Source: Escherichia phage HK6
DNA length: 64,000 bases
Strand: one strand, 5' to 3'
Sequence record: PP724615.1
Position 1 is the first letter of the stretch. Every line of letters begins with the position of its first letter. Both the position numbers and the translations under genes were made by a program. Below are positions 1-64,000 of the stretch, one piece after another. Under the pieces are notes generated by a model, which searched no databases, had not been told where the DNA came from, and saw only the letters and a program-made list of their open reading frames with translations.

Positions 1-258
1 GCTTTAAAAGTTTAGAAGTTTGAGTTCTTTAAACTTTTTAGCTTTCATACTTAAATGTTGATCTTTGAAGTTGTGTCGGTAATATCAACGACGCTTTGTT
101 TTTACGTGTCAGATTAAATGTCTGATGTAATAAACATAATCTCCAATAGATTATACTTTATAGTATGGTCAGCGGTCTTATTTAACCTCGTATTTCAACC
201 GCTGCTGCGAGGTAAGATGCTTGGGCTTTCGTCTACCGATTTACTAGCTTTTAAATTA

Positions 259-897
259 TTACTCTACTTCAATGAAGGTAGAGGCGTTAGACTCGGACAG
301 AACAAAGTCAACATTTGTTGCAAAGTCCTGGTATTCCTCGTCATGCTGCTTAATCAGCTTTTCCAGTTCCAGCGGGTCAATCAAGAATGGAGTATTCTTG
401 AGTTCCAGCAGGTTGAGCTGCATTTTAACTTCATCTTCGGAAGTTTTCTTATCGCGGGTAGCCATGCTATCCTGCAAACGCTCATATTTAGCATCAAACT
501 GTGCTTTCTGCGTATTAAACTTAACCGTAGCGGCATGGAACTGCTTACGCATGTTAGCCAGCAGTTGAGCTTTAAGTTCCATAGAACGCTTAGCTTCAAT
601 TGCTTCCGCAACAGTCATCTTACGAGAGCCAATCTCAACGACTGTTTCCGCATTGCTTTTAATCAGAGCAGCTTTGATACGATCACGCTGGGACATCATA
701 TCCAGGAGAGATTGGAAATCTGCCTTAATACGAGCAGACAGATCGTCTACTTCGATTGCAGCGCCAACTACAACCTTATTTTTATCCTTACCTTCACCAA
801 CAGCGATCAGAAGCTGTTGTTCAGTAGCTTTACGAATTTTAGCTTCCAGAGATTTGATAGTTGCCAGAGCGCGAGTTTTAGAGATACGAGTAGTCAT
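259..897 (-). CDS. hypothetical coiled-coil protein
   Basis: 212-aa ORF with charged, helical-looking composition; overlapping plus-strand 270-aa ORF (118-930) is low-complexity and judged a shadow frame. Confidence 0.45.
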   Translation of the reverse strand: MTTRISKTRALATIKSLEAKIRKATEQQLLIAVGEGKDKNKVVVGAAIEVDDLSARIKADFQSLLDMMSQRDRIKAALIKSNAETVVEIGSRKMTVAEAIEAKRSMELKAQLLANMRKQFHAATVKFNTQKAQFDAKYERLQDSMATRDKKTSEDEVKMQLNLLELKNTPFLIDPLELEKLIKQHDEEYQDFATNVDFVLSESNASTFIEVE

Positions 898-950
898 TAT
901 TTGCTTCCTTATATGAAGTTTGAGATTTGAATTTGTTTAAATTTGGTCTA

Positions 951-1133
951 TTACAGACCAATTGCCAGCAGAGTGCGCAGAACAGTATCATTACTGTTAT
1001 CAATTTTAGGATTAGCACGATTTAGCAGATCAAAGATTTTCTGGATACCTGATTGACGTTCAGCCATACGACGGATACCCAGATTACGAGTAGCTTTCTT
1101 ACCATTTTTACGAACATTTTTAGATACTGGCAT
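951..1133 (-). CDS. small basic hypothetical protein
   Basis: 60-aa ORF downstream of a minus-strand sigma70-like promoter at 1174-1203. Confidence 0.4.
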   Translation of the reverse strand: MPVSKNVRKNGKKATRNLGIRRMAERQSGIQKIFDLLNRANPKIDNSNDTVLRTLLAIGL

Positions 1134-1173
1134 ATTTGTTTTCCTTTTATTGTTTTCTCAAATTTATGAATAT

Positions 1174-1203
1174 ATTATACAGAATTTTGGAGCCGGAAGC
1201 AAA
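1174..1203 (-). promoter_or_regulatory. sigma70-type promoter (minus strand)
   Basis: Reverse complement reads TTGCTT, 18 bp, TATAAT then ATATTCATAAATTTGAGAAAAC. Confidence 0.55.
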
Positions 1204-1905
1204 TCAAATTTTCATTTTTTCGATCATAGCTGCAACACAATAGCTCTCAACTAAGGCATCGAATGCTGGATCATGTTTAACCGGATAGATCCCATAACGA
1301 ATAGTGTCCATTTTCTCCATTTTAGCGGTTGCCCAGCTAATACCTTCAGCCTCTAGCTCTTTGTAACTATATCCAGCTTGCATCCAGAGATTACGAAGAG
1401 ATCGAACATTGCCCAAATTCCAGAATTTCCACGGAACTACCTCTTCATTGGTTCCAGCATGGAAAGTGTTTGCAGAGTAGATAGTCATATCAAACTCTGG
1501 GCCATTGCCATAATACAAAGCATTATCGCCTAGAGCCAACTCCATAATATTTTGAGCCATAGAGTAGGCAGCATAGTTAGAGCCGAGTTTATTAGTACAA
1601 TGATGTTTACCGTTTTGGAATGCAATCAGCTTTGGATTACGCTCGTTCATAGCTTGCATAATGTGGATAGCAGACGGACTGTCTTTAGCTTGATCCATCC
1701 AGAATGCTAGAGTAGATGCTGTAACTTTGGCACCAGAATTAAGCTGATCCTGCACATCCAAAGTAACAAATACTAGATCAGGGTCTTTATCAATTCCATG
1801 CATAGCCACAAAAGCGAATGAAGGCATTGCGATATGAGTAGTACCACAATCTCCCGGAGTTCCCAGAGATTCAATATCTAGCATACCAAATGGTTTTACT
1901 TTCAT
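1204..1905 (-). CDS. DEDDh-type 3'-5' exonuclease (DexA-like)
   Basis: Exo I-like motif LDIESLG near N-terminus, PWKFWN segment and C-terminal H-x-A-x-D motif (KHDPAFDALVESY) as in DnaQ/T4 DexA-type exonucleases. Confidence 0.6.
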   Translation of the reverse strand: MKVKPFGMLDIESLGTPGDCGTTHIAMPSFAFVAMHGIDKDPDLVFVTLDVQDQLNSGAKVTASTLAFWMDQAKDSPSAIHIMQAMNERNPKLIAFQNGKHHCTNKLGSNYAAYSMAQNIMELALGDNALYYGNGPEFDMTIYSANTFHAGTNEEVVPWKFWNLGNVRSLRNLWMQAGYSYKELEAEGISWATAKMEKMDTIRYGIYPVKHDPAFDALVESYCVAAMIEKMKI

Positions 1906-1933
1906 AACTTATCCTTTATTGTGTAGAAAACTA

Positions 1934-2170
1934 TTAAAGAGCTGTCTCTTTAATAGACTCCCACTTCTTGGGGTCTTTAAAACCAGGAAGCATATCCTCA
2001 CTGACATCCCAGTTCTCTTCCATAGAGAAGTCGGGCCATTCATTCCAGCTACCTTCCAGCTCTTCATAACAGGTGTCCATTACCTCATGACTAGAAAGTC
2101 GTGTATAATCTCTAGCGGACTTATGAGTGCTAGCACGGTTAAAATCATTCTTTACTACAAAATTACGCAT
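1934..2170 (-). CDS. small acidic hypothetical protein
   Basis: 78-aa ORF rich in Asp/Glu/Trp (EELEGSWNEWPDFSMEENWDVSEDM). Confidence 0.4.
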   Translation of the reverse strand: MRNFVVKNDFNRASTHKSARDYTRLSSHEVMDTCYEELEGSWNEWPDFSMEENWDVSEDMLPGFKDPKKWESIKETAL

Positions 2171-2211
2171 AGTTTCTCCAAATAAGAGGGGCTTTCGCCC
2201 CCTGATTTAAA

Positions 2212-2427
2212 TTACTTGCCCAGCAGTTTAAGGATATTTTCCATAATAGTTTGGGCAGATTTTTCACTCTTGTTGGTTTCAGCCAACTTTAAAGCTAGTT
2301 CTTCCTGCTGTTTCTGAATATCCGCAGCAATTTTTTGATCAGCCTCAATACGAGCTTGAAGCTCATCAGTGATAGTGGTAAAGGAAGCAACGATTTCAGT
2401 AACGGAACGTGGTTTCTTAGAGAACAT
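2212..2427 (-). CDS. small hypothetical protein (helical)
   Basis: 71-aa ORF flanked by GC-rich hairpins at 2186-2203 and 2467-2482. Confidence 0.4.
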   Translation of the reverse strand: MFSKKPRSVTEIVASFTTITDELQARIEADQKIAADIQKQQEELALKLAETNKSEKSAQTIMENILKLLGK

Positions 2428-2491
2428 AAAAAATATCCTTGATTAGTTAGAGAATTAGTAGATTGTAGGGGCTTCTGCCCCTATTTATCTA

Positions 2492-3007
2492 TTACTTCGC
2501 TTTACGCTTGCGAGCTGGTTTAGCAGATTTACGGGCAGAATCACCCGTGAACTTAATGCCTACACCGTAACACAGAGCGCGAACGTTATCTTTACTATAC
2601 TCTACGCCAAAGATATTTGGCTTAACAGAACCAAACTGTCCACGAGCATCACGTAGTACGTCTGCCGTTGGTTTACGCTTCTGGTTAACTGCTTTCTCAT
2701 AGTCTTTCATAGCCATGCCATTACGAGAGAACAATTCAGCCCCAGCGTTGAAGCTCAGGGAAACTGGGACAGATTTGTGGCCGTAATTTTCTACATACAT
2801 AACCATTTTGTAGGATTTACGGGTGGCATTTTTAGCTTTAGGCTTCTGACGAATCGGAGCCGGATTATTCAGTGCTTGTGCAGCCTGAGCATCGGTAGGA
2901 TGCTTACGCAGGTGGCGTTCCAGACGAGCTTTGCGATTAGCCTCGGTCTGCGGGAAAGTTTTAACTGCCGGAGCTGCTTGAGTTTTTGCGTTTTTCTGCT
3001 TAGCCAT
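2492..3007 (-). CDS. basic Lys/Arg-rich protein, possible abundant nucleic-acid-binding protein
   Basis: 171 aa, strongly basic N- and C-termini; host-optimal codons (CGT, CTG, GGT, AAA); consensus promoter 3046-3074 just upstream on minus strand. Confidence 0.5.
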   Translation of the reverse strand: MAKQKNAKTQAAPAVKTFPQTEANRKARLERHLRKHPTDAQAAQALNNPAPIRQKPKAKNATRKSYKMVMYVENYGHKSVPVSLSFNAGAELFSRNGMAMKDYEKAVNQKRKPTADVLRDARGQFGSVKPNIFGVEYSKDNVRALCYGVGIKFTGDSARKSAKPARKRKAK

Positions 3008-3045
3008 TATTTGTTTTCCTTTTTGTTTATCAATTTATGAAGTAT

Positions 3046-3074
3046 ATTATACGAGAATTTGAAGCGTTTAGCAA
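3046..3074 (-). promoter_or_regulatory. sigma70-type promoter (minus strand)
   Basis: Reverse complement reads TTGCTA, 17 bp, TATAAT then ATACTTCATAAATTGATAAAC. Confidence 0.55.
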
Positions 3075-3082
3075 ATGAATTT

Positions 3083-3532
3083 TTAATTTATTAACTGTAA
3101 GCTTCTTTTAATTTCAGACCTTACCTGCATCAAAAGAACTCCTAAAGTATTATCCCCGATGCCTCGGCAAACACCCCAATATGTATCTCCCCAGGTATTT
3201 CCTTCGATCAAAGTTGCATTTTTTGTTGCTAACAGTTTGTCCCTCAAATCAGGGATTGCAAACTTTAACCGTAAAAGCTCTAGCATTACATCATCTTTTA
3301 CCTTATCCCAGTCAGAGCGCAGAGTTAATTTACGTCCTCTACGTTTGGCAACACCTGCATTTAGGGAGCGCAGTACATGAGCTACATCATCTTTTTGGTC
3401 GGATTTCATAGCCTGAAAAGCATGTTCTACAGTATCAGCATGCCATATTTCATTCAGATATTCAAAAGTAATTGGTGATAAATAAAAGTTTGATAAGAAA
3501 CTATAAGCACCTTTAAATTCAGTAATCTTCAT
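3083..3532 (-). CDS. NADAR / YbiA (DUF1768) family protein
   Basis: Recognisable alignment to E. coli YbiA from memory: FLSNF...EHAFQAMK, SDWDKVKDDVMLELLRLKF, EGNTWGDTYWG, GDNTLGVLLMQVR. Confidence 0.75.
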   Translation of the reverse strand: MKITEFKGAYSFLSNFYLSPITFEYLNEIWHADTVEHAFQAMKSDQKDDVAHVLRSLNAGVAKRRGRKLTLRSDWDKVKDDVMLELLRLKFAIPDLRDKLLATKNATLIEGNTWGDTYWGVCRGIGDNTLGVLLMQVRSEIKRSLQLIN

Positions 3533-3813
3533 TTTTTACGCCCCGCATCTTTAGCCTCTTCGGCTGTATAGATATACTGATAAGCCCCTTTGGAGTATGC
3601 TGGAGCAGTACACATTTTCTTACGCTCAATCTCTTCTTGAGCTTTTCTTTCGCGTTCAGCTAATTCTTCGTCCAGATAAACTAAACGTTGTTCTGGAGGG
3701 GGTGGAAGACGTGTTTCTGGCTCACCAATATTAGCCTTTCTTATTTGACGAGGTGATTGTGCGCGTTTTCTCAATGGTTTAAATCCTAATGAATTTGAGT
3801 TATAAATCCGCAT
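3529..3813 (-). CDS. hypothetical protein
   Basis: 94-aa ORF, stop/start overlap with flanking genes. Confidence 0.35.
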   Translation of the reverse strand: MRIYNSNSLGFKPLRKRAQSPRQIRKANIGEPETRLPPPPEQRLVYLDEELAERERKAQEEIERKKMCTAPAYSKGAYQYIYTAEEAKDAGRKK

Positions 3814-3890
3814 AAAGCCCTCCTCACTTTCAATACGAATATTATACTAAATTAGAGGGCTTTAAGCAAGAGAATTTTTCAATTTATTTA

Positions 3891-4379
3891 TCACATCTCA
3901 GCCATTTCAGCTTCAGTAATAACTGTATTACATAAGGCATCTACAGCTTCATTACCACTAATACCAGAATGTCCTTTAACCTTAATAAAGGTAGGGTTAG
4001 TATTATGAAAGTTGATATACTGCTGTGTTAATTTAAATGCTTCCTGCCAAAGTTCTAGATTAAGAGGAACTTCACCATCTGCTTTCTTCCAGCCTTTCCT
4101 TTGCCAAGAAAACATCCAACTTTCCATGCCATTTTTGCAATAAGCAGAGTCAGTATAGATAGCAATTGGTCTATTATCTTTTTTAACAGACCAACGTAGA
4201 GCTTCTACGATAGCTGTGAGTTCCATCTCATTATTTGTAGTTTTAGGATTATAACCAGATTTAGAACCTAAACGATCGTAGTTATCATCATAGACAATAA
4301 AACCCCAAGCACCTGGACCTGGGTTAGACTTACAAGCACCATCTGTGTAAATGTGGAAAACCGACATTATACCTCCCAA
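3891..4379 (-). CDS. rnh: ribonuclease H (RNase HI family)
   Basis: YTDGAC..NPGPGAWG, EMELTA, YTDSAY, KGHSG..NEAVDAL motifs. Track start is a TTG; more likely start is ATG at 4367 preceded by GGAGG and overlapping the upstream stop by 1 nt. Confidence 0.8.
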   Translation of the reverse strand: MGGIMSVFHIYTDGACKSNPGPGAWGFIVYDDNYDRLGSKSGYNPKTTNNEMELTAIVEALRWSVKKDNRPIAIYTDSAYCKNGMESWMFSWQRKGWKKADGEVPLNLELWQEAFKLTQQYINFHNTNPTFIKVKGHSGISGNEAVDALCNTVITEAEMAEM

Positions 4380-4648
4380 CTAATTTTAAGACCCATGTCT
4401 ACAAAGGCGGCTTCTCGGTAGTATTGTGAGAGATGATACCCCTTATCCGATAAGGTTTTTAGTACCGATTTAGCTGCTCCTGGCATTTCTCTAGGATTAT
4501 ATAGCCACCTAGCGTAAGGATTATCTCGAATAATTACTTCTGTATTTCCAGACTTAGCAGCTTCTACAATCTTTTCTTCTATAAACTTTAGAAATGCAGG
4601 TACTTCTGTTAACCCTGCAAGTTCTTGAGCTTCTTTGGCTGAAATCAT
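4367..4648 (-). CDS. hypothetical protein
   Basis: 93-aa ORF with GGAGG RBS and consensus promoter 4674-4702 upstream. Confidence 0.4.
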   Translation of the reverse strand: MISAKEAQELAGLTEVPAFLKFIEEKIVEAAKSGNTEVIIRDNPYARWLYNPREMPGAAKSVLKTLSDKGYHLSQYYREAAFVDMGLKISWEV

Positions 4649-4673
4649 TATATACCTCCAATTTATAAAATAT

Positions 4674-4702
4674 ATTATATTTAAATTTCACTAAATAAGC
4701 AA
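4674..4702 (-). promoter_or_regulatory. sigma70-type promoter (minus strand)
   Basis: Reverse complement reads TTGCTT, 17 bp, TATAAT then ATATTTTATAAATTGGAGGTATA. Confidence 0.55.
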
Positions 4703-4720
4703 ATGAAATTTAAATATAAT

Positions 4721-4735
4721 AGCCCCGAAGGGCTA
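4721..4735 (-). terminator. rho-independent terminator after thyA
   Basis: AGCCCC-GAAG-GGGCT hairpin; T-rich on minus strand downstream. Confidence 0.6.
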
Positions 4736-4741
4736 CTTAAG

Positions 4742-5581
4742 TTAAGAGGACATTTTAGCTTTAAGAGCTGGATGTGGATCATATCCTTCAAGTTGGAAGG
4801 ACCAAGCCGCAGTATTATTCTCTAATAAATCATAGAGATCTACAAATTCTGGCATTACTAGAGTTGGCAAAGGACGTGGTTTGCGTTTCATTTGCTCCTC
4901 TACTTGCTCTATATGATCACTGTAAATATGTGTATCTCCACCACTAAAGATGAGATAACGAGGTTTTAATCCAGTCAGTTTTGCCAGGATATGTGTTAAT
5001 AAAGCATAGCTAGCAATATTGAAAGGCAGACCTAGAAAACAGTCTACAGAACGTTGTGTCCATTTAAGGTCTAAGTATCCATCATTACTTACGTAACATT
5101 GAAAACCATAGTGACATGGTGGTAATGCCATCTTATCCAGTTCAGCTACGTTCCATGCGGATACTAGGTGTCTACGACCGTGTGGATTATTCTTGAGACC
5201 CTCAATGAGTTCTAGGATCTGATCTCGTCCACCAAAGTTACGCCATTGTTTACCATATACTGGCCCTAGATTACCATTGTCATATCCCATACTTATGGCT
5301 TGGTCTTCATAATTTGGAGTCCAGATGGTCCACTGTCCTTCGTCACGCCCAAATGTGAATACTCGCAGATCATGGAGATTTGTAGATCCAGATAAAAACC
5401 ATAAGAGTTCTCCAACTACCGACTTCCAAGCTAGACGTTTTGTAGTTACAGCTGGAAATCCCTCACGTAAATCGAACTTAGCATAGGAATCAAAAATTGA
5501 AACTGTGCCTGTTCCTGTACGGTCGTTACGTGGTTCACCTAGTAGAATTACATCTGTTAGAATTTTTAAATATTGTTGCAT
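4742..5581 (-). CDS. thyA: thymidylate synthase
   Basis: PRNDRTGTGT and LPPCHYGFQCYV (active-site Cys) motifs; ~279 aa. Confidence 0.9.
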   Translation of the reverse strand: MQQYLKILTDVILLGEPRNDRTGTGTVSIFDSYAKFDLREGFPAVTTKRLAWKSVVGELLWFLSGSTNLHDLRVFTFGRDEGQWTIWTPNYEDQAISMGYDNGNLGPVYGKQWRNFGGRDQILELIEGLKNNPHGRRHLVSAWNVAELDKMALPPCHYGFQCYVSNDGYLDLKWTQRSVDCFLGLPFNIASYALLTHILAKLTGLKPRYLIFSGGDTHIYSDHIEQVEEQMKRKPRPLPTLVMPEFVDLYDLLENNTAAWSFQLEGYDPHPALKAKMSS

Positions 5582-6114
5582 TAATAAGTAACCAATTCCT
5601 GTACAAATCGCAGGCTGTTATCACTGTTTGCGCCAGTTGCGTAAACTAAACGAGTAGATTCATAGTTGTAATCTAGAATCGTATTATCCAGATGTACATC
5701 TGCCTCTAGTTTTTGATTACTAAAGATTGTTGATACAAAAGCACTTTCAATATGTCCATGAATATACATTTCGTACAGTAATGTTGCACCGCCTAAAACC
5801 ACTGTCTGTTGATCTTTTAAGAATGTGGGTAATGTATCTCCAATCTTTGAAATTGGGGTATAGATACCATGTTTAATATCATCAGGCAGAGGACGATCCG
5901 CACGAATAAAGAGATCAGATTCTCCAATCATACGTTGCCGAACAACTTCTGGAAGTGCTAAATAAGTACCCGCACCAATGATGATGTTATCTGGATTCAA
6001 CACGTCCAGTTGAGAATAGAAAGCATCTAGTTCTTCTTTGAAGGAACCCCAGGGGAGTTTACCTCGGAGGCCGAACTCTCCATTCGGCCCAACTGCATAT
6101 ATTGCTGTAATCAT
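5581..6114 (-). CDS. frd: dihydrofolate reductase
   Basis: N-terminal IYAVGPNGEFG..GKLPW and VVLGGATLLYE motifs; start overlaps thyA-proximal gene (ATGA-type coupling); classic thyA-frd-nrd arrangement. Confidence 0.7.
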   Translation of the reverse strand: MITAIYAVGPNGEFGLRGKLPWGSFKEELDAFYSQLDVLNPDNIIIGAGTYLALPEVVRQRMIGESDLFIRADRPLPDDIKHGIYTPISKIGDTLPTFLKDQQTVVLGGATLLYEMYIHGHIESAFVSTIFSNQKLEADVHLDNTILDYNYESTRLVYATGANSDNSLRFVQELVTY

Positions 6115-7256
6115 AAGAAATCTCCAAATTCATTACCCAGATCTTTCAGAGTATCCGTAGAGGTCTCAGTTACCTGACCTACACGGTAGGCTGCACCAAT
6201 CTGGATTTCTTGTGGAGCAGGCTGTAAAGAAGTAGTATCCAACCAGTTCATGATCCACGGAATAGGGTTTTTGGTGATTACTGGTAAATGACTAGGCCAT
6301 TCTACACCAATGTGCATGAACGCATTACGCCCTACAAAATATAGGTACTCTTCTAGAAGTTCTGCGTTCAAACCAATCAGACTACGACCTTTGAAAATGA
6401 AATGACCCCATTCAATTTCAGTTTTCAGAGTTTTCAGGAGCTGTGCTGGTGCTTTAGCCACTGCTTCATCTACCAGATCTTTGTCAAACTGCTGGAACAT
6501 AATCTGGATGATTGCTTTAGACATCTGAGTGTGTAGAGCTTCATCTTTAGCGATTAATTGCAGATTTTTAGCAATACCTTGCAGAATATCGTTCTCTGCT
6601 AATGCAAAGGTACATGCAAAGGATGCGTAAAACTGCATTGCTTCCAGACCGTAGATCGCAAAGTAAGCATCTAATAGCTTAGCCTGAGTTTCACGTTTAA
6701 CTTCAGGGAACTCAGTTTCTGGATATGTATTGTCTCCACGATGATCGCGTACTGCGATGAAATACTGACCTAACTGGTACAGTTCATCGAATAGTTCAAC
6801 AGAATCAGCGATGCGTGCGAATGCTTCTTGGTTTTTGGTTACAGAATCAATAAATTCTGCTGGATCAGTCAGCACATTACGAATAATATTGCTATAAGCA
6901 CGACTATGCAGGTCTTCAAAATAGCTCCACTGTTTGAGCATACCTTCCAATTCTGGACGACTTACAAGGGGCATAATAGCTGCTTCAGGAGCACGACTAA
7001 TAAAGGAGTCTGTTTGAGTCTGCCATGCTAAGTTCAGGAGTGTAATTTCCTGAATTTCCCGTGGGAGATTAGGCCATTGTTTCTTATCTGCTTCCAGACT
7101 GATTTCAGTTTCAGTCCAAAATTGAGAGCGTTGCAGGAGTGCCAGACGTTCTAGTTCTGGATGTGCTACACGTACATAATCTGCGATACCGAGAGAATCT
7201 CCCAGGAAAAGGTCAGCGTTAGTATGATCCCAATTCAGGTTTAGTAAAGTAGTCAT
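6111..7256 (-). CDS. nrdB: ribonucleotide reductase class I small (beta) subunit
   Basis: 381-aa ORF with ferritin-like di-iron protein features, immediately downstream of nrdA; own promoter 7288-7316. Confidence 0.8.
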   Translation of the reverse strand: MTTLLNLNWDHTNADLFLGDSLGIADYVRVAHPELERLALLQRSQFWTETEISLEADKKQWPNLPREIQEITLLNLAWQTQTDSFISRAPEAAIMPLVSRPELEGMLKQWSYFEDLHSRAYSNIIRNVLTDPAEFIDSVTKNQEAFARIADSVELFDELYQLGQYFIAVRDHRGDNTYPETEFPEVKRETQAKLLDAYFAIYGLEAMQFYASFACTFALAENDILQGIAKNLQLIAKDEALHTQMSKAIIQIMFQQFDKDLVDEAVAKAPAQLLKTLKTEIEWGHFIFKGRSLIGLNAELLEEYLYFVGRNAFMHIGVEWPSHLPVITKNPIPWIMNWLDTTSLQPAPQEIQIGAAYRVGQVTETSTDTLKDLGNEFGDFL

Positions 7257-7287
7257 TGATTTTCCTCTTTCTCACTATTTCAGGAAT

Positions 7288-7316
7288 ATTATAGCAAATC
7301 TGATAGCGATTAGCAA
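7288..7316 (-). promoter_or_regulatory. sigma70-type promoter for nrdB
   Basis: Reverse complement reads TTGCTA, 17 bp, TATAAT. Confidence 0.55.
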
Positions 7317-7333
7317 GTAAAATTTCAAAGAAA

Positions 7334-7362
7334 AAGGAGACCCGAAGATCTCCTTGTTTTTA
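7334..7362 (-). terminator. terminator hairpin between nrdA and nrdB
   Basis: GGAGA-CCCGAAGA-TCTCC hairpin 8 nt after nrdA stop, T-runs on both strands. Confidence 0.6.
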
Positions 7363-9693
7363 TTAAATAGTACAACCACCGGATGCACAACCGGCTGCTT
7401 CTTCTCCAGCACCTCCACCATTTGCGGTATTGAAGTTAGCATAATACCAAGTTTTCCACCCATACTTAACAGCAGTCATGAAATCACGAACCACTACTGG
7501 GCCAGGAATGATTTCATTCTCAAACTTGGTGTAGTCATAGTACATATTCGTACTGATAGACTGACTGAAGAATTTCTGCATAGTTGCTACCCACTTGATC
7601 CACTCGATACGATCTACATCATAAGCCAGTTTATAGCTCATTAACGTTTCCCAATCGGTTGCACCCGGAGCAATTGCAATTACTTTATTCACTGCACTAC
7701 CCTTGATAGATACAATCTTACGAGGCGGTTCAATAGAGTTAGTAACACCTAACAGAACAGAAGAACTTTCTCCCGGCATCTGAGCAGTCAGAACAGAGTT
7801 ACGCATACCATATTTCAGAATATCTGCACGCAGAGACTCCCAGTCCATTTCTAGACCTACGGATACCAGTTCATCAACAGTTTTCTTGTACGTGTCGATT
7901 ACCAGAATTCCTTTAGATGGTTTAGTACGATCAAACCACTCACATGCACCCTGTTCTTTAGCTAGTCGTACAGAGGCTTTATGCAGGAAGTAAGACAGTT
8001 TTTCAGCCTCACGGTGAATCCAGTTACGGGCTTCAATACCTTCATAAGCCAGACCTTCTGCTGCCATTGCACCTGCTGCGTTCATTAGTCCAATACCAAC
8101 ATTACGACGTTTCTTAGCCGTATATTCCATAGTTGGGAACGGATAATCCTGAATTTCAATAATTGTATCAACGAATTTCAGAAGGATGTAGCAAGTTTTT
8201 TCCCACTCAGCTAGTGATTCCATACGTCCAAGTACAACACCACCTAAGTTACACAAAGATACTTCACCAATATCCTCCGGTTTCATTTGATCAAGCTGCT
8301 CTTTTGTCTTATACAGCTCTGTGATATGATGGAACGGGCGTGTAGGCTGAGTAATTTCAACACAAAGGTTTGTCATACGGATCGGATCAAGGAAATTACC
8401 GTGACGATTAGATTCCCCGATGTGATGAGCATACATACGTCCTGTTTCCATTCGGATACGTAGCCAAGTATCTAGGATTTCTTTTGCAGAGACTTTAGGA
8501 GCTGCAGGAACTGTTTTTCCTTCGTGGTCGATCTTTGTAAGAGATGCCACACGTTTCTCCGCTGCCACGTAGATTTCTTCAAATTTAGCCTCGTCATCAC
8601 TATAAAACGCTTCATGAACTTCTGGAGCATAGAAGTATGACATTAGCGTAATATCTTCGTTTTTAAGATAACGTTTTAACAAAAGATTGTTAAAGCTCAG
8701 AGAATAATCCATCTTATCGATTTTATTCTCATCTGTAGCACGTTGTTGCTTAACCTGCATCAATTGAATGATTTCAGGGTCGAAGTATGGATAAGACACT
8801 GTAGCAGAACCACCACGAGTTTGCTGAGTATTGGCCTTTACTGAGCGGTCAATGTGTCGATAATATGGCAGTTTTCCGGAATGCGGGAATGCCCCATTTC
8901 GCACCGGATCAGCAATTGATCGGCTTTCAAGATGATACCCGATTCCCGCTCTGGCTGCGACCATTTTGAAGACGATGTGCTCGGCGGTGTCGATTGAATC
9001 CAACGTGTCAGTGGAATCCACGAGGCAGCAACTAGCAAATCCACGGTCACTAGAGCGCAGACCAACCAGTGGCGGCGTAGGAACGTTGATTTTGTGGAGT
9101 GACATTGCGTTGTAGAGATCGATTGCATCTAGAATTGTCCAGTTAGGTTGAGATAGCATCGCCATTGCCATACCCATGTAGGCAAACTGCGGAGTTTCGT
9201 AAATTTCACCAGTGGCTATGTTACGACGGGAATACTTATCAAAGAACTGCTTCAGTCCACCACTAGTAAAAAGACGGTCACGATCATGGTCGATAACCTG
9301 ATTCAGAGCTTCAAATTGCTCATCGGTAATCCATGCACTCATGTCTTCCCATGCACCTACGCTAACCATATGGTCATGGAAGAAGCGTAGAGAAGGTGGT
9401 TCGAAAGAATCATAAAGGCGTTTACGCATTTGCGCAAGACGTAATTCCTTTGCTGGCACATCATATGCTGGATTATCTTTAATAAGACTTTCAGCAGCTT
9501 TAATTAATGCATCCATCAGAGTGTCGGAATCTACAACCCCTTTAGGCAGAGTTTTTTGAGCAGCCATAGTAATGGCTGACCAACTTACATCAACTGTTTT
9601 GCAACCATACTCTGCCCAACCATTGATTTTTTCAGGAGCAAAGTCTTCTACAGTACCGTCACGTTTAATTACTTTTTCAATGCGATGGCTCAT
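7363..9693 (-). CDS. nrdA: ribonucleotide reductase class I large (alpha) subunit
   Basis: ATP-cone (VIKRDGTVEDFAPEKI), catalytic-site region NLCVEI and C-terminal Cys pair. Track ORF extends to 9798; preferred start ATG 9693 (MSHRIEK) has AAGGAAA RBS. Confidence 0.85.
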   Translation of the reverse strand: MSHRIEKVIKRDGTVEDFAPEKINGWAEYGCKTVDVSWSAITMAAQKTLPKGVVDSDTLMDALIKAAESLIKDNPAYDVPAKELRLAQMRKRLYDSFEPPSLRFFHDHMVSVGAWEDMSAWITDEQFEALNQVIDHDRDRLFTSGGLKQFFDKYSRRNIATGEIYETPQFAYMGMAMAMLSQPNWTILDAIDLYNAMSLHKINVPTPPLVGLRSSDRGFASCCLVDSTDTLDSIDTAEHIVFKMVAARAGIGYHLESRSIADPVRNGAFPHSGKLPYYRHIDRSVKANTQQTRGGSATVSYPYFDPEIIQLMQVKQQRATDENKIDKMDYSLSFNNLLLKRYLKNEDITLMSYFYAPEVHEAFYSDDEAKFEEIYVAAEKRVASLTKIDHEGKTVPAAPKVSAKEILDTWLRIRMETGRMYAHHIGESNRHGNFLDPIRMTNLCVEITQPTRPFHHITELYKTKEQLDQMKPEDIGEVSLCNLGGVVLGRMESLAEWEKTCYILLKFVDTIIEIQDYPFPTMEYTAKKRRNVGIGLMNAAGAMAAEGLAYEGIEARNWIHREAEKLSYFLHKASVRLAKEQGACEWFDRTKPSKGILVIDTYKKTVDELVSVGLEMDWESLRADILKYGMRNSVLTAQMPGESSSVLLGVTNSIEPPRKIVSIKGSAVNKVIAIAPGATDWETLMSYKLAYDVDRIEWIKWVATMQKFFSQSISTNMYYDYTKFENEIIPGPVVVRDFMTAVKYGWKTWYYANFNTANGGGAGEEAAGCASGGCTI

Positions 9694-9835
9694 TTGGCTT
9701 TCCTTTTTATAGTTATCAGGATTTAAGGAATATTCTACTTTATTATCGGTCATTAGGCAAATAAAATTTTCTGATAGAAAAGGCCCGAGTATTTTCATAC
9801 CCAGGCCCTGTATATTACCAGTCTAGCTTTTTAGC

Positions 9836-10126
9836 TTATTCAATTACTTTAGCTCTAGCTACTTCTTTTAATAGAATATCTATGGAGGTGCTCAGCTCGT
9901 TATAATTGAATGGTTTATTTGGATTTGAGGTTACAATTTTCCACGCTAGGGTTGTCTTAGGACTTTCTTCCCCTTCCTTACGTGTAATCATATTAGCAGC
10001 ACTCAGTGAAGTACGATGTATTTTAGTTTTACGGCTCAGATGAACGACGTTTCCCATATTACACCTTCCCCATGTCTTTAAAAATATCATAGAATGCTTT
10101 AGACTCAACAGAACGAACGTTATCAA
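9836..10126 (-). CDS. hypothetical protein
   Basis: 96-aa ORF; 5' end overlaps phoH 3' end, so real start is probably internal. Confidence 0.3.
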   Translation of the reverse strand: MITFVLLSLKHSMIFLKTWGRCNMGNVVHLSRKTKIHRTSLSAANMITRKEGEESPKTTLAWKIVTSNPNKPFNYNELSTSIDILLKEVARAKVIE

Positions 10127-10820
10127 TCAATTCGATCATTGAGAATGGGGCATTTTCGTATTTCTCATAGACTTCCATAAGGAGTGCTAGACCTGAGTCA
10201 CCTTTAATGTCTTTCTGAGCTATATCTCCGCAGATAATTAAACGGCAGTCTTGTCCTACACGAGTTAGGAGACAAATCATTGCCTCAACGGAAATATTCT
10301 GAGCTTCATCGACAATTACATAGGAGTTGTTGAAAGTTCTGCCACGAGCATGTTCGATAGCCAAAAATTTAATTTTCTGACGTTCGACATATCCTTTATA
10401 TGCATGATCGCCGATGGCCCATTTCATACCATCAGCTATTGGCTCCAACCAAGGTTCTAGCTTTTCCGCTAGATCACCAGGAAGCATACCAAGAGACTTG
10501 CCTAGAGGTTCATTAGGACGTACGAGAATCACTTGCTCAATATCTGAGTGAATGTCTACGAGTTCCTGAGCTGCAAGAACGGACGGAATAAAGGTTTTAC
10601 CAGTACCCGGCTCACCGATACCCACAGTCACTGTGTTGTTCTTGATCATATTGATATATGATTTTTGCTCGCGGTTTTTACCTACTAGGGATTTAGCAAC
10701 TGGATTAGCGTAATCATTAGAAAAATCAGCCTGAATTACGTTGTTCTCATATTTGTTGCCACGCTTTCTTGAACCATTGCGGTTCTCTCTTTTTTGACGT
10801 GCTTTTCCCATAAATAACAC
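10059..10820 (-). CDS. phoH: PhoH-like ATPase
   Basis: Walker A GEPGTGKT, Walker B-like VIVDEAQN, overall PhoH-type layout. Confidence 0.8.
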   Translation of the reverse strand: MLFMGKARQKRENRNGSRKRGNKYENNVIQADFSNDYANPVAKSLVGKNREQKSYINMIKNNTVTVGIGEPGTGKTFIPSVLAAQELVDIHSDIEQVILVRPNEPLGKSLGMLPGDLAEKLEPWLEPIADGMKWAIGDHAYKGYVERQKIKFLAIEHARGRTFNNSYVIVDEAQNISVEAMICLLTRVGQDCRLIICGDIAQKDIKGDSGLALLMEVYEKYENAPFSMIELIDNVRSVESKAFYDIFKDMGKV

Positions 10821-11105
10821 TCCTATAGTGTACTTCGCTAACAGAGGATCAACAAAAAGATCTTGTTTATCAACTTACAAATATATTATACCAATATATA
10901 CAGTAAAAAGCAACTACAATTTTAAATAAGCCTATGATATTGCATTTAAATAAAAAATTTGCTTGCTTTTAACGTGAGATGTGTGATACTAGATAATCAT
11001 TTTATATCGCGTGCACGAGTGCGTGATTATACAATTTTTAATAGAGATTGGCAAATAAAATTTTTTGACTCAGATCATGTTACAGAACTTTATAGTAAAA
11101 TATTG

Positions 11106-11134
11106 TTGACATCCGCCCTCGAATGAGTTATAAT
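11106..11134 (+). promoter_or_regulatory. sigma70-type promoter for nrdD
   Basis: TTGACA (11106-11111), 17-bp spacer, TATAAT (11129-11134); RBS GAAGGAGAG before ATG 11164. Confidence 0.6.
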
Positions 11135-11163
11135 AGTAGTCTTAGTTAGAGAAGGAGAGTATA

Positions 11164-13038
11164 ATGAATCGCAATGAAGAACTAAAGTATAAAGAAATGC
11201 AGGCGTTAATTAGAAACTGCAAAGAGATTATCGAAGGGTCAGCAGATGAAGAGCTGCTGTTTAATAATGCTAATAAACCCTCAGAACGTTTCCCTACACA
11301 AAGGGATATGCTTGCAGGTGAGTTGAGTAAGTATCTGATTCTAGAAGAAATGCCAATTCAGATTCGAAATGCTCATATGATTGGGGATATTCATTTCCAT
11401 GATGCTGATTATGCTGCATTAGGCATGACTAATTGTTGTCTGGTAGCTCTGGAAGATATGTTAAAGAATGGTATGAAGGTTGGTAATGCTGAAATTAGCA
11501 CTCCAAACTCTATTACCACTGCGGCGGCTATTACTGCTCAAATTATCACTCAGGTTAGCTCCCATCAGTATGGTGGTACTTCTGTAGATCGCCTTGATGA
11601 AGTATTAGCCCCTTATGTTCGTAAATCCTATGACAAAAATCATGCGTTTGCAAAACGTTGGACTAAGGATGAAGCCAAAGCATCCGTAATGGCTACGGAG
11701 ATGACTGAAAAAGAAGTCTATGACGCTTGTCAGGGTTTAGAATATGAAATCAATACCATGTTCAACTCTAATGGTCAGAGTCCATTTATTACCTTTGGTT
11801 TTGGTCTAGGAACTTCTTGGGAAGCACGTCTAGTACAGAAAGCAATACTGAAAGTACGCATGGATGGTTTAGGTATCAATAAACGTACAGCTATCTTCCC
11901 AAAACTGGTATTTGTACTTCGTGATGGTGTTAACATGAAACCAGGAGATGTTAATTATGACATCAAGAAGTTAGCTATGAAATGTACTGCTGAACGTATG
12001 TATCCAGATTATATCAGCTATGACAAGGTTGTAGAAGTTACTGGAGACTACAAAGTTTCTATGGGCTGCCGTTCATTCCTAGCTGCTACAGAAGATGGTG
12101 AAACTGCCGGTCGTAATAACTTAGGTGTTGTTTCTGTAAACTTGCCTAGAATTGCTATCGAAGCTGAAGGAAATATTGACCTATTCTTTGATTTGCTTGA
12201 GCTACGTGTGGATACAGCGTTAAAAGCATTGGAGTGGAGAGTTGATCGCTTAAAATACATTCAAGCTAAAGCTGCACCTATCCTCTATATGTCCGGAGCC
12301 TTTGGGTTACGCTTGGGGCCTGATGAGTATGTGTTCGATCATTTCTATAACCGTGCTTCTGTATCTCTAGGGTATATTGGTTGCCATGAAATGCTACAGT
12401 TCATGTTTGGCAAAGATGTAGACACAATGTCCGAGACCTGCATCAAGTTTGTTCAGCGTGTATTGCAGTACATGCGGGATAGAGTCGATCAGAAGAAGGA
12501 AGAGACTAAGTTAGGTTATAGCTTGTATGCTACACCGTCAGAGTCCCTATGCGATAGGTTTTGCCGTTTAGATCGTGAATATTTCCCAGAGCATGAAGAT
12601 ATTCTGTCTAAAGGATACTACACTAACTCGCACCACCTTGATGTAGAACGTAAAGTTGCTCCCAATGTGAAATTTGATTATGAATCTAACTTTACTCCTA
12701 TTGCTTCTGGTGGGTGCATTTCCTATGTAGAACTACCAGATATGAAACGATTCCCAGATGCACTGGAATGGGTTATTAATTATGCTGCTAGTAAAGTTCA
12801 TTACTTCGGTATTAATACTCCAGTGGATTCTTGTGGTAAATGTGGATTCTTAGGTGAAACAGTAGCATCCGAAGATGGGTTTAAGTGCCCTATCTGTGGT
12901 AATCATGACCCCGAAACTCTTGAAGTAACTCGTCGAGTTTGTGGGTATCTTGGAAATCCAGGTGCTCGTCCATTTAACCCCGGCAAACAGCACGAGGTAA
13001 TGGGCAGAGTGAAGCATCAAGATATTCGAGCTAAGTAA
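11164..13038 (+). CDS. nrdD: anaerobic ribonucleoside-triphosphate reductase (class III)
   Basis: C-terminal zinc site CGKCG...CPICG and glycyl-radical motif RVCGYLG; 624 aa. Confidence 0.85.
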   Translation: MNRNEELKYKEMQALIRNCKEIIEGSADEELLFNNANKPSERFPTQRDMLAGELSKYLILEEMPIQIRNAHMIGDIHFHDADYAALGMTNCCLVALEDMLKNGMKVGNAEISTPNSITTAAAITAQIITQVSSHQYGGTSVDRLDEVLAPYVRKSYDKNHAFAKRWTKDEAKASVMATEMTEKEVYDACQGLEYEINTMFNSNGQSPFITFGFGLGTSWEARLVQKAILKVRMDGLGINKRTAIFPKLVFVLRDGVNMKPGDVNYDIKKLAMKCTAERMYPDYISYDKVVEVTGDYKVSMGCRSFLAATEDGETAGRNNLGVVSVNLPRIAIEAEGNIDLFFDLLELRVDTALKALEWRVDRLKYIQAKAAPILYMSGAFGLRLGPDEYVFDHFYNRASVSLGYIGCHEMLQFMFGKDVDTMSETCIKFVQRVLQYMRDRVDQKKEETKLGYSLYATPSESLCDRFCRLDREYFPEHEDILSKGYYTNSHHLDVERKVAPNVKFDYESNFTPIASGGCISYVELPDMKRFPDALEWVINYAASKVHYFGINTPVDSCGKCGFLGETVASEDGFKCPICGNHDPETLEVTRRVCGYLGNPGARPFNPGKQHEVMGRVKHQDIRAK

Positions 13039-13044
13039 GCTAAT

Positions 13045-13080
13045 CAGCCGGGTTGCTAGTCGACCTGGCTTTTATTTTAT
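13045..13080 (+). terminator. rho-independent terminator after nrdD
   Basis: GCCGGG...CCTGGC stem (one G-U pair) followed by TTTTATTTTAT. Confidence 0.5.
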
Positions 13081-13109
13081 TTGCTTTCATCCAAAAATTT
13101 ATATATAAT
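13081..13109 (+). promoter_or_regulatory. sigma70-type early promoter
   Basis: TTGCTT, 17 bp, TATAAT, then conserved AGATTTATAAATTTGAGAGGAGA box that includes the RBS. Confidence 0.6.
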
Positions 13110-13137
13110 AGATTTATAAATTTGAGAGGAGAAAGAT

Positions 13138-13518
13138 ATGGAATTAAAGCCCTATATAGTTGAATCTACATGTGGTAGTTTCCATCTGGGTGTGGATGAT
13201 ATTGCTGAGGCTGTCTTTGCTGCTACAGGTGATTACTCGCATATAGAGGGTGTTGCATACCCTACCATTATTGGCGATTGGGTGGAAACAAATCTAGATG
13301 TATCGCCTTATAACCCATATTGCTTGTTTGATGAAGACAGAGATGAAGTAAAATGTAATCTTGAATTTGTGTATAATAGAGTGTTAAAAGTATACCAACG
13401 TAGCCCCAATGGGTACGAAGATATTACTTGGAGTATTAAACAGTATCTTAAAGATATATACTCTAGTTTTTCTGACGAAGACCTAGAAATAGTTGCAGTG
13501 GAGTTTAATAATGACTAA
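13138..13518 (+). CDS. acidic hypothetical protein
   Basis: 126-aa ORF with Asp/Glu-rich composition; first gene after the promoter. Confidence 0.45.
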   Translation: MELKPYIVESTCGSFHLGVDDIAEAVFAATGDYSHIEGVAYPTIIGDWVETNLDVSPYNPYCLFDEDRDEVKCNLEFVYNRVLKVYQRSPNGYEDITWSIKQYLKDIYSSFSDEDLEIVAVEFNND

Positions 13519-13717
13519 GAATGTGAAACACCTTAAATATCGCTTAATTTACAACGGACGTATGGAAACAGAAGATCTGGCCCAGTTAGCTATTAATTCT
13601 AAGGAGGTTACAGTGCGTGCGCTGGCAATTGAAAAGTTGCGTGCCTCTTATGAAAATCGTGTTATGGAATTAGAGGAGAAACTTTATGGCATTCTCGAAG
13701 CCGATGCTACCAGATAA
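13493..13717 (+). CDS. hypothetical protein
   Basis: 74-aa ORF overlapping neighbours; start likely internal (MTKNVKHL). Confidence 0.35.
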   Translation: MQWSLIMTKNVKHLKYRLIYNGRMETEDLAQLAINSKEVTVRALAIEKLRASYENRVMELEEKLYGILEADATR

Positions 13718-13907
13718 GGGTTTAAACGCCGCTTTGGAAAACGCATTAATGCAGCACTGGGAAACTGGCTATAAGGATGGTGTTGAATCCTGCGCTACTA
13801 TGCTAGAAGTTATTGCTAATACCTTAATGGAGAAAGGCAATAAAGAATTAGCTGAGCTATTAGATAGTATTGGGCAAAACTTCAGAGAACAGGTGAAAAA
13901 TGCGTAG
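13686..13907 (+). CDS. hypothetical protein
   Basis: 73-aa ORF; stop overlaps the Sir2-like start. Confidence 0.35.
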   Translation: MAFSKPMLPDKGLNAALENALMQHWETGYKDGVESCATMLEVIANTLMEKGNKELAELLDSIGQNFREQVKNA

Positions 13908-14736
13908 ATTAATTATTATTAGTGGTGCAGGTTTGAGTGTTGAAAGTGGTGTACGAGCTTTTCGTACTAATACTGCTAGCGGTAAAGCATTGTGGGATGA
14001 TTATGATCTAGAAGAAGTATGTAATATTCATGCCTTTCGTGGTAATTTTTATCATAAAACCCATATGTTTTACAACAAGCGTCGTGAAGAGCTAAAAACT
14101 GTTGAACCCAATCTTGCGCATTTGCGTATTGGTGAATGGTATAAACAATATCCAGGTCAAGTAGTAAACTTGACTACCAACGTTGATGACCTTATTGAGC
14201 GTGCTGGCGTTTCACATAGTGACATTCTGCACATTCACGGATATTTAAAAGAGGTTGTTGTAGCTGATAGCTACAATAGTAGCAATAAACGGATTATTGA
14301 TGTAGGATACAGTTCTATCGATCCGGATGATTATAAATGGGTTAAACCTAATGTAATCTTCTTTGGAGAGCATGCTCCAGCATATGCAGAAATGTACAAT
14401 GTTTTTGATGGTATTACCAGTCAAGATATGATTGTTGTGGTTGGTTGTTCTAACCAAGTAATTAACTTCTACTGGGAATTATTTCCTGTTCTTAATTTGA
14501 CTGCTGCGAAACTTATGGTTGTTAACTACCATGATAGTGCCCTCGCAGCGGAACCGGGCTATCAAGGTATGACTCGTAGTGAGATGTACCAGCTGGAGGA
14601 ACGCGGTATCCCTTACTGGAGTAAAGGTGCGGTAGATGCTTTCAGTGACCCTGATTTTATTGCTCGTGTAGAAGCTCATTTAGAGGGTAGACCTTATGTG
14701 TTGAGAAGCAAGGGAAACAGATATGTCCATAGTTAA
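13900..14736 (+). CDS. Sir2 (sirtuin) family NAD-dependent protein lacking the zinc ribbon
   Basis: GAGLSVESGVRAFR (cf. GAGISxESGIPxFR), TTNVDDLIERAG (cf. TQNIDxLH..AG), HIHG catalytic His, VIFFGE, VVVGCS, VVN; no Cys pairs between HG and FGE. Confidence 0.7.
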   Translation: MRRLIIISGAGLSVESGVRAFRTNTASGKALWDDYDLEEVCNIHAFRGNFYHKTHMFYNKRREELKTVEPNLAHLRIGEWYKQYPGQVVNLTTNVDDLIERAGVSHSDILHIHGYLKEVVVADSYNSSNKRIIDVGYSSIDPDDYKWVKPNVIFFGEHAPAYAEMYNVFDGITSQDMIVVVGCSNQVINFYWELFPVLNLTAAKLMVVNYHDSALAAEPGYQGMTRSEMYQLEERGIPYWSKGAVDAFSDPDFIARVEAHLEGRPYVLRSKGNRYVHS

Positions 14737-14905
14737 ATCTGTATATACACATCCCGATGACATATTTGTATGGGCAGATGGTAGTTGGTGCTATCGATGT
14801 GAGTTATGGGAAATGGACTATAAATCCGATGACTATGGCGTCATATATGTTGATACGGTTGAGTATGATACGTTCTTAGAAAGGAACAAAAATGGAAATA
14901 AGTAA
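14723..14905 (+). CDS. hypothetical protein
   Basis: 60-aa ORF inside an overlapping gene chain. Confidence 0.3.
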   Translation: MSIVKSVYTHPDDIFVWADGSWCYRCELWEMDYKSDDYGVIYVDTVEYDTFLERNKNGNK

Positions 14906-15398
14906 TACTCCAATTATTTTTCTAGATATTGATGGGGTGCTCAATTCGAGCATCTCCCACCATCATGCACCTGATAATGAAAAGATTTTCTTTGGAAGTG
15001 ACTGGGTTTTCAAACCGCTTCTCAAGGCTTTTCAGGATTTTATTCGTCCTTCTCCGATAATGATTGTTGGAGTATCCTCATGGTTCTCTGTCAGGAATGA
15101 GATGGAAAACGTTCAGATTATGACCGGATTAGGTCTTATCGATCGTTTTCTTGGTACAACGGATTTTACTGGGGGTGGATTATCTAGGGGTAATTCTGTT
15201 CTTCGCTTCGTTGAAAAGCATAAGCTCAAACATTGGTGTGTGCTTGATGATGCTGGTGCTATGATGTATCAGTATCCAACGGTTATAGTCAACGGTAGGA
15301 CTGGGATAAATCTTCAAGATTTAAAAGCTGTTAGCTATATGCTAGAATTTAGCCCAGATCTTGAAATGTGTAAATCCTTACAACAATTTAAGGTGTAA
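14892..15398 (+). CDS. HAD-superfamily phosphatase-like protein
   Basis: N-terminal FLDIDGVLN (HAD motif I, DxDG) and later CVLDDAG acidic motif. Confidence 0.55.
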   Translation: MEISNTPIIFLDIDGVLNSSISHHHAPDNEKIFFGSDWVFKPLLKAFQDFIRPSPIMIVGVSSWFSVRNEMENVQIMTGLGLIDRFLGTTDFTGGGLSRGNSVLRFVEKHKLKHWCVLDDAGAMMYQYPTVIVNGRTGINLQDLKAVSYMLEFSPDLEMCKSLQQFKV

Positions 15399-15400
15399 AT

Positions 15401-15829
15401 ATGTTCAATAATGTATTCTCTAAAGAAGCTAACCCAATTTTGGTTAACTTTTGGCGTACTCTCCCAGCTAGCCTGTATAATGAGGCTATTAACTCCTTGA
15501 AAATATGGTGTGAGAATAATGAAATCTCCTTTGCTTTTAAAGATGATATTGATGAGGCCCCCTGTATTGGTTTAATTGTTCAGGTAGAGGAGGGTCTTGA
15601 GGAGATTGTCGGCTGGAAAGAGTTAGATGAAATAGGCTTAGTTTTTGCGTTAAACTATAAGCTGTTTATGCCTGCTAAGCATCGCCTCGTTGTTAACTAT
15701 AAAACTAGTGAATCTCCTGGTTTTCAAGTTAATGAACGTTACGGTTGGTCTTACTTACCGGAAGAAGTAAATGATGGTATCCAAAAACTTCGCCGTTTTG
15801 GTTATCAAATTCCGGGTTTAACTGCTTAA
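15401..15829 (+). CDS. hypothetical protein, paralog A of a tandem pair
   Basis: 142 aa; shares PCIG, W.EL...GL.(V/F)ALN, (I/V)PGL blocks with the next ORF. Confidence 0.5.
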   Translation: MFNNVFSKEANPILVNFWRTLPASLYNEAINSLKIWCENNEISFAFKDDIDEAPCIGLIVQVEEGLEEIVGWKELDEIGLVFALNYKLFMPAKHRLVVNYKTSESPGFQVNERYGWSYLPEEVNDGIQKLRRFGYQIPGLTA

Positions 15830-15838
15830 GGAGGAAGA

Positions 15839-16231
15839 ATGGAACAAGTATATTGGCGTCAGATTGACCCTAGTTTGGTGAAGCGTGCGGAAAAGCTGCT
15901 ACAACGTTGGTTAGGGGTAAGGCAAGCCTCCTTCACTTTTCCGGAGCAGCAAACGGATGATCCCTGCATTGGCGTTTTCCTGTCTGGATATGCCGGGGAA
16001 TGGGAGATGGACTGGAATGAATTGTCAGCTATGGGTTTAATTGTTGCCCTAAACTTCTCTATATTCCATCCACGTGGTTTGGCCATATGTCGCGTGCCTG
16101 ATGACGGTTGTTCGCCCCATCTTTTACAGGTGGAAAATGATATTTGGGAGTACACTCCAGATATTCTCGCAGAAGCTAAAGAACAATTAAATCGTGTTGG
16201 GATTTATGTTCCGGGATTAAATGATGAATAA
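15839..16231 (+). CDS. hypothetical protein, paralog B of a tandem pair
   Basis: 130 aa; colinear similarity (roughly 25-30% identity by eye) to 15401-15829. Confidence 0.5.
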   Translation: MEQVYWRQIDPSLVKRAEKLLQRWLGVRQASFTFPEQQTDDPCIGVFLSGYAGEWEMDWNELSAMGLIVALNFSIFHPRGLAICRVPDDGCSPHLLQVENDIWEYTPDILAEAKEQLNRVGIYVPGLNDE

Positions 16232-16418
16232 GGAATTTTGGAAAATAAAAGGGAAGATTTCTAAGTGGAATACTACAGGGAAAATTAGTAAGTCTCTAGA
16301 GATAGAGATAGCTAGAATGTTTACTGATCCTAATTTTGATATAGAAAAACTAAGCAAAGTAGATGCTAAAAAAGTAGATAAGTATATAGAAGAGATTAGA
16401 AGTATTTTAAGTGTCTAA
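16221..16418 (+). CDS. hypothetical protein
   Basis: 65-aa Lys/Glu-rich ORF, last before the terminator. Confidence 0.35.
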   Translation: MMNKEFWKIKGKISKWNTTGKISKSLEIEIARMFTDPNFDIEKLSKVDAKKVDKYIEEIRSILSV

Positions 16419-16424
16419 TCCACG

Positions 16425-16452
16425 TAACCGAGTCATTTTGGCTCGGTTTTAT
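16425..16452 (+). terminator. rho-independent terminator
   Basis: AACCGAGTC-ATTTTG-GCTCGGTT hairpin followed by TTTAT. Confidence 0.6.
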
Positions 16453-16494
16453 CCGTACTCAAGACCAATGATAGCACCATCCGGAAAATTTTAC

Positions 16495-16523
16495 TTGCAG
16501 GATGCCCAAAATCTTGATATAAT
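16495..16523 (+). promoter_or_regulatory. sigma70-type early promoter
   Basis: TTGCAG, 17 bp, TATAAT followed by ATTTATATTGAATTGAGAGA box. Confidence 0.55.
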
Positions 16524-17021
16524 ATTTATATTGAATTGAGAGACATTAGTAAAAATTGATTTTGCTAATTTTTCTTGTTTACAATCCGCGATACGGAACA
16601 GTTAGGCTGCCCCATTAAGGGTTGTTTTAACTGTTACGTGTTAGTTTTTAAACAAATAGTTAATAGAATACTTAGCGATCTACATCCCGTAGGAACCCTG
16701 GTAAGGCCTCGAAGCAACCTAGTGTGAGGTGGTTGTGAAGTGAGACGGGAAGAGTGAAAAACTCTGAGAAGTGATGACGTAAGGTATACTGCATCTAGTA
16801 TGAGCTAGTACATGAAGCATTAGGTGAGCAAATCTGGCTTAGCGGCCATCCTCAAGGATTTGTGCGGTATAGTGAAGCGGCAGTGTAGCGTGAAAGGGGA
16901 AGTTGCCACCCCCCTTCAGTATTTGCGATTAATTGTTGAGAAATTGACAGTAACAGTTGTTCTATTCTTTCTGAATAGTCCTAAAGAAAACTTATTTCAT
17001 TTCCAACACAGGAGTATTGTT

Positions 17022-19811
17022 GTGTTCTCAATCCTACAAGGTCATGCAGGATTTCATCGCGACTTAGCCACAGGCATTTGGCGAGAAGTTAAAGCAGAAG
17101 ACTATCTTTTTGCTAAAAGATTTTCCTCAAAGCATCCTGAAGGTAAACCAGCTTCAATGCCCTTCAAGTTTGATGTAATTGATGAAGTTGATCCTCAAAC
17201 CCTAGTAGAAATGCTCCCTCTTATGAGACGTTTAACGTCTGACCCTCATATCGTTGCGGTACGAGGTCGATGTCTTGCACCCAAAAATAACGTGCGGCGT
17301 AAGAAGGGCAACTTTAATGTATCTAACCCAAGTCATATAATTGCATTGGACGTGGATGGTATTGTAGATACAGGTGGTTGTAACAAGTTTGATCTTGTTG
17401 GCATGGCTCGACATATTATTAGGATGTTAAATAGTATTAGTGAGGATATGTTTCCTCTTGATGCAGGGTTTATTGCTCATGCATCGTCTTCGGCTGGGCT
17501 AAAACCAGGTATCCGAATGCACTTAATACTAGAATCTAATGTTAAAGTAACTCAGGGTCAAATCAAATTCTTATTTACATCTATCAACGAAAGTAGTAGA
17601 CAAAAGTATGGCTTTGATATTGCCGACTTAGCTTATTACTCTTCCGTACAGCTCCATTATTTTGCAGATCCGTTATTTACCGATGGTATAGTAGATCCGT
17701 TTAAAGCGGAGGGTGCCTCACGTCTGGTATTTGTTAAGGGTTCTAAAGTAAATTTACCTAATAATCTGGTTGACTATGAAACAACTAGAGGTGAGTTTAA
17801 AGAGGAGTTCTACTCTTTACTCGACCAAATTAAGGGTAAAAAAGCTGCCTCTGATAAAGTAGAGGAAACTATCAGCGAACTAGAAGAAGCTGAGGATGGA
17901 GTGTACCTACGTATTATACCTAAACTCTATCATAGAGCTTTGGAGGATGGTGTTGATTTTGCATGGCTAGAAAAAGAAATCCGTCCAGCCTTATCAGAAT
18001 ATATTGCAACTAAAGATAATAGTCGCAATATTCAAGATTACTTTAATAACGGTCGTAAGCAGGCTCTAAAAGCATTTGTTAATAATTCTAAACGTGATAT
18101 ACCTGATGTTTTAAAAGGTATTCCACTTAAAAAGCTAGAAACTAACTCTCTAGAAACTGATAACTTCTTGAAATTAAATACTGTACCACCAGAAGGTTAT
18201 ATGACTTTTGTAAAAGCAAGTCTAGGTACAGGTAAAACTACGGCGGTTGTGCGTTGGTTAGATTCAGGAGTTATTAAAGGTAATTTCTTAGCAATTACCA
18301 ATACTCGAGCACTGGTATCTTCAAATGCTAAGAAATTTAGTGCAGGACAATATGATAAGTCTGTAGATATGCTTAATTTTAAGCGTGGCGCTATTGACCG
18401 TATGTCCACAACTATACATTCTTTGCATAAGTTCAAGAGTTTTATTGGTCAAATTGATGCAATCTTTATCGATGAATGTGATGCTGTAATGAATGACCTA
18501 TTATTCGCCCCGGTTGTTAAACAACGTCGTGAATGTATTCAGGTTCTTCGGGATATTCTTGCAACTGCAAAAATCATTATATTATCTGATGGGGATATTA
18601 GTGCAGAAACAATTGAAGCATACGGTTCTTTGATTGAGTTTGATAAACCAGTAGCATTTTATAATCATCACCGTAAGATGCTGTCAAAAGCTCATGCTTA
18701 TGAGTTCCCTGACGAATCCAGTATTTGGGTTGCACTTCAGACTTCTCTAGAGATGGGTGAGAAATCTATCCTAGTATCTGACTGTGGTCCAGATGAACTG
18801 AATGAGAAGGGCATGGCGTTGCGTCGTAATACGGGTGCGTTAGTTAAGGAAATCCACTCAAACTCTACGTCTGATGTAGATATTCGACGTATTCTGGATT
18901 ACACAACTAATGAGTTAATTGACCAACAAATTGATTGCTTATTATGTAGCCCATCCGTAACGAGCGGTGTTGACTTTAACTATTTTGATAACGTATTCGT
19001 TATTACTAGGACCAGTAACCAAGCGCCAAACATGCGTTTTCAAGCAATCAGGCGCGACCGTGGCGCTCAGAACATTTATTATTTTATTGATAAATCTACG
19101 AGTGGATTCTCCGCAGGTTCTGAGCAATATAACATTGACGAGGGTTGGCTGGAGTTAGCACAGCAATTATACGCACGTCGCAGAGAGCTGGAATCTAGGA
19201 ACTATACTAGTACTTTACGTTACTATTTGCTTGATCAGGGTGCAACTATTGATATTTTCAGTGAAAGCTGGGGAACTATCGAAGGTGCGGGGAAAGAATA
19301 TACAGAAGAGCGAATCAAAGCCATTTTGTATTCAACCCCTGATTATTGTGCTCCACGCCATGCAGATGCGTATGAAGCTAAACTACTTCTTGTACGCTAT
19401 TATCATCTTGAGTCTATTAAAGATGTAACAGTTGAGCATGTTGAACAATATATCAAGGATAAACCGAATGATCGAGCTGCATTCTTCCATAAGATGCACG
19501 AGATGTTCTGGGAAGATATTAAGAAGTGTTCAAATGTCACTATCAAACCATTCATAGAAGCTCTGAAAGGTAAGAAGAAAGATTTCTTCCTTAAAACAGG
19601 TCAGAGTGCTAACCCAAAATATGCAAGAATGTATCTTGGTATGATGGGTATTGGTAAGGATATGAACACGGAGAATATTGTAGACTGGTACAGAACCTAT
19701 TGTAAAATCGAGTGTATGCCAATCCCATATAAGTTTATGACTGATGAGGAGAAACATATGCATGATGAAGCAATGGCAGAGCTAGGTGCTAGAAATGACA
19801 GTGAAGAATAA
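17022..19811 (+). CDS. putative replication origin-binding-type helicase/ATPase
   Basis: Walker A ASLGTGKTT and Walker B IFIDECD mid-protein. Track ORF starts 16824; in-frame GTG 17022 preceded by GGAG (17011-17014) is the more plausible start. Confidence 0.55.
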   Translation: MFSILQGHAGFHRDLATGIWREVKAEDYLFAKRFSSKHPEGKPASMPFKFDVIDEVDPQTLVEMLPLMRRLTSDPHIVAVRGRCLAPKNNVRRKKGNFNVSNPSHIIALDVDGIVDTGGCNKFDLVGMARHIIRMLNSISEDMFPLDAGFIAHASSSAGLKPGIRMHLILESNVKVTQGQIKFLFTSINESSRQKYGFDIADLAYYSSVQLHYFADPLFTDGIVDPFKAEGASRLVFVKGSKVNLPNNLVDYETTRGEFKEEFYSLLDQIKGKKAASDKVEETISELEEAEDGVYLRIIPKLYHRALEDGVDFAWLEKEIRPALSEYIATKDNSRNIQDYFNNGRKQALKAFVNNSKRDIPDVLKGIPLKKLETNSLETDNFLKLNTVPPEGYMTFVKASLGTGKTTAVVRWLDSGVIKGNFLAITNTRALVSSNAKKFSAGQYDKSVDMLNFKRGAIDRMSTTIHSLHKFKSFIGQIDAIFIDECDAVMNDLLFAPVVKQRRECIQVLRDILATAKIIILSDGDISAETIEAYGSLIEFDKPVAFYNHHRKMLSKAHAYEFPDESSIWVALQTSLEMGEKSILVSDCGPDELNEKGMALRRNTGALVKEIHSNSTSDVDIRRILDYTTNELIDQQIDCLLCSPSVTSGVDFNYFDNVFVITRTSNQAPNMRFQAIRRDRGAQNIYYFIDKSTSGFSAGSEQYNIDEGWLELAQQLYARRRELESRNYTSTLRYYLLDQGATIDIFSESWGTIEGAGKEYTEERIKAILYSTPDYCAPRHADAYEAKLLLVRYYHLESIKDVTVEHVEQYIKDKPNDRAAFFHKMHEMFWEDIKKCSNVTIKPFIEALKGKKKDFFLKTGQSANPKYARMYLGMMGIGKDMNTENIVDWYRTYCKIECMPIPYKFMTDEEKHMHDEAMAELGARNDSEE

Positions 19812-20028
19812 AAAATGGGAAACAAGGAAGTTCCCAGTAAAAGAACGTAAAGTTCCTGTTTACGACACTTCGGAAAAGCTATGTAGGGTAGTACCGCATA
19901 GATTAGCTGGCATCCCTAACATATCCGAGTGGTTACTTAAACAACGGAAAACAAACGTGTCTCTTCGTATCGGCTTTGAGTTAGATAAAGTCTACGCTGA
20001 ACTTGCTTCTTTGCTCAAGGAATCGTAA
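19786..20028 (+). CDS. hypothetical protein
   Basis: 80-aa basic ORF overlapping the end of the upstream gene. Confidence 0.35.
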   Translation: MLEMTVKNKKWETRKFPVKERKVPVYDTSEKLCRVVPHRLAGIPNISEWLLKQRKTNVSLRIGFELDKVYAELASLLKES

Positions 20029-20036
20029 AAATTTAT

Positions 20037-20065
20037 TTGCTTTCAGGAAAATTTTTCTGTATAAT
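20037..20065 (+). promoter_or_regulatory. sigma70-type early promoter
   Basis: TTGCTT, 17 bp, TATAAT then AGATTCATAAATTTGAGAGAGGAG. Confidence 0.6.
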
Positions 20066-20096
20066 AGATTCATAAATTTGAGAGAGGAGTTTAAAT

Positions 20097-20801
20097 ATGG
20101 CTGGTTCTCGCAGAAAGAAACATATCCATGAAATCCCGGATGAAGTCTTTAAAAAGGTTATAGAGCATCTGGAGAACGGTGGTACTAAGAAAGCAGCATG
20201 TGAAATGCTCGGCGTATCATCCAATCCAACTATGGAAAGGATGATTGAAGAATGGCAAGACCGCCAGATTCAAGTTGCCGAAATGAAGAAAAAGAAACGT
20301 GGTACACTCATTGAAGGCATTGAGTTAGCTAACGTTATTGAGCAGTATTTATCTGGTGATTCTTTTGAAGAAATTGCCGATCGTAATTATCGCTCTGTAG
20401 CAATGGTCAAATCAGTTTTGGAACGCTATGGTGCTTTACTTCGTTTGAACGATATTGTAGACCCATTGAATCCTCCAATTATTCCTGATGATGCTGTAGC
20501 AGAAGAATTTGCAGTTGGTGAGCTTGTTTGGGTTCCTGGATACCAGTGTATAGGCGAAATCAAAAAGGCAATGGATAATCCTGTAGGTTGCTACCGTGTA
20601 TGGCTTCTATCGGAAGGCAAACAACAGAACGTCCATTATATGAATTACGAGCTGGCCTCTGTTAAACATCTGGAAAAATTAGGGGTTGACGTAAAATCTC
20701 TAGGGTACAAGTGGACTCGTGAAGAAGTAATTTCATTAATTAATGAAGCTGTTAAGGCTGCCTTGAAACTTGATAAAGAAAAAGGAAAACGCCGTGAGTA
20801 G
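20097..20801 (+). CDS. putative DNA-binding regulatory protein
   Basis: 234 aa; HTH-like segments TKKAACEMLGVS and SFEEIADRNYRSVAMVKSVLERYG. Confidence 0.4.
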   Translation: MAGSRRKKHIHEIPDEVFKKVIEHLENGGTKKAACEMLGVSSNPTMERMIEEWQDRQIQVAEMKKKKRGTLIEGIELANVIEQYLSGDSFEEIADRNYRSVAMVKSVLERYGALLRLNDIVDPLNPPIIPDDAVAEEFAVGELVWVPGYQCIGEIKKAMDNPVGCYRVWLLSEGKQQNVHYMNYELASVKHLEKLGVDVKSLGYKWTREEVISLINEAVKAALKLDKEKGKRRE

Positions 20802-21045
20802 GCTAACTGATTTGCTTAAAGATGGGGAAGTAAAAACTCTCTATCGTAGAAGCTGGGATAATGATAATAATGGCTTAGTATTACTAACTCTAGATGCTGA
20901 CTCAGATGTAGTTACCCAACATACCTGGGTAGCTGGTAATTATCCCTATAGTGAGGTTGTTACGTTAACAGTATGCGAAGCTATTGCCGACGATTGGGAG
21001 GTTGCCAGCATCGATGATATGCTCGCTGTTGGCCTGGTGGAGTAA
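20770..21045 (+). CDS. hypothetical protein
   Basis: 91-aa ORF. Confidence 0.35.
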   Translation: MIKKKENAVSRLTDLLKDGEVKTLYRRSWDNDNNGLVLLTLDADSDVVTQHTWVAGNYPYSEVVTLTVCEAIADDWEVASIDDMLAVGLVE

Positions 21046-21148
21046 CTACAGAAAAATTTCAGTTGCTTAATCCTATAATTCTTGATATAATATTCTCATA
21101 GTTTGAAAGAACTATTCTGTTTAATTCTTAATTAAGGAAATATAAAAT

Positions 21149-21559
21149 ATGACTACTCCAACTCAGTGGACTGATGAACTGTTCGAAAAAATGTCTTCCG
21201 AATACGTTGCTCGCATGGAGCAATTTCCAGAGGATGAACGTCCGGGTGTTAGCATGGAAATTGTTAGCGAAATTGCCCAGGAAAATGGTGTAACTCCGAA
21301 TGGTTTTCGTATGAAGCTAACTAAAGCAGGTGTGTATATCAAGAAAGCTGCTGGCTCCGCTTCTAAATCTAGCGCATCTACTGGAGAAAAAGCTTCTGGT
21401 GGTTCTCGTACTTCTAAAGCCCAAGCTCATGCCGACCTTCGTTCAGCATTCTCTGATGCTGGCCTAGCACCAGATTTTCTGGATGATGCAATTATCGACA
21501 AACTGACCGGTAAAGCGGCTGCTCATCTGGCAGAAGCAATCCGAGCTATCACTAAGTAA
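21149..21559 (+). CDS. hypothetical protein (probably highly expressed)
   Basis: 136 aa; host-optimal codon choice; Ser/Ala/Gly-rich linker. Confidence 0.45.
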   Translation: MTTPTQWTDELFEKMSSEYVARMEQFPEDERPGVSMEIVSEIAQENGVTPNGFRMKLTKAGVYIKKAAGSASKSSASTGEKASGGSRTSKAQAHADLRSAFSDAGLAPDFLDDAIIDKLTGKAAAHLAEAIRAITK

Positions 21560-21595
21560 TTTTTAGATAAATCCACCAACAAAAGGAACACAGTT

Positions 21596-21892
21596 ATGAC
21601 CAAAGCTGAAATTATCGCACAATGTGAAAAATTTGGTGAGTTTTATCTTCATTACGAAAAACTTCGTCAGAAAGGAACCACGTACCTTCAGGGTACGATG
21701 GAATTTGATCCAGCTCAAGATAAATATCTGGCTGAGCGTATTAAACGTGAACGTATTCGTAAAGCGAAAGATGATGAGATCCTTGTCTTCTCTCGTACTA
21801 ATGATAGCTTCCGTTTTATTCCTGTCGAGAAAGTCCGTCGTGTGACTAGCCTCCAATCAGAGTTAGATCGTGCTTCTCCAGTAGGCCGATAA
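21596..21892 (+). CDS. hypothetical protein
   Basis: 98-aa ORF followed by terminator hairpin. Confidence 0.4.
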   Translation: MTKAEIIAQCEKFGEFYLHYEKLRQKGTTYLQGTMEFDPAQDKYLAERIKRERIRKAKDDEILVFSRTNDSFRFIPVEKVRRVTSLQSELDRASPVGR

Positions 21893-21902
21893 GAAACCAA
21901 TT

Positions 21903-21926
21903 AGCCCCTATATGGGGCTTTTTGTG
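21903..21926 (+). terminator. rho-independent terminator
   Basis: AGCCCC-TATAT-GGGGCT followed by TTTTTGTG. Confidence 0.6.
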
Positions 21927-21942
21927 TATTTGGGATATGTAA

Positions 21943-22251
21943 ATGAGCGAACAGGTAAATCAAAACTATGAAGGACACGTTGATGACCAGTCCATCATAC
22001 TCTGGGAGAAGGAGGGAGAACAAGTAAGATTAACAGTATCTGAATTTCGTGGGAATCTATACATGGGTATTCGTTACTGGCTTCTTGATATTAATGATGA
22101 ATGGTTTCCAACGAAATCTGGCTTCTCTTTTCCTTACACCCTAGAAACAACATCACAGCTTTTCTATGCGTTTACACAGATTCTTAGCGAATCTGAGGTT
22201 TTACATGAGGTACAGAAACGAGCTGAAGAACTCAAAGCCAAGAATGCCTAG
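21943..22251 (+). CDS. hypothetical protein
   Basis: 102-aa ORF. Confidence 0.4.
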   Translation: MSEQVNQNYEGHVDDQSIILWEKEGEQVRLTVSEFRGNLYMGIRYWLLDINDEWFPTKSGFSFPYTLETTSQLFYAFTQILSESEVLHEVQKRAEELKAKNA

Positions 22252-22278
22252 TTCTTGGCTTTTTCTTTATAAATGTAT

Positions 22279-22307
22279 TTGCTTTCAACTCAGTTTTGTT
22301 ATATAAT
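22279..22307 (+). promoter_or_regulatory. sigma70-type early promoter
   Basis: TTGCTT, 17 bp, TATAAT then ATTTATATAAATTAATGAGAGGG. Confidence 0.6.
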
Positions 22308-22337
22308 ATTTATATAAATTAATGAGAGGGTTGCAAA

Positions 22338-22610
22338 GTGAAAAAGATAAATATAAGTACACTTAAACCTTTCCCATATATCGGACAGCCTCTTATACTT
22401 ATGTGGGAGGAGAAGATTAATGGAGAAAAGTATACTAAAATTAGAAGTGGGTATAAGCTGATTTCACTTCATTACGAAAAAGAAGTATTAACAGCTGAAA
22501 TATACTCTCCATTATCAGATAGGCTAGTAAAAACCACGTATTTGCATCTCTGCAAAAATTTTACATGGCACGGATCCACTAGACAGCCCACGTACTATGA
22601 GGCAGAATAA
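22338..22610 (+). CDS. hypothetical protein
   Basis: 90-aa ORF with GTG start immediately after the promoter/RBS box. Confidence 0.35.
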   Translation: MKKINISTLKPFPYIGQPLILMWEEKINGEKYTKIRSGYKLISLHYEKEVLTAEIYSPLSDRLVKTTYLHLCKNFTWHGSTRQPTYYEAE

Positions 22611-23582
22611 ATGACTAATGTAAAAGACTTTATTAAACGTTGCCAAGAAGCGTATTACCAGGGAATGTCTTTAATCTCTGACGAAGAATATGATCGTCTG
22701 ATTAAAAGATTTCCGTTAGAAGAAGAGATCGGGCCTAAGGGCGATATTCCACATCTGTATCGTATGTATTCTTTACAGAAAGTTTATTATAATCGTGGAG
22801 ATAAACCTCCATTTAACCCATTAGGTCAGGTAGAAACTGATAAGTTAGATGGTTGTGCGATTTCTCTGTTATATATTAATGGAGAATTTGTTCAAGCACT
22901 AACTCGTGGTAATGGTATTCTAGGGAATGATGTCACAAGCAACGTAAGATTGCTGAACATCCCTAAAAAGATTTCCCAAAAAGTACCTACTCAAATCACT
23001 GGTGAAGTTCTAATTACAAAAGAAGTAGAAAATAAACGTAACTTTGCCTCTGGTGCTATTAACCTCAAAGATAGTGATGATTTCGTACAACGTATCGGAG
23101 AAGGTGGTTTAATCTTCGTTGCATACGGTATCCAGTGTTCTGCTGAATCTGTAGGTATTACAGAAGCATATTTAAAAGATATGCTTTGGCTAGAGAATGA
23201 GGACTTCTTAACAGTTGTTAATGTGCGTTCCTTCTTTAAATGGATTCCGACGGACGGTAAAGTTGTTCGTATTAATGATAACAACAAATTCTTTCGTGAA
23301 GGCTGGACTAATAAATTTCCTCGTGGCGCATTCGCTATTAAAGAAGATGAAGAAGGCGAAATTACAACTCTTACTAAAGTTGAATGGCAGGTAGGGGCTT
23401 CTGGTAAAGTAACTCCAGTTGGTTATTTCGAACCGGTAATTATTGATGATGCTACAATTGTTAAGGCGACTCTTAATAACGTTGATTATATTAACTCTCT
23501 TGATCTAGAGATCGGTTGCCAGATTCGAGTAATTCGTGCTGGTGGTGTGATCCCGTGCATAGTAGAGCGAGTATACGATTAA
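22611..23582 (+). CDS. ligA: NAD-dependent DNA ligase, N-terminal (adenylation/OB) part
   Basis: KLDG motif (catalytic Lys, KxDG); ends before the zinc finger/HhH/BRCT portion. Confidence 0.7.
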   Translation: MTNVKDFIKRCQEAYYQGMSLISDEEYDRLIKRFPLEEEIGPKGDIPHLYRMYSLQKVYYNRGDKPPFNPLGQVETDKLDGCAISLLYINGEFVQALTRGNGILGNDVTSNVRLLNIPKKISQKVPTQITGEVLITKEVENKRNFASGAINLKDSDDFVQRIGEGGLIFVAYGIQCSAESVGITEAYLKDMLWLENEDFLTVVNVRSFFKWIPTDGKVVRINDNNKFFREGWTNKFPRGAFAIKEDEEGEITTLTKVEWQVGASGKVTPVGYFEPVIIDDATIVKATLNNVDYINSLDLEIGCQIRVIRAGGVIPCIVERVYD

Positions 23583-23725
23583 TACATAACCCTTTGCTAC
23601 CCATCTACCATATCGGAATTATAAAGTGGTTATTGACATTTTCGCCGCTTAGGTATATACTATTATCATTCAGTTGAGGGATAGAAAGTTATGGCGAGGG
23701 TAAGCAAAGTTAGTTAAAATTGTAG

Positions 23726-23754
23726 TTGCTAAATGCTTAAATACTTGCTATAAT
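23726..23754 (+). promoter_or_regulatory. sigma70-type promoter inside the ligase split
   Basis: TTGCTA, 17 bp, TATAAT then ATTTATATAAATTGATAAGGAAG. Confidence 0.6.
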
Positions 23755-23781
23755 ATTTATATAAATTGATAAGGAAGAAAT

Positions 23782-24564
23782 TTGATGAAAATCGAAATTC
23801 CAACACAATGTCCCTCTTGTGGTTCTAAGCTAGATCTTGTCAACGGACAATTATTCTGTAGGAATAAGTCCAACTGTCCAGCGCAATCAAGTAAGTTAAT
23901 TGAGAACTTCTGTTCAAAAATGAAGTTAAAGGGCTTTGGCCCAAAAACTATTGAGAAGCTGGAGCTGACGAAGATTTCAGAACTATTTTACCTAACCGAA
24001 GAAGATTTGGTTAGAGCCGTGGGTAGCAAGGTTGCCGCTAAGTTAATTAGCGAATTAAATACTAAAGTTCGCGGAGGCATTGACTTTGGTTCAGTTCTCG
24101 GTTCTTTAGGAATCCCTCTAATTGGAGAGGTTGCAGCAAAGAAATTATCCCAAAATTGCACTAGCTTCCACGATGTGAAGGCTGACGGCAAGGCTGGAGA
24201 AAACTATAAAGCCTGGCTAAATTCCCCACAAGGCAAGGATGTTATCGAACTACCGTGGAAATTCTCAACTGGTATTAAGGGCACTAAAGCCGACATCATC
24301 ATTACAGATGAGTTAGTTGCCCAGCCAAATGGAATCGCGGTATGTATTACCGGATCTTTGCAAGATTTTGCAAATCGAACGGATGCAACAAACTATTTAG
24401 AGAGTCTAGGATATACGGTTAAGAAATCCGTTACCAAAGACGTCAAATACCTAATCTGTGAGGATGAATCAAAACGTTCTTCCTCATCTTATAAGAAAGC
24501 CGAAACGAATGGGATAGAAATCCTGTCGATTAAAGAACTATTGGAGAAAAATAATAATGTCTAA
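23782..24564 (+). CDS. NAD-dependent DNA ligase, C-terminal (Zn-finger/HhH/BRCT) part
   Basis: Four-Cys zinc finger CPSCGS...CRNKSNCP, HhH-like GIPLIGEVAAKKL, BRCT-like CITGSL. Confidence 0.65.
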   Translation: MMKIEIPTQCPSCGSKLDLVNGQLFCRNKSNCPAQSSKLIENFCSKMKLKGFGPKTIEKLELTKISELFYLTEEDLVRAVGSKVAAKLISELNTKVRGGIDFGSVLGSLGIPLIGEVAAKKLSQNCTSFHDVKADGKAGENYKAWLNSPQGKDVIELPWKFSTGIKGTKADIIITDELVAQPNGIAVCITGSLQDFANRTDATNYLESLGYTVKKSVTKDVKYLICEDESKRSSSSYKKAETNGIEILSIKELLEKNNNV

Positions 24565-25324
24565 ACTGAACTGGAACGTAGAAGGTGTAACCGAGTCTCT
24601 GAAAGCAAAAGCCACTGCTCTGGGTGTTGCTGTAATCTCTCAAGAACAAGTAGCTGCTATCGCTGCTGAACTGGCTGCTGAAACTGGCAAAGATGTTACT
24701 GCTCGCTCTGTTGGCTCTAAACTGCGTAAAGAAGGTTTTGAAGTACAGAAAGCTAACGAAGTGCAGAAATCTCCGTGGACTCCTGAGCAGGAAGCTGAAC
24801 TGGTTGATTTCCTGAACGCTCATGCTGGTCAGTATACCTATGCTGAAATCGCTGCTGCTGTAGCTGGTGGTCAGTTCGGTGCTAAACAGGTACAGGGTAA
24901 GATCCTGAGTCTGGAAATGACCGCTTCTGTTAAACCAACTGAAAAAGCTGCTGCTGTTCGTTCCTTCACTCCGGATGAAGAAACTGATTTTGTTAATCAG
25001 GTTGTTGCTGGTGCTACTATTGAAGCTATCGCTGCTCACTTCGGTCGCAATATTAAGCAGATCCGTGGTAAAGCTCTGAGCCTGCTTCGTGAAGGTCGTA
25101 TTGCTGCTATGCCGGTACAGGAAACTTCAAGTGCTAAAACTCGTGAAGATCTGTTAGAAGGTCTAGATCTGGTTAACATGACTGTTGCTGAGATCGCTGA
25201 GAAAACCGGTAAGTCTGAGCGTGGTGTTAAATCTATGCTGTCTCGTCGTGGTCTGGTTGCTAAGGACTATGATGGTGCCGCTAAGCGTGCTAAACTGGAT
25301 GCAAAAGCTGCGGCTGCTGAATAA
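24557..25324 (+). CDS. four-repeat HTH-like protein (probably highly expressed)
   Basis: Four ~55-aa internal repeats each containing an (A/V)EIA...G(K/R)xxxx(V/I)xxKxLSxxxxG core; strongly host-optimal codons. Confidence 0.5.
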   Translation: MSKLNWNVEGVTESLKAKATALGVAVISQEQVAAIAAELAAETGKDVTARSVGSKLRKEGFEVQKANEVQKSPWTPEQEAELVDFLNAHAGQYTYAEIAAAVAGGQFGAKQVQGKILSLEMTASVKPTEKAAAVRSFTPDEETDFVNQVVAGATIEAIAAHFGRNIKQIRGKALSLLREGRIAAMPVQETSSAKTREDLLEGLDLVNMTVAEIAEKTGKSERGVKSMLSRRGLVAKDYDGAAKRAKLDAKAAAAE

Positions 25325-25341
25325 TCTGGTAAATTAAACCT

Positions 25342-25377
25342 AAGGGGAGGGGGCTATGCTCCTTCCCCTTTTTGCAT
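25342..25377 (+). terminator. rho-independent terminator
   Basis: AGGGGAGG...CCTTCCCCT stem followed by TTTTGCATTT. Confidence 0.55.
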
Positions 25378-25406
25378 TTAGAAGGCACGAAAGCGTGCAA
25401 AGGAGA

Positions 25407-26879
25407 ATGACCTTGTTTAACGTGCAAGCTGTAGTGTTGAAGATGCTTCTCGCTTCCGAACAGAAGCAAATAGCATTGGAAACATTCTCAAAACTGCATA
25501 AAGATCATTTTAATGACGCTTTCTCCTCAATTTACCAAGCCGTCCAGAATTATTATAAAAAATATAACACAATGCCGTCCATTGACGCACTTATGCTTGA
25601 AGCTAATAGGAACGCCCGCCTTTCTCAAGCTCTAGTCGTCTTAGCTAACACTCAAATTCCAGAAGTGAGCATGGAACAGGCACTTGAAGTCCTAGAGGCC
25701 GAATATACACAGGATTTATTCCTGAAGCTTCTAGAAACAGACGTGCTTCAAGATTTAACAATGCTGGATCAGGGAGAAATTCTCAACCGAGTTGCCTCCC
25801 TTCACTTAAAATTAGAAGAGAAAGTAACGAATACTGGAAAAGTATTCAACGCAGATAACATGCGTATTTTCCAGAGAGAAGAAGATACCAAACTGAACTT
25901 AATCGCTCTTGGTATTTGTAATGAGTTCGACGCTCAAATTGGTTTAGCTCGCACAGAAACGTTACTGCTTGGTGGTTGGCGTGGTACTGGTAAATCCATT
26001 ATCTGTTCAAACATACAGGTTCAGCAATATTTGAATGGGGATATTGCTCCATACTTCTCAATTGAGATGAAAGAACATGAAGTATTTAGACGTAATCTAG
26101 CCATGTTAGCTGGTGTATCAGCATTAGCAATGCGTAATAATACTCTAGAAGGTGCAGCTCTATTAAGATTAGCCAGAACTAGAGCTAGAATGTTTAATGG
26201 TGGTGAAGAGCTTTTCGATAACTTCGTTAAACAGTACACAATGGCTAAGATGAGTGATTTCTACGATATGGAGAGTAAACTAATAGAAGGGTATGAGCTA
26301 CATACTCCTATGATTATTGTTTATGACCCTGAGCTGTCTATTACAACAGTTGACGTAGAATTAAATAAATTAGTTGCTAGATATGGAGATAAAGTTACAG
26401 TAGCTTTACTGGACTATATTAACCAAACCCGACTTCCAGATTCTAAAACCATTGATATGTATGACTGGAAAGAACAGATGGTTGTTAGCTCGTCTTTCAA
26501 ATCTATCTGCCAGAAACATAACGTGGCTGGTGTAGCTCCTTACCAGATCGATCAAGATGGTAGAACACGTATGTCAAAGGGGATTCTTGATTCCGCAGAC
26601 ATGGCTGCTAATCTTAATGCTGCAAAAGCTGATAATGGTCAAGGTGCTATTATGTTTGACTTCGTTAAGACTCGTTCTTCTGATAGCGTGAAGTTTATGC
26701 CTAAAATGAACTGGGAAACTCTGCGAATGGATAACACTACCAACCTAGCAATGGAAGATATATCTCAAATGGAAGCTGAGTTCGTTATCCCTATTGAGAA
26801 GGATAAGCCGGCTCAACCTAAACGTGCTAAGAAAGACAAAACTGAAAATTCAACAGGTGAACAGGCCAGCGATATATGA
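25407..26879 (+). CDS. putative replicative helicase (DnaB/RecA-like ATPase)
   Basis: Walker A GGWRGTGKS. Track ORF starts 25356 inside the terminator hairpin; ATG 25407 (MTLFNVQ) after AAAGGAGA is preferred. Confidence 0.5.
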   Translation: MTLFNVQAVVLKMLLASEQKQIALETFSKLHKDHFNDAFSSIYQAVQNYYKKYNTMPSIDALMLEANRNARLSQALVVLANTQIPEVSMEQALEVLEAEYTQDLFLKLLETDVLQDLTMLDQGEILNRVASLHLKLEEKVTNTGKVFNADNMRIFQREEDTKLNLIALGICNEFDAQIGLARTETLLLGGWRGTGKSIICSNIQVQQYLNGDIAPYFSIEMKEHEVFRRNLAMLAGVSALAMRNNTLEGAALLRLARTRARMFNGGEELFDNFVKQYTMAKMSDFYDMESKLIEGYELHTPMIIVYDPELSITTVDVELNKLVARYGDKVTVALLDYINQTRLPDSKTIDMYDWKEQMVVSSSFKSICQKHNVAGVAPYQIDQDGRTRMSKGILDSADMAANLNAAKADNGQGAIMFDFVKTRSSDSVKFMPKMNWETLRMDNTTNLAMEDISQMEAEFVIPIEKDKPAQPKRAKKDKTENSTGEQASDI

Positions 26880-27766
26880 GTAGAATAACAGAACTACTTG
26901 ATCTGAAAGGCATTGAATATAAAGACACAGGTGGGGACATCCTCATCTGTTGTCTCAATCCAGATCATGACGATAAACACCCAAGTTTGCGTATTGATCC
27001 TGAAACAGGTATTATGCACTGCTTGAGTTGTGGCTTCGGTAAAGGTATACCGAGCATTTACCATTATTTTAATGAGACTCAGTACAGACAGTCCCCAAGG
27101 CTATCGCAAGTACGCAAAAAGATTTCAGAGATTAGGAATGGATCAACGAATCTTGCAATTCCTGAATCTGCTTACCTTTTCGAAGGTGATTTCCGAGGTA
27201 TAAGTTCTAAGACCTTGAAGAAATATTTTGCTTTCCAACACCAAGCAGACTGGGAAGGCAGAATTGTATTCCCAATCACAGATGCTGTTGGACGCAATAT
27301 CCTATTTTTGGGTCGTTCTATAAACAGTTCTGCCCCTCCTAAATACTTAGTAAAACCAAAACAAGTTTCACCGCCGATTTTCCCTGTACGATATAATACT
27401 CCAGTGCTTATTCTAGTTGAAGGTATCTTTGATATGCTGAACCTAGAGGATAATGGTATAGACTATGCTTCTTGCTGCTTTGGTACACATCAGTTCACTT
27501 CAGATAACATTGCAGATAAGTTCAGTCCTTATATTATTGCTGGTGTAAAAGTTGTTGTTATCTTACTAGATAATGATGCTTCTGGTAATAAAGCTGCACA
27601 AGCGTTGGCCAAGCTAATTCGTACAAAAACGCGTTTAACACCTGTAGTTGCTAACTTTCTCCTACCTGAAGGCAAAGATCCAGGTGAGTTAAACAAAGAT
27701 GAAATTGATATGTTAGCAAAACGTATTGAAATTTTAGTTGCTGAATCGCTTAAAGATTTGGTATAA
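26876..27766 (+). CDS. DnaG-like DNA primase
   Basis: Zinc-binding CLNPDHDDKHPS...HCLSCGF, TOPRIM-like LILVEGIFDM and LLDNDASG. Confidence 0.7.
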   Translation: MSRITELLDLKGIEYKDTGGDILICCLNPDHDDKHPSLRIDPETGIMHCLSCGFGKGIPSIYHYFNETQYRQSPRLSQVRKKISEIRNGSTNLAIPESAYLFEGDFRGISSKTLKKYFAFQHQADWEGRIVFPITDAVGRNILFLGRSINSSAPPKYLVKPKQVSPPIFPVRYNTPVLILVEGIFDMLNLEDNGIDYASCCFGTHQFTSDNIADKFSPYIIAGVKVVVILLDNDASGNKAAQALAKLIRTKTRLTPVVANFLLPEGKDPGELNKDEIDMLAKRIEILVAESLKDLV

Positions 27767-27828
27767 TATATTGGTAAGTTAGAGAAGAAACACTGAAGTT
27801 ATACTTACTTACCAAGAGGAGATTAAAT

Positions 27829-30396
27829 TTGAAAATCGCAGTAGTTGATAAAGCTCTAAATAACACTCGTTATGATAAACATTTCCAGCTATACGGCGAG
27901 GAAGTTGATGTATTCCATATGTGTAACGAGAAGTTATCTGGTCGTTTGCTTAAAAAGCACATTACTATTGGAACACCAGAAAACCCATTTGATCCGAATG
28001 ATTATGATTTTGTTATACTAGTAGGTGCTGAACCTTTCCTGTATTTCGCAGGTAAGAAAGGCATTGGTGACTATACTGGTAAACGTGTAGAGTATAATGG
28101 ATATGCTAACTGGATTGCGAGTATCAGCCCAGCCCAGTTACACTTTAAACCTGAAATGAAACCAGTTTTTGATGCAACAGTAGAGAATATCCACGATATT
28201 ATCAATGGTCGTGAGAAGATTGCAAAAGCTGGTGATTACCGTCCTATTACTGACCCTGACGAGGCGGAAGAATATATCAAGATGGTGTATAATATGGTTA
28301 TCGGACCTGTAGCATTCGACTCCGAAACCTCAGCACTATACTGTCGAGATGGTTATCTGCTTGGTGTTTCTATGTCTCACCAAGAGTATCAGGGTGTGTA
28401 TATCGATTCTGATTGCCTCACAGAGGTTGCAGTATATTATCTCCAGAAAATTCTGGATAGTGAAAATCACACTATTGTTTTTCACAACCTGAAGTTTGAT
28501 ATGCACTTTTATAAGTACCATCTGGGACTTACTTTTGACAAAGCACATAAAGAACGCAGGCTCCATGATACCATGTTGCAGCATTATGTTCTGGATGAGC
28601 GTCGTGGTACTCATGGCTTGAAATCTCTAGCAATGAAGTATACCGATATGGGTGACTATGACTTTGAACTAGATAAGTTCAAGGAGGATTACTGCAAAGC
28701 ACATAAAATCAAGAAAGAAGATTTCACTTATGATTTAATTCCGTTTGATATTATGTGGCCTTACGCTGCAAAAGATACCGATGCCACCATACGTTTGCAC
28801 AATTTCTTCTTACCAAAAATTGAGAAGAATGAAAAACTTTGCAGTCTGTATTATGATGTTCTAATGCCTGGTTGTGTATTTCTCCAGCGTGTTGAGGATC
28901 GTGGTGTACCAATTTCTATTGATCGCTTGAAAGAAGCTCAGTATCAGTTAACTCATAATCTGAATAAAGCTCGTGAGAAGCTGTATACTTATCCAGAAGT
29001 CGTTCAGCTAGAGAAAGATCAGAACGAAGCGTTTAACCCAAACTCTGTTAAACAACTCCGTGTTCTTCTGTTTGATTATGTTGGCTTAACTCCAACAGGT
29101 AAATTGACGGATACTGGAGCAGACTCTACAGATGCAGAGGCTTTGAACGAATTGTCTACGCAGCATCCAATTGCTAAGACTCTACTAGAAATTCGTAAGC
29201 TGACTAAGCTGATCTCTACTTATGTTGAGAAGATTCTTCTGAGTATTGATGCAGATGGTTGCATTCGTACTGGCTTCCATGAACACATGACTACTTCTGG
29301 TCGTCTGAGTTCTTCTGGTAAACTGAACCTGCAACAGTTACCTCGTGATGAATCTATTATCAAGGGTTGTGTAGTAGCTCCTCCCGGGTATCGTGTAATC
29401 GCATGGGACTTAACAACTGCGGAAGTTTATTATGCTGCTGTTCTATCTGGTGATAGAAATATGCAACAGGTATTTATCAACATGAGAAATGAACCTGATA
29501 AATACCCTGACTTCCACTCTAACATCGCACACATGGTATTTAAGCTCCAATGCGAACCTCGTGATGTTAAAAAGTTGTTCCCAGCTCTGCGTCAGGCTGC
29601 TAAGGCAATTACCTTTGGTATTTTGTATGGTTCTGGCCCGGCTAAAGTAGCTCATTCTGTTAATGAAGCTCTTCTGGAACAAGCTGCTAAGACAGGCGAA
29701 CCGTTTGTAGAATGTACTGTTGCAGATGCTAAAGAGTACATTGAAACTTATTTCGGTCAGTTCCCGCAGCTTAAGCGTTGGATTGATAAGTGCCACGATC
29801 AAATCAAGAATCATGGGTTTATCTATAGTCACTTTGGGCGTAAACGTCGTCTGCATAATATCCACTCCGAAGACCGTGGTGTTCAGGGTGAAGAAATTCG
29901 TTCTGGATTTAACGCAATCATTCAGTCTGCTTCCTCTGATAGCCTCCTTTTAGGTGCTGTAGATGCAGATAATGAGATCATTTCTCTTGGCCTAGAACAA
30001 GAGATGAAGATTGTTATGCTGGTTCATGACTCCGTAGTTGCTATTGTTCGTGAGGATTTGATTGATCAATACAATGAAATCCTGATTCGTAATATCCAAA
30101 AAGACCGTGGTATCAGTATTCCTGGCTGTCCGATTGGTATTGATTCTGATTCTGAAGCTGGAGGTTCTCGTGACTACTCTTGTGGTAAGATGAAGAAGCA
30201 GCATCCATCAATCGCTTGTATTGATGATGATGAATATACTCGTTATGTCAAGGGTGTATTACTTGACGCAGAATTCGAGTATAAGAAACTAGCTGCAATG
30301 GATAAAGAGCATCCAGATCATAGCAAATACAAGGATGATAAGTTTATTGCTGTATGTAAAGATTTGGATAACGTGAGAAGGATTCTCGGTGCTTGA
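27829..30396 (+). CDS. DNA polymerase (family A, with 3'-5' exonuclease domain)
   Basis: 855 aa (same length as T5 DNA polymerase, from memory); exo motif FDSETSALY, Pol A motifs RQAAKAITFGILYG and MLVHDS. Confidence 0.9.
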   Translation: MKIAVVDKALNNTRYDKHFQLYGEEVDVFHMCNEKLSGRLLKKHITIGTPENPFDPNDYDFVILVGAEPFLYFAGKKGIGDYTGKRVEYNGYANWIASISPAQLHFKPEMKPVFDATVENIHDIINGREKIAKAGDYRPITDPDEAEEYIKMVYNMVIGPVAFDSETSALYCRDGYLLGVSMSHQEYQGVYIDSDCLTEVAVYYLQKILDSENHTIVFHNLKFDMHFYKYHLGLTFDKAHKERRLHDTMLQHYVLDERRGTHGLKSLAMKYTDMGDYDFELDKFKEDYCKAHKIKKEDFTYDLIPFDIMWPYAAKDTDATIRLHNFFLPKIEKNEKLCSLYYDVLMPGCVFLQRVEDRGVPISIDRLKEAQYQLTHNLNKAREKLYTYPEVVQLEKDQNEAFNPNSVKQLRVLLFDYVGLTPTGKLTDTGADSTDAEALNELSTQHPIAKTLLEIRKLTKLISTYVEKILLSIDADGCIRTGFHEHMTTSGRLSSSGKLNLQQLPRDESIIKGCVVAPPGYRVIAWDLTTAEVYYAAVLSGDRNMQQVFINMRNEPDKYPDFHSNIAHMVFKLQCEPRDVKKLFPALRQAAKAITFGILYGSGPAKVAHSVNEALLEQAAKTGEPFVECTVADAKEYIETYFGQFPQLKRWIDKCHDQIKNHGFIYSHFGRKRRLHNIHSEDRGVQGEEIRSGFNAIIQSASSDSLLLGAVDADNEIISLGLEQEMKIVMLVHDSVVAIVREDLIDQYNEILIRNIQKDRGISIPGCPIGIDSDSEAGGSRDYSCGKMKKQHPSIACIDDDEYTRYVKGVLLDAEFEYKKLAAMDKEHPDHSKYKDDKFIAVCKDLDNVRRILGA

Positions 30397-30886
30397 TTTC
30401 AAATTGCCCGTATATGCTTTACGGGCGTTTGTATCAATTGAGCAAGAAGGTGATTATTCCGTAATTACAACAAGGTATAATAAATACGTGCTAGATAACA
30501 GGAAGTTGCCTGGCACTTTTTCTCAACGTAGGCTTATTCTATTTGAGAAACGGAAAGAATTACCATACAAGCTCTATCCTATTAGAGGTAGAATATCAAT
30601 GTTGTCTCAATTAGTTGGGTCAAAGCGTAGCCAATTTATAGATTCTGATGGAAATCTTATTAACTGGAAGAAAACTACGTTCTATGATGTTGTCACCTCT
30701 AAAGTTTTGCATTCAGCTAGAATTTATAACGGAAAATACCAATGCTATGTAGCTAAAGTTCCATACCCATTTGTATTATCCTATGTTCCAGCTTATATAA
30801 GCTATATTCTGGTAAATAATAGCCCTGTTATTTATCAAGTCCATCAAGAGGAGCCTGAAATTCCTAGACTTAGAATAAAATTATGA
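30389..30886 (+). CDS. hypothetical protein
   Basis: 165-aa ORF between polymerase and helicase with coupled overlaps. Confidence 0.4.
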   Translation: MLDFKLPVYALRAFVSIEQEGDYSVITTRYNKYVLDNRKLPGTFSQRRLILFEKRKELPYKLYPIRGRISMLSQLVGSKRSQFIDSDGNLINWKKTTFYDVVTSKVLHSARIYNGKYQCYVAKVPYPFVLSYVPAYISYILVNNSPVIYQVHQEEPEIPRLRIKL

Positions 30887-32235
30887 AGGTTGTCATATCT
30901 AATAAAGCATATTTCAAGCCCGATGATGAACTTTGGGATTATTGTAGTAAGCAAACCACTTATCACATTGAGACAATGACTAGTAAATACCCTATTATGT
31001 ATAAGAATAGTGGTGTTGTTGCCAAAGAGATTAAGTGGATTCCTATTACGCGTCTGGACTTACTAGACGCTAAAGGAGTAAAATACGAATTAGTCGATAA
31101 ACGTACATTAGCTCCGGTAGATATACCAAAACCTAAGTTCAAACTGCGTGAAGAAGACCAGCTCCCAATATATGAAGAGTGTGATGATACCTGTATTATT
31201 AATGGTAAGCCCGGATTCGGTAAAACTATCCTAGCCCTTGCACTTGCGTATAAATTTGGCCAAAAAACTCTGGTAATATGTACGAATACATCCATTCGTG
31301 AGATGTGGGCAGCAGAAGTTCGTAAATGGTTTGGGTTTGAGCCTGGTATCATAGGTTCTGGGAAATATAACATTGATCCACCAATTGTGGTCAGTAATAT
31401 TCAAACAGTGAATAAACATGCGAATAATCTTTCTAAAGTATTCGGTACTGTTATAGTTGATGAGGTTCACCATTGTGTGGCTACAACTTTCACTAACTTC
31501 CTAGAAATATCATGTGCTCGCTATAAGATTGGGCTATCTGGAACATTAAAACGTAAAGACGGTCTACAAGTTATGTTCAAAGATTTCTTTGGATATAAGA
31601 TCTTTAGCCCACCGGTTAATAATACTGTTGCACCTACAATCCATAGATACTCCGTACCTGTTGAGTTATCAGGGAACCAAAACGTACCATGGGCATTACG
31701 TGCTAACGATGTATATAATCATCCTGAATATCGAGAGACTATTATAAATCTAGCACATCTATACGTGAATATGGGGCATAAAGTACTCATTGTAAGCGAT
31801 AGAACAGAGTTAATCCAAACAGTACTAGAAGCTCTTGCACAGCGTGGTGTTACAACATATGAAATTATAGGGGCAACCCACTTAGATGATCGATTAAAAA
31901 TTCAGGAAGATATAGCAAAAGGTGGACCTTGTGTACTTGCAGCAGCTCAAAGTATCTTCTCTGAAGGTATTTCTCTTAATGAGTTGTCCTGTTTAATAAT
32001 GGGAAGTCTCATTAATAATGAGTCTCTCATTGAACAGCTTGCAGGTCGTGTTCAACGTATTGTCGATGGTAAACTCGACCCTATTGTTGTAGATCTAATT
32101 ATGAAAGGGGGCACTGGACTAAGACAGGCTTCTGGACGTATGGCAGTATATCGTAACAACGGGTGGAAAACTATTACCATGACTCCGGAGAAAGCAGTTC
32201 AATTAGCTAAAATTGCATTTGGCAACAGCTCATAA
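30883..32235 (+). CDS. SF2 DNA helicase
   Basis: Walker A NGKPGFGKT, DEVHH box, SGT motif. Confidence 0.7.
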   Translation: MKVVISNKAYFKPDDELWDYCSKQTTYHIETMTSKYPIMYKNSGVVAKEIKWIPITRLDLLDAKGVKYELVDKRTLAPVDIPKPKFKLREEDQLPIYEECDDTCIINGKPGFGKTILALALAYKFGQKTLVICTNTSIREMWAAEVRKWFGFEPGIIGSGKYNIDPPIVVSNIQTVNKHANNLSKVFGTVIVDEVHHCVATTFTNFLEISCARYKIGLSGTLKRKDGLQVMFKDFFGYKIFSPPVNNTVAPTIHRYSVPVELSGNQNVPWALRANDVYNHPEYRETIINLAHLYVNMGHKVLIVSDRTELIQTVLEALAQRGVTTYEIIGATHLDDRLKIQEDIAKGGPCVLAAAQSIFSEGISLNELSCLIMGSLINNESLIEQLAGRVQRIVDGKLDPIVVDLIMKGGTGLRQASGRMAVYRNNGWKTITMTPEKAVQLAKIAFGNSS

Positions 32236-32318
32236 ATGATGTATAATATATACATAAATTTGAGAGAGAAAGTTTCGGATTGATAAGAAAGTCCGAAGCA
32301 GAAAAATAAAAATTTTAG

Positions 32319-32349
32319 TTGCTAAATTCTCTCGAAATCTAGTATAATA
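32319..32349 (+). promoter_or_regulatory. sigma70-type promoter
   Basis: TTGCTA, 19 bp, TATAAT then ATATACATAAATTCGAGGAGAA; near-identical box with weaker -35 at 32220-32262. Confidence 0.5.
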
Positions 32350-32455
32350 TATACATAAATTCGAGGAGAAAACAAAAATTAAATTCTTCGATTATGAAAA
32401 GCTATACTTACTAGCTAGAGGAAATTCCGACCTAATTATTAAGCTATTCAAAAGA

Positions 32456-32740
32456 ATGCTTACAGAGCCTGATGCTCACCAATTATTGGTCGGTTCCTCA
32501 TTCATTTTGAATGAATCAACAATAGTTGATAATCCAAATAAATTGTCTAATAGACAACTGGCAGAATATCTAGGAATTTTAAGTCTACGAAATTATGCCG
32601 AATACAAGTTTACAAACGATCCTAGTTTGGACATACAATATGTTCCAGTATGGATACCACGTTTAGTAATCGACACTAACCCACTAATCGCAATTAACAA
32701 ATCGAAATTAATCTTTAAAGAGGAAATAAAATATGGCTAA
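32456..32740 (+). CDS. hypothetical protein
   Basis: 94-aa ORF. Confidence 0.35.
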   Translation: MLTEPDAHQLLVGSSFILNESTIVDNPNKLSNRQLAEYLGILSLRNYAEYKFTNDPSLDIQYVPVWIPRLVIDTNPLIAINKSKLIFKEEIKYG

Positions 32741-33506
32741 GTCTTGGGGCGAAACTACTGGCGGTTCTAACGATAAAATCGAATTCCTGAAGTTCAACAA
32801 CGGTATCACTCGTGTTCGTATCGTTTCTGGTGTTCTTCCACGTTATGTTTATTGGCTGACTAATAAAGATGGTAACGCAGCTCCTTTCGAATGTCTCCGT
32901 TTTAACCGTGACAAAGAGAGTTTTGTTCGTGGTAAAGCTGATCCGGTTCATGAGATGGGCTTCTTCGAGAAAGAGCTGGATAAAGATGGTAATCGTGTTC
33001 CGCTGAAACCGAAGAAAAACTATATCGCTTTTGTTATCGACCGTTCTGATAACAAACTGAAGGTAATGGAAGTCAAGGCTACTATTCTGAAAGGCATCCA
33101 GTCTATCATGAAGCAGTTGAGCCTGGCAACTCCGTTTGATATTGATATTTCTATCGAGAAAAAAGGTAAAGGTTTCGATACTGAGTATGATGTACAGCAG
33201 ATTGCTGCTATGCAGTTCCAGATTAAGCTGCAAGATCCTAACAGTGCGGAATCTAAGCAATATGTTGCGGATGTAGATCTGATCGGTGAAGCTATGTGTG
33301 ACGAAGATGGCGACATCATTAAGTTCGAAAAAGTTCCTTCTCTGGAACAAACCTATCCGGTTCCTACCTATGAAGAGCAGAAAGAAGCAATCCAAGCCTT
33401 CATGGAAGGTCGTGAGAATAAAGATGATGATGCCAAATCTGGTAATAGCAATGCAGGCTCCCAGAAAGGTATTGACTCAGAAGCTGCAAGCGATCTAGAC
33501 GACTAA
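32733..33506 (+). CDS. abundant DNA-binding protein with acidic C-terminal tail (D5/SSB-like)
   Basis: 257 aa; host-optimal codons; C-terminus DSEAASDLDD resembles acidic tails of phage SSBs; terminator directly downstream. Confidence 0.5.
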   Translation: MAKSWGETTGGSNDKIEFLKFNNGITRVRIVSGVLPRYVYWLTNKDGNAAPFECLRFNRDKESFVRGKADPVHEMGFFEKELDKDGNRVPLKPKKNYIAFVIDRSDNKLKVMEVKATILKGIQSIMKQLSLATPFDIDISIEKKGKGFDTEYDVQQIAAMQFQIKLQDPNSAESKQYVADVDLIGEAMCDEDGDIIKFEKVPSLEQTYPVPTYEEQKEAIQAFMEGRENKDDDAKSGNSNAGSQKGIDSEAASDLDD

Positions 33507-33513
33507 TAAATAG

Positions 33514-33535
33514 AGGGGCTTCGGCCCCTTTTCTT
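33514..33535 (+). terminator. rho-independent terminator
   Basis: AGGGGC-TTCG-GCCCCT followed by TTTTCTTAT. Confidence 0.65.
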
Positions 33536-33543
33536 ATATCTTT

Positions 33544-34020
33544 ATGATTACACAAGATAGACTTAAAGAGCTATTGGACTATGATCCTCTAACCGGTATA
33601 TTTAGATGGAAAGTCTCAAGAGGAAGAGTATCAAAAGGATTCATAGCAGGGACGGAAGTATGGGTATCTGATAACTATATCAGATTGGAAATCCGAATTG
33701 ATGGTAAAAGGTATAAAGCACATCAACTAGCTTTCTTATACGTGTATGGATACATTCCAGAAGAAATTGACCATAAGGATAGGAATCCATTAAATAATGC
33801 CATAGATAATTTACTAGACTCTTCTAAGTCACGCAATCAGTTGAATAGAAACAAGAATAGTAATAAAGAATTACCAAAAGGTGTTTTCTTAAAACATTCA
33901 ACTGGTAGATATTTTGTTCAAATTAAAGGTAAGCATTATGGATATACAGATTCCATATATGAAGCAGAGACTGTAGCAAATGCAGTATATGATAGTCTAT
34001 TAAGTGAAAATACTATTTAG
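33544..34020 (+). CDS. HNH homing endonuclease with AP2-like DNA-binding domain
   Basis: HNH core HQLAFLYVYGYIPEEIDHKDRNPLNNAIDNL and AP2-like KGVFLKHSTGRYFVQIKGKHYGYTDSIYEAE. Confidence 0.65.
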   Translation: MITQDRLKELLDYDPLTGIFRWKVSRGRVSKGFIAGTEVWVSDNYIRLEIRIDGKRYKAHQLAFLYVYGYIPEEIDHKDRNPLNNAIDNLLDSSKSRNQLNRNKNSNKELPKGVFLKHSTGRYFVQIKGKHYGYTDSIYEAETVANAVYDSLLSENTI

Positions 34021-34981
34021 TGCTGATCATCATATTAAGCTGGGCCAAGATAAGATACCAAAAGAATGGCAGAAGCGTCGCTTCCTGATGCTAGGAGAAC
34101 GGTTAAATGATATATTCCATAGTCATAACTGTGATCTTCATATTGCTGGTGGTGATATACTTGATGTTGCCGACCCGTCGTCAGAAGAAATAGAACTGCT
34201 TGAACAGTTCATGTCAAGACTTGACCATCCAGGCAAAATCTTTACTGGAAATCATGAAATGTTAACGAAAACCATTTCATGCCTATATCATTATGCAGGA
34301 GTTATTAATAAAGTAACGAGTGGGAAGTGGGAAGTAATTACCAAACCATATCGTTCCCCTGAGTTTGATATTGTTCCATATGACGAAATCCATAAATCCA
34401 AATGGAAACCATCTGAATCAAAACTATGTTTCACACATGTTCGTGGTGAAATACCTCCACATGTAAAACCAGAAATTGATCTAACTAAGTACAACTGTTA
34501 TGATACTGTAATTGCTGGCGATTTACATTCTTATACTAATAGCCAGACTATCGGATCCACTAGACTTCTCTACCCAGGGTCTCCATTAACTACATCGTTT
34601 CATAGAGAACGCACAAAAGGTACAAATGGTTGCTTTATCATTGATACCGACACATTAAAAGTAGAATGGATTGAACTCGGTGATTTACCACAACTGATTC
34701 GTAAAACAATCGGAGCGGGTGAAGAGATGGAACCTAGTGATTATGATCGTGTAGTCTATGAAGTTACTGGTGACGTTGTTCAATTAAAGTCTATTAAAGA
34801 CTCTGATTTATTAGATAAGAAGATTAACCATCGAGTTACTAAAGATGCTAAGTTAAATCTTGTTGATCTTGATATGTTAGGTGAACTTGAACTTTACTTC
34901 CGTGAAGTCGAGAAGCTATCTCAAGGAGACATTGATAGAATCTTAGCTAGAGCTGCGAAATATGTCAAAGATTACAATTAA
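34004..34981 (+). CDS. SbcD/Mre11-like nuclease
   Basis: Calcineurin-like phosphoesterase motifs ADHH, GGDILD, GNHE, HVRG; followed by SbcC-like gene. Confidence 0.7.
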   Translation: MKILFSADHHIKLGQDKIPKEWQKRRFLMLGERLNDIFHSHNCDLHIAGGDILDVADPSSEEIELLEQFMSRLDHPGKIFTGNHEMLTKTISCLYHYAGVINKVTSGKWEVITKPYRSPEFDIVPYDEIHKSKWKPSESKLCFTHVRGEIPPHVKPEIDLTKYNCYDTVIAGDLHSYTNSQTIGSTRLLYPGSPLTTSFHRERTKGTNGCFIIDTDTLKVEWIELGDLPQLIRKTIGAGEEMEPSDYDRVVYEVTGDVVQLKSIKDSDLLDKKINHRVTKDAKLNLVDLDMLGELELYFREVEKLSQGDIDRILARAAKYVKDYN

Positions 34982-36800
34982 GACACTAAAATTTAGTAAC
35001 GTTATGTCTTACGGTAAGGACATCGTAATTCATTTCGATAAGAATCCAGTTACTCAACTAATTGGTGGCAATGGGCTAGGGAAATCCACCATCGCTACTG
35101 TTATTGAAGAACTATTCTATAATAAGAACTCACGTGGTATTAAGAAGGATGCTCTGTTCTCTTGGTCTACTCCGAAAAAAGAGTACGATATGCACGCTTA
35201 CTTCTCGAAAGATGAAGATGAGTACGAACTACATAAAGTAGTTAAATCAACTGCTAAAGTAACTCTTATTAAGAATGGAGAAGATATTAGTGGACACACG
35301 GCAACTCAAACATACAAGATGATTGAGGAGATTATGGGAGGTGACTTCCAAACGTTCACCAAACTAATTTATCAATCAGTGGGTTCCAATCTAGACTTTC
35401 TAAAAGCAACAGATGCAACACGTAAGGCTTTTCTTGTTAACTTGTTCAATCAAGAACAGTATAAAGAAATGTCAGAAACTATTAAGGCTGACCGTAAAGA
35501 AATAGCAAATACCTTAAATAATTTGCAGGGCCAAATGGCTGTAATTACGAAAATCCTTAATGGAAAGAATAATCTAGGAACTCTACAGGAACCTGTAGAA
35601 GTACCCGAGTTTGATGAAGAGCCATTAGCACAAGAACTTACTGAATCGAAAATTAAGGCGGCATTAGCCAAGTCTCAAGAGGCTAATATTACTAAATTGC
35701 GTAATTTGGACAAAGCTGTACAAGTTGCCGAACAATCTTTCGAGCCTTTCAAAAATTTGCCTGCGCCCACTGACCAAAATGAAGAGATCTCGAGTGTTAC
35801 GCGTGACCTAACGATTGTGACCTCACGTGCGGGCGAAGTCAAGAAACGTTATCAGAAGTTCAAGCAAGAAGCTTCAAATACTGAATGTCCTACTTGTGGT
35901 ACTCATCTGGATACAACTGCTGCTCAAAAAGCAATGGATATGGCTAGAACAGAATATGATCCTCTGTTCAAAGAGAAGCAATCTCTTGAAGCTAAGTTAG
36001 AACAGTTGAAGAAAGAACAACTTGAATACACTGCATATATTAGAGCAAAGGATGCTTTGGATAAAGCAGTGATAGCTAGAGACGAGTTCAAAAATTCAAT
36101 GAGTGATGCTTCTTTTGAAGAACTCAATGTGCAAATCCTACAGGTGCAAATCCGACAATTAGAACAGGAAATCGCTGATGGCCGTTCTAAGGTTGCAATT
36201 GCCAAAGAGCATAACGCAAATGTTGAATTAGCCAATGCAAAATATAAGGCGAAACTAGAACAGATTGAGAAAGCTGAGGCAGAACTGTCTGAGATTACTT
36301 CCAAACTGGATGAAGTATCAGAAGCTGTTGCTGATCTCGATATTCTGATCGCCGCATTGAAAAATCTGGTAGGGTATAAGCTAGAGCATAGTGTGAAAGT
36401 ATTTGAAGAGCTTATCAATAAATACCTTTCCATTATGACTGGTGGTAAGTTCGCACTTGGATTTGAACTTGATGAAACAAAATTACAAGTAGTAATCTTC
36501 AATGATGGAAATCGTACTAGTATGGAGAATTGCTCTACTGGTCAGCAAAGTAGAATCAATCTAGCAACTCTGTTAGCTATTCGAATGCTACTAACATCTA
36601 TTAGTAAAGTTAATATTAATCTTCTATTCCTTGATGAAGTAATTAGCTTTATTGATACTAAAGGACTTGACACTCTTGTTGAATTATTAAATGAGGAAGA
36701 AAGTCTAAATTCTATCATTGTTTCTCACGGGCATACGCATCCATTGGCTCATAAGATTACTGTCAAAAAAGATGCAGAAGGATTTTCCTACTTAGAATAA
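34962..36800 (+). CDS. SbcC/Rad50-like ATPase
   Basis: Walker A GGNGLGKST, long coiled-coil middle, ABC signature STGQQS, Walker B LLFLDE. Confidence 0.75.
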   Translation: MSKITIKTLKFSNVMSYGKDIVIHFDKNPVTQLIGGNGLGKSTIATVIEELFYNKNSRGIKKDALFSWSTPKKEYDMHAYFSKDEDEYELHKVVKSTAKVTLIKNGEDISGHTATQTYKMIEEIMGGDFQTFTKLIYQSVGSNLDFLKATDATRKAFLVNLFNQEQYKEMSETIKADRKEIANTLNNLQGQMAVITKILNGKNNLGTLQEPVEVPEFDEEPLAQELTESKIKAALAKSQEANITKLRNLDKAVQVAEQSFEPFKNLPAPTDQNEEISSVTRDLTIVTSRAGEVKKRYQKFKQEASNTECPTCGTHLDTTAAQKAMDMARTEYDPLFKEKQSLEAKLEQLKKEQLEYTAYIRAKDALDKAVIARDEFKNSMSDASFEELNVQILQVQIRQLEQEIADGRSKVAIAKEHNANVELANAKYKAKLEQIEKAEAELSEITSKLDEVSEAVADLDILIAALKNLVGYKLEHSVKVFEELINKYLSIMTGGKFALGFELDETKLQVVIFNDGNRTSMENCSTGQQSRINLATLLAIRMLLTSISKVNINLLFLDEVISFIDTKGLDTLVELLNEEESLNSIIVSHGHTHPLAHKITVKKDAEGFSYLE

Positions 36801-36803
36801 AAC

Positions 36804-37286
36804 ATGGCTGTAGATAGTAGAGAGAAAGGTAAACGTGGTGAATATCAGGTAAGAGATATTTTACGTGAACGTACAGGTCTTGAGTGGGAACGTGTTCCTG
36901 GTTCTGGTGCTTTTGGCCAGAGCCATGGACTAAAAGGTGACATCTACCTTCCACCACAAAGCGGACACATTAGTAAATACTGCTTCGAAGTTAAGTGGTA
37001 TAAAGATGACGCATTATCAAGTAATTTATTTAATGTTGGTGAATCCACTCTAGAGAAGTGGTGGCAGCAGTGCTCACGTGAAGGTGAGCAGATGAACTCC
37101 AAACCTGCATTAATATTCAAAAAAGACAGAGGACAGTGGTTAATAGCTTTGGATAGCTCAGACCCGATGGTTGACAACTTAATGAGTCGTACCCATATGG
37201 TGTTAAATAAGAAAGACATGGAAATCGTAATTGGTTTATTTGAGCCGTGGCTACATCATGCATCTGTTGAGGACTTAATTAAATAA
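36804..37286 (+). CDS. PD-(D/E)xK nuclease, Holliday-junction-resolvase-like
   Basis: GDIYLPP (Asp) and CFEVKW (E-x-K) arrangement in a 160-aa protein between SbcCD-like and FEN genes. Confidence 0.45.
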   Translation: MAVDSREKGKRGEYQVRDILRERTGLEWERVPGSGAFGQSHGLKGDIYLPPQSGHISKYCFEVKWYKDDALSSNLFNVGESTLEKWWQQCSREGEQMNSKPALIFKKDRGQWLIALDSSDPMVDNLMSRTHMVLNKKDMEIVIGLFEPWLHHASVEDLIK

Positions 37287-38161
37287 TGAGTAAATCCTGG
37301 GGAAAATTTATTGAAGAAGAGGAAGCTGAAATGGCTTCCCGTCGTAACCTAATGATTGTCGATGGAACTAACTTAGGCTTTCGCTTCAAGCATAATAATA
37401 GTAAGAAACCATTTGCCTCAAGTTATGTTTCCACTATTCAATCTCTTGCAAAATCTTATTCTGCTAGAACTACAATAGTTTTAGGGGATAAAGGGAAGTC
37501 AGCATTCCGCTTAGAGCATTTACCTGAGTATAAAGGGAACCGAGATGAGAAATACTCGCAGCGTACGGAAGAGGAGAAAGCGTTAGATGAGCAGTTCTTC
37601 GAGTATTTGAAAGATGCTTTCGAGTTATGTGAAACTACATTCCCAACTTTCACTATTCGTGGTGTAGAAGCAGACGACATGGCAGCTTATATTGTTAAGC
37701 TCATCGGGCATCTATATGATCACGTTTGGCTAATTTCTACCGATGGTGACTGGGATACCTTATTAACTGATAAAGTTTCTCGTTTTTCTTTCACAACGCG
37801 TCGTGAATACCATCTTCGTGATATGTATGAGCATCATAATGTTGATGATGTAGAGCAGTTTATCTCTCTGAAAGCAATTATGGGTGATTTAGGGGATAAT
37901 ATCCGTGGTGTCGAGGGTATCGGGGCAAAACGCGGGTATAATATTATTCGTGAATTTGGTAACGTTCTGGATATTATTGATCAGCTTCCACTGCCTGGAA
38001 AACAGAAATATATACAGAATTTAAATGCTTCGGAAGAACTGCTTTATCGAAACCTAATTCTGGTTGATTTACCTACCTACTGTGTGGATGCTATTGCTGC
38101 TGTAGGTCAAGATGTATTAGATAAGTTTACAAAAGATATTTTGGAGATTGCAGAACAATGA
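37286..38161 (+). CDS. 5'-3' flap endonuclease/exonuclease
   Basis: 291 aa (T5 D15 exonuclease size, from memory); PIN-like N-terminus LMIVDGTNLGFR, acidic metal-binding clusters, H3TH-like region. Confidence 0.8.
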   Translation: MSKSWGKFIEEEEAEMASRRNLMIVDGTNLGFRFKHNNSKKPFASSYVSTIQSLAKSYSARTTIVLGDKGKSAFRLEHLPEYKGNRDEKYSQRTEEEKALDEQFFEYLKDAFELCETTFPTFTIRGVEADDMAAYIVKLIGHLYDHVWLISTDGDWDTLLTDKVSRFSFTTRREYHLRDMYEHHNVDDVEQFISLKAIMGDLGDNIRGVEGIGAKRGYNIIREFGNVLDIIDQLPLPGKQKYIQNLNASEELLYRNLILVDLPTYCVDAIAAVGQDVLDKFTKDILEIAEQ

Positions 38162-38604
38162 TTAAAATTAAATTAACTCATCCAGATTGTATGCCTAAGA
38201 TTGGTTCCGAAGATGCCGCAGGTATGGATCTACGAGCATTCTTTGGTACTAACCCTGCTGCAGATTTACGCGCTATTGCACCTGGTAAATCCCTAATGAT
38301 TGACACCGGTGTCGCGGTGGAAATTCCGCGAGGTTGGTTCGGTTTGGTAGTTCCACGCAGCTCTTTAGGTAAGCGTCATCTGATGATTGCAAACACCGCA
38401 GGGGTGATCGATTCAGACTATCGTGGAACTATTAAGATGAACCTTTATAACTATGGTTCTGAAATTCAAACTCTGGAGAATTTTGAAAGACTTTGTCAGC
38501 TAGTAGTAGTACCACACTACTCAACTCATAATTTTGAAATCGTTGACGAACTGGGGGAGACTAATCGTGGGGAAGGCGGATTTGGAAGTTCAGGAAGCAA
38601 ATAA
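38158..38604 (+). CDS. dut: dUTPase
   Basis: Motifs AGMDL, PRSSLG, GVIDSDYRG and C-terminal Gly-rich tail. Confidence 0.85.
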   Translation: MIKIKLTHPDCMPKIGSEDAAGMDLRAFFGTNPAADLRAIAPGKSLMIDTGVAVEIPRGWFGLVVPRSSLGKRHLMIANTAGVIDSDYRGTIKMNLYNYGSEIQTLENFERLCQLVVVPHYSTHNFEIVDELGETNRGEGGFGSSGSK

Positions 38605-38830
38605 TTTTACTGATCCTAATATGATAGGTGTTGATACTAATGCGTCAACTTATCAGATTAAAACTACTGAACCAGAAACGTTTGTGCTAAGAACGGATAA
38701 AGAAGGTAATGTTATTTTCTGGGATCCTGAAGGTTTTGTAGAGCTTTGTACTAATACAGATAATGAGCAGTTAAAATTACTACTAACTATTTATAATCTT
38801 GGCATTATAGAAGGTTGTAGAAGTGAATAA
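38534..38830 (+). CDS. hypothetical protein
   Basis: 98-aa ORF overlapping dut 3' end; real start likely internal. Confidence 0.3.
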   Translation: MKSLTNWGRLIVGKADLEVQEANNFTDPNMIGVDTNASTYQIKTTEPETFVLRTDKEGNVIFWDPEGFVELCTNTDNEQLKLLLTIYNLGIIEGCRSE

Positions 38831-38835
38831 CAGAA

Positions 38836-38870
38836 AAAACCCCAGTGGATTTTGTCCACTGGGGTTTATT
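38836..38870. terminator. bidirectional terminator at the convergent early/late junction
   Basis: AAAAAA-CCCCAGTGGA-TTTTG-TCCACTGGGG-TTTATT: 10-bp stem with A-tract upstream and T-tract downstream. Confidence 0.7.
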
Positions 38871-38919
38871 GTACTTAGCATCATAAAACTACGCTAAGTT
38901 CTCTATATTAACAAGTTTA

Positions 38920-39084
38920 TTTACAGGGCTTTAAGTTCTTCAGCGAAGTTACCGCGACCACCCCAACCGTTACCGATCCAGAAACCAATCAAACCACCAA
39001 TTGCATCACCGATACCAGCCGCACCAGCTTCGCTACCAAAGCCGTCACCGCCCAGATTGGTAGGTAAAAGAGTCAAGTCAGACA
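38920..39084 (-). CDS. small glycine-zipper peptide (54 aa), not in ORF track
   Basis: Translated by hand: MSDLTLLPTNLGGDGFGSEAGAAGIGDAIGGLIGFWIGNGWGGRGNFAEELKAL; GGAG RBS 9 nt upstream of ATG; GGT-rich codons. Confidence 0.4.
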
Positions 39085-39306
39085 TAAGAAAATCTCCATA
39101 TATGGGTTGTTAGACGGATGTAACCAGTTGGTTACACTGGTAAGTATACTCGCTAACATACTATTTACCATGATATGCGTGTAAATAAATTGTAAATAGC
39201 CTGGCATTGGTACTCCTATAATGCAATGGACGCCATGACTTGAACAAAAGGAGGGAGTTATGTTTAAACGCGGTGCGGTCATAGGTAAGGCGAGAAAGTG
39301 ACAACT

Positions 39307-39338
39307 AAAAAAAAAAAAAAAAGGAGCCAAACGGCTCC
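39307..39338 (-). terminator. strong rho-independent terminator after the tail-fibre gene
   Basis: On minus strand: GGAGCC-GTTT-GGCTCC hairpin followed by a 16-nt T run. Confidence 0.75.
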
Positions 39339-39351
39339 TTAATTATTGTGG

Positions 39352-42009
39352 TTATGGCAGATCGTTGTTAACCACATTGCCCTTCAACGCAGCTATCTCC
39401 GCTTTCAAACTATCAATTTCTGCTTTGAGCGCTTGAGTGGCGCCCATCAAGTCCATAATAATAGGGTTAGTATCAATTGAAGGTCTGTCTCGGGTCTTCT
39501 GTGAAACAATTTTCTTCTCGACTTCACGACGAATAAATTTCTGTTCAATGCGTTGTTCTTTGATTTGTTCTGTAATACCAGTTTCGGGGTCGGTATAATC
39601 TACAGTAACCTCTACAGGTACATCCTCGTATATATCCTTATAAACATCCTCGTATACATCCTCATAAATCTCTTCATTGTGCTTCACATATTGTGGGGTG
39701 ACTTTCTCCGATTCTTCTGCAATAATACCAAATCTTATTCTTTCTTGTTCATCATCCTTATAAATAAAAGTGACCATGCGTTGTGCCATGATGCGGTTTA
39801 AAGCATCAATAGGATTACCGTCATTGATCTCCTTTTTATATGCTAAGCCAGATGTTCCTTGCAGTGCAAGGGTTCCGGCAGCACTCGGAAGCCTAATCCA
39901 ATACTCAGGCGAACCTGCTGGGGTATATGTTTGAAATCCATAGCTCCCTACAGTTTCGCTAAATCCAACACGGGTTCGAATAACTCCATTTGCTGCTAAG
40001 TTACAAGCATAAGACGCTGCACCATTGGATCTAAACGTTGCAGCGTCGGTTCCTGCTTCCCCGCCACCTGCTACAATCCGCCCGGTAATATAGGTAGAGA
40101 ACGCAAGTGTAATCCCAGTACCCGCACCCCCAATGATTACCGGAGTAGAATGATACGTGCCATCCTCATTGTAGTAGTAGAATGCATAGGCCCCGCTGGC
40201 AGCATGCCCTGATCGCCATCTTACAGTAGATGGACTGGAAGGTCCAGTATAGGCTGTGTAAGCCGTACCCGCACCCGTCGCTCTAACTAATAGGCTGTCT
40301 TGACTATAGCTCCCAGTTGTCCTGAGCTGACCAACTTCCCCAAATGAATTAGTCTTGTGAGATGGTAGCGTGACTGTTTTAGCTGAAGCGCTGTAGTTAA
40401 AGACAGCATTAGTGCTACTAGTATTATTCTCCTGGAGTCGTATGCTACCGCCATCCATAACCATAACATAGCCAGTTACATCACCTGCGGCGTCAACTTC
40501 TTCAAATTTAATTGTTGGGTTAGCACTCTTGATTAAAAGAGGGTCACTAGCGGTCGCCCCAAATTCTGCATTAAGGTTAAACTTCTGCTTTTTGGTAAAA
40601 GTATTTTCAGCACCAAGTCTAGCTATGCTGGAAGGGTCCATTGAATCCACATACCCTTTCGCACGGTTAGCTTCCTCTGTTGCTAGGGTAGCTTTCTGCC
40701 CTGCGGTTGTAGCGCTGCCTGCGGCTGCTGTAGCTTGTTTCACCGCTTCGGTTGCACTAGCACCCGCTTGAGTTGCAGAAGCTGCGGCAGCGTCTTTTAG
40801 TGGGGTTATTGCATTAATTGCTTCCGTCTTAGCTGTATTAACTTCTTTGACTGCGTCGGCTTTAGCTGTTGCGACTTCAGTCAACGCGGAGTCTTTAATT
40901 GCTTGAGTATCTGTTTTTAACTGAGTAACGTCAGCCTTAATCTGAGTAACTGTAGCTACAGCAGCGTTAGTTGTGTTAGCAGACCCCGCCGCGTCAGCTT
41001 GTGCTTGTCTAGCAGCCTCTTCACTAGCTTTTGAGTTAGTTTCACTAGCTTTTGAGTTAGTTTCTGAATTTTTTGCTGCAGCAGCAGCAGCAGTAGCCTG
41101 CGTAGCGAATATTTCTGCCTCATCCCTGAATCCTTTGGAATCAGAAGCAGATGCAGCACTACTAGCAGCGTTAGTTTCTGAAGTTTTAGCTGCGGAAGCG
41201 GATGCAGCAGCGTTAGTTTCTGAAGCTTTTGCAGCTGCAGCAGAAGCAGCCGCAGCCGTTTCTGAGGTTTTAGCCGCTGAAGCAGAAGCAGACGCAGCAG
41301 TTTTGCTACTATTAGCATTAGTCTCAGAAGTTTTAGCCGCTGTTTCACTAGCTTTTGCATTAGTCTCAGAAGTTTTAGCTGCGGTTTCACTAGCTTTTGC
41401 GTTGGTTTCTGAAATTTTTGCTGCTGTTTCACTAGCTTTTGCATTAGTCTCAGAAGTCTTAGCAGCTTTAGCACTGTTAGCAGAAGCAGTAGCAGAAGAA
41501 GCAGAAGCAGTAGCAGAAGAAACAGACTGAGCTGCAGAAGAAGCAGACTGAGTTGCAGATTGTTGAGAAGATCCTGCGGAAATTTCTGCTTCATTCTCAG
41601 AAGTTTTAGCCGCTATTTCACTTGCTTTTGCGTTAGTTTCTGAAGTTTTAGCCGCTATTTCACTTGCTTTTGCATTGGTCTCAGAAGTCTTAGCAGCTTT
41701 AGCACTATTAGCCGAAGCAGTAGCAGAAGACGCAGACTGAGTTGCAGATTGCTGGGAAGATGTTGCGGAAATTTCAGCTTCATTCTCAGAGTCTTTAGCA
41801 CTTAATTCTGACTGTTTAGCATTAATCTCAGATTGCTTAGCTGCTGCAGCGGATGCTTTAGAGGACTCTATAGCAGAGGTTAGCTCTGCAGCAGTAATGG
41901 AGCTAATTGTATTCCCAAGAACTACAGTGTATTTAGGGTATTTACTTGCAGTTACACTATTTTGGTCCATAGTGACCATTTGTTGTAAAATTATTTTCGT
42001 TATAGCCAT
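39352..42009 (-). CDS. L-shaped tail fibre protein with C-terminal intramolecular chaperone
   Basis: 885 aa; long Ala/Ser/Thr repeat region; C-terminal IDALNRIMAQRMVTFIYKDD...RIRFGIIAEESEKVTPQYV resembles peptidase S74 chaperone domains. Confidence 0.7.
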   Translation of the reverse strand: MAITKIILQQMVTMDQNSVTASKYPKYTVVLGNTISSITAAELTSAIESSKASAAAAKQSEINAKQSELSAKDSENEAEISATSSQQSATQSASSATASANSAKAAKTSETNAKASEIAAKTSETNAKASEIAAKTSENEAEISAGSSQQSATQSASSAAQSVSSATASASSATASANSAKAAKTSETNAKASETAAKISETNAKASETAAKTSETNAKASETAAKTSETNANSSKTAASASASAAKTSETAAAASAAAAKASETNAAASASAAKTSETNAASSAASASDSKGFRDEAEIFATQATAAAAAAKNSETNSKASETNSKASEEAARQAQADAAGSANTTNAAVATVTQIKADVTQLKTDTQAIKDSALTEVATAKADAVKEVNTAKTEAINAITPLKDAAAASATQAGASATEAVKQATAAAGSATTAGQKATLATEEANRAKGYVDSMDPSSIARLGAENTFTKKQKFNLNAEFGATASDPLLIKSANPTIKFEEVDAAGDVTGYVMVMDGGSIRLQENNTSSTNAVFNYSASAKTVTLPSHKTNSFGEVGQLRTTGSYSQDSLLVRATGAGTAYTAYTGPSSPSTVRWRSGHAASGAYAFYYYNEDGTYHSTPVIIGGAGTGITLAFSTYITGRIVAGGGEAGTDAATFRSNGAASYACNLAANGVIRTRVGFSETVGSYGFQTYTPAGSPEYWIRLPSAAGTLALQGTSGLAYKKEINDGNPIDALNRIMAQRMVTFIYKDDEQERIRFGIIAEESEKVTPQYVKHNEEIYEDVYEDVYKDIYEDVPVEVTVDYTDPETGITEQIKEQRIEQKFIRREVEKKIVSQKTRDRPSIDTNPIIMDLMGATQALKAEIDSLKAEIAALKGNVVNNDLP
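40985..41800 (-). repeat. tandem and segmental coding repeats within the tail-fibre gene
   Basis: Near-identical ~39-nt units (TTTTAGCCGC..TTTCACTAGCTTTTGC..TTAGTTTCTGAAG) recur at least 5 times; ~100-nt segment at ~41455-41600 duplicated at ~41680-41790. Confidence 0.7.
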
Positions 42010-42431
42010 TATTGAGTTACCCCGTCACTAATATAAATTTTACCTTCCATAATACGGAAAGAGCTAGTAGCACTACCAACAGCTGTTCTAGTAATTATAA
42101 CATCGTAGTATCCAGCTAACCTTTGTCTAGGATTATACCTATCCCTTTCTTTGGATGCTTTGGAAGCAATAGTAGTTACGGCATTAACAGGTAAGCTTAT
42201 AGATGCTACACCTTGTCTAGCATCCACAATAGAAGTGGTAAAGGATGCTAAAGTTTCAGCTCCATCTTCTAAGCTACTTTTAATACTTCCTCTAAGAGAG
42301 AAGCCAGTAAGATCTACTGGCTTAGATGTAGCAGGATAAACACTATCATCTACATCCATAAATTGCATAAGTAAACCATAAGGTACGTTTTCGTCTACTA
42401 CTAAATCAATAACTCTATTTTCTGTACTCAT
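42009..42431 (-). CDS. tail protein (T5 p132-like by position and size)
   Basis: 140-aa ORF coupled between tail-fibre and baseplate genes. Confidence 0.4.
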
Positions 42432-42435
42432 TATT

Positions 42436-44538
42436 TTACCTTATATGGATATACCCGTTTTGCAGGTCTATCTTCATTTTGTAAGATCCCTCTGGATTAG
42501 AGGATAGTGCTGCTGCACGATCATATATAATATTTACACCAATTTGTGATAAGAAAGCGTTATTAGCAACAATTTTACTAGCAGTTACTGTACCATTAAC
42601 TATCATATCACCATGTAAAACCATTGCAGGGCTAGCCCATGCTGAACCATTCCACTGCCTAGTAAACGCTGTTCCTGGTGCTCCGCTCTTATACTCTGTT
42701 AGTACATCATATTTAACAGGACCAGTACCAAAGTTAGATGTAAAAAACGAATTAGCTTGAGAATCATTCCATGCTGTTAAATTCGCAATAGCAAGAGAAT
42801 ACATTCCAGGACCACGTTGTCCATTATTACCTGGTCGTCCATCAGCTCCTGGTTTACCATCTGCTCCTGGTCTACCATCAACACCTTCAGTACCACTCCA
42901 TTGAACTACATCTGACCAACTGGTTCCGGATACTAACTGATTAGTAACAGGGTCTAGAGTACCAGTAGAGCAGTAAATATTTTGAGTATTAGATGTTCTA
43001 TTTGGTGGGGTTTTAGACCAACCAGAAGGTGGGTATGCAGGGCTTGTTGGTTTAGCAGGTAATGAAGTACCTAGAATATAAATAAATACTGTTTGTTTAC
43101 CCTGTATACCCGTCGCTATATCAATGTCGCCATTAGGTGTACCGATCACAACTCCACTAGAAATTCTTAAGGTATCACCATCATAACGAATATATTGTGT
43201 AGCATTACCGATATCTAGTTTTGGCTTCGCAGTAGCATTATCCATACCCATCCAAATACCAGATTTTGTATCCCCCCAAGTTTTACCTTGAGTATAGATT
43301 GCAGGGTTGTCTTGACCAGTCAAATTAGTCATGACAAAGTTCGCAGCATTAATGGTTTTGGTTATTACACTTCCATCAACGTTAACTATCTTTTTAATAG
43401 GGTCAAAAGATATTGGTGCTTTTCCTTCGGCATCTAGAAGTCCAATGTTAATTGCACCGGTGGCAGCGTCTATTAGAAAGGTTTGTTTCCAGGTAGATCC
43501 ATCTTTAATCTTACCCTTGATGTATGCATAGTTTACTTCGATACCGGTCTCATTAACAAAACTATTATCTAACGGTGTACTCTCATTTAGTATAAATGTC
43601 TGTACTGCGGAATCAGTAACATCTTGAGCATCTGGTCCCCAGGCAATAGATGACACTTTAAATTTATGCTCTACTTTCCATGGGAATGATATAATTGTTG
43701 CCGACTGAGCAGCCCCCACGTTGATTTTTTGTGCTTTAGTCCATCCAGTTCTTGCAAATTCTGCTGAATCTATATAAGAGACAACGAATTCACGAACGTT
43801 GGCACCTGCACCCCTATTCCAATCCCATTGCACACGTAAATCATAGCGTTCTTTACCGTCTGCTATACGCGCAGCTTTAAACGCAATATTAACAGGAGCT
43901 GTAGGGGGTACAAAGTTATATCTAACTTCAAAGACAGTAGGATACTCATAGTATCCAGATGAATCAATAGTTACTCCATCTGGTAGGGATATTTGTCCAG
44001 AAATTCTTACCTTATAGAACCCTATTGGCACACCACCAAACATAATAGTTGGCATCAACGCACCAACATAATATTTAACCCACGGATTATTAGCATTAGA
44101 ATTGTTTTTTAATTCTATAGTACAATAATCAGCTTCTCCTGTAGTATCTATATAAACTATTGGCGCTCCAACACCTACGTCTACAGGCTCTGATTCACAT
44201 CTAGTACCTGTAATTCTAGGTGCCGACTTCATTTTAAAAGTTTGTTTGTCAGATAGATTAATACCTATCTGAGCATTAAGTAGTTCAGAGTCTATTATAG
44301 AATCATAAAATGCACCCTGAACTTCATAAGTTGTTGTAGGTTTTAGGTTATTAATAGTTACAGAGAAGGTATCAACTCCAGTAAAATCTCTACGAGTAAC
44401 ATTGCTACCTTCTTTAAGCCAAAAAGATCTGCCTATAACGTCGTAATCAGAGTAGATAGAATGCTGGATATACGCCAACGTATATCCAGTTAAGACGCTA
44501 TTTAGGACCATTTTAGCTGGTGCATTATTTGAAATCAT
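42436..44538 (-). CDS. baseplate/tail-tip protein (pb4-like) with collagen-like segment
   Basis: 700 aa; nine Gly-X-Y triplets [27 protein letters not shown]; position after baseplate hub gene. Confidence 0.5.
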
Positions 44539-47388
44539 TTAAATAGTAGCCCAACTAACAGATTGCTCACCATTTTCCCCTTCTGCTCTAATCCTAAATC
44601 GTAGTTTACGATTAATTCCTAAAGCACCAGAGTTTAATAGTGCAAAATCCGCCTTATTATATGTTAATAGATAGTCATAAGTATAGGCATCCTCTATCCT
44701 AATACTACGAAGCATTCTATCCTGAGAATCATGTATTTCTAGAGTATAATAAATTTCTGGAATTATTTCTTCCTCAGGTATCTTATCCCAAGCAAGCTTC
44801 ACGTCTGGCCCAACAAATTCAGTTACATCTCCAGAAGCTGTATTAGTTACTCTGAAGTTACTAACTACACTCAAGTTTCTAGCAGAGTTAAGATCCACGG
44901 AAAGAGTAACAGGAGAACTACGTCTACCGTTAATATCAACAGCACGTAATTCAAAAATAGCTAAACCAGCAGGCTCACCTATAATCTCCTGAATCATCCT
45001 TTCATTAGGATTATTCTCTAATTGCTGAATTATGTAAGGATCTACATGACCTGAATGAGCTATAGAATAATATACTACGTTATTAGTAAGACTAGGTAGC
45101 CAAGATAGTTCCCCATTTTTACCTATAGCACCTATCATGCCACCAGGAGTTGGGGTATATTTAAAGTCTCTAGGAGGAAGAACATTATTACTAATATCTG
45201 GAATATCATTGCCGCTATTATCCACTTGATCAGAATTGATGAATACATCTTCACCATACTCTTGTAGTGTTAAATTAATCTTACCATCACGAGTATTTTC
45301 TACTTCATCTACTAAGAAGAACTTGTCTTTCCACCCATAACGCTCGTAAGTAAAAGCAATCGGGTCATTTGGCTCTATACCAATAAACTTATATGGTACT
45401 GAGAAGCTAAGTGTACGTGAGTACCTGGACTTTTTAAGCTCTCTATCAGCGTAACTACGAGCGGTGTAGTAGTTAGTAATATTTGCAAAAGATAGCTGAA
45501 GTTTTTTATCCAAACCCTTATCTTGTTCTTTAAACTTAGAGTTATAGAATGTAATAGAGTTTGTTTTCCAGCTTAGTGCAGGATCTACTAAAGATGCTTG
45601 TACTGAGTTAAACTTATTCCTACCAGTAGTATCAGATAAGTCTAAGTCCCCATAAGTATCTAGAAAACCTATTTTCAAAGGAGTTGTAGAGTGCTTCTCT
45701 ACAGTTATTCTATACTCACCAGATAAGTTATTTATAGCACCACCAAAAGAGTCTAGTACTCCCTGAACGTTTTTAAATACTGATTCGGAGGTGTCTAATA
45801 TAGTGTTTAACTGGACTACTTGGCGGTGTTCAGAAATAGAATCACTCCAACCAATATATCTCCAATAGGGTTGCCAACTAATCTGATAAGACTCATCGAT
45901 TATATCCAGAATTTTTGCTTCTGATATAATTTTTTGTAGTGGAAACTGATCTAGAGTTATATTAGCTCCATAACGTTCAGAGGTTAGATAGTCCATGAGC
46001 TGCCAGATACCGTTAAGGCTAGTTTTATCAGCTTTAACAGACCCATCAGAGCTATATACTTTAACTTTCTTACCTTGTACTTCGGCACTAATTTCTGGAA
46101 TTTCAGTTCTATTCTCGTTAATAGTAAATCTAACTACAGCATAGGCTGTATCTAAGAGCTTATAACGAGAATCCCAGTACTCTGGACCATTGCCATTTTG
46201 ATTCTGTAAATAGAAACCTCTTCTTTTAGCAATATCTACTAGTACTTGAGCTGCTGTCTGGTCGGGTTTGCCATGAAAAGTCCATATTCTTATATCGCCA
46301 TTACCATCATTATACTTGTACTCCTGGCCATGTACAGAGGGTTGAGAAGTACTTGTACCCGCAGCCAATCTATGCATTGTATCGCCCACTAGTTTCTTAC
46401 GACCAAAGCAGGTTCTAGCACTGGAATCCGTTTCATCAAAACAGATCATTGGGCTGTCACCAATATAGAAATCTAGAAATCCGTCAATTTCTCCTTCCGA
46501 AAACGCATAGACTACATACACTATATTAGGGTTATTTAGCTCAGTATCTGCAAAAATAGGGATACCAGGAATTTTCTGAACCCCATATACAACAGGTATG
46601 AATTTAGCAGCTAAGTTAAAGTCTAAATCAACTTCTTTAGTTACAGTCTCATAATACTTTTTAAGACTGTAACTTCTTGATAGCCCAAAAAGTTTCTTCT
46701 TGGACTGAAGTTTATAGCGTTCTTCTTTTACCTGATATTTAGCTAATATAGTGGTACTTTTATTAGAGTGGAAGAATCCATAGTCTTCTTGGTACTCAGG
46801 GCGTTTAGCACCATTTGATGGCTGAAGAGTCCCATTAACAACTTCAAGACCTCGGTGAGAAGCATCATCAGTATAACGACCATTCACTCTATCAAAGTCG
46901 TAGAACTGGTTGGAACAGTTCCACGTTATAACAGAAGTTCCTATACCAGAAGTGTTAACATTATCCTTTATTCCTCCGCCAGTAATTTTACCCCGAAAGA
47001 ATAGTAAAGGTCCATTAGTATCAGGATCCACAGGAAGAATATTACCTTCTTCATCAATTATAGCTTGATGTATAGTGATAGTTCTATCTAAGAAAGATAC
47101 TCCATTTTGAACTAGTTTTAATACTTCATCTTCTGCTGTACCAGTTATGGTAAAAGATAGGCTCCCAATAGATAGTTCACGGTTTTGTTTATGGGAGCCG
47201 ATACTTTTTACTTTACCAGATCTATATAAGATTCCGTTATAAGTAACATCTCTAAAGTAGTCAGTTAAATAAATATAAGTAGCAGCAGAGCCTGATGAAC
47301 TAGGAAGCTCTAAAGCTATAAGACAAGCTGTTTTTAGCTTGTCATGAGTATTAAGATATGTTTTAGCACTATCGAGTATCTGCTTCAT
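44539..47388 (-). CDS. baseplate hub protein (pb3-like)
   Basis: 949 aa, same length as T5 pb3 from memory; immediately after Dit-like gene. Confidence 0.55.
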   Translation of the reverse strand: MKQILDSAKTYLNTHDKLKTACLIALELPSSSGSAATYIYLTDYFRDVTYNGILYRSGKVKSIGSHKQNRELSIGSLSFTITGTAEDEVLKLVQNGVSFLDRTITIHQAIIDEEGNILPVDPDTNGPLLFFRGKITGGGIKDNVNTSGIGTSVITWNCSNQFYDFDRVNGRYTDDASHRGLEVVNGTLQPSNGAKRPEYQEDYGFFHSNKSTTILAKYQVKEERYKLQSKKKLFGLSRSYSLKKYYETVTKEVDLDFNLAAKFIPVVYGVQKIPGIPIFADTELNNPNIVYVVYAFSEGEIDGFLDFYIGDSPMICFDETDSSARTCFGRKKLVGDTMHRLAAGTSTSQPSVHGQEYKYNDGNGDIRIWTFHGKPDQTAAQVLVDIAKRRGFYLQNQNGNGPEYWDSRYKLLDTAYAVVRFTINENRTEIPEISAEVQGKKVKVYSSDGSVKADKTSLNGIWQLMDYLTSERYGANITLDQFPLQKIISEAKILDIIDESYQISWQPYWRYIGWSDSISEHRQVVQLNTILDTSESVFKNVQGVLDSFGGAINNLSGEYRITVEKHSTTPLKIGFLDTYGDLDLSDTTGRNKFNSVQASLVDPALSWKTNSITFYNSKFKEQDKGLDKKLQLSFANITNYYTARSYADRELKKSRYSRTLSFSVPYKFIGIEPNDPIAFTYERYGWKDKFFLVDEVENTRDGKINLTLQEYGEDVFINSDQVDNSGNDIPDISNNVLPPRDFKYTPTPGGMIGAIGKNGELSWLPSLTNNVVYYSIAHSGHVDPYIIQQLENNPNERMIQEIIGEPAGLAIFELRAVDINGRRSSPVTLSVDLNSARNLSVVSNFRVTNTASGDVTEFVGPDVKLAWDKIPEEEIIPEIYYTLEIHDSQDRMLRSIRIEDAYTYDYLLTYNKADFALLNSGALGINRKLRFRIRAEGENGEQSVSWATI

Positions 47389-47999
47389 AGACTTTCCCTC
47401 AAGGAAAGTGAAATACCAGAGTAAGTACCATTGTTATTTAATGTAGAACCAAAAGAATCAGCATTCATTAGCTTAGTTCTAAATAGGATACCATTAAAAA
47501 CTGGTTTTTCACTACCCGTAGTAGTAATAAATAGGTCAGGGTATAAGGATAAGTTCCATACATTTCCTGAGCTAGTAAAATTTGTTATTTTATAGACTTT
47601 TGGGTGGTTGGATAATTTAAATAGATCTCCAGCTTTTGGTAGTCCTGTCAAGGTTCCATTAGTATTTAGTATAATCTGAGAACCTTTCTGTCCTGCTGGT
47701 ATAGTAACACTTTTAGTATCACCACGTACTCTAAATGCTTCATACTGAGGTAGAAGTACTTCTAGGTAATCTCCAGTTCTTTTATATTCTAAAATTTTAG
47801 AATCTAGGAACGCATATTCATCTGGGAAAAGTTCCGGGTATGAGATATTAATTCCCCAGTATTGAGCAGATATTTTAACCTCTTTGACTTTACCATTAGG
47901 TAATTCATCACGAATCATAGGGTCATTATCTACTACGTTGACGCTTTCAAAACCTAACCCTGGGTACTCTGGGTTCGTGTATGGATCTGGTAGTCTCAT
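47385..47999 (-). CDS. distal tail protein (Dit, pb9-like)
   Basis: 204 aa directly downstream of tape-measure gene; own promoter 48027-48055 and strong RBS. Confidence 0.5.
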   Translation of the reverse strand: MRLPDPYTNPEYPGLGFESVNVVDNDPMIRDELPNGKVKEVKISAQYWGINISYPELFPDEYAFLDSKILEYKRTGDYLEVLLPQYEAFRVRGDTKSVTIPAGQKGSQIILNTNGTLTGLPKAGDLFKLSNHPKVYKITNFTSSGNVWNLSLYPDLFITTTGSEKPVFNGILFRTKLMNADSFGSTLNNNGTYSGISLSLRESL

Positions 48000-48026
48000 A
48001 GTTAATTTCTCCTCTTTAATAACAAT

Positions 48027-48055
48027 ATTATAATAGTATTGGAAAATTTTATCAA
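48027..48055 (-). promoter_or_regulatory. sigma70-type promoter for Dit-like gene
   Basis: Minus strand TTGATA, 17 bp, TATAAT, then AAAGAGGAG RBS. Confidence 0.5.
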
Positions 48056-48081
48056 GAAATTTTTATTTTTCCATAAAGAAA

Positions 48082-48102
48082 AGGAGGACATAAAGTCCTC
48101 CT
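48082..48102 (-). terminator. hairpin terminator after tape-measure gene
   Basis: AGGAGGAC-ATAAA-GTCCTCCT hairpin followed on minus strand by TTTTCTTTATGGAAAAATAAAAA. Confidence 0.55.
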
Positions 48103-48108
48103 CCAATA

Positions 48109-51100
48109 TTACATATTACCAAGAGATTTAAGGGTGGATCCATTCTCATTAAGAGCCAGTTCCACGGCATCTCTTAAAGCAGTGCTGTTATTCGATGCAA
48201 AATCTCTAAAGCTAGCAGCATCCATTGTGCTAATATTCAGAATGATTGGTCTTCCAGAGGTAGTCTTTGATCCATCGGAAAGCTGATCATTAGGTGTGGC
48301 TTTCATAGGAACCATAGGAGTTACTACTTCGGTACCATGCTCACCCATTTGATAGCTAACTCCAGGATACATCATACCACCTTCAGCACGCGGAACAAAT
48401 GAGTTAGCATTACCAACACCTTTATCACCACGTAAGTAGGATAATTCTCCTGAACTAGCCTGCATAGATACATCAACGTTCTTCTGTCGCTCACCTAAAG
48501 TTAGGTACTGAGTAGTATCTGCTCCAGAATCTGCAATAGAAGACATACCAGATGCAGAAGATGCTTGAGCAAGAGCTAAGGCACCTGCCAAACCTGCCGC
48601 CACCATCAAAGGAATAGAGAACGGGTATGGTACAGCTGTTGCCGCTTGCATTACTGCTACTGCAGTTTGGATGATAATCTGCTTCTTAGCTGCGTCTTGT
48701 TGAATCTTCAGCTTTTCAGCTTCCAACTTCTTCAACTTAGCTTTAGATGCTTCTGATTTACCATCACGTTTCTGCTCTGCTGCAATAGCTTGATCAATGG
48801 CACTAACCTGCTGGCTAGTACTATATTGAATCATAGAGGCTACAGTCTGCATACCGGAAGCAATCATAGACGTAGTATCTAGAGACCCCTGAGAGAACTG
48901 AATCATAGCATTAGTTAAATTACCCATGCTTTGAGCTACAGCAGTAGCTTCGGAATTTAACTCAGATAGTTTAGAAATTGCTTGGTCATAGGAAGACATC
49001 CTATTCTGCATATCAGCAAAATCTTTATCCTCTCCAGATAGCCCAGTTGTAGGAGTATACGTAGCTCCTACGGAAGAACCTACCTGTTGCTGCATCTGAC
49101 TTTCTCTCTGCTTCCTAAGTTGCTCTAAAGCAGCTGCAGTTTTATAAATCTCATTGCGATACTTAAGCTCTTCTTCAGTATTGCCCTTAGACAGCTCCAG
49201 CTGTTGCTGCAGAATGGATAACCTTTCAGTGAGAATCTGAGACTGGCCAGTAACATTTCTCTGCGTTTGGCTAACCTCTAAGGCATCCATGAGAGCTGAC
49301 ACATGAGTAGCGGTAGCCTGTTTCTCTGCTTCCCATAGTTCTCTACTTATTTGTGCTTGAGCACGTCTAGACTGTTCAGCCTCTTTCTGTTTGTCCGCTT
49401 GTTTTGTATACCATTCGTACTTCTCTCTCTCTATAGTTAGTTCTAGTTTTAGCTGAGCTAGTCTATATTGAGTAGTAGTCATAGTACGGTCATTCAGAAG
49501 AGCTATCTCACGATCTACACCAAGAATTTTATCTGTGTAATCCTTGACCTTCTTCTGGGCTTCCATACCCTGATTGGTAAGTTTAAGTTTCTCCAGCTGA
49601 ATTTTTTCAATTTCTTTTTCAACAGCTTTATTCCCCTGGTTTGTTTGAAGAACGCGGCGTAAAGCAGCTTCTTGCTCTTCTAACTGTTGTAATTCTAAAC
49701 GCCTACCGGCTTCCTGTGCCTTTTCTTTATCCTTAGTTTGATTGTATACATCAGCTATCTTCTGTTGAACTGCTAACTGATTTTTAGTTTCATTACCAGT
49801 TAGTTTAACATACTCAGATAGAGCCTGAGACGCAGTTTTCATTTCAGACAGAGTGTTATACCCCAGGTTAAGGTTTTTAACATACTCATCTGCACTTTTA
49901 CCAGTACCTAGAGATAGAGATTCTATGTTTTTTATAGCATCTGCTAAAGTAGCACTAGTCTTAGCAGCAGTATCTGTATTCTGAGCAACGTTCTGTATAT
50001 CATTAGCTAAGTCACTAGCAGTTTTCTTAGTCTGATTATATGCTTTTTGTTGTTCAGTTAGTCCTTTTAATACAGTAGAGTTAAAATCGTATACAGCATC
50101 AGGATCAGTAGTATCTCTCTGTAGATTAATCTGTTTCTGAAACTCTGGATTAGCCTTTGCAGCAGCAGCCCCAGCAGCTTGATACGCTGATTTCCAAGCA
50201 GTAAGATTCTCTGTAGAATCAGTAACTTCTTTATCCAAGCGTGCTACTTGTAGTCCCATAGCGGCGGTTTCTGCTACAAATTGTTTATTAGCTTCCGAAG
50301 CACCTGCTGCTGCAAGACCAACAGGAATACCTTCACCAACTTGACGTATAGCTAATTTTGTATAGAAATCTGCTTGTTCCATTCGTTTATCGAACTCAGA
50401 TTTTAGCTTATTACGCTTATCAAGAGATTCCTTATACATATCTAGAGCTTTATTATAGCCCTCTTCAGAAGCGGCCAAACTTAAAGCAACAGCACCAACG
50501 TTAGTAGGATCTATCTGTCTATTAGTTTTTTCTTGAGCTCTAGCTGCTTCAGCAGATACAGAAGCCTGAGAAGTATAAAATACTGTGTTGATAGCATCAA
50601 TTACTGGCCCTAGGTATTTAGCAGCAGCTTGTTGTATTGTTCTTAGTGCAGCATCTGCGTTAGCAGCAAATTGCTCCCACGGAGTAGCACGTAAAACTTC
50701 ATCTAAGTAACCAAAACGTTTAGTAGATTCTGCTATAACAGCATTGGCATACGCTTGCTGTTTCTGGAAGGTAGTAAGGCTATTAATATTATATGTTATA
50801 CCTGTGTTTGCAGCATTTAACTGTTTAACGTAATCAGCATAAGCATCGTTAAGACGAATAGTAACACCAAGTTCATCCAGAAGTTCGATTTCTTGTTTAG
50901 ATACACCCTTAATTACACGGTTAAGTGCATCAGTCATATCAACGCCAAGAACAGCAGCAGCACGACGAGCTACTAAACCAAATTTATTAAGTTGTTCGGC
51001 ATCAAATCCATAAGCAGATGCTGAAGATGCCTGTCTCATTGCTTCTTCAAAAGAGATTGCATAGCCAGCTGCCTCTTGTAGTGATCTAGCAAGGGACTGA

Positions 51101-51789
51101 ACAGGAGTACCTGTCTGAGTACCTACTATAACACCAAATTTTTCTAGACGATTTAACTGATCACCTAGTTTAAGTTGTTCGAATGCAGATTGCAAAACGA
51201 AGATGTTGGAAGCAATAGCAGCGTATAACAGTGGTAAACCACCACCTACCTTAGCCATTGCCGCAAAATCACGAGTTGCACCACGTGCTGAACCAGAAGT
51301 ATTACCAATGGCTCTAGAAGCTCTACCAGCGGCACCAGCAGTATCATTAAAACCTCTAGCTGTACCGCCTAAAACTCTATTGGTATCATACAATCTATCT
51401 TGAACTTTTTCTGTTGCAGCTGCAACATCATTACCCATTGCTTTAACAGATCTAGAAACTCCATCGAATCCAATCTCTAGTTTATCTGTTACTTCAATAA
51501 GTTGGATAGCCAGGTAATCTAGCTTATCACCAATACCATCAATGGATTTAGTGATACCAGCCATACCCCTACTAGCTTGCATTTTAGTAAGACTTTTTGC
51601 TGCCCTATCCGCTGCCCTCTCAATGGAGTAAAGGGTTTTGGGCATTTTACCTAACTGCTCATTTGTCAGTTCGGAAGCAGCAGCAGCGTTTTCCAACGCA
51701 TCAGATACGTTTTCAATAGACTTTGCAGTACGAGTTGCCCCCTTCTGCTTAACGTCTATTAGTAATTCTCGTATTAGCTTATCAGTCAT
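48109..51789 (-). CDS. tail tape measure protein (pb2-like)
   Basis: 1226 aa, long Ala/Gln-rich coiled coils, predicted TM segment VAVMQAATAVPYPFSIPLMVAAGLAGALALA, C-terminal peptidase-like region. Confidence 0.85.
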   Translation of the reverse strand: MTDKLIRELLIDVKQKGATRTAKSIENVSDALENAAAASELTNEQLGKMPKTLYSIERAADRAAKSLTKMQASRGMAGITKSIDGIGDKLDYLAIQLIEVTDKLEIGFDGVSRSVKAMGNDVAAATEKVQDRLYDTNRVLGGTARGFNDTAGAAGRASRAIGNTSGSARGATRDFAAMAKVGGGLPLLYAAIASNIFVLQSAFEQLKLGDQLNRLEKFGVIVGTQTGTPVQSLARSLQEAAGYAISFEEAMRQASSASAYGFDAEQLNKFGLVARRAAAVLGVDMTDALNRVIKGVSKQEIELLDELGVTIRLNDAYADYVKQLNAANTGITYNINSLTTFQKQQAYANAVIAESTKRFGYLDEVLRATPWEQFAANADAALRTIQQAAAKYLGPVIDAINTVFYTSQASVSAEAARAQEKTNRQIDPTNVGAVALSLAASEEGYNKALDMYKESLDKRNKLKSEFDKRMEQADFYTKLAIRQVGEGIPVGLAAAGASEANKQFVAETAAMGLQVARLDKEVTDSTENLTAWKSAYQAAGAAAAKANPEFQKQINLQRDTTDPDAVYDFNSTVLKGLTEQQKAYNQTKKTASDLANDIQNVAQNTDTAAKTSATLADAIKNIESLSLGTGKSADEYVKNLNLGYNTLSEMKTASQALSEYVKLTGNETKNQLAVQQKIADVYNQTKDKEKAQEAGRRLELQQLEEQEAALRRVLQTNQGNKAVEKEIEKIQLEKLKLTNQGMEAQKKVKDYTDKILGVDREIALLNDRTMTTTQYRLAQLKLELTIEREKYEWYTKQADKQKEAEQSRRAQAQISRELWEAEKQATATHVSALMDALEVSQTQRNVTGQSQILTERLSILQQQLELSKGNTEEELKYRNEIYKTAAALEQLRKQRESQMQQQVGSSVGATYTPTTGLSGEDKDFADMQNRMSSYDQAISKLSELNSEATAVAQSMGNLTNAMIQFSQGSLDTTSMIASGMQTVASMIQYSTSQQVSAIDQAIAAEQKRDGKSEASKAKLKKLEAEKLKIQQDAAKKQIIIQTAVAVMQAATAVPYPFSIPLMVAAGLAGALALAQASSASGMSSIADSGADTTQYLTLGERQKNVDVSMQASSGELSYLRGDKGVGNANSFVPRAEGGMMYPGVSYQMGEHGTEVVTPMVPMKATPNDQLSDGSKTTSGRPIILNISTMDAASFRDFASNNSTALRDAVELALNENGSTLKSLGNM

Positions 51790-51812
51790 GTTTTATTTTT
51801 CCCAATAAAAAA

Positions 51813-51837
51813 GGCTCTGGGCAAATCACCCAGAGCC
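51813..51837 (-). terminator. hairpin terminator/attenuator upstream of tape-measure gene
   Basis: GGCTCTGGG-TGATTTG-CCCAGAGCC followed on minus strand by TTTTTTATTGGGAAAAATAAAAC then ATG. Confidence 0.55.
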
Positions 51838-51872
51838 AAGCCTCATCGTGGAACGCCCATTGGAGGAAACTT

Positions 51873-52241
51873 TTACCGTGCTCGAGATTTAGCATGTGGC
51901 TTAACGTTAGGAATCCTTCCGTTTTGCGGTTTATGCTTCTCAGCACGTTTACGTGCAGCATCTACAGCTTTAGCATCAAATATATTGATAATGTGTAGAA
52001 CAAATTCTTTTTCTATAGGATCAGTAATCCCATAAATATCAAATAAAACACCTAATGCAGCCTTATCCTTACCTATAAAAATAGGAAAGTCACCCGGTAT
52101 GAAACAGTCAATTAGACTGTTATAAATATTCATACTAATAGCTACAATAGGTGGAAAATCCTCAAGTTCAACGGGCATAGCCTTAGGATCAGGCTCTATA
52201 CCCATTGACTCACAAAGTATTAAATATTGTTGTTTGGTCAT
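51873..52241 (-). CDS. putative tail assembly chaperone
   Basis: 122-aa ORF between tail tube and tape-measure genes (usual chaperone position). Confidence 0.4.
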   Translation of the reverse strand: MTKQQYLILCESMGIEPDPKAMPVELEDFPPIVAISMNIYNSLIDCFIPGDFPIFIGKDKAALGVLFDIYGITDPIEKEFVLHIINIFDAKAVDAARKRAEKHKPQNGRIPNVKPHAKSRAR

Positions 52242-52302
52242 TTTAGATGCTGAGCTTTTAATACATTTATCTGCAAAATCAGCAACAGCATCTAGAAGTT
52301 CT

Positions 52303-52707
52303 TTACGCTTTTGCGCTACGAAAAGTGTCTAAGTGGAACACTGTCTGGTTGATCCAAGAATCAAACGCAGCAGAGTTCTGCATAAGCATTACAGCATTAT
52401 CGCGACTAAAAGGAACTTCAGTCTCAGGATCAGCATCTGTTTCAATCAGCATCAGTTTTTCAACGTCACCTACAGTCAAACCAGTCCAACCTTTAATAGC
52501 AGCATCAACGAAGGCTTCAATGAACTTATCATCATCCTGTACCTGAATCAAAGTACCATTAACCCACTCATCACGCTTAGCAGAAGTGATAACTCGTTTA
52601 GAAGTAGCACGAGACATATAATTAAGCTCTAGCTTAAAATTCGGCATACCTGGGTATGAGAGAGTGACAGTACGAGTTTCTAGAGTAATATCTTTTAAGT
52701 TAATCAT
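52303..52707 (-). CDS. putative tail assembly chaperone
   Basis: 134-aa acidic ORF in the usual chaperone position. Confidence 0.4.
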   Translation of the reverse strand: MINLKDITLETRTVTLSYPGMPNFKLELNYMSRATSKRVITSAKRDEWVNGTLIQVQDDDKFIEAFVDAAIKGWTGLTVGDVEKLMLIETDADPETEVPFSRDNAVMLMQNSAAFDSWINQTVFHLDTFRSAKA

Positions 52708-53603
52708 TATTTTCTTTCTCCAAAGAAGTTTATTTCTACAGGATCTGAATCAGCAGTAGGTATTACATCATACTCTACCTGATACAAATCTGAGAAGTTT
52801 AGGCGTTTTGAAATACGTGCTAAAGGGAATGTTATAGAAACATATTTATTCTTAATAATTAGTGGAGTTCTTGTTTCAGGGTCTAGATTCAAGAACTTAT
52901 CTCCTACCAATCTCTTAACGTAATAGAAAGCTAGCGTTGCGGAAGCATTCATTTCATTGACATAAGCTCGTTTATTAGTATAAACTTTATTTATATCAAA
53001 TATACTTCTATCTTCTCTCCAAGAACATTGTTGCTGGAAGGACATAGATGCTGAAACTAATGCAGGCAATGGTGCGCTATTAGTATACACAGCTGGAGGA
53101 CTATATGGAAGTACTTCACCTTGTGTAATTGTATATCCATCGCGGAAAGTAGATACTTCAGAGAATTTTCCAGACTCAATACCAACATTTAGGATCGGTA
53201 TACTCTTATCTAGAGAAAAATCAACTGTTGATACATAACAGTTTTCGAAATAAATACAGCTATTATTAGGATTAATAATATACATATTGAACATAATAGG
53301 TTCAATATTGGGAGTATTTCTTGGCAAAAATAAAGAATTTCCCTCACGCGTGAATCCCATCCAATCAAAGAAATTAGACTCAATAAGCGTAGTACTGAAA
53401 TTTATTGCCAATGAAATAGATGAAGGATCTTGAGCATTAATAATAGAGTCTGCATAGTTTGTACGATTATGGATAGTACGTCTAAGAGTTTTAAACTCTT
53501 GAAAAGACGTACTAGCATCATAGTTAGAGAGGGCATCGAAATGATACCCTCTACCATCGTACTCAATAACTATTTTAGACTCTCGCATGAGAGAATAAAA
53601 CAT
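52707..53603 (-). CDS. tail protein (unknown role)
   Basis: 298-aa ORF in tail module. Confidence 0.4.
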   Translation of the reverse strand: MFYSLMRESKIVIEYDGRGYHFDALSNYDASTSFQEFKTLRRTIHNRTNYADSIINAQDPSSISLAINFSTTLIESNFFDWMGFTREGNSLFLPRNTPNIEPIMFNMYIINPNNSCIYFENCYVSTVDFSLDKSIPILNVGIESGKFSEVSTFRDGYTITQGEVLPYSPPAVYTNSAPLPALVSASMSFQQQCSWREDRSIFDINKVYTNKRAYVNEMNASATLAFYYVKRLVGDKFLNLDPETRTPLIIKNKYVSITFPLARISKRLNFSDLYQVEYDVIPTADSDPVEINFFGERK

Positions 53604-53607
53604 TTAA

Positions 53608-54999
53608 TTAACCACCTGTTACAGTAATCTGTTTAGTGCCTTTAACTCCAGAACCATCTTTAGCAGTAGCTTCTACAGTTACTGCACCAGTTTTACTAGC
53701 ATGTGCTGTTAACAGTCCGGTTGCACTGATAGTAGCTGCATCACCGGCAGTGATAGCCCAAGTAACTTCCTTATTATTTGCGGAAGAAGGAGTAACTTCA
53801 ACACTCATCTGAAGAGTAGCCGAGTTGTTTACTGTAGTAGCATCACCGGCAGATTTAACAGTAATTGCGGTTACAGCATCAGTAGCACCATTACCATTAA
53901 CAATCAAGTTATTAATAGTTGTTTTGGTATATTTACTAGAGAAGCCTAAGTAACCTTCATCACCAGCATCCAGATCAGATGGAATAGCCTTAAACTCTAC
54001 TGAAGTACCAAGTACATCATCAGTTTCAATAGTAGGAATATTAACGTGGGCTTGTTTAGCTACTAGAATAGCTGCAGGACGTTCATCATCATACTCACCA
54101 CCAAGTACTAGAGCGATTTCGAAGCGGTTAACTACCTTCAGAGTTTTGATAAGATCTTTATACAGTTCCATAGAACCAAGAGATTTATCATTCAGATAAG
54201 CAGTTAATGAACCAGTTAATTCAAAAGCACCAGTAAAGGAACCAATTGGAATAGTGACACGGGACATTACATTAGGTGTTAAATAAGTAATGTTGTTGTT
54301 AATAGTAAAAGTACCACCGGTAATAGGTATGTCATAAGACTTATTGGTATCCATGTCCTTGATCTTCAAGATCGTTAGTTTGTTCTTAATATAAGAACCC
54401 TGGATAGTCATATAAGTTTCATCATCAATACCTAGTTGATCTGGATCAAATGGGGCGGAATCCAGAGGAATAAGCTGATTACCATTACCAGACCAAGTTA
54501 CACGGCCAATATCTTCAATATCAACGTTAACTTCTGCCTGATTAATCTGACAGGAATCGATATAACTCCATGCTTTATCAGTCAGAATATAAATATGTAA
54601 CATTGCTAACTCGTGATAAGAGTTATCTTTGAAGTTAACCATGAAGTTAGCTTCGTTATTGTGTGCCCCTGTATTACCTTCTAGATTAATAGCTTTACCA
54701 CTAGAAAGTGCATGCCATAACATATAGTCAGGAACAATTTGTTTGTTGGTAGTTTTATCTTTATACGGTAGGATGTAAGTAGAAAAACTCCACTCAGCTG
54801 CGTTTAAAGAGTCGTTAAAACGTTTAGAACCACGAGTTGGACGCGGACCAGCTTCATTAACAGTAATATCTGTTGAGTTACTGTCCTGACCCCAAGAAAT
54901 ATCATCCTGAACTAGAATCTCTTGCGTGTTGGTCTTATTATGACCAGTCTTAACCGTAGACACGAAGATTCGAGTATTACGTAATAGTTGTAAAGACAT
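53608..54999 (-). CDS. major tail tube protein (pb6-like) with C-terminal Ig-like domain
   Basis: 463 aa; C-terminal ~80 aa Thr/Ala/Val-rich Big_2-like segment ending ITVTGG. Confidence 0.65.
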   Translation of the reverse strand: MSLQLLRNTRIFVSTVKTGHNKTNTQEILVQDDISWGQDSNSTDITVNEAGPRPTRGSKRFNDSLNAAEWSFSTYILPYKDKTTNKQIVPDYMLWHALSSGKAINLEGNTGAHNNEANFMVNFKDNSYHELAMLHIYILTDKAWSYIDSCQINQAEVNVDIEDIGRVTWSGNGNQLIPLDSAPFDPDQLGIDDETYMTIQGSYIKNKLTILKIKDMDTNKSYDIPITGGTFTINNNITYLTPNVMSRVTIPIGSFTGAFELTGSLTAYLNDKSLGSMELYKDLIKTLKVVNRFEIALVLGGEYDDERPAAILVAKQAHVNIPTIETDDVLGTSVEFKAIPSDLDAGDEGYLGFSSKYTKTTINNLIVNGNGATDAVTAITVKSAGDATTVNNSATLQMSVEVTPSSANNKEVTWAITAGDAATISATGLLTAHASKTGAVTVEATAKDGSGVKGTKQITVTGG

Positions 55000-55025
55000 T
55001 TAATTATTTTCTCCTAATCTGTAAC

Positions 55026-55511
55026 TTATCTGCGAAGTGACCTACGTGGAGGCTGATACCTCACTGTTACATTTATTTCTGCTAAACCATATGGGGCCAG
55101 TAGACCCTCATCTGTACTAACTGATGTAATGATCATATCAGTTGCCTCACATGGGAAGGTCGATCCATTAGGTTTACTAACAGTATATTCTAAATTTCCA
55201 CCTGTGTCAATAACGGTTTTTATATCCGCTACGAGTTTTTCAAGTTGCTCTTGAATGTCTGTTTTCTCTTTATCGTACACCAGGATTGGAAGTTCTAAAA
55301 ACATCCACTGTTGGCCTGAAGGAAGATACTGCCCAGTTTCAGTTCCGATATGAACTGCCACATAAGGAAACTCTCGTATTTCCTCAAATTTATAAGTTTG
55401 ACGAGAAACGTTTCCGTATAGATTATTAAAATATTCGTCAGGTTGAGAACCATCCATTTGTTTAGAGATTCGGTCAACCATAGCTTGTGCAATACTTGTT
55501 CTATGATCCAT
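55026..55511 (-). CDS. tail completion protein (putative)
   Basis: 161-aa ORF between head and tail tube genes. Confidence 0.35.
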   Translation of the reverse strand: MDHRTSIAQAMVDRISKQMDGSQPDEYFNNLYGNVSRQTYKFEEIREFPYVAVHIGTETGQYLPSGQQWMFLELPILVYDKEKTDIQEQLEKLVADIKTVIDTGGNLEYTVSKPNGSTFPCEATDMIITSVSTDEGLLAPYGLAEINVTVRYQPPRRSLRR

Positions 55512-55514
55512 TTA

Positions 55515-56282
55515 TTAGGTTCCTTGATTAACCTTAATTTTATATCTGGAGTGAATCAGGTCTCTTGCAGCTTTTGCTATAGCCTCACCAATAAGTTTTT
55601 GTGGGTTTCTAGCGCCAGGATAAGGTCGTAGAGATAATCTTCTGTATGTAGATACTGCCGGATTGAACACAGAATATGGACGAGTCATATAATTATATGT
55701 TACGTTCAATTCAGGAGAGCCTTTACTAGCTTCAGAATCACGAAGCATAACATCTTTAATTTTTAAAGAGTTTGCAAAGCGACCCGTTCTAAACTTTAAG
55801 GGTGCTCCCGCTTTTTTCATATCCTTTATTAAGTATTCTTTAGCAACTATCTCTAATATAATCTTCATATTGCTGTTAGACACAAAACGTCCAGAAGCAC
55901 CTGTTACTGCACCAGAGTATCCATCCTCAACATCACTAGGATCACCAAAGTTTACCTGCACTCTACCAGTAGAACGTTTTTTACCTACTGAGGATTTTTT
56001 ACCAGCAGTTGCTTGTATTAGATTCTCCAGAGCACCTAAATCTCCAGAAAGATCTAAACTAGAGGATACAGCTTTTAGTATAGAGGCTGTTCTAACATCA
56101 AGAAGATCTTGGGATACAGGTTTTGAAAACTTAAAAGATACTTGAGCAACAGTACCATCTCTGGTAGGATCTTTTAACCCTGTTTCAACAGAGTATACAA
56201 CAGTATTCTTATTATTTTCAGATCGGCCTGCAGTATCTAGCTGCTCTTTAATAATTTGTTTAGCTAGATCGGAAAGAGACAT
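55515..56282 (-). CDS. tail terminator / neck protein (putative)
   Basis: 255-aa ORF, position in head-tail joining block. Confidence 0.35.
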   Translation of the reverse strand: MSLSDLAKQIIKEQLDTAGRSENNKNTVVYSVETGLKDPTRDGTVAQVSFKFSKPVSQDLLDVRTASILKAVSSSLDLSGDLGALENLIQATAGKKSSVGKKRSTGRVQVNFGDPSDVEDGYSGAVTGASGRFVSNSNMKIILEIVAKEYLIKDMKKAGAPLKFRTGRFANSLKIKDVMLRDSEASKGSPELNVTYNYMTRPYSVFNPAVSTYRRLSLRPYPGARNPQKLIGEAIAKAARDLIHSRYKIKVNQGT

Positions 56283-56794
56283 TATACTCTCCTATATACT
56301 TCAATAATAGTACGAATATGCTCTGGAATACCAGACTTAGTGCTATTGAAGGTTACTGTTTCACCACCAATTGTTTTAGCTTGGCGATAATCTTGTTTGT
56401 GCCAATGATCTACTAGCATACATGCTGCAAGTTTGAGATCTTCAGGTATTGGATTGAATCCACCTTGTGTATATGCTACGTCCATATAACCTTCTGGAGG
56501 ATTAAATTTGAGAAGGATAATACCGTCAGAGTATAGCTTATACTGCTCTGGGTCAATCTCATTATCGTTAATCGTCACTTTAGTTACGGAGGTAGCAGAT
56601 GGTGAGCTCAGAAAATATTTCCTACGTGTAGGTTTTGTATTGATTAACTGGTCTACCGCATCAGCATCATCCATGCCTAGAAGGCTCGTGATCAGCGCAT
56701 TGGCAGCAGTAATCATCATTTCTACACCAGATTCTAATTCAGGTCGTTTTAAACCACCATATAATCTATAATCTTCGGCTGTGATGATTTGCAT
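56282..56794 (-). CDS. head completion / adaptor protein (putative)
   Basis: 170-aa ORF right after capsid gene terminator. Confidence 0.35.
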   Translation of the reverse strand: MQIITAEDYRLYGGLKRPELESGVEMMITAANALITSLLGMDDADAVDQLINTKPTRRKYFLSSPSATSVTKVTINDNEIDPEQYKLYSDGIILLKFNPPEGYMDVAYTQGGFNPIPEDLKLAACMLVDHWHKQDYRQAKTIGGETVTFNSTKSGIPEHIRTIIEVYRRV

Positions 56795-56813
56795 TTATTT
56801 TTCCCAATAAAAA

Positions 56814-56833
56814 AGGAGAGCCGAAGCTCTCCT
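56814..56833 (-). terminator. hairpin terminator after major capsid gene
   Basis: AGGAGAGC-TTCG-GCTCTCCT followed on minus strand by TTTTTTATTGGGAAAAATAA then ATG. Confidence 0.6.
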
Positions 56834-56853
56834 TATCGGCTGAAAAGCCTGTA

Positions 56854-58230
56854 TTAAGATGCAGCGTAAGCACCAGATACAACGCCATTATTAAAGTAAC
56901 GTTGCAGGTTAACACGCTGAGTAACGTAGTACGCATCACGCTGTTTACCAGCTTGGCGCTCACGTTCAACAGTAACAGCACGCTGACGCGGCATTACGAA
57001 GTTATCTTTATAAACAATAACTGCGAACTCTGCAGAGTTAGCTTTAGCCGGGAAGAACTCAGAAACTACAACCGGCAAACCGTAAATACGACCAACCTGA
57101 CCTTGCAGTTTAACAGCATCATTACCAACCTGGGCAACATCCTGCCATTCTTCATCTTCCAGCAAATCGTAATAAGCATCCATAGATACGATCAGTACCA
57201 GTTTGCTCAGTTTCAGACCATGACGGCCCAGTTTACGACGCAGTTTAGAGATAGTTTTAGCAGTTACCAGAACAGAACCATCAGCTTTAGCTTCAGTAAT
57301 AACTTTAGCACTATCGCCTTCAGCCAGTTTCAGCAGACCCTTAGGCTTACCAGTACCGTCACCCGTCATAAACGCTTCTTCGATAGAAACAGCGTGTGCT
57401 TCAATCAGACGCTTACGCAGCAGAGGTAGCAGGGAGAAGATTGCATCTTCTTCAGTTTCATCAGTAATGAAGGACTTAGCAGCCAGTTTATAGGTTTTGA
57501 ACTGAATTTCAGTCAGAGCACCTTTAACTTCGTCACCAGTAGTAGTGTCAGTACCATATGCACTAGCATCTACCCAAGTAGCTTTACCAGCATCTGGTTC
57601 AACCAACATAGTAAGAATTTTGCTAGACATTGGCAGTTCTTCAAACAGAGCACCAACTACTAGTTCTTTCTGCAGGTCACGAATAATACGCTGGGAGAAA
57701 ATAGTTTCATAGCTTTCACTAGAAACTTCTACTGAAGAGGACTGGTTTACAGCTTTCAGGTGTCTCTGGCCATGTTCGGTATCAAATACACCTTTTTCCA
57801 TCACATAAGACAGAAGAACCAGTTTTTCAACTTCATCTTCAAAGTTTTCCTGAGTACCGTACAGTGCTTTAGCTACGCTATCACCAACGAAGGAACGACC
57901 TTCACGAGCTGCTAGCAGAGATTTAATTTCATCCTGGAGACCAACAATAGTTTCCTGCTGTTTTTCTACAGTCTGTGCAAACAGTTCTGCGCTCTTTTTA
58001 GATTTTTCATCCAGGGACTTAACCAGTTCCAGAGCTTGTTCCAGTTTCTGACGATCTTCGCCAACTGCTTTAGAAACCAGATCATTCATACGAGCCAGTT
58101 CTTTTTCTTCCTGCTCTTTACGCATACGTTCAGCTTCAGCAGCTTTCTGAGCAGCGGTCAGACCTTCCAGAGATTTAGCCAGATCACCCAGACCAAGTTC
58201 TTCTTTCAGCTTATTAATATCAATAGTCAT
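56854..58230 (-). CDS. major capsid protein (HK97-like, with N-terminal coiled-coil delta/scaffold region)
   Basis: 458 aa; Glu/Lys-rich coiled coil in first ~150 aa; directly downstream of prohead protease. Confidence 0.75.
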   Translation of the reverse strand: MTIDINKLKEELGLGDLAKSLEGLTAAQKAAEAERMRKEQEEKELARMNDLVSKAVGEDRQKLEQALELVKSLDEKSKKSAELFAQTVEKQQETIVGLQDEIKSLLAAREGRSFVGDSVAKALYGTQENFEDEVEKLVLLSYVMEKGVFDTEHGQRHLKAVNQSSSVEVSSESYETIFSQRIIRDLQKELVVGALFEELPMSSKILTMLVEPDAGKATWVDASAYGTDTTTGDEVKGALTEIQFKTYKLAAKSFITDETEEDAIFSLLPLLRKRLIEAHAVSIEEAFMTGDGTGKPKGLLKLAEGDSAKVITEAKADGSVLVTAKTISKLRRKLGRHGLKLSKLVLIVSMDAYYDLLEDEEWQDVAQVGNDAVKLQGQVGRIYGLPVVVSEFFPAKANSAEFAVIVYKDNFVMPRQRAVTVERERQAGKQRDAYYVTQRVNLQRYFNNGVVSGAYAAS

Positions 58231-58247
58231 TTTTAAATAATTCTCCG

Positions 58248-58880
58248 TTATTCTTTAACGTAGCCTAAAGCTATCGCAAGTTTTTCTAGTTCAGAAAGAT
58301 TACGTTCTTGAGCTGGGACAGCTTTAGAACTTATTGCAGTAAAAGATTTACGCCATTCAGTATAATCATGACCATTCATGCTCTTAGCGAGATTGAATGT
58401 CGAGTCCTGATTACAAGGTACAGAAACTACCGAAACTTCGTATAGTTCTAAATCTTTAATAATAAATATATCAGTAGCTTCATCCCACTCTGCATCTAGG
58501 CAGCGGAATCCGATACTAAAAGTTTTCAGTACACCGTTTTTAATTAGTGAAAAGATAGCTGGATCAGAACTTTCATAGATCTCGCATTCGATTTCGAGAC
58601 CCATTTCAGTAGGGTTAAGATCAATACACTTGCCTATTGGACGACGATGGTCATGTCCGAAAAGAATAATCGGGTTTTTCATGTAGTTGGCAAGTGCATT
58701 AGATGTTTTCCATGCGGAGGCAGGAATTACATCCCCAGCGCGATCCTTACTAATTGTATTAGCGAATCCACGGATTTTTACAACACCCTCTCTGGATTCA
58801 CTATCAATAGATTTAATATAAGCATCTAAATGAACCGGTGCTGATTTTAACTTGTTATAGTCAATAGCAGCTTGTGTCAT
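58248..58880 (-). CDS. prohead maturation protease
   Basis: 210 aa between decoration/portal and capsid genes; LFGHDH-containing core. Confidence 0.6.
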   Translation of the reverse strand: MTQAAIDYNKLKSAPVHLDAYIKSIDSESREGVVKIRGFANTISKDRAGDVIPASAWKTSNALANYMKNPIILFGHDHRRPIGKCIDLNPTEMGLEIECEIYESSDPAIFSLIKNGVLKTFSIGFRCLDAEWDEATDIFIIKDLELYEVSVVSVPCNQDSTFNLAKSMNGHDYTEWRKSFTAISSKAVPAQERNLSELEKLAIALGYVKE

Positions 58881-58883
58881 TTA

Positions 58884-59372
58884 TTAGCCTCCAACACCAG
58901 GTGCAGTTGGGGTAGCTTTTACTGCCGCAGACTTAGGAGATTCTCCCGCCCCATTAACAGCTACTGCCTGGAAAGTATACTCTTTTGCTTCTAAGGTAGA
59001 AATAGTACCTGTTTTAGAAGACCCAGAATTATAGGTTTTTGGAGTAGTTCCATCAGTATAGTATACTTTATACTGGGTGATTGGTGAGCCGGTATTAGTA
59101 CCATCAGTAATTGTATAAGTTACTGAATTTTCACCTGGAGTTACCTGCAACGTAGGGGCTCCAGGGACAACGTCTACTGGACCAGCCTTACCATAAGCCT
59201 CTACAAATTTCTTCCATACTTTGCGGTTAGTATGCGCAGATGAAAGTCCTAGTTCTCTACGCAGAAAAGCATAGCTAGGAACATATTTATGCGCGGCAAC
59301 CGTAGCAAAGAAGATATGAGATTCTGGCAGTTTTTCACCAAAAATGGTCTTTAGACCACTATAATCAATCAT
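58884..59372 (-). CDS. capsid decoration protein with Ig/FN3-like domain
   Basis: 162 aa; C-terminal beta-rich segment TYTITDGTNTGSPITQYKVYYTDG...YTFQAVAVNGAGES. Confidence 0.5.
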   Translation of the reverse strand: MIDYSGLKTIFGEKLPESHIFFATVAAHKYVPSYAFLRRELGLSSAHTNRKVWKKFVEAYGKAGPVDVVPGAPTLQVTPGENSVTYTITDGTNTGSPITQYKVYYTDGTTPKTYNSGSSKTGTISTLEAKEYTFQAVAVNGAGESPKSAAVKATPTAPGVGG

Positions 59373-60586
59373 TCTTTATCTCCCTCGGTGGAACCTTGAG
59401 GTCTACCACCTTCTTGACCGGATACACCTGTTGCAGAACCAGCAACGTTGGCAGGAATACGAATCTTATTCATCTGCTCATCATCTAAAGGTTCAAGGTT
59501 TAGCTCTACACGAGCTTCGTTACCAGTCATAATACCATTATTAACCAATGAGGTTAAATGTTTAGCCTCAGCTTCTTTATCTGGTGTTAATGCAGCTACT
59601 TCCTTAGTATTAGGAGTAATCTTATAACCAAAAAAGAAAGTAAGAGAACTAGTCAGTTTGTTCAGCATAGGGATGATAGTCATGTAATAGAACAGTTCGA
59701 TATTTGGTCGAATGTTCGCATTATTACCACCATCAAGTAGCACCTGCGGAACACCAAAGGCTAGACAGATAGATTTATTAAATCCTTCTATGTCTTCCTT
59801 AAAGTCTAGATCTTTAAAAGAGGATATTTGGGAGTACGGTTTAGCTTTCATACCACCATCTAGAATCAGGACAGAGGACTGACCAGTACTAGGATTATAA
59901 TCTAGTTGTAATTCTTCTTGTTTACGCTCACGCAATTTCTTGTTCAGGATTTCATCCGTCTCAAGAATAAGACCAATCACGGTTCCGTTATCTAGGAACT
60001 TCTCTTTAAAGTTAAGCATCTTAGAACGCTTCTCAAGAGAATCAATAACAGTAGCAACACGAGATTGTCCAGAAATTTGAGAATTTGTGCCACACACGTA
60101 ACTGTTATCCTTTATAAAGATAATCTCATCTACGCGATAGTCTATCTGATTATTAAATATAAATTTTTTGATAAACTTATTGGCATCTGCCTCTACTTGC
60201 ATTAGTGCAGCAGGGACATGGTAAAGTGCTGTGCCATCCCAATAGATGTATGCACAACCTTCAAAAAGTAGGTCAGTGACTACAAGTCTACGGAATGTGC
60301 TTATATCCATGAATGGATTAGGTCGTACATTTAAGAGAGTGTCTAGAGTCTTTGTCTTGATGCCATTGGCATACGTGACAATATTATATTTATCTCCGAC
60401 AGTATAAGAACACTCCGCCGCACTATCTATAACCATATTAGCAGTTCTATTGAGAATCTCAATTTTACTGTAGGCTTGTCCAGTGGTAAAAGGCTTACGG
60501 TTAGTGCGATGACTAACTGGTTCCATGTCTCTTATAATACGTTGACCCGGATTTAGCTTTTCAGTAATCCAGCTTTTAAAACCCAT
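59369..60586 (-). CDS. portal protein
   Basis: 405-aa ORF between terminase/HNH and protease. Confidence 0.65.
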   Translation of the reverse strand: MGFKSWITEKLNPGQRIIRDMEPVSHRTNRKPFTTGQAYSKIEILNRTANMVIDSAAECSYTVGDKYNIVTYANGIKTKTLDTLLNVRPNPFMDISTFRRLVVTDLLFEGCAYIYWDGTALYHVPAALMQVEADANKFIKKFIFNNQIDYRVDEIIFIKDNSYVCGTNSQISGQSRVATVIDSLEKRSKMLNFKEKFLDNGTVIGLILETDEILNKKLRERKQEELQLDYNPSTGQSSVLILDGGMKAKPYSQISSFKDLDFKEDIEGFNKSICLAFGVPQVLLDGGNNANIRPNIELFYYMTIIPMLNKLTSSLTFFFGYKITPNTKEVAALTPDKEAEAKHLTSLVNNGIMTGNEARVELNLEPLDDEQMNKIRIPANVAGSATGVSGQEGGRPQGSTEGDKE

Positions 60587-61110
60587 TATAAGAACCTTGC
60601 GAATCCTGATTTTGTTTCAGTCTTGACTTGTGTCTTTTCTTGAGGATTCTGTAATTTGTCTTTCTGCTTTTGAACCCACACTTTTTGCTTATTAGCAGAA
60701 AATAAAGGAGGTTCTTTTGTGTAAACCTTATGTAATAATTGGTGATGGTGTACACAAAGGGTAACAGTGTCTTCTACTAGCTCATGCCTATATCGATCAT
60801 AGAATGCCGTCCTATTTGAAAGGACTATTTCTTCGTCAGTGAAATCCAATTGGAGTTCTTTAGCAAATTTTTTAACTAGTAGAGACACCGTATGGTAATG
60901 ATGAAGCTCTAATTCTTCAGCACAACCGCAGATAGCACATTGAGAGTCTTTTTTATATTGACTTTTTATTCCGTCTCTCATAAGGGATATAGCATCGCGT
61001 TTATATTTTACATTGCTTGCCATAGTGTTCTCCTCAACTGTATGAATATAGTATACATAATCGTATCGAATTTGTAAAGGGGATTTTAAAATGCAGGAAT
61101 GGGATACCAA
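60586..61110 (-). CDS. HNH endonuclease (packaging-associated)
   Basis: CAICGC...HHYH and CVHHHQLLH zinc/HNH motifs; between terminase large subunit and portal. Confidence 0.6.
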   Translation of the reverse strand: MVSHSCILKSPLQIRYDYVYYIHTVEENTMASNVKYKRDAISLMRDGIKSQYKKDSQCAICGCAEELELHHYHTVSLLVKKFAKELQLDFTDEEIVLSNRTAFYDRYRHELVEDTVTLCVHHHQLLHKVYTKEPPLFSANKQKVWVQKQKDKLQNPQEKTQVKTETKSGFARFL

Positions 61111-61137
61111 CTGAGTAGTATCCCATCCTATACTTAT

Positions 61138-62454
61138 TTATTTACCACGGGAAATAGAGTAAATTCCGTAGCGCAGCGCATCACAAAGGTGAGAGTTAGC
61201 ATCATGACGTGGTTTTTCACGTGATAATTTCTCTTCGCCTTCTTGGAAATCCCACTTATAGTTCTGCAATGCATGGATTAATGAGGAACATGAAGCATCT
61301 ACAATAATCTTATCCTGCTGGAATAGTGCTTGCAAGCATGCTAGACCGTCTAGGACAGACTTTTTAGCTGGAGCTGATGCAATTTCATGTTCATAAGCTA
61401 AGTCCTGACGGAACTGGGCAGCCGCGGAGTCAACGAAGATACGATCTACGTTATAACGATCTATACAGTGCTGAATATACGCAGCATGTTGGGCTGTGGT
61501 TTTCTCCGCCTGCTGGTATTCTTCTAGTACATAGTAAGTATCCGTATCGTAATGATATTTAATAGTAAGAACTGCTGTAGGATCACGATAACCAACGTCA
61601 ATACCGAGCAACGTTTCGAAGGCTTCATCATCTTTAAAGAAGTGACGCATACCTTTGAGGTCTTTAACATGATCTATAGCATTAAAGGTATCAAAGATCT
61701 GACCTTCGAATACAGAGAAGTCAGCCTCGTATTCTTGGCGGAAGTAGTTTTTACTAACAGTACGACGTGCTTCCTCGATATCATTCAGGTCAGCACGTGG
61801 ATTATCACGATATGTACCATGAATAGATACCCAGTTAGGCAACGTATCATCAAACCCATAGGCATAAAACTCTTTAAACCAGTTACCGCCACGAGGAGTA
61901 GAGATAAACAGAGCCTTAGAATTAGGTTTATCTAGGGTAGGACGCAACTGAACCCTGAAGGCATCACCACCTACATCGGAAATTGCCGCCTCATCAAAGA
62001 TGATAAAGTCATATGAACGTCCAACTGCGGAGTCAGCCTGAGCTGCAGAAGCTAGTTTAAACAGTGAGCCGTTTGCCAGCTCAATTTCTTTATCTTTAGC
62101 ATTCTCACGTTCAGTTTGTAGGCCGTACTTTTTAATAAGACCACGAATCTGAGACCACCCGATGTTGGCCAGTGAGTAGTTAGGGGCAACTACTAATACC
62201 TTCACATTAGGTTCCAGCAATTTTAGGAACCCAAGGGTATACGCGATGAAGGATTTACCTACACGGCGTGATACACACGCCGTTACAAAACGATGTCTAG
62301 GATCCTCTAAAGCATTGATAATCGCTATTTGAGGACCATTAGGTGTAATGCCTTCTTGCGCTAATATTCCAGAAACAGGTAGACGAAAGAAACGTTTATC
62401 TATTCCGAAATCAATAACATCTACTGTGTTAACGTAGGGTCTTGATACTTCCAT
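61138..62454 (-). CDS. terminase large subunit
   Basis: 438 aa; Walker A-like CVSRRVGKS, Walker B FIIFDEAA, C-terminal RNase H-like nuclease acidic residues. Confidence 0.85.
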   Translation of the reverse strand: MEVSRPYVNTVDVIDFGIDKRFFRLPVSGILAQEGITPNGPQIAIINALEDPRHRFVTACVSRRVGKSFIAYTLGFLKLLEPNVKVLVVAPNYSLANIGWSQIRGLIKKYGLQTERENAKDKEIELANGSLFKLASAAQADSAVGRSYDFIIFDEAAISDVGGDAFRVQLRPTLDKPNSKALFISTPRGGNWFKEFYAYGFDDTLPNWVSIHGTYRDNPRADLNDIEEARRTVSKNYFRQEYEADFSVFEGQIFDTFNAIDHVKDLKGMRHFFKDDEAFETLLGIDVGYRDPTAVLTIKYHYDTDTYYVLEEYQQAEKTTAQHAAYIQHCIDRYNVDRIFVDSAAAQFRQDLAYEHEIASAPAKKSVLDGLACLQALFQQDKIIVDASCSSLIHALQNYKWDFQEGEEKLSREKPRHDANSHLCDALRYGIYSISRGK

Positions 62455-62936
62455 TACTTTTTACCTCCAGTAGCTAGGGAAGTAATTAAGTCCATGTAGT
62501 TTTGATCCCCAGCTCCAGCAATAATGTTATTCTGGATATTGGTCTGATTAGCAGGAGCACGGACGGCAGCTTTAGCTTTTTCTAGCTCCACCATCATTTT
62601 CATTTCCTCCATTTTCATCTTATGTGCCTTCCAGAGAATATCCATAATATCTTGGTCAGAACCCATGCCAGTTTCTTCTAGTTCCTCCAGCTTACGTTTA
62701 ATAACTTCATCTAGAACACCGAACAAACGATCTCTGTTACGGAAACCACTCTCCATAAAAATATCATTTAAGTAATTCTTAACTTCACTACGATTCATAA
62801 TATCTCGAAAAGCAATTTCGGACATTCCAAGACTACGTGCGGCAGAAGGCACATCGCTGCCGCACTGTAAATAAGCTTCAATCACATCCATCCCTTCAGG
62901 GGACATAAGATCTGGTACTAATACATCATTTGCCAT
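62454..62936 (-). CDS. terminase small subunit (putative)
   Basis: 160 aa with N-terminal HTH-like region, immediately upstream of large subunit. Confidence 0.5.
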
Positions 62937-62946
62937 ATTTCCTCCT

Positions 62947-64000
62947 TTAGGTAAGGCGTTGAATTGTTATTTTTACATTAGGTAAGCAAGCTTTTAGCCC
63001 AGTTACATTACTAACAGAAGCATTTAACCATACGCTAACATTACCATTACCATCATTTTTTAAATAATAAGTTATAGTATAGTATCCAGTTTGTGCATTA
63101 CCACCATACAAGCTAGATACCCAGAAAGCTGTAGGAGTAAACATAGCACCACCACCACCAGTAGCATTAACCGCGGTTCCTTTGATAGTCATAAAAGGAA
63201 CATACTTTCCTGATGGTAACGATAAAATTTGGTGAAGTTTTTTACTAACTGCATTACTAGTAATTCTAAGACGACTATCGCCTGTGGTTGCTCCTCTATT
63301 GAGAATCTCGTTAGGATTAAAACATCCAATACCACCCGCGGATAACCAAGTATCATCTAAGAATTCCATAGTACATACAATAGCCCCGTCTCTAGCGCTC
63401 TGTATACCTAATCCCATAGTAGTTAAATGAACTGAACCCCCGCTATTAAATACAACATTCCCTGATAGTGTTGCAGATGCACTCCCAGATATTAAACGTA
63501 AAGGTATGTTACTCTCACTCCATACATCACCATATTTATTACCTATTTTTGGTGGAGTACTTTGTACATACCAGGAACTAGAAGGCATAAAACTATAAAT
63601 ACTAACAGTACTATTAGTTAACCCACTAATATTACCACCTTTGAATAGGGGAACATTACTTCCGTTAGTAACAGGTACTGCAAAGGTAGCTATACCGTTT
63701 ACTCCAGTAGAGGCAGAACCACTACTAACATTATTACCAATATTTCGTATATCGGCCCTACTGCCGGGGTTATACCCAGGTTGAACGAAATTTATAAATT
63801 TCCAAGAAGTGGTAGATAGATTAACTCCACGAATGGTAAAATCAGTAGGACTTATTTTTATATCAGACCCTTTAAATAGGTCAGTACCTACAGTAAAGCC
63901 ACTACCAGTATACCTTAGATTAGTAACGTACCATGTAACTTTTTTAGGTGTTACACCTAAACTTTCACTATATATCCCTATAGGACCACCAGGACCATTA
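62947..64000 (-). CDS. tail/receptor-binding-like protein, partial (5' end beyond window)
   Basis: Frame stays open from 62947 to the window edge (checked codon by codon 63589-64000); Gly/Ser/Thr/Asn-rich beta-type composition. Confidence 0.35.

Follow-up and report, generated by a model that had tools for sequence, protein, structure and literature searches.

The late structural genes of Escherichia phage HK6 raise the question of why nearly the same sequence, set behind a GC-rich hairpin, runs up to the start codons of two different genes, and what such an arrangement could contribute to late expression. The 64,000 nt of record PP724615.1 analysed here (the window) belong to a T5-like phage (Tequintavirus); a sequence search with the 9-kb region around the elements returned 551 phage records, of which nearly all are T5-like (Demerecviridae), and the region shares 98% identity with Salmonella phage SP01. 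The late structural genes lie on the minus strand: the major capsid protein gene (58230-56854, stop codon TAA at 56856-56854), the head completion gene (56794-56282), which is the first after the capsid gene, the tail completion and then the tail terminator genes, the tail tube gene (54999-53608), a minor tail protein gene, two tail-assembly-chaperone ORFs (52707-51873, stop codon TAA at 51875-51873), the gene of the pb2-like tape measure protein (51789-48109) and the Dit gene (47999-47385). The chaperone ORF pair resembles a G/GT-type programmed +1 frameshift (52329-52306, slip site UUU CGU at 52323-52318, minus strand). The frame of ORF B is open across the end of ORF A, the annotated ATG of ORF B at 52241 has no Shine-Dalgarno (SD) sequence (-0.1 kcal/mol), and 10 genomes from 8 genera all share the hexamer TTTCG(T/A) where the two ORFs overlap.

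The first-pass annotation had listed three minus-strand sites of this kind, and all three lie where it had placed them. The near-identity that it had noted between the sequences 3′ of the hairpins before the tape-measure and head-completion ATGs proves to be exact over 21 nt: the 21-mer TTTTTTATTGGGAAAAATAAA occupies 51812-51792 and 56814-56794 (minus strand), each time directly 3′ of a GC hairpin. Allowing up to 3 mismatches reveals no further site in the 64 kb; the chance expectation from shuffled sequences is 0.01, and two or more matches occurred in none of 100 shuffles. The tape-measure ATG (51789) lies 2 nt beyond the 21-mer, and the A of the head-completion ATG (56794) is its final A. 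In IMG/VR, no T5-like genome carries more than two exact copies, which are always those of the same two junctions, with about 5 kb between them, so that a dispersed repeat or mobile element could be rejected. A scan of positions 47800-57200 against Rfam 15, with E values up to 10, yielded no family at its gathering score; the best hits overlapping the elements reach 23-28 bits, compared with gathering scores of 45-50. Folding of the hairpins with their tails, relative to shuffled controls, gives z scores of -3.4 to -5.1. In a read-through RNA, the 21-mer can itself fold into a weak A-U hairpin with GGGAAA in the loop; this is not a feature of the family, the versions in Vibrio phages having no A-run.

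The capsid and head-completion genes are separated by 59 nt. The hairpin in this spacer, denoted T1 (AAGGAGAGC-UUCG-GCUCUCCUU, 56813-56834, minus strand; 9 bp, -14.5 kcal/mol, z = -3.7 for hairpin and tail), begins 19 nt past the capsid stop codon and is followed by the U-tract UUUUUUAUU (56806-56814), which would serve both as the terminator tail and as the U-rich 5′ part of the next ribosome-binding region. The translation start of the head-completion gene (56792-56805) consists of a weak SD, GGG(A), at 56805-56802, an A-rich spacer and the AUG at 56794-56792. A small hairpin, GGCU-UUUC-AGCC (56838-56849), located between the capsid stop and T1, is part of the minimum free energy structure, and its GGC...GCC is retained with different loops in Sugarland, Slocum and PR1. 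The spacer between the chaperone and tape-measure genes (83 nt) has the same anatomy: the hairpin T2 (GGCUCUGGGU-GAUUU-GCCCAGAGCC, 51813-51837, minus strand; 10 bp by RNAfold and 11 pairs in the hairpin scan, -19.1 kcal/mol, z = -5.1 for hairpin and tail), the identical U-tract as terminator tail (51804-51812), and a translation start (51787-51803) with a weak SD, GGG(A), at 51803-51800, an A-rich spacer and the AUG at 51789-51787. The close resemblance of the two copies follows from the constraints on them, since almost all of their bases belong to the terminator tail, the SD, the spacer or the start codon, or to more than one of these.

Both T1 and T2 combine the features expected of Rho-independent terminators, namely a GC-rich stem-loop of at least 5 bp with a loop of 3-8 nt, a U-tract no more than 2 nt from the stem, a position downstream of a co-directional stop codon, and a structure that is kept despite sequence change. 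Terminators have been marked at the same junctions by independent annotators in T5, VAH1, Sugarland, Lindwurm, Slocum and PR1; in the records of T5 and its relatives (AY587007, MK373792, NC_042093, OK143207, MN095770, NC_041913) the positions are the same, the hairpins are the same or homologous, and the U-tracts are the same. There is no difference in kind between these annotated terminators and the HK6 elements, and the records are silent on the shared 21-nt tail and on its family-wide conservation. The elements are signals of an ordinary, already annotated kind, unusual only in the strength of their conservation.

The translation signals are weak. The first-pass annotation had found no canonical SD at either start, which holds insofar as neither is strong; each start is nevertheless preceded by a weak SD, UGGGAA (-4.2 kcal/mol against the anti-SD), at a spacing of 6 nt for the head-completion gene and 9 nt for the tape-measure gene, that is, a purine-rich complement of the 16S rRNA 3′ end within the usual 4-10 nt upstream of the start. 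With -4.2 kcal/mol, these two starts are among the weakest of the late module, most genes of which reach -5.4 to -11.6 kcal/mol. Vibrio phages have, at the orthologous position of the T1 junction, the canonical GGAGG (phi3) or GGAG (pVp-1), or else GGGG (Thalassa and Brizo); at the T2 junction, relatives have GGA, GGUG or, in Vibrio phages such as Thalassa, GGAG. The GGG is annotated as a 3-nt ribosome-binding site (RBS) in the GenBank records of Sugarland, Lindwurm, Slocum and Stitch. Judging from these comparisons, the part 3′ of the U-run appears to be an ordinary, weak ribosome-binding site for de novo initiation. Translation enhancers that depend on protein S1 and combine A/U-rich sequence with a weak SD were reportedly described by Boni in 1991 and by Komarova in 2005. 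As in UUUUUUAUUGGGAAAAAUAAAUG, these enhancers carry a U-rich tract ahead of a weak SD, together with a spacer that is A-rich and unstructured; the HK6 start regions are candidates for this class, with the difference that their U-tract doubles as a terminator tail.

The elements are probably Rho-independent terminators joined to a minimal, weak translation start within about 45 nt, with the downstream genes expressed through read-through. No promoter fits between either hairpin and the next start codon, and therefore read-through is the only route by which these genes could be expressed. Under this scheme, T1 and T2 would end most transcripts after an abundant product, the capsid protein in the case of T1 and the tail tube protein and tail chaperones in the case of T2. 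The minority of transcripts reading through T1 would supply the head-completion, tail-completion and tail-terminator genes, and the minority reading through T2 the tape-measure gene. The start region would reuse the U-tract as its U-rich 5′ part, followed by GGG(A), the unstructured A-rich spacer and the AUG, and the weak SD would lower the output of the downstream genes further. Termination efficiency, the extent of read-through and the use of the weak SDs at T1 and T2 are predicted here from sequence features. By such features both terminators would be strong although the genes behind them are essential, and antitermination by the T5-modified polymerase may help read-through. Literature searches for transcript-end mapping in T5-like phages found none.

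A proposal made when the elements were first described, that terminator-coupled reinitiation sets the stoichiometry between abundant structural proteins and low-copy ones, survives in part. The terminator and the stoichiometric logic are supported: the capsid protein, before T1, and the tail tube protein and chaperones, before T2, are high-copy products, and the genes directly after the two elements, for head completion and tape measure, encode low-copy ones. Translational reinitiation is not supported, with 59 and 83 nt and a stable hairpin separating the upstream stop codons from the starts. A virion contains hundreds of capsid subunits as against about a dozen head-completion subunits, and few tape-measure chains. 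The tail tube is built of 40 pb6 trimers (PMC5717097). The terminators are located exactly where protein copy number falls 40- to 60-fold, and, because the downstream low-copy genes could be expressed by read-through only, it is plausible that partial termination contributes to virion stoichiometry; the anatomy and conservation of the elements are observed, and from them we infer both partial termination and its role in setting the stoichiometry. A close parallel is T7, where T-phi, after gene 10, is a partial terminator behind the major capsid gene and essential downstream genes are expressed by read-through. Like T1, T-phi is an intrinsic terminator right after the gene of the most abundant virion protein; unlike the situation in HK6, T7 employs its own RNA polymerase and the next ribosome-binding site is not fused to the U-tract, and read-through of T1 and T2 is presumed.

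The same anatomy bears on the possibility, also raised in the first-pass annotation, that the motif is a late promoter. In this reading, extended to a leaderless-mRNA start, the T5-modified RNA polymerase would initiate at the motif itself, and in the T5 record AY587007 the T1 region is indeed annotated as a ‘putative late promoter T5P40’. The same record (1555-1682) begins the head-completion gene (ORF137) at a downstream GTG, so that T5P40 covers the terminator together with the initial 40 nt of the real gene; in other records and in the HK6 window the start is the ATG abutting the motif, and the span of T5P40 is explained by the miscalled start. The 21-mer overlaps no sigma70 -35/-10 hexamer pair. 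With only 0-2 nt between the motif and the ATG, a transcript start and a leader could not be accommodated, and the distance of the motif to the ATG (0, 2 or another value) and its sequence vary in relatives, which is incompatible with a fixed start. In addition, T5 late promoters are strong and of the sigma70 type (PMC7472727). The promoter or leaderless reading is thus largely refuted, and we assign it next to no probability.

The junctions were compared in 12 genomes of 8 genera, reaching phages of Proteus, Providencia, Serratia and Vibrio; the head-completion proteins of the distant relatives are 29-51% identical to that of HK6. All lineages have a hairpin and a U-run at all three junctions, and the T1 U-tract is kept in all 12 genomes, so that the expectation of conservation among T5-like relatives was upheld for the position and structure of the hairpins. 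Stems were compared by folding each sequence separately, given that MAFFT-based RNAalifold misaligned the divergent stems and under-counted pairs. The 12 genomes contain 5 distinct stems at T1 and 7 at T2, with free energies of -14.5 to -21 kcal/mol. The T1 hairpin is identical in sequence in Tequinta-, Epseptima-, Sugarland-, Novosib- and Priunavirus; the stem of Slocum is a compensatory variant, and three distinct stems occupy the same place in Vibrio phages. The T2 stems all fold at the same position, with three compensatory pairs in Sugarland. Compensatory pairs occur in Sugarland, Slocum and the Vibrio phages, an example being GGCUCUGGG/CCCAGAGCC versus GGCCUAGGG/CCCUAGGCC.

The sequence itself is also conserved to an unexpected degree. 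The capsid element is 100% identical over 43-45 nt between HK6 and Providencia phage PR1, as against 29% identity of the downstream protein and 64-71% of the flanking coding DNA, and it is 93% identical in RP7, where the flanking coding DNA is at 64-70%. The whole chaperone/tape-measure spacer is 77-86% identical in four more distant comparisons, with flanks at 62-67%. Identity begins and ends sharply at the edges of the elements, which therefore points to purifying selection rather than recent transfer. Such conservation, with about 45 nt near-invariant while the proteins diverge to about 30% identity, seems to be above what a generic terminator and RBS would need and presents a modest puzzle; the overlapping constraints (stem, U-tract, SD, spacer and start codon) account for much of it, perhaps not for all. 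Islands of identity between diverged genomes, located exactly at module boundaries, could also be maintained as linkers, that is, as targets of homologous recombination for the exchange of head, tail-shaft and tail-tip modules; however, 43 nt is short for efficient homologous exchange, and functional constraints already account for the position of the elements, which makes this explanation very improbable.

A different kind of evidence comes from T5 itself, in which a mobile gene is inserted between the T2 U-run and the pb2 ATG in place of GGGAAAAATAAAAC, with the hairpin and the U-run retained. The inserted gene (AY587007, 6578-7375) encodes a CapR domain and a treble-clef zinc finger and is likely to be a mobile endonuclease-like gene. 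Replacement of the 3′ half at T2 in T5 therefore implies that this half has no irreplaceable sequence-specific role at that junction. The gap between the T2 U-run and the tape-measure gene is an insertion point in the Vibrio subfamily as well, where it holds a conserved gene of about 250 aa (L008, 15548-16303; L235, 15513-16274) for which a search found no Pfam match.

The terminator-RBS junction is, moreover, encountered outside the T5 family. A UUCG hairpin followed by TTTTTATTGG was matched in more than 120 unrelated viral contigs, and, in 51 of the 92 unique contigs of that scan, an ATG begins 8-12 nt after the GG; in most cases the GG is part of a GGAG or GGAGG. Of 121 UUCG terminators taken as an unselected control, about 10% have an SD and an ATG directly after the hairpin and tail, and ATTGG follows the T-run in none of the 121. 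Accordingly, the GG is the SD and ATTGG carries no signal of its own, and a terminator U-tract that runs into an SD, a spacer and an AUG is a recurrent compact design of phage genomes. The unrelated contigs (L099, L102, L104 and L173, and the leaders of L094 and L096) are like HK6 in the hairpin, the U-run, AUUGG with further purines, a spacing of about 7-11 nt and the AUG; they differ in that most have a canonical GGAG or GGAGG. The exact 21-mer precedes the tape-measure gene in an unrelated 42.6-kb contig (L051/L094), and a variant does so in its 49%-identical relative L096. A special tape-measure signal was considered and rejected, control scans having shown that terminator-SD-AUG junctions are common, and the best reading of these two leaders is that this design has arisen anew. 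They differ from the HK6 elements in that the upstream gene is divergent and the hairpin lies in a 5′ leader, not after a co-directional gene. The exact 21-mer in the Firmicutes-like contig L092, where it is followed by AGGAGG, is probably a chance match. In L094 (about 1020-1200) and L096 (about 1010-1190), members of an unrelated siphophage group with a divergent gene before the tape-measure gene, a conserved hairpin-like block (GTGA-GATCGCA..TCACCGA) in the leader is followed by a terminator-like hairpin that runs into the start site, an arrangement that looks like an attenuator.

These comparisons also bear on whether the segment 3′ of the hairpin is read by something other than RNA polymerase and the ribosome. 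RNase E or another endonuclease could cut the read-through RNA in this U/A-rich segment, leaving the upstream capsid or tail-tube mRNA protected by its 3′ hairpin and the downstream mRNA short-lived, an effect that could act together with termination. A stable hairpin followed by an A/U-rich single strand is the general context favoured by RNase E, the stretch 3′ of T1 and T2 is fully A/U-rich and single-stranded, and the additional constraint would help account for the conservation. However, the anatomy is fully covered by a terminator and an RBS, and T5 tolerates a swapped 3′ half at T2; on the sequence alone, processing, likewise raised in the first-pass annotation, seems unlikely.

One conserved feature falls outside the terminator-plus-RBS explanation altogether. 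Directly upstream of T2 lies a non-coding block of 33 nt, GUUUCCUCCAAUGGGCGUUCCACGAUGAGGCUU (51838-51870, minus strand; core UCCUCCAAUGGGCGUUCCACGA), which had not been described in the first-pass annotation. The block hardly varies within the family, occurs in a single copy in the window, includes an anti-SD-like CCUCC, and has the pattern UCCUC..GG..UUCCACG invariant in 9 genomes including Vibrio phages. A coding function was rejected: the frame of the block relative to the chaperone ORF differs among phages, with indels and in-frame stops. No covariation among the aligned relatives and no Rfam match were found for the block, and a metagenome scan with the block pattern returned only the Tequintavirus and Sugarlandvirus copies and chance matches in GC-rich genomes. 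Pairing of CCUCCAAU in the block with AUUGGG at the tape-measure start was also dismissed; it comprises 6 bp in HK6 and, on hand inspection, is lost in Slocum, RP7 and the Vibrio phages. The role of this block is a second modest puzzle.

The block enters into the possibility that the elements are sequence-specific sites for a phage or host factor (an antitermination factor, a translational repressor, or Hfq binding the U-tail and the A-rich tract) that times or tunes the synthesis of the head-completion and tape-measure proteins, in which case the block would belong to an operator or act as the seed of a small RNA originating in the chaperone 3′ UTR. The conservation of the elements is higher than in the flanking genes, with sharp boundaries; five genera share one T1 stem, although stems normally drift; and the block (UCCUC..GGGCRUUCCACGAG) does not vary and shows no covariation, which suggests that the sequence, not the structure, is read. 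On the other hand, neither a candidate factor nor an Rfam family was identified, the Vibrio members vary the tail sequence freely while keeping the architecture, T5 is without the 3′ half at T2, and the same architecture is common in unrelated phages. Such a factor is thus improbable. Equally little credence is due to the composite proposal of a family-wide, sequence-specific control node, in which a factor would read the T1 hairpin and tail and the block with the T2 hairpin, or the chaperone 3′ UTR would give rise to a small RNA made of the block and T2 and having a CCUCC seed, gating, late in infection, either read-through or the translation of the head-completion and tape-measure genes.

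The terminator-RBS reading extends only in part to the third site, in the 109-nt spacer between the tape-measure and Dit genes, which had been described as a more divergent copy (48104-48057). The hairpin, the U-run and an A-rich tract are indeed shared, but a promoter follows, and this is not the same composite. The hairpin T3 (GGAGGAC-UUUAU-GUCCUCC with UUUUCUUUAUGG, 48071-48104, minus strand; 7-10 bp, -12.1 kcal/mol) has the U-rich tract UUUUCUUUAU, and a hairpin and U-run are found at this junction in all lineages, with differing stems. Next comes an A/T-rich, UP-element-like tract, AAAAAUAAAAAUUU, which is the A-rich half of the claimed third copy, and then a consensus sigma70 promoter (tract and promoter, 48027-48070; promoter TTGATA-17-TATAAT, 48055-48027, minus strand, 11 of 12 hexamer matches), which is predicted to drive Dit, pb3 and the downstream genes. 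After the promoter there is AGAGGAGA, with a strong SD, and then the Dit ATG (47999). The promoter corresponds to the putative late promoter T5P39 of the T5 annotation and is found family-wide; the A-rich tract GGAAAAATAAAAA is not kept outside Tequintavirus and Epseptimavirus. The third site is thus a terminator followed by a promoter, and its likeness to T1 and T2 comes down to the terminator tail and the A/T-rich UP-like tract.

The tail-terminator coding sequence contains, about 180 nt upstream of the tail-tube ATG (54999), a second sigma70 promoter close to the consensus, TTGACA-17-TATACT (55182-55210, minus strand; 11 of 12 hexamer matches), with ATAAAAACC ahead of it. This promoter is kept in T5, Sugarland, Stitch, Slocum, RP7, PR1 and Thalassa, is weaker in phi3, and is absent from the annotation of the T5 record AY587007. 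Between T1 and T2, this promoter would restart strong transcription for the tail tube, and the promoter at 48055-48027 would do so for the baseplate genes after T3. The result for annotation is that the motif represents neither a new promoter class nor a repeat family, being a terminator fused to a weak ribosome site, and the late region can be laid out as a testable map: a promoter, the portal through capsid genes and T1; the embedded promoter, the tail tube and chaperone genes and T2; the tape-measure gene and T3; and a promoter followed by the baseplate genes. Elsewhere in the window, two more strong terminators have a start codon close behind, at 39322 (minus strand) and 21919 (plus strand), one with a run of 16 T and the other with the tail TTTTTGTGTATTTGGGATATG.
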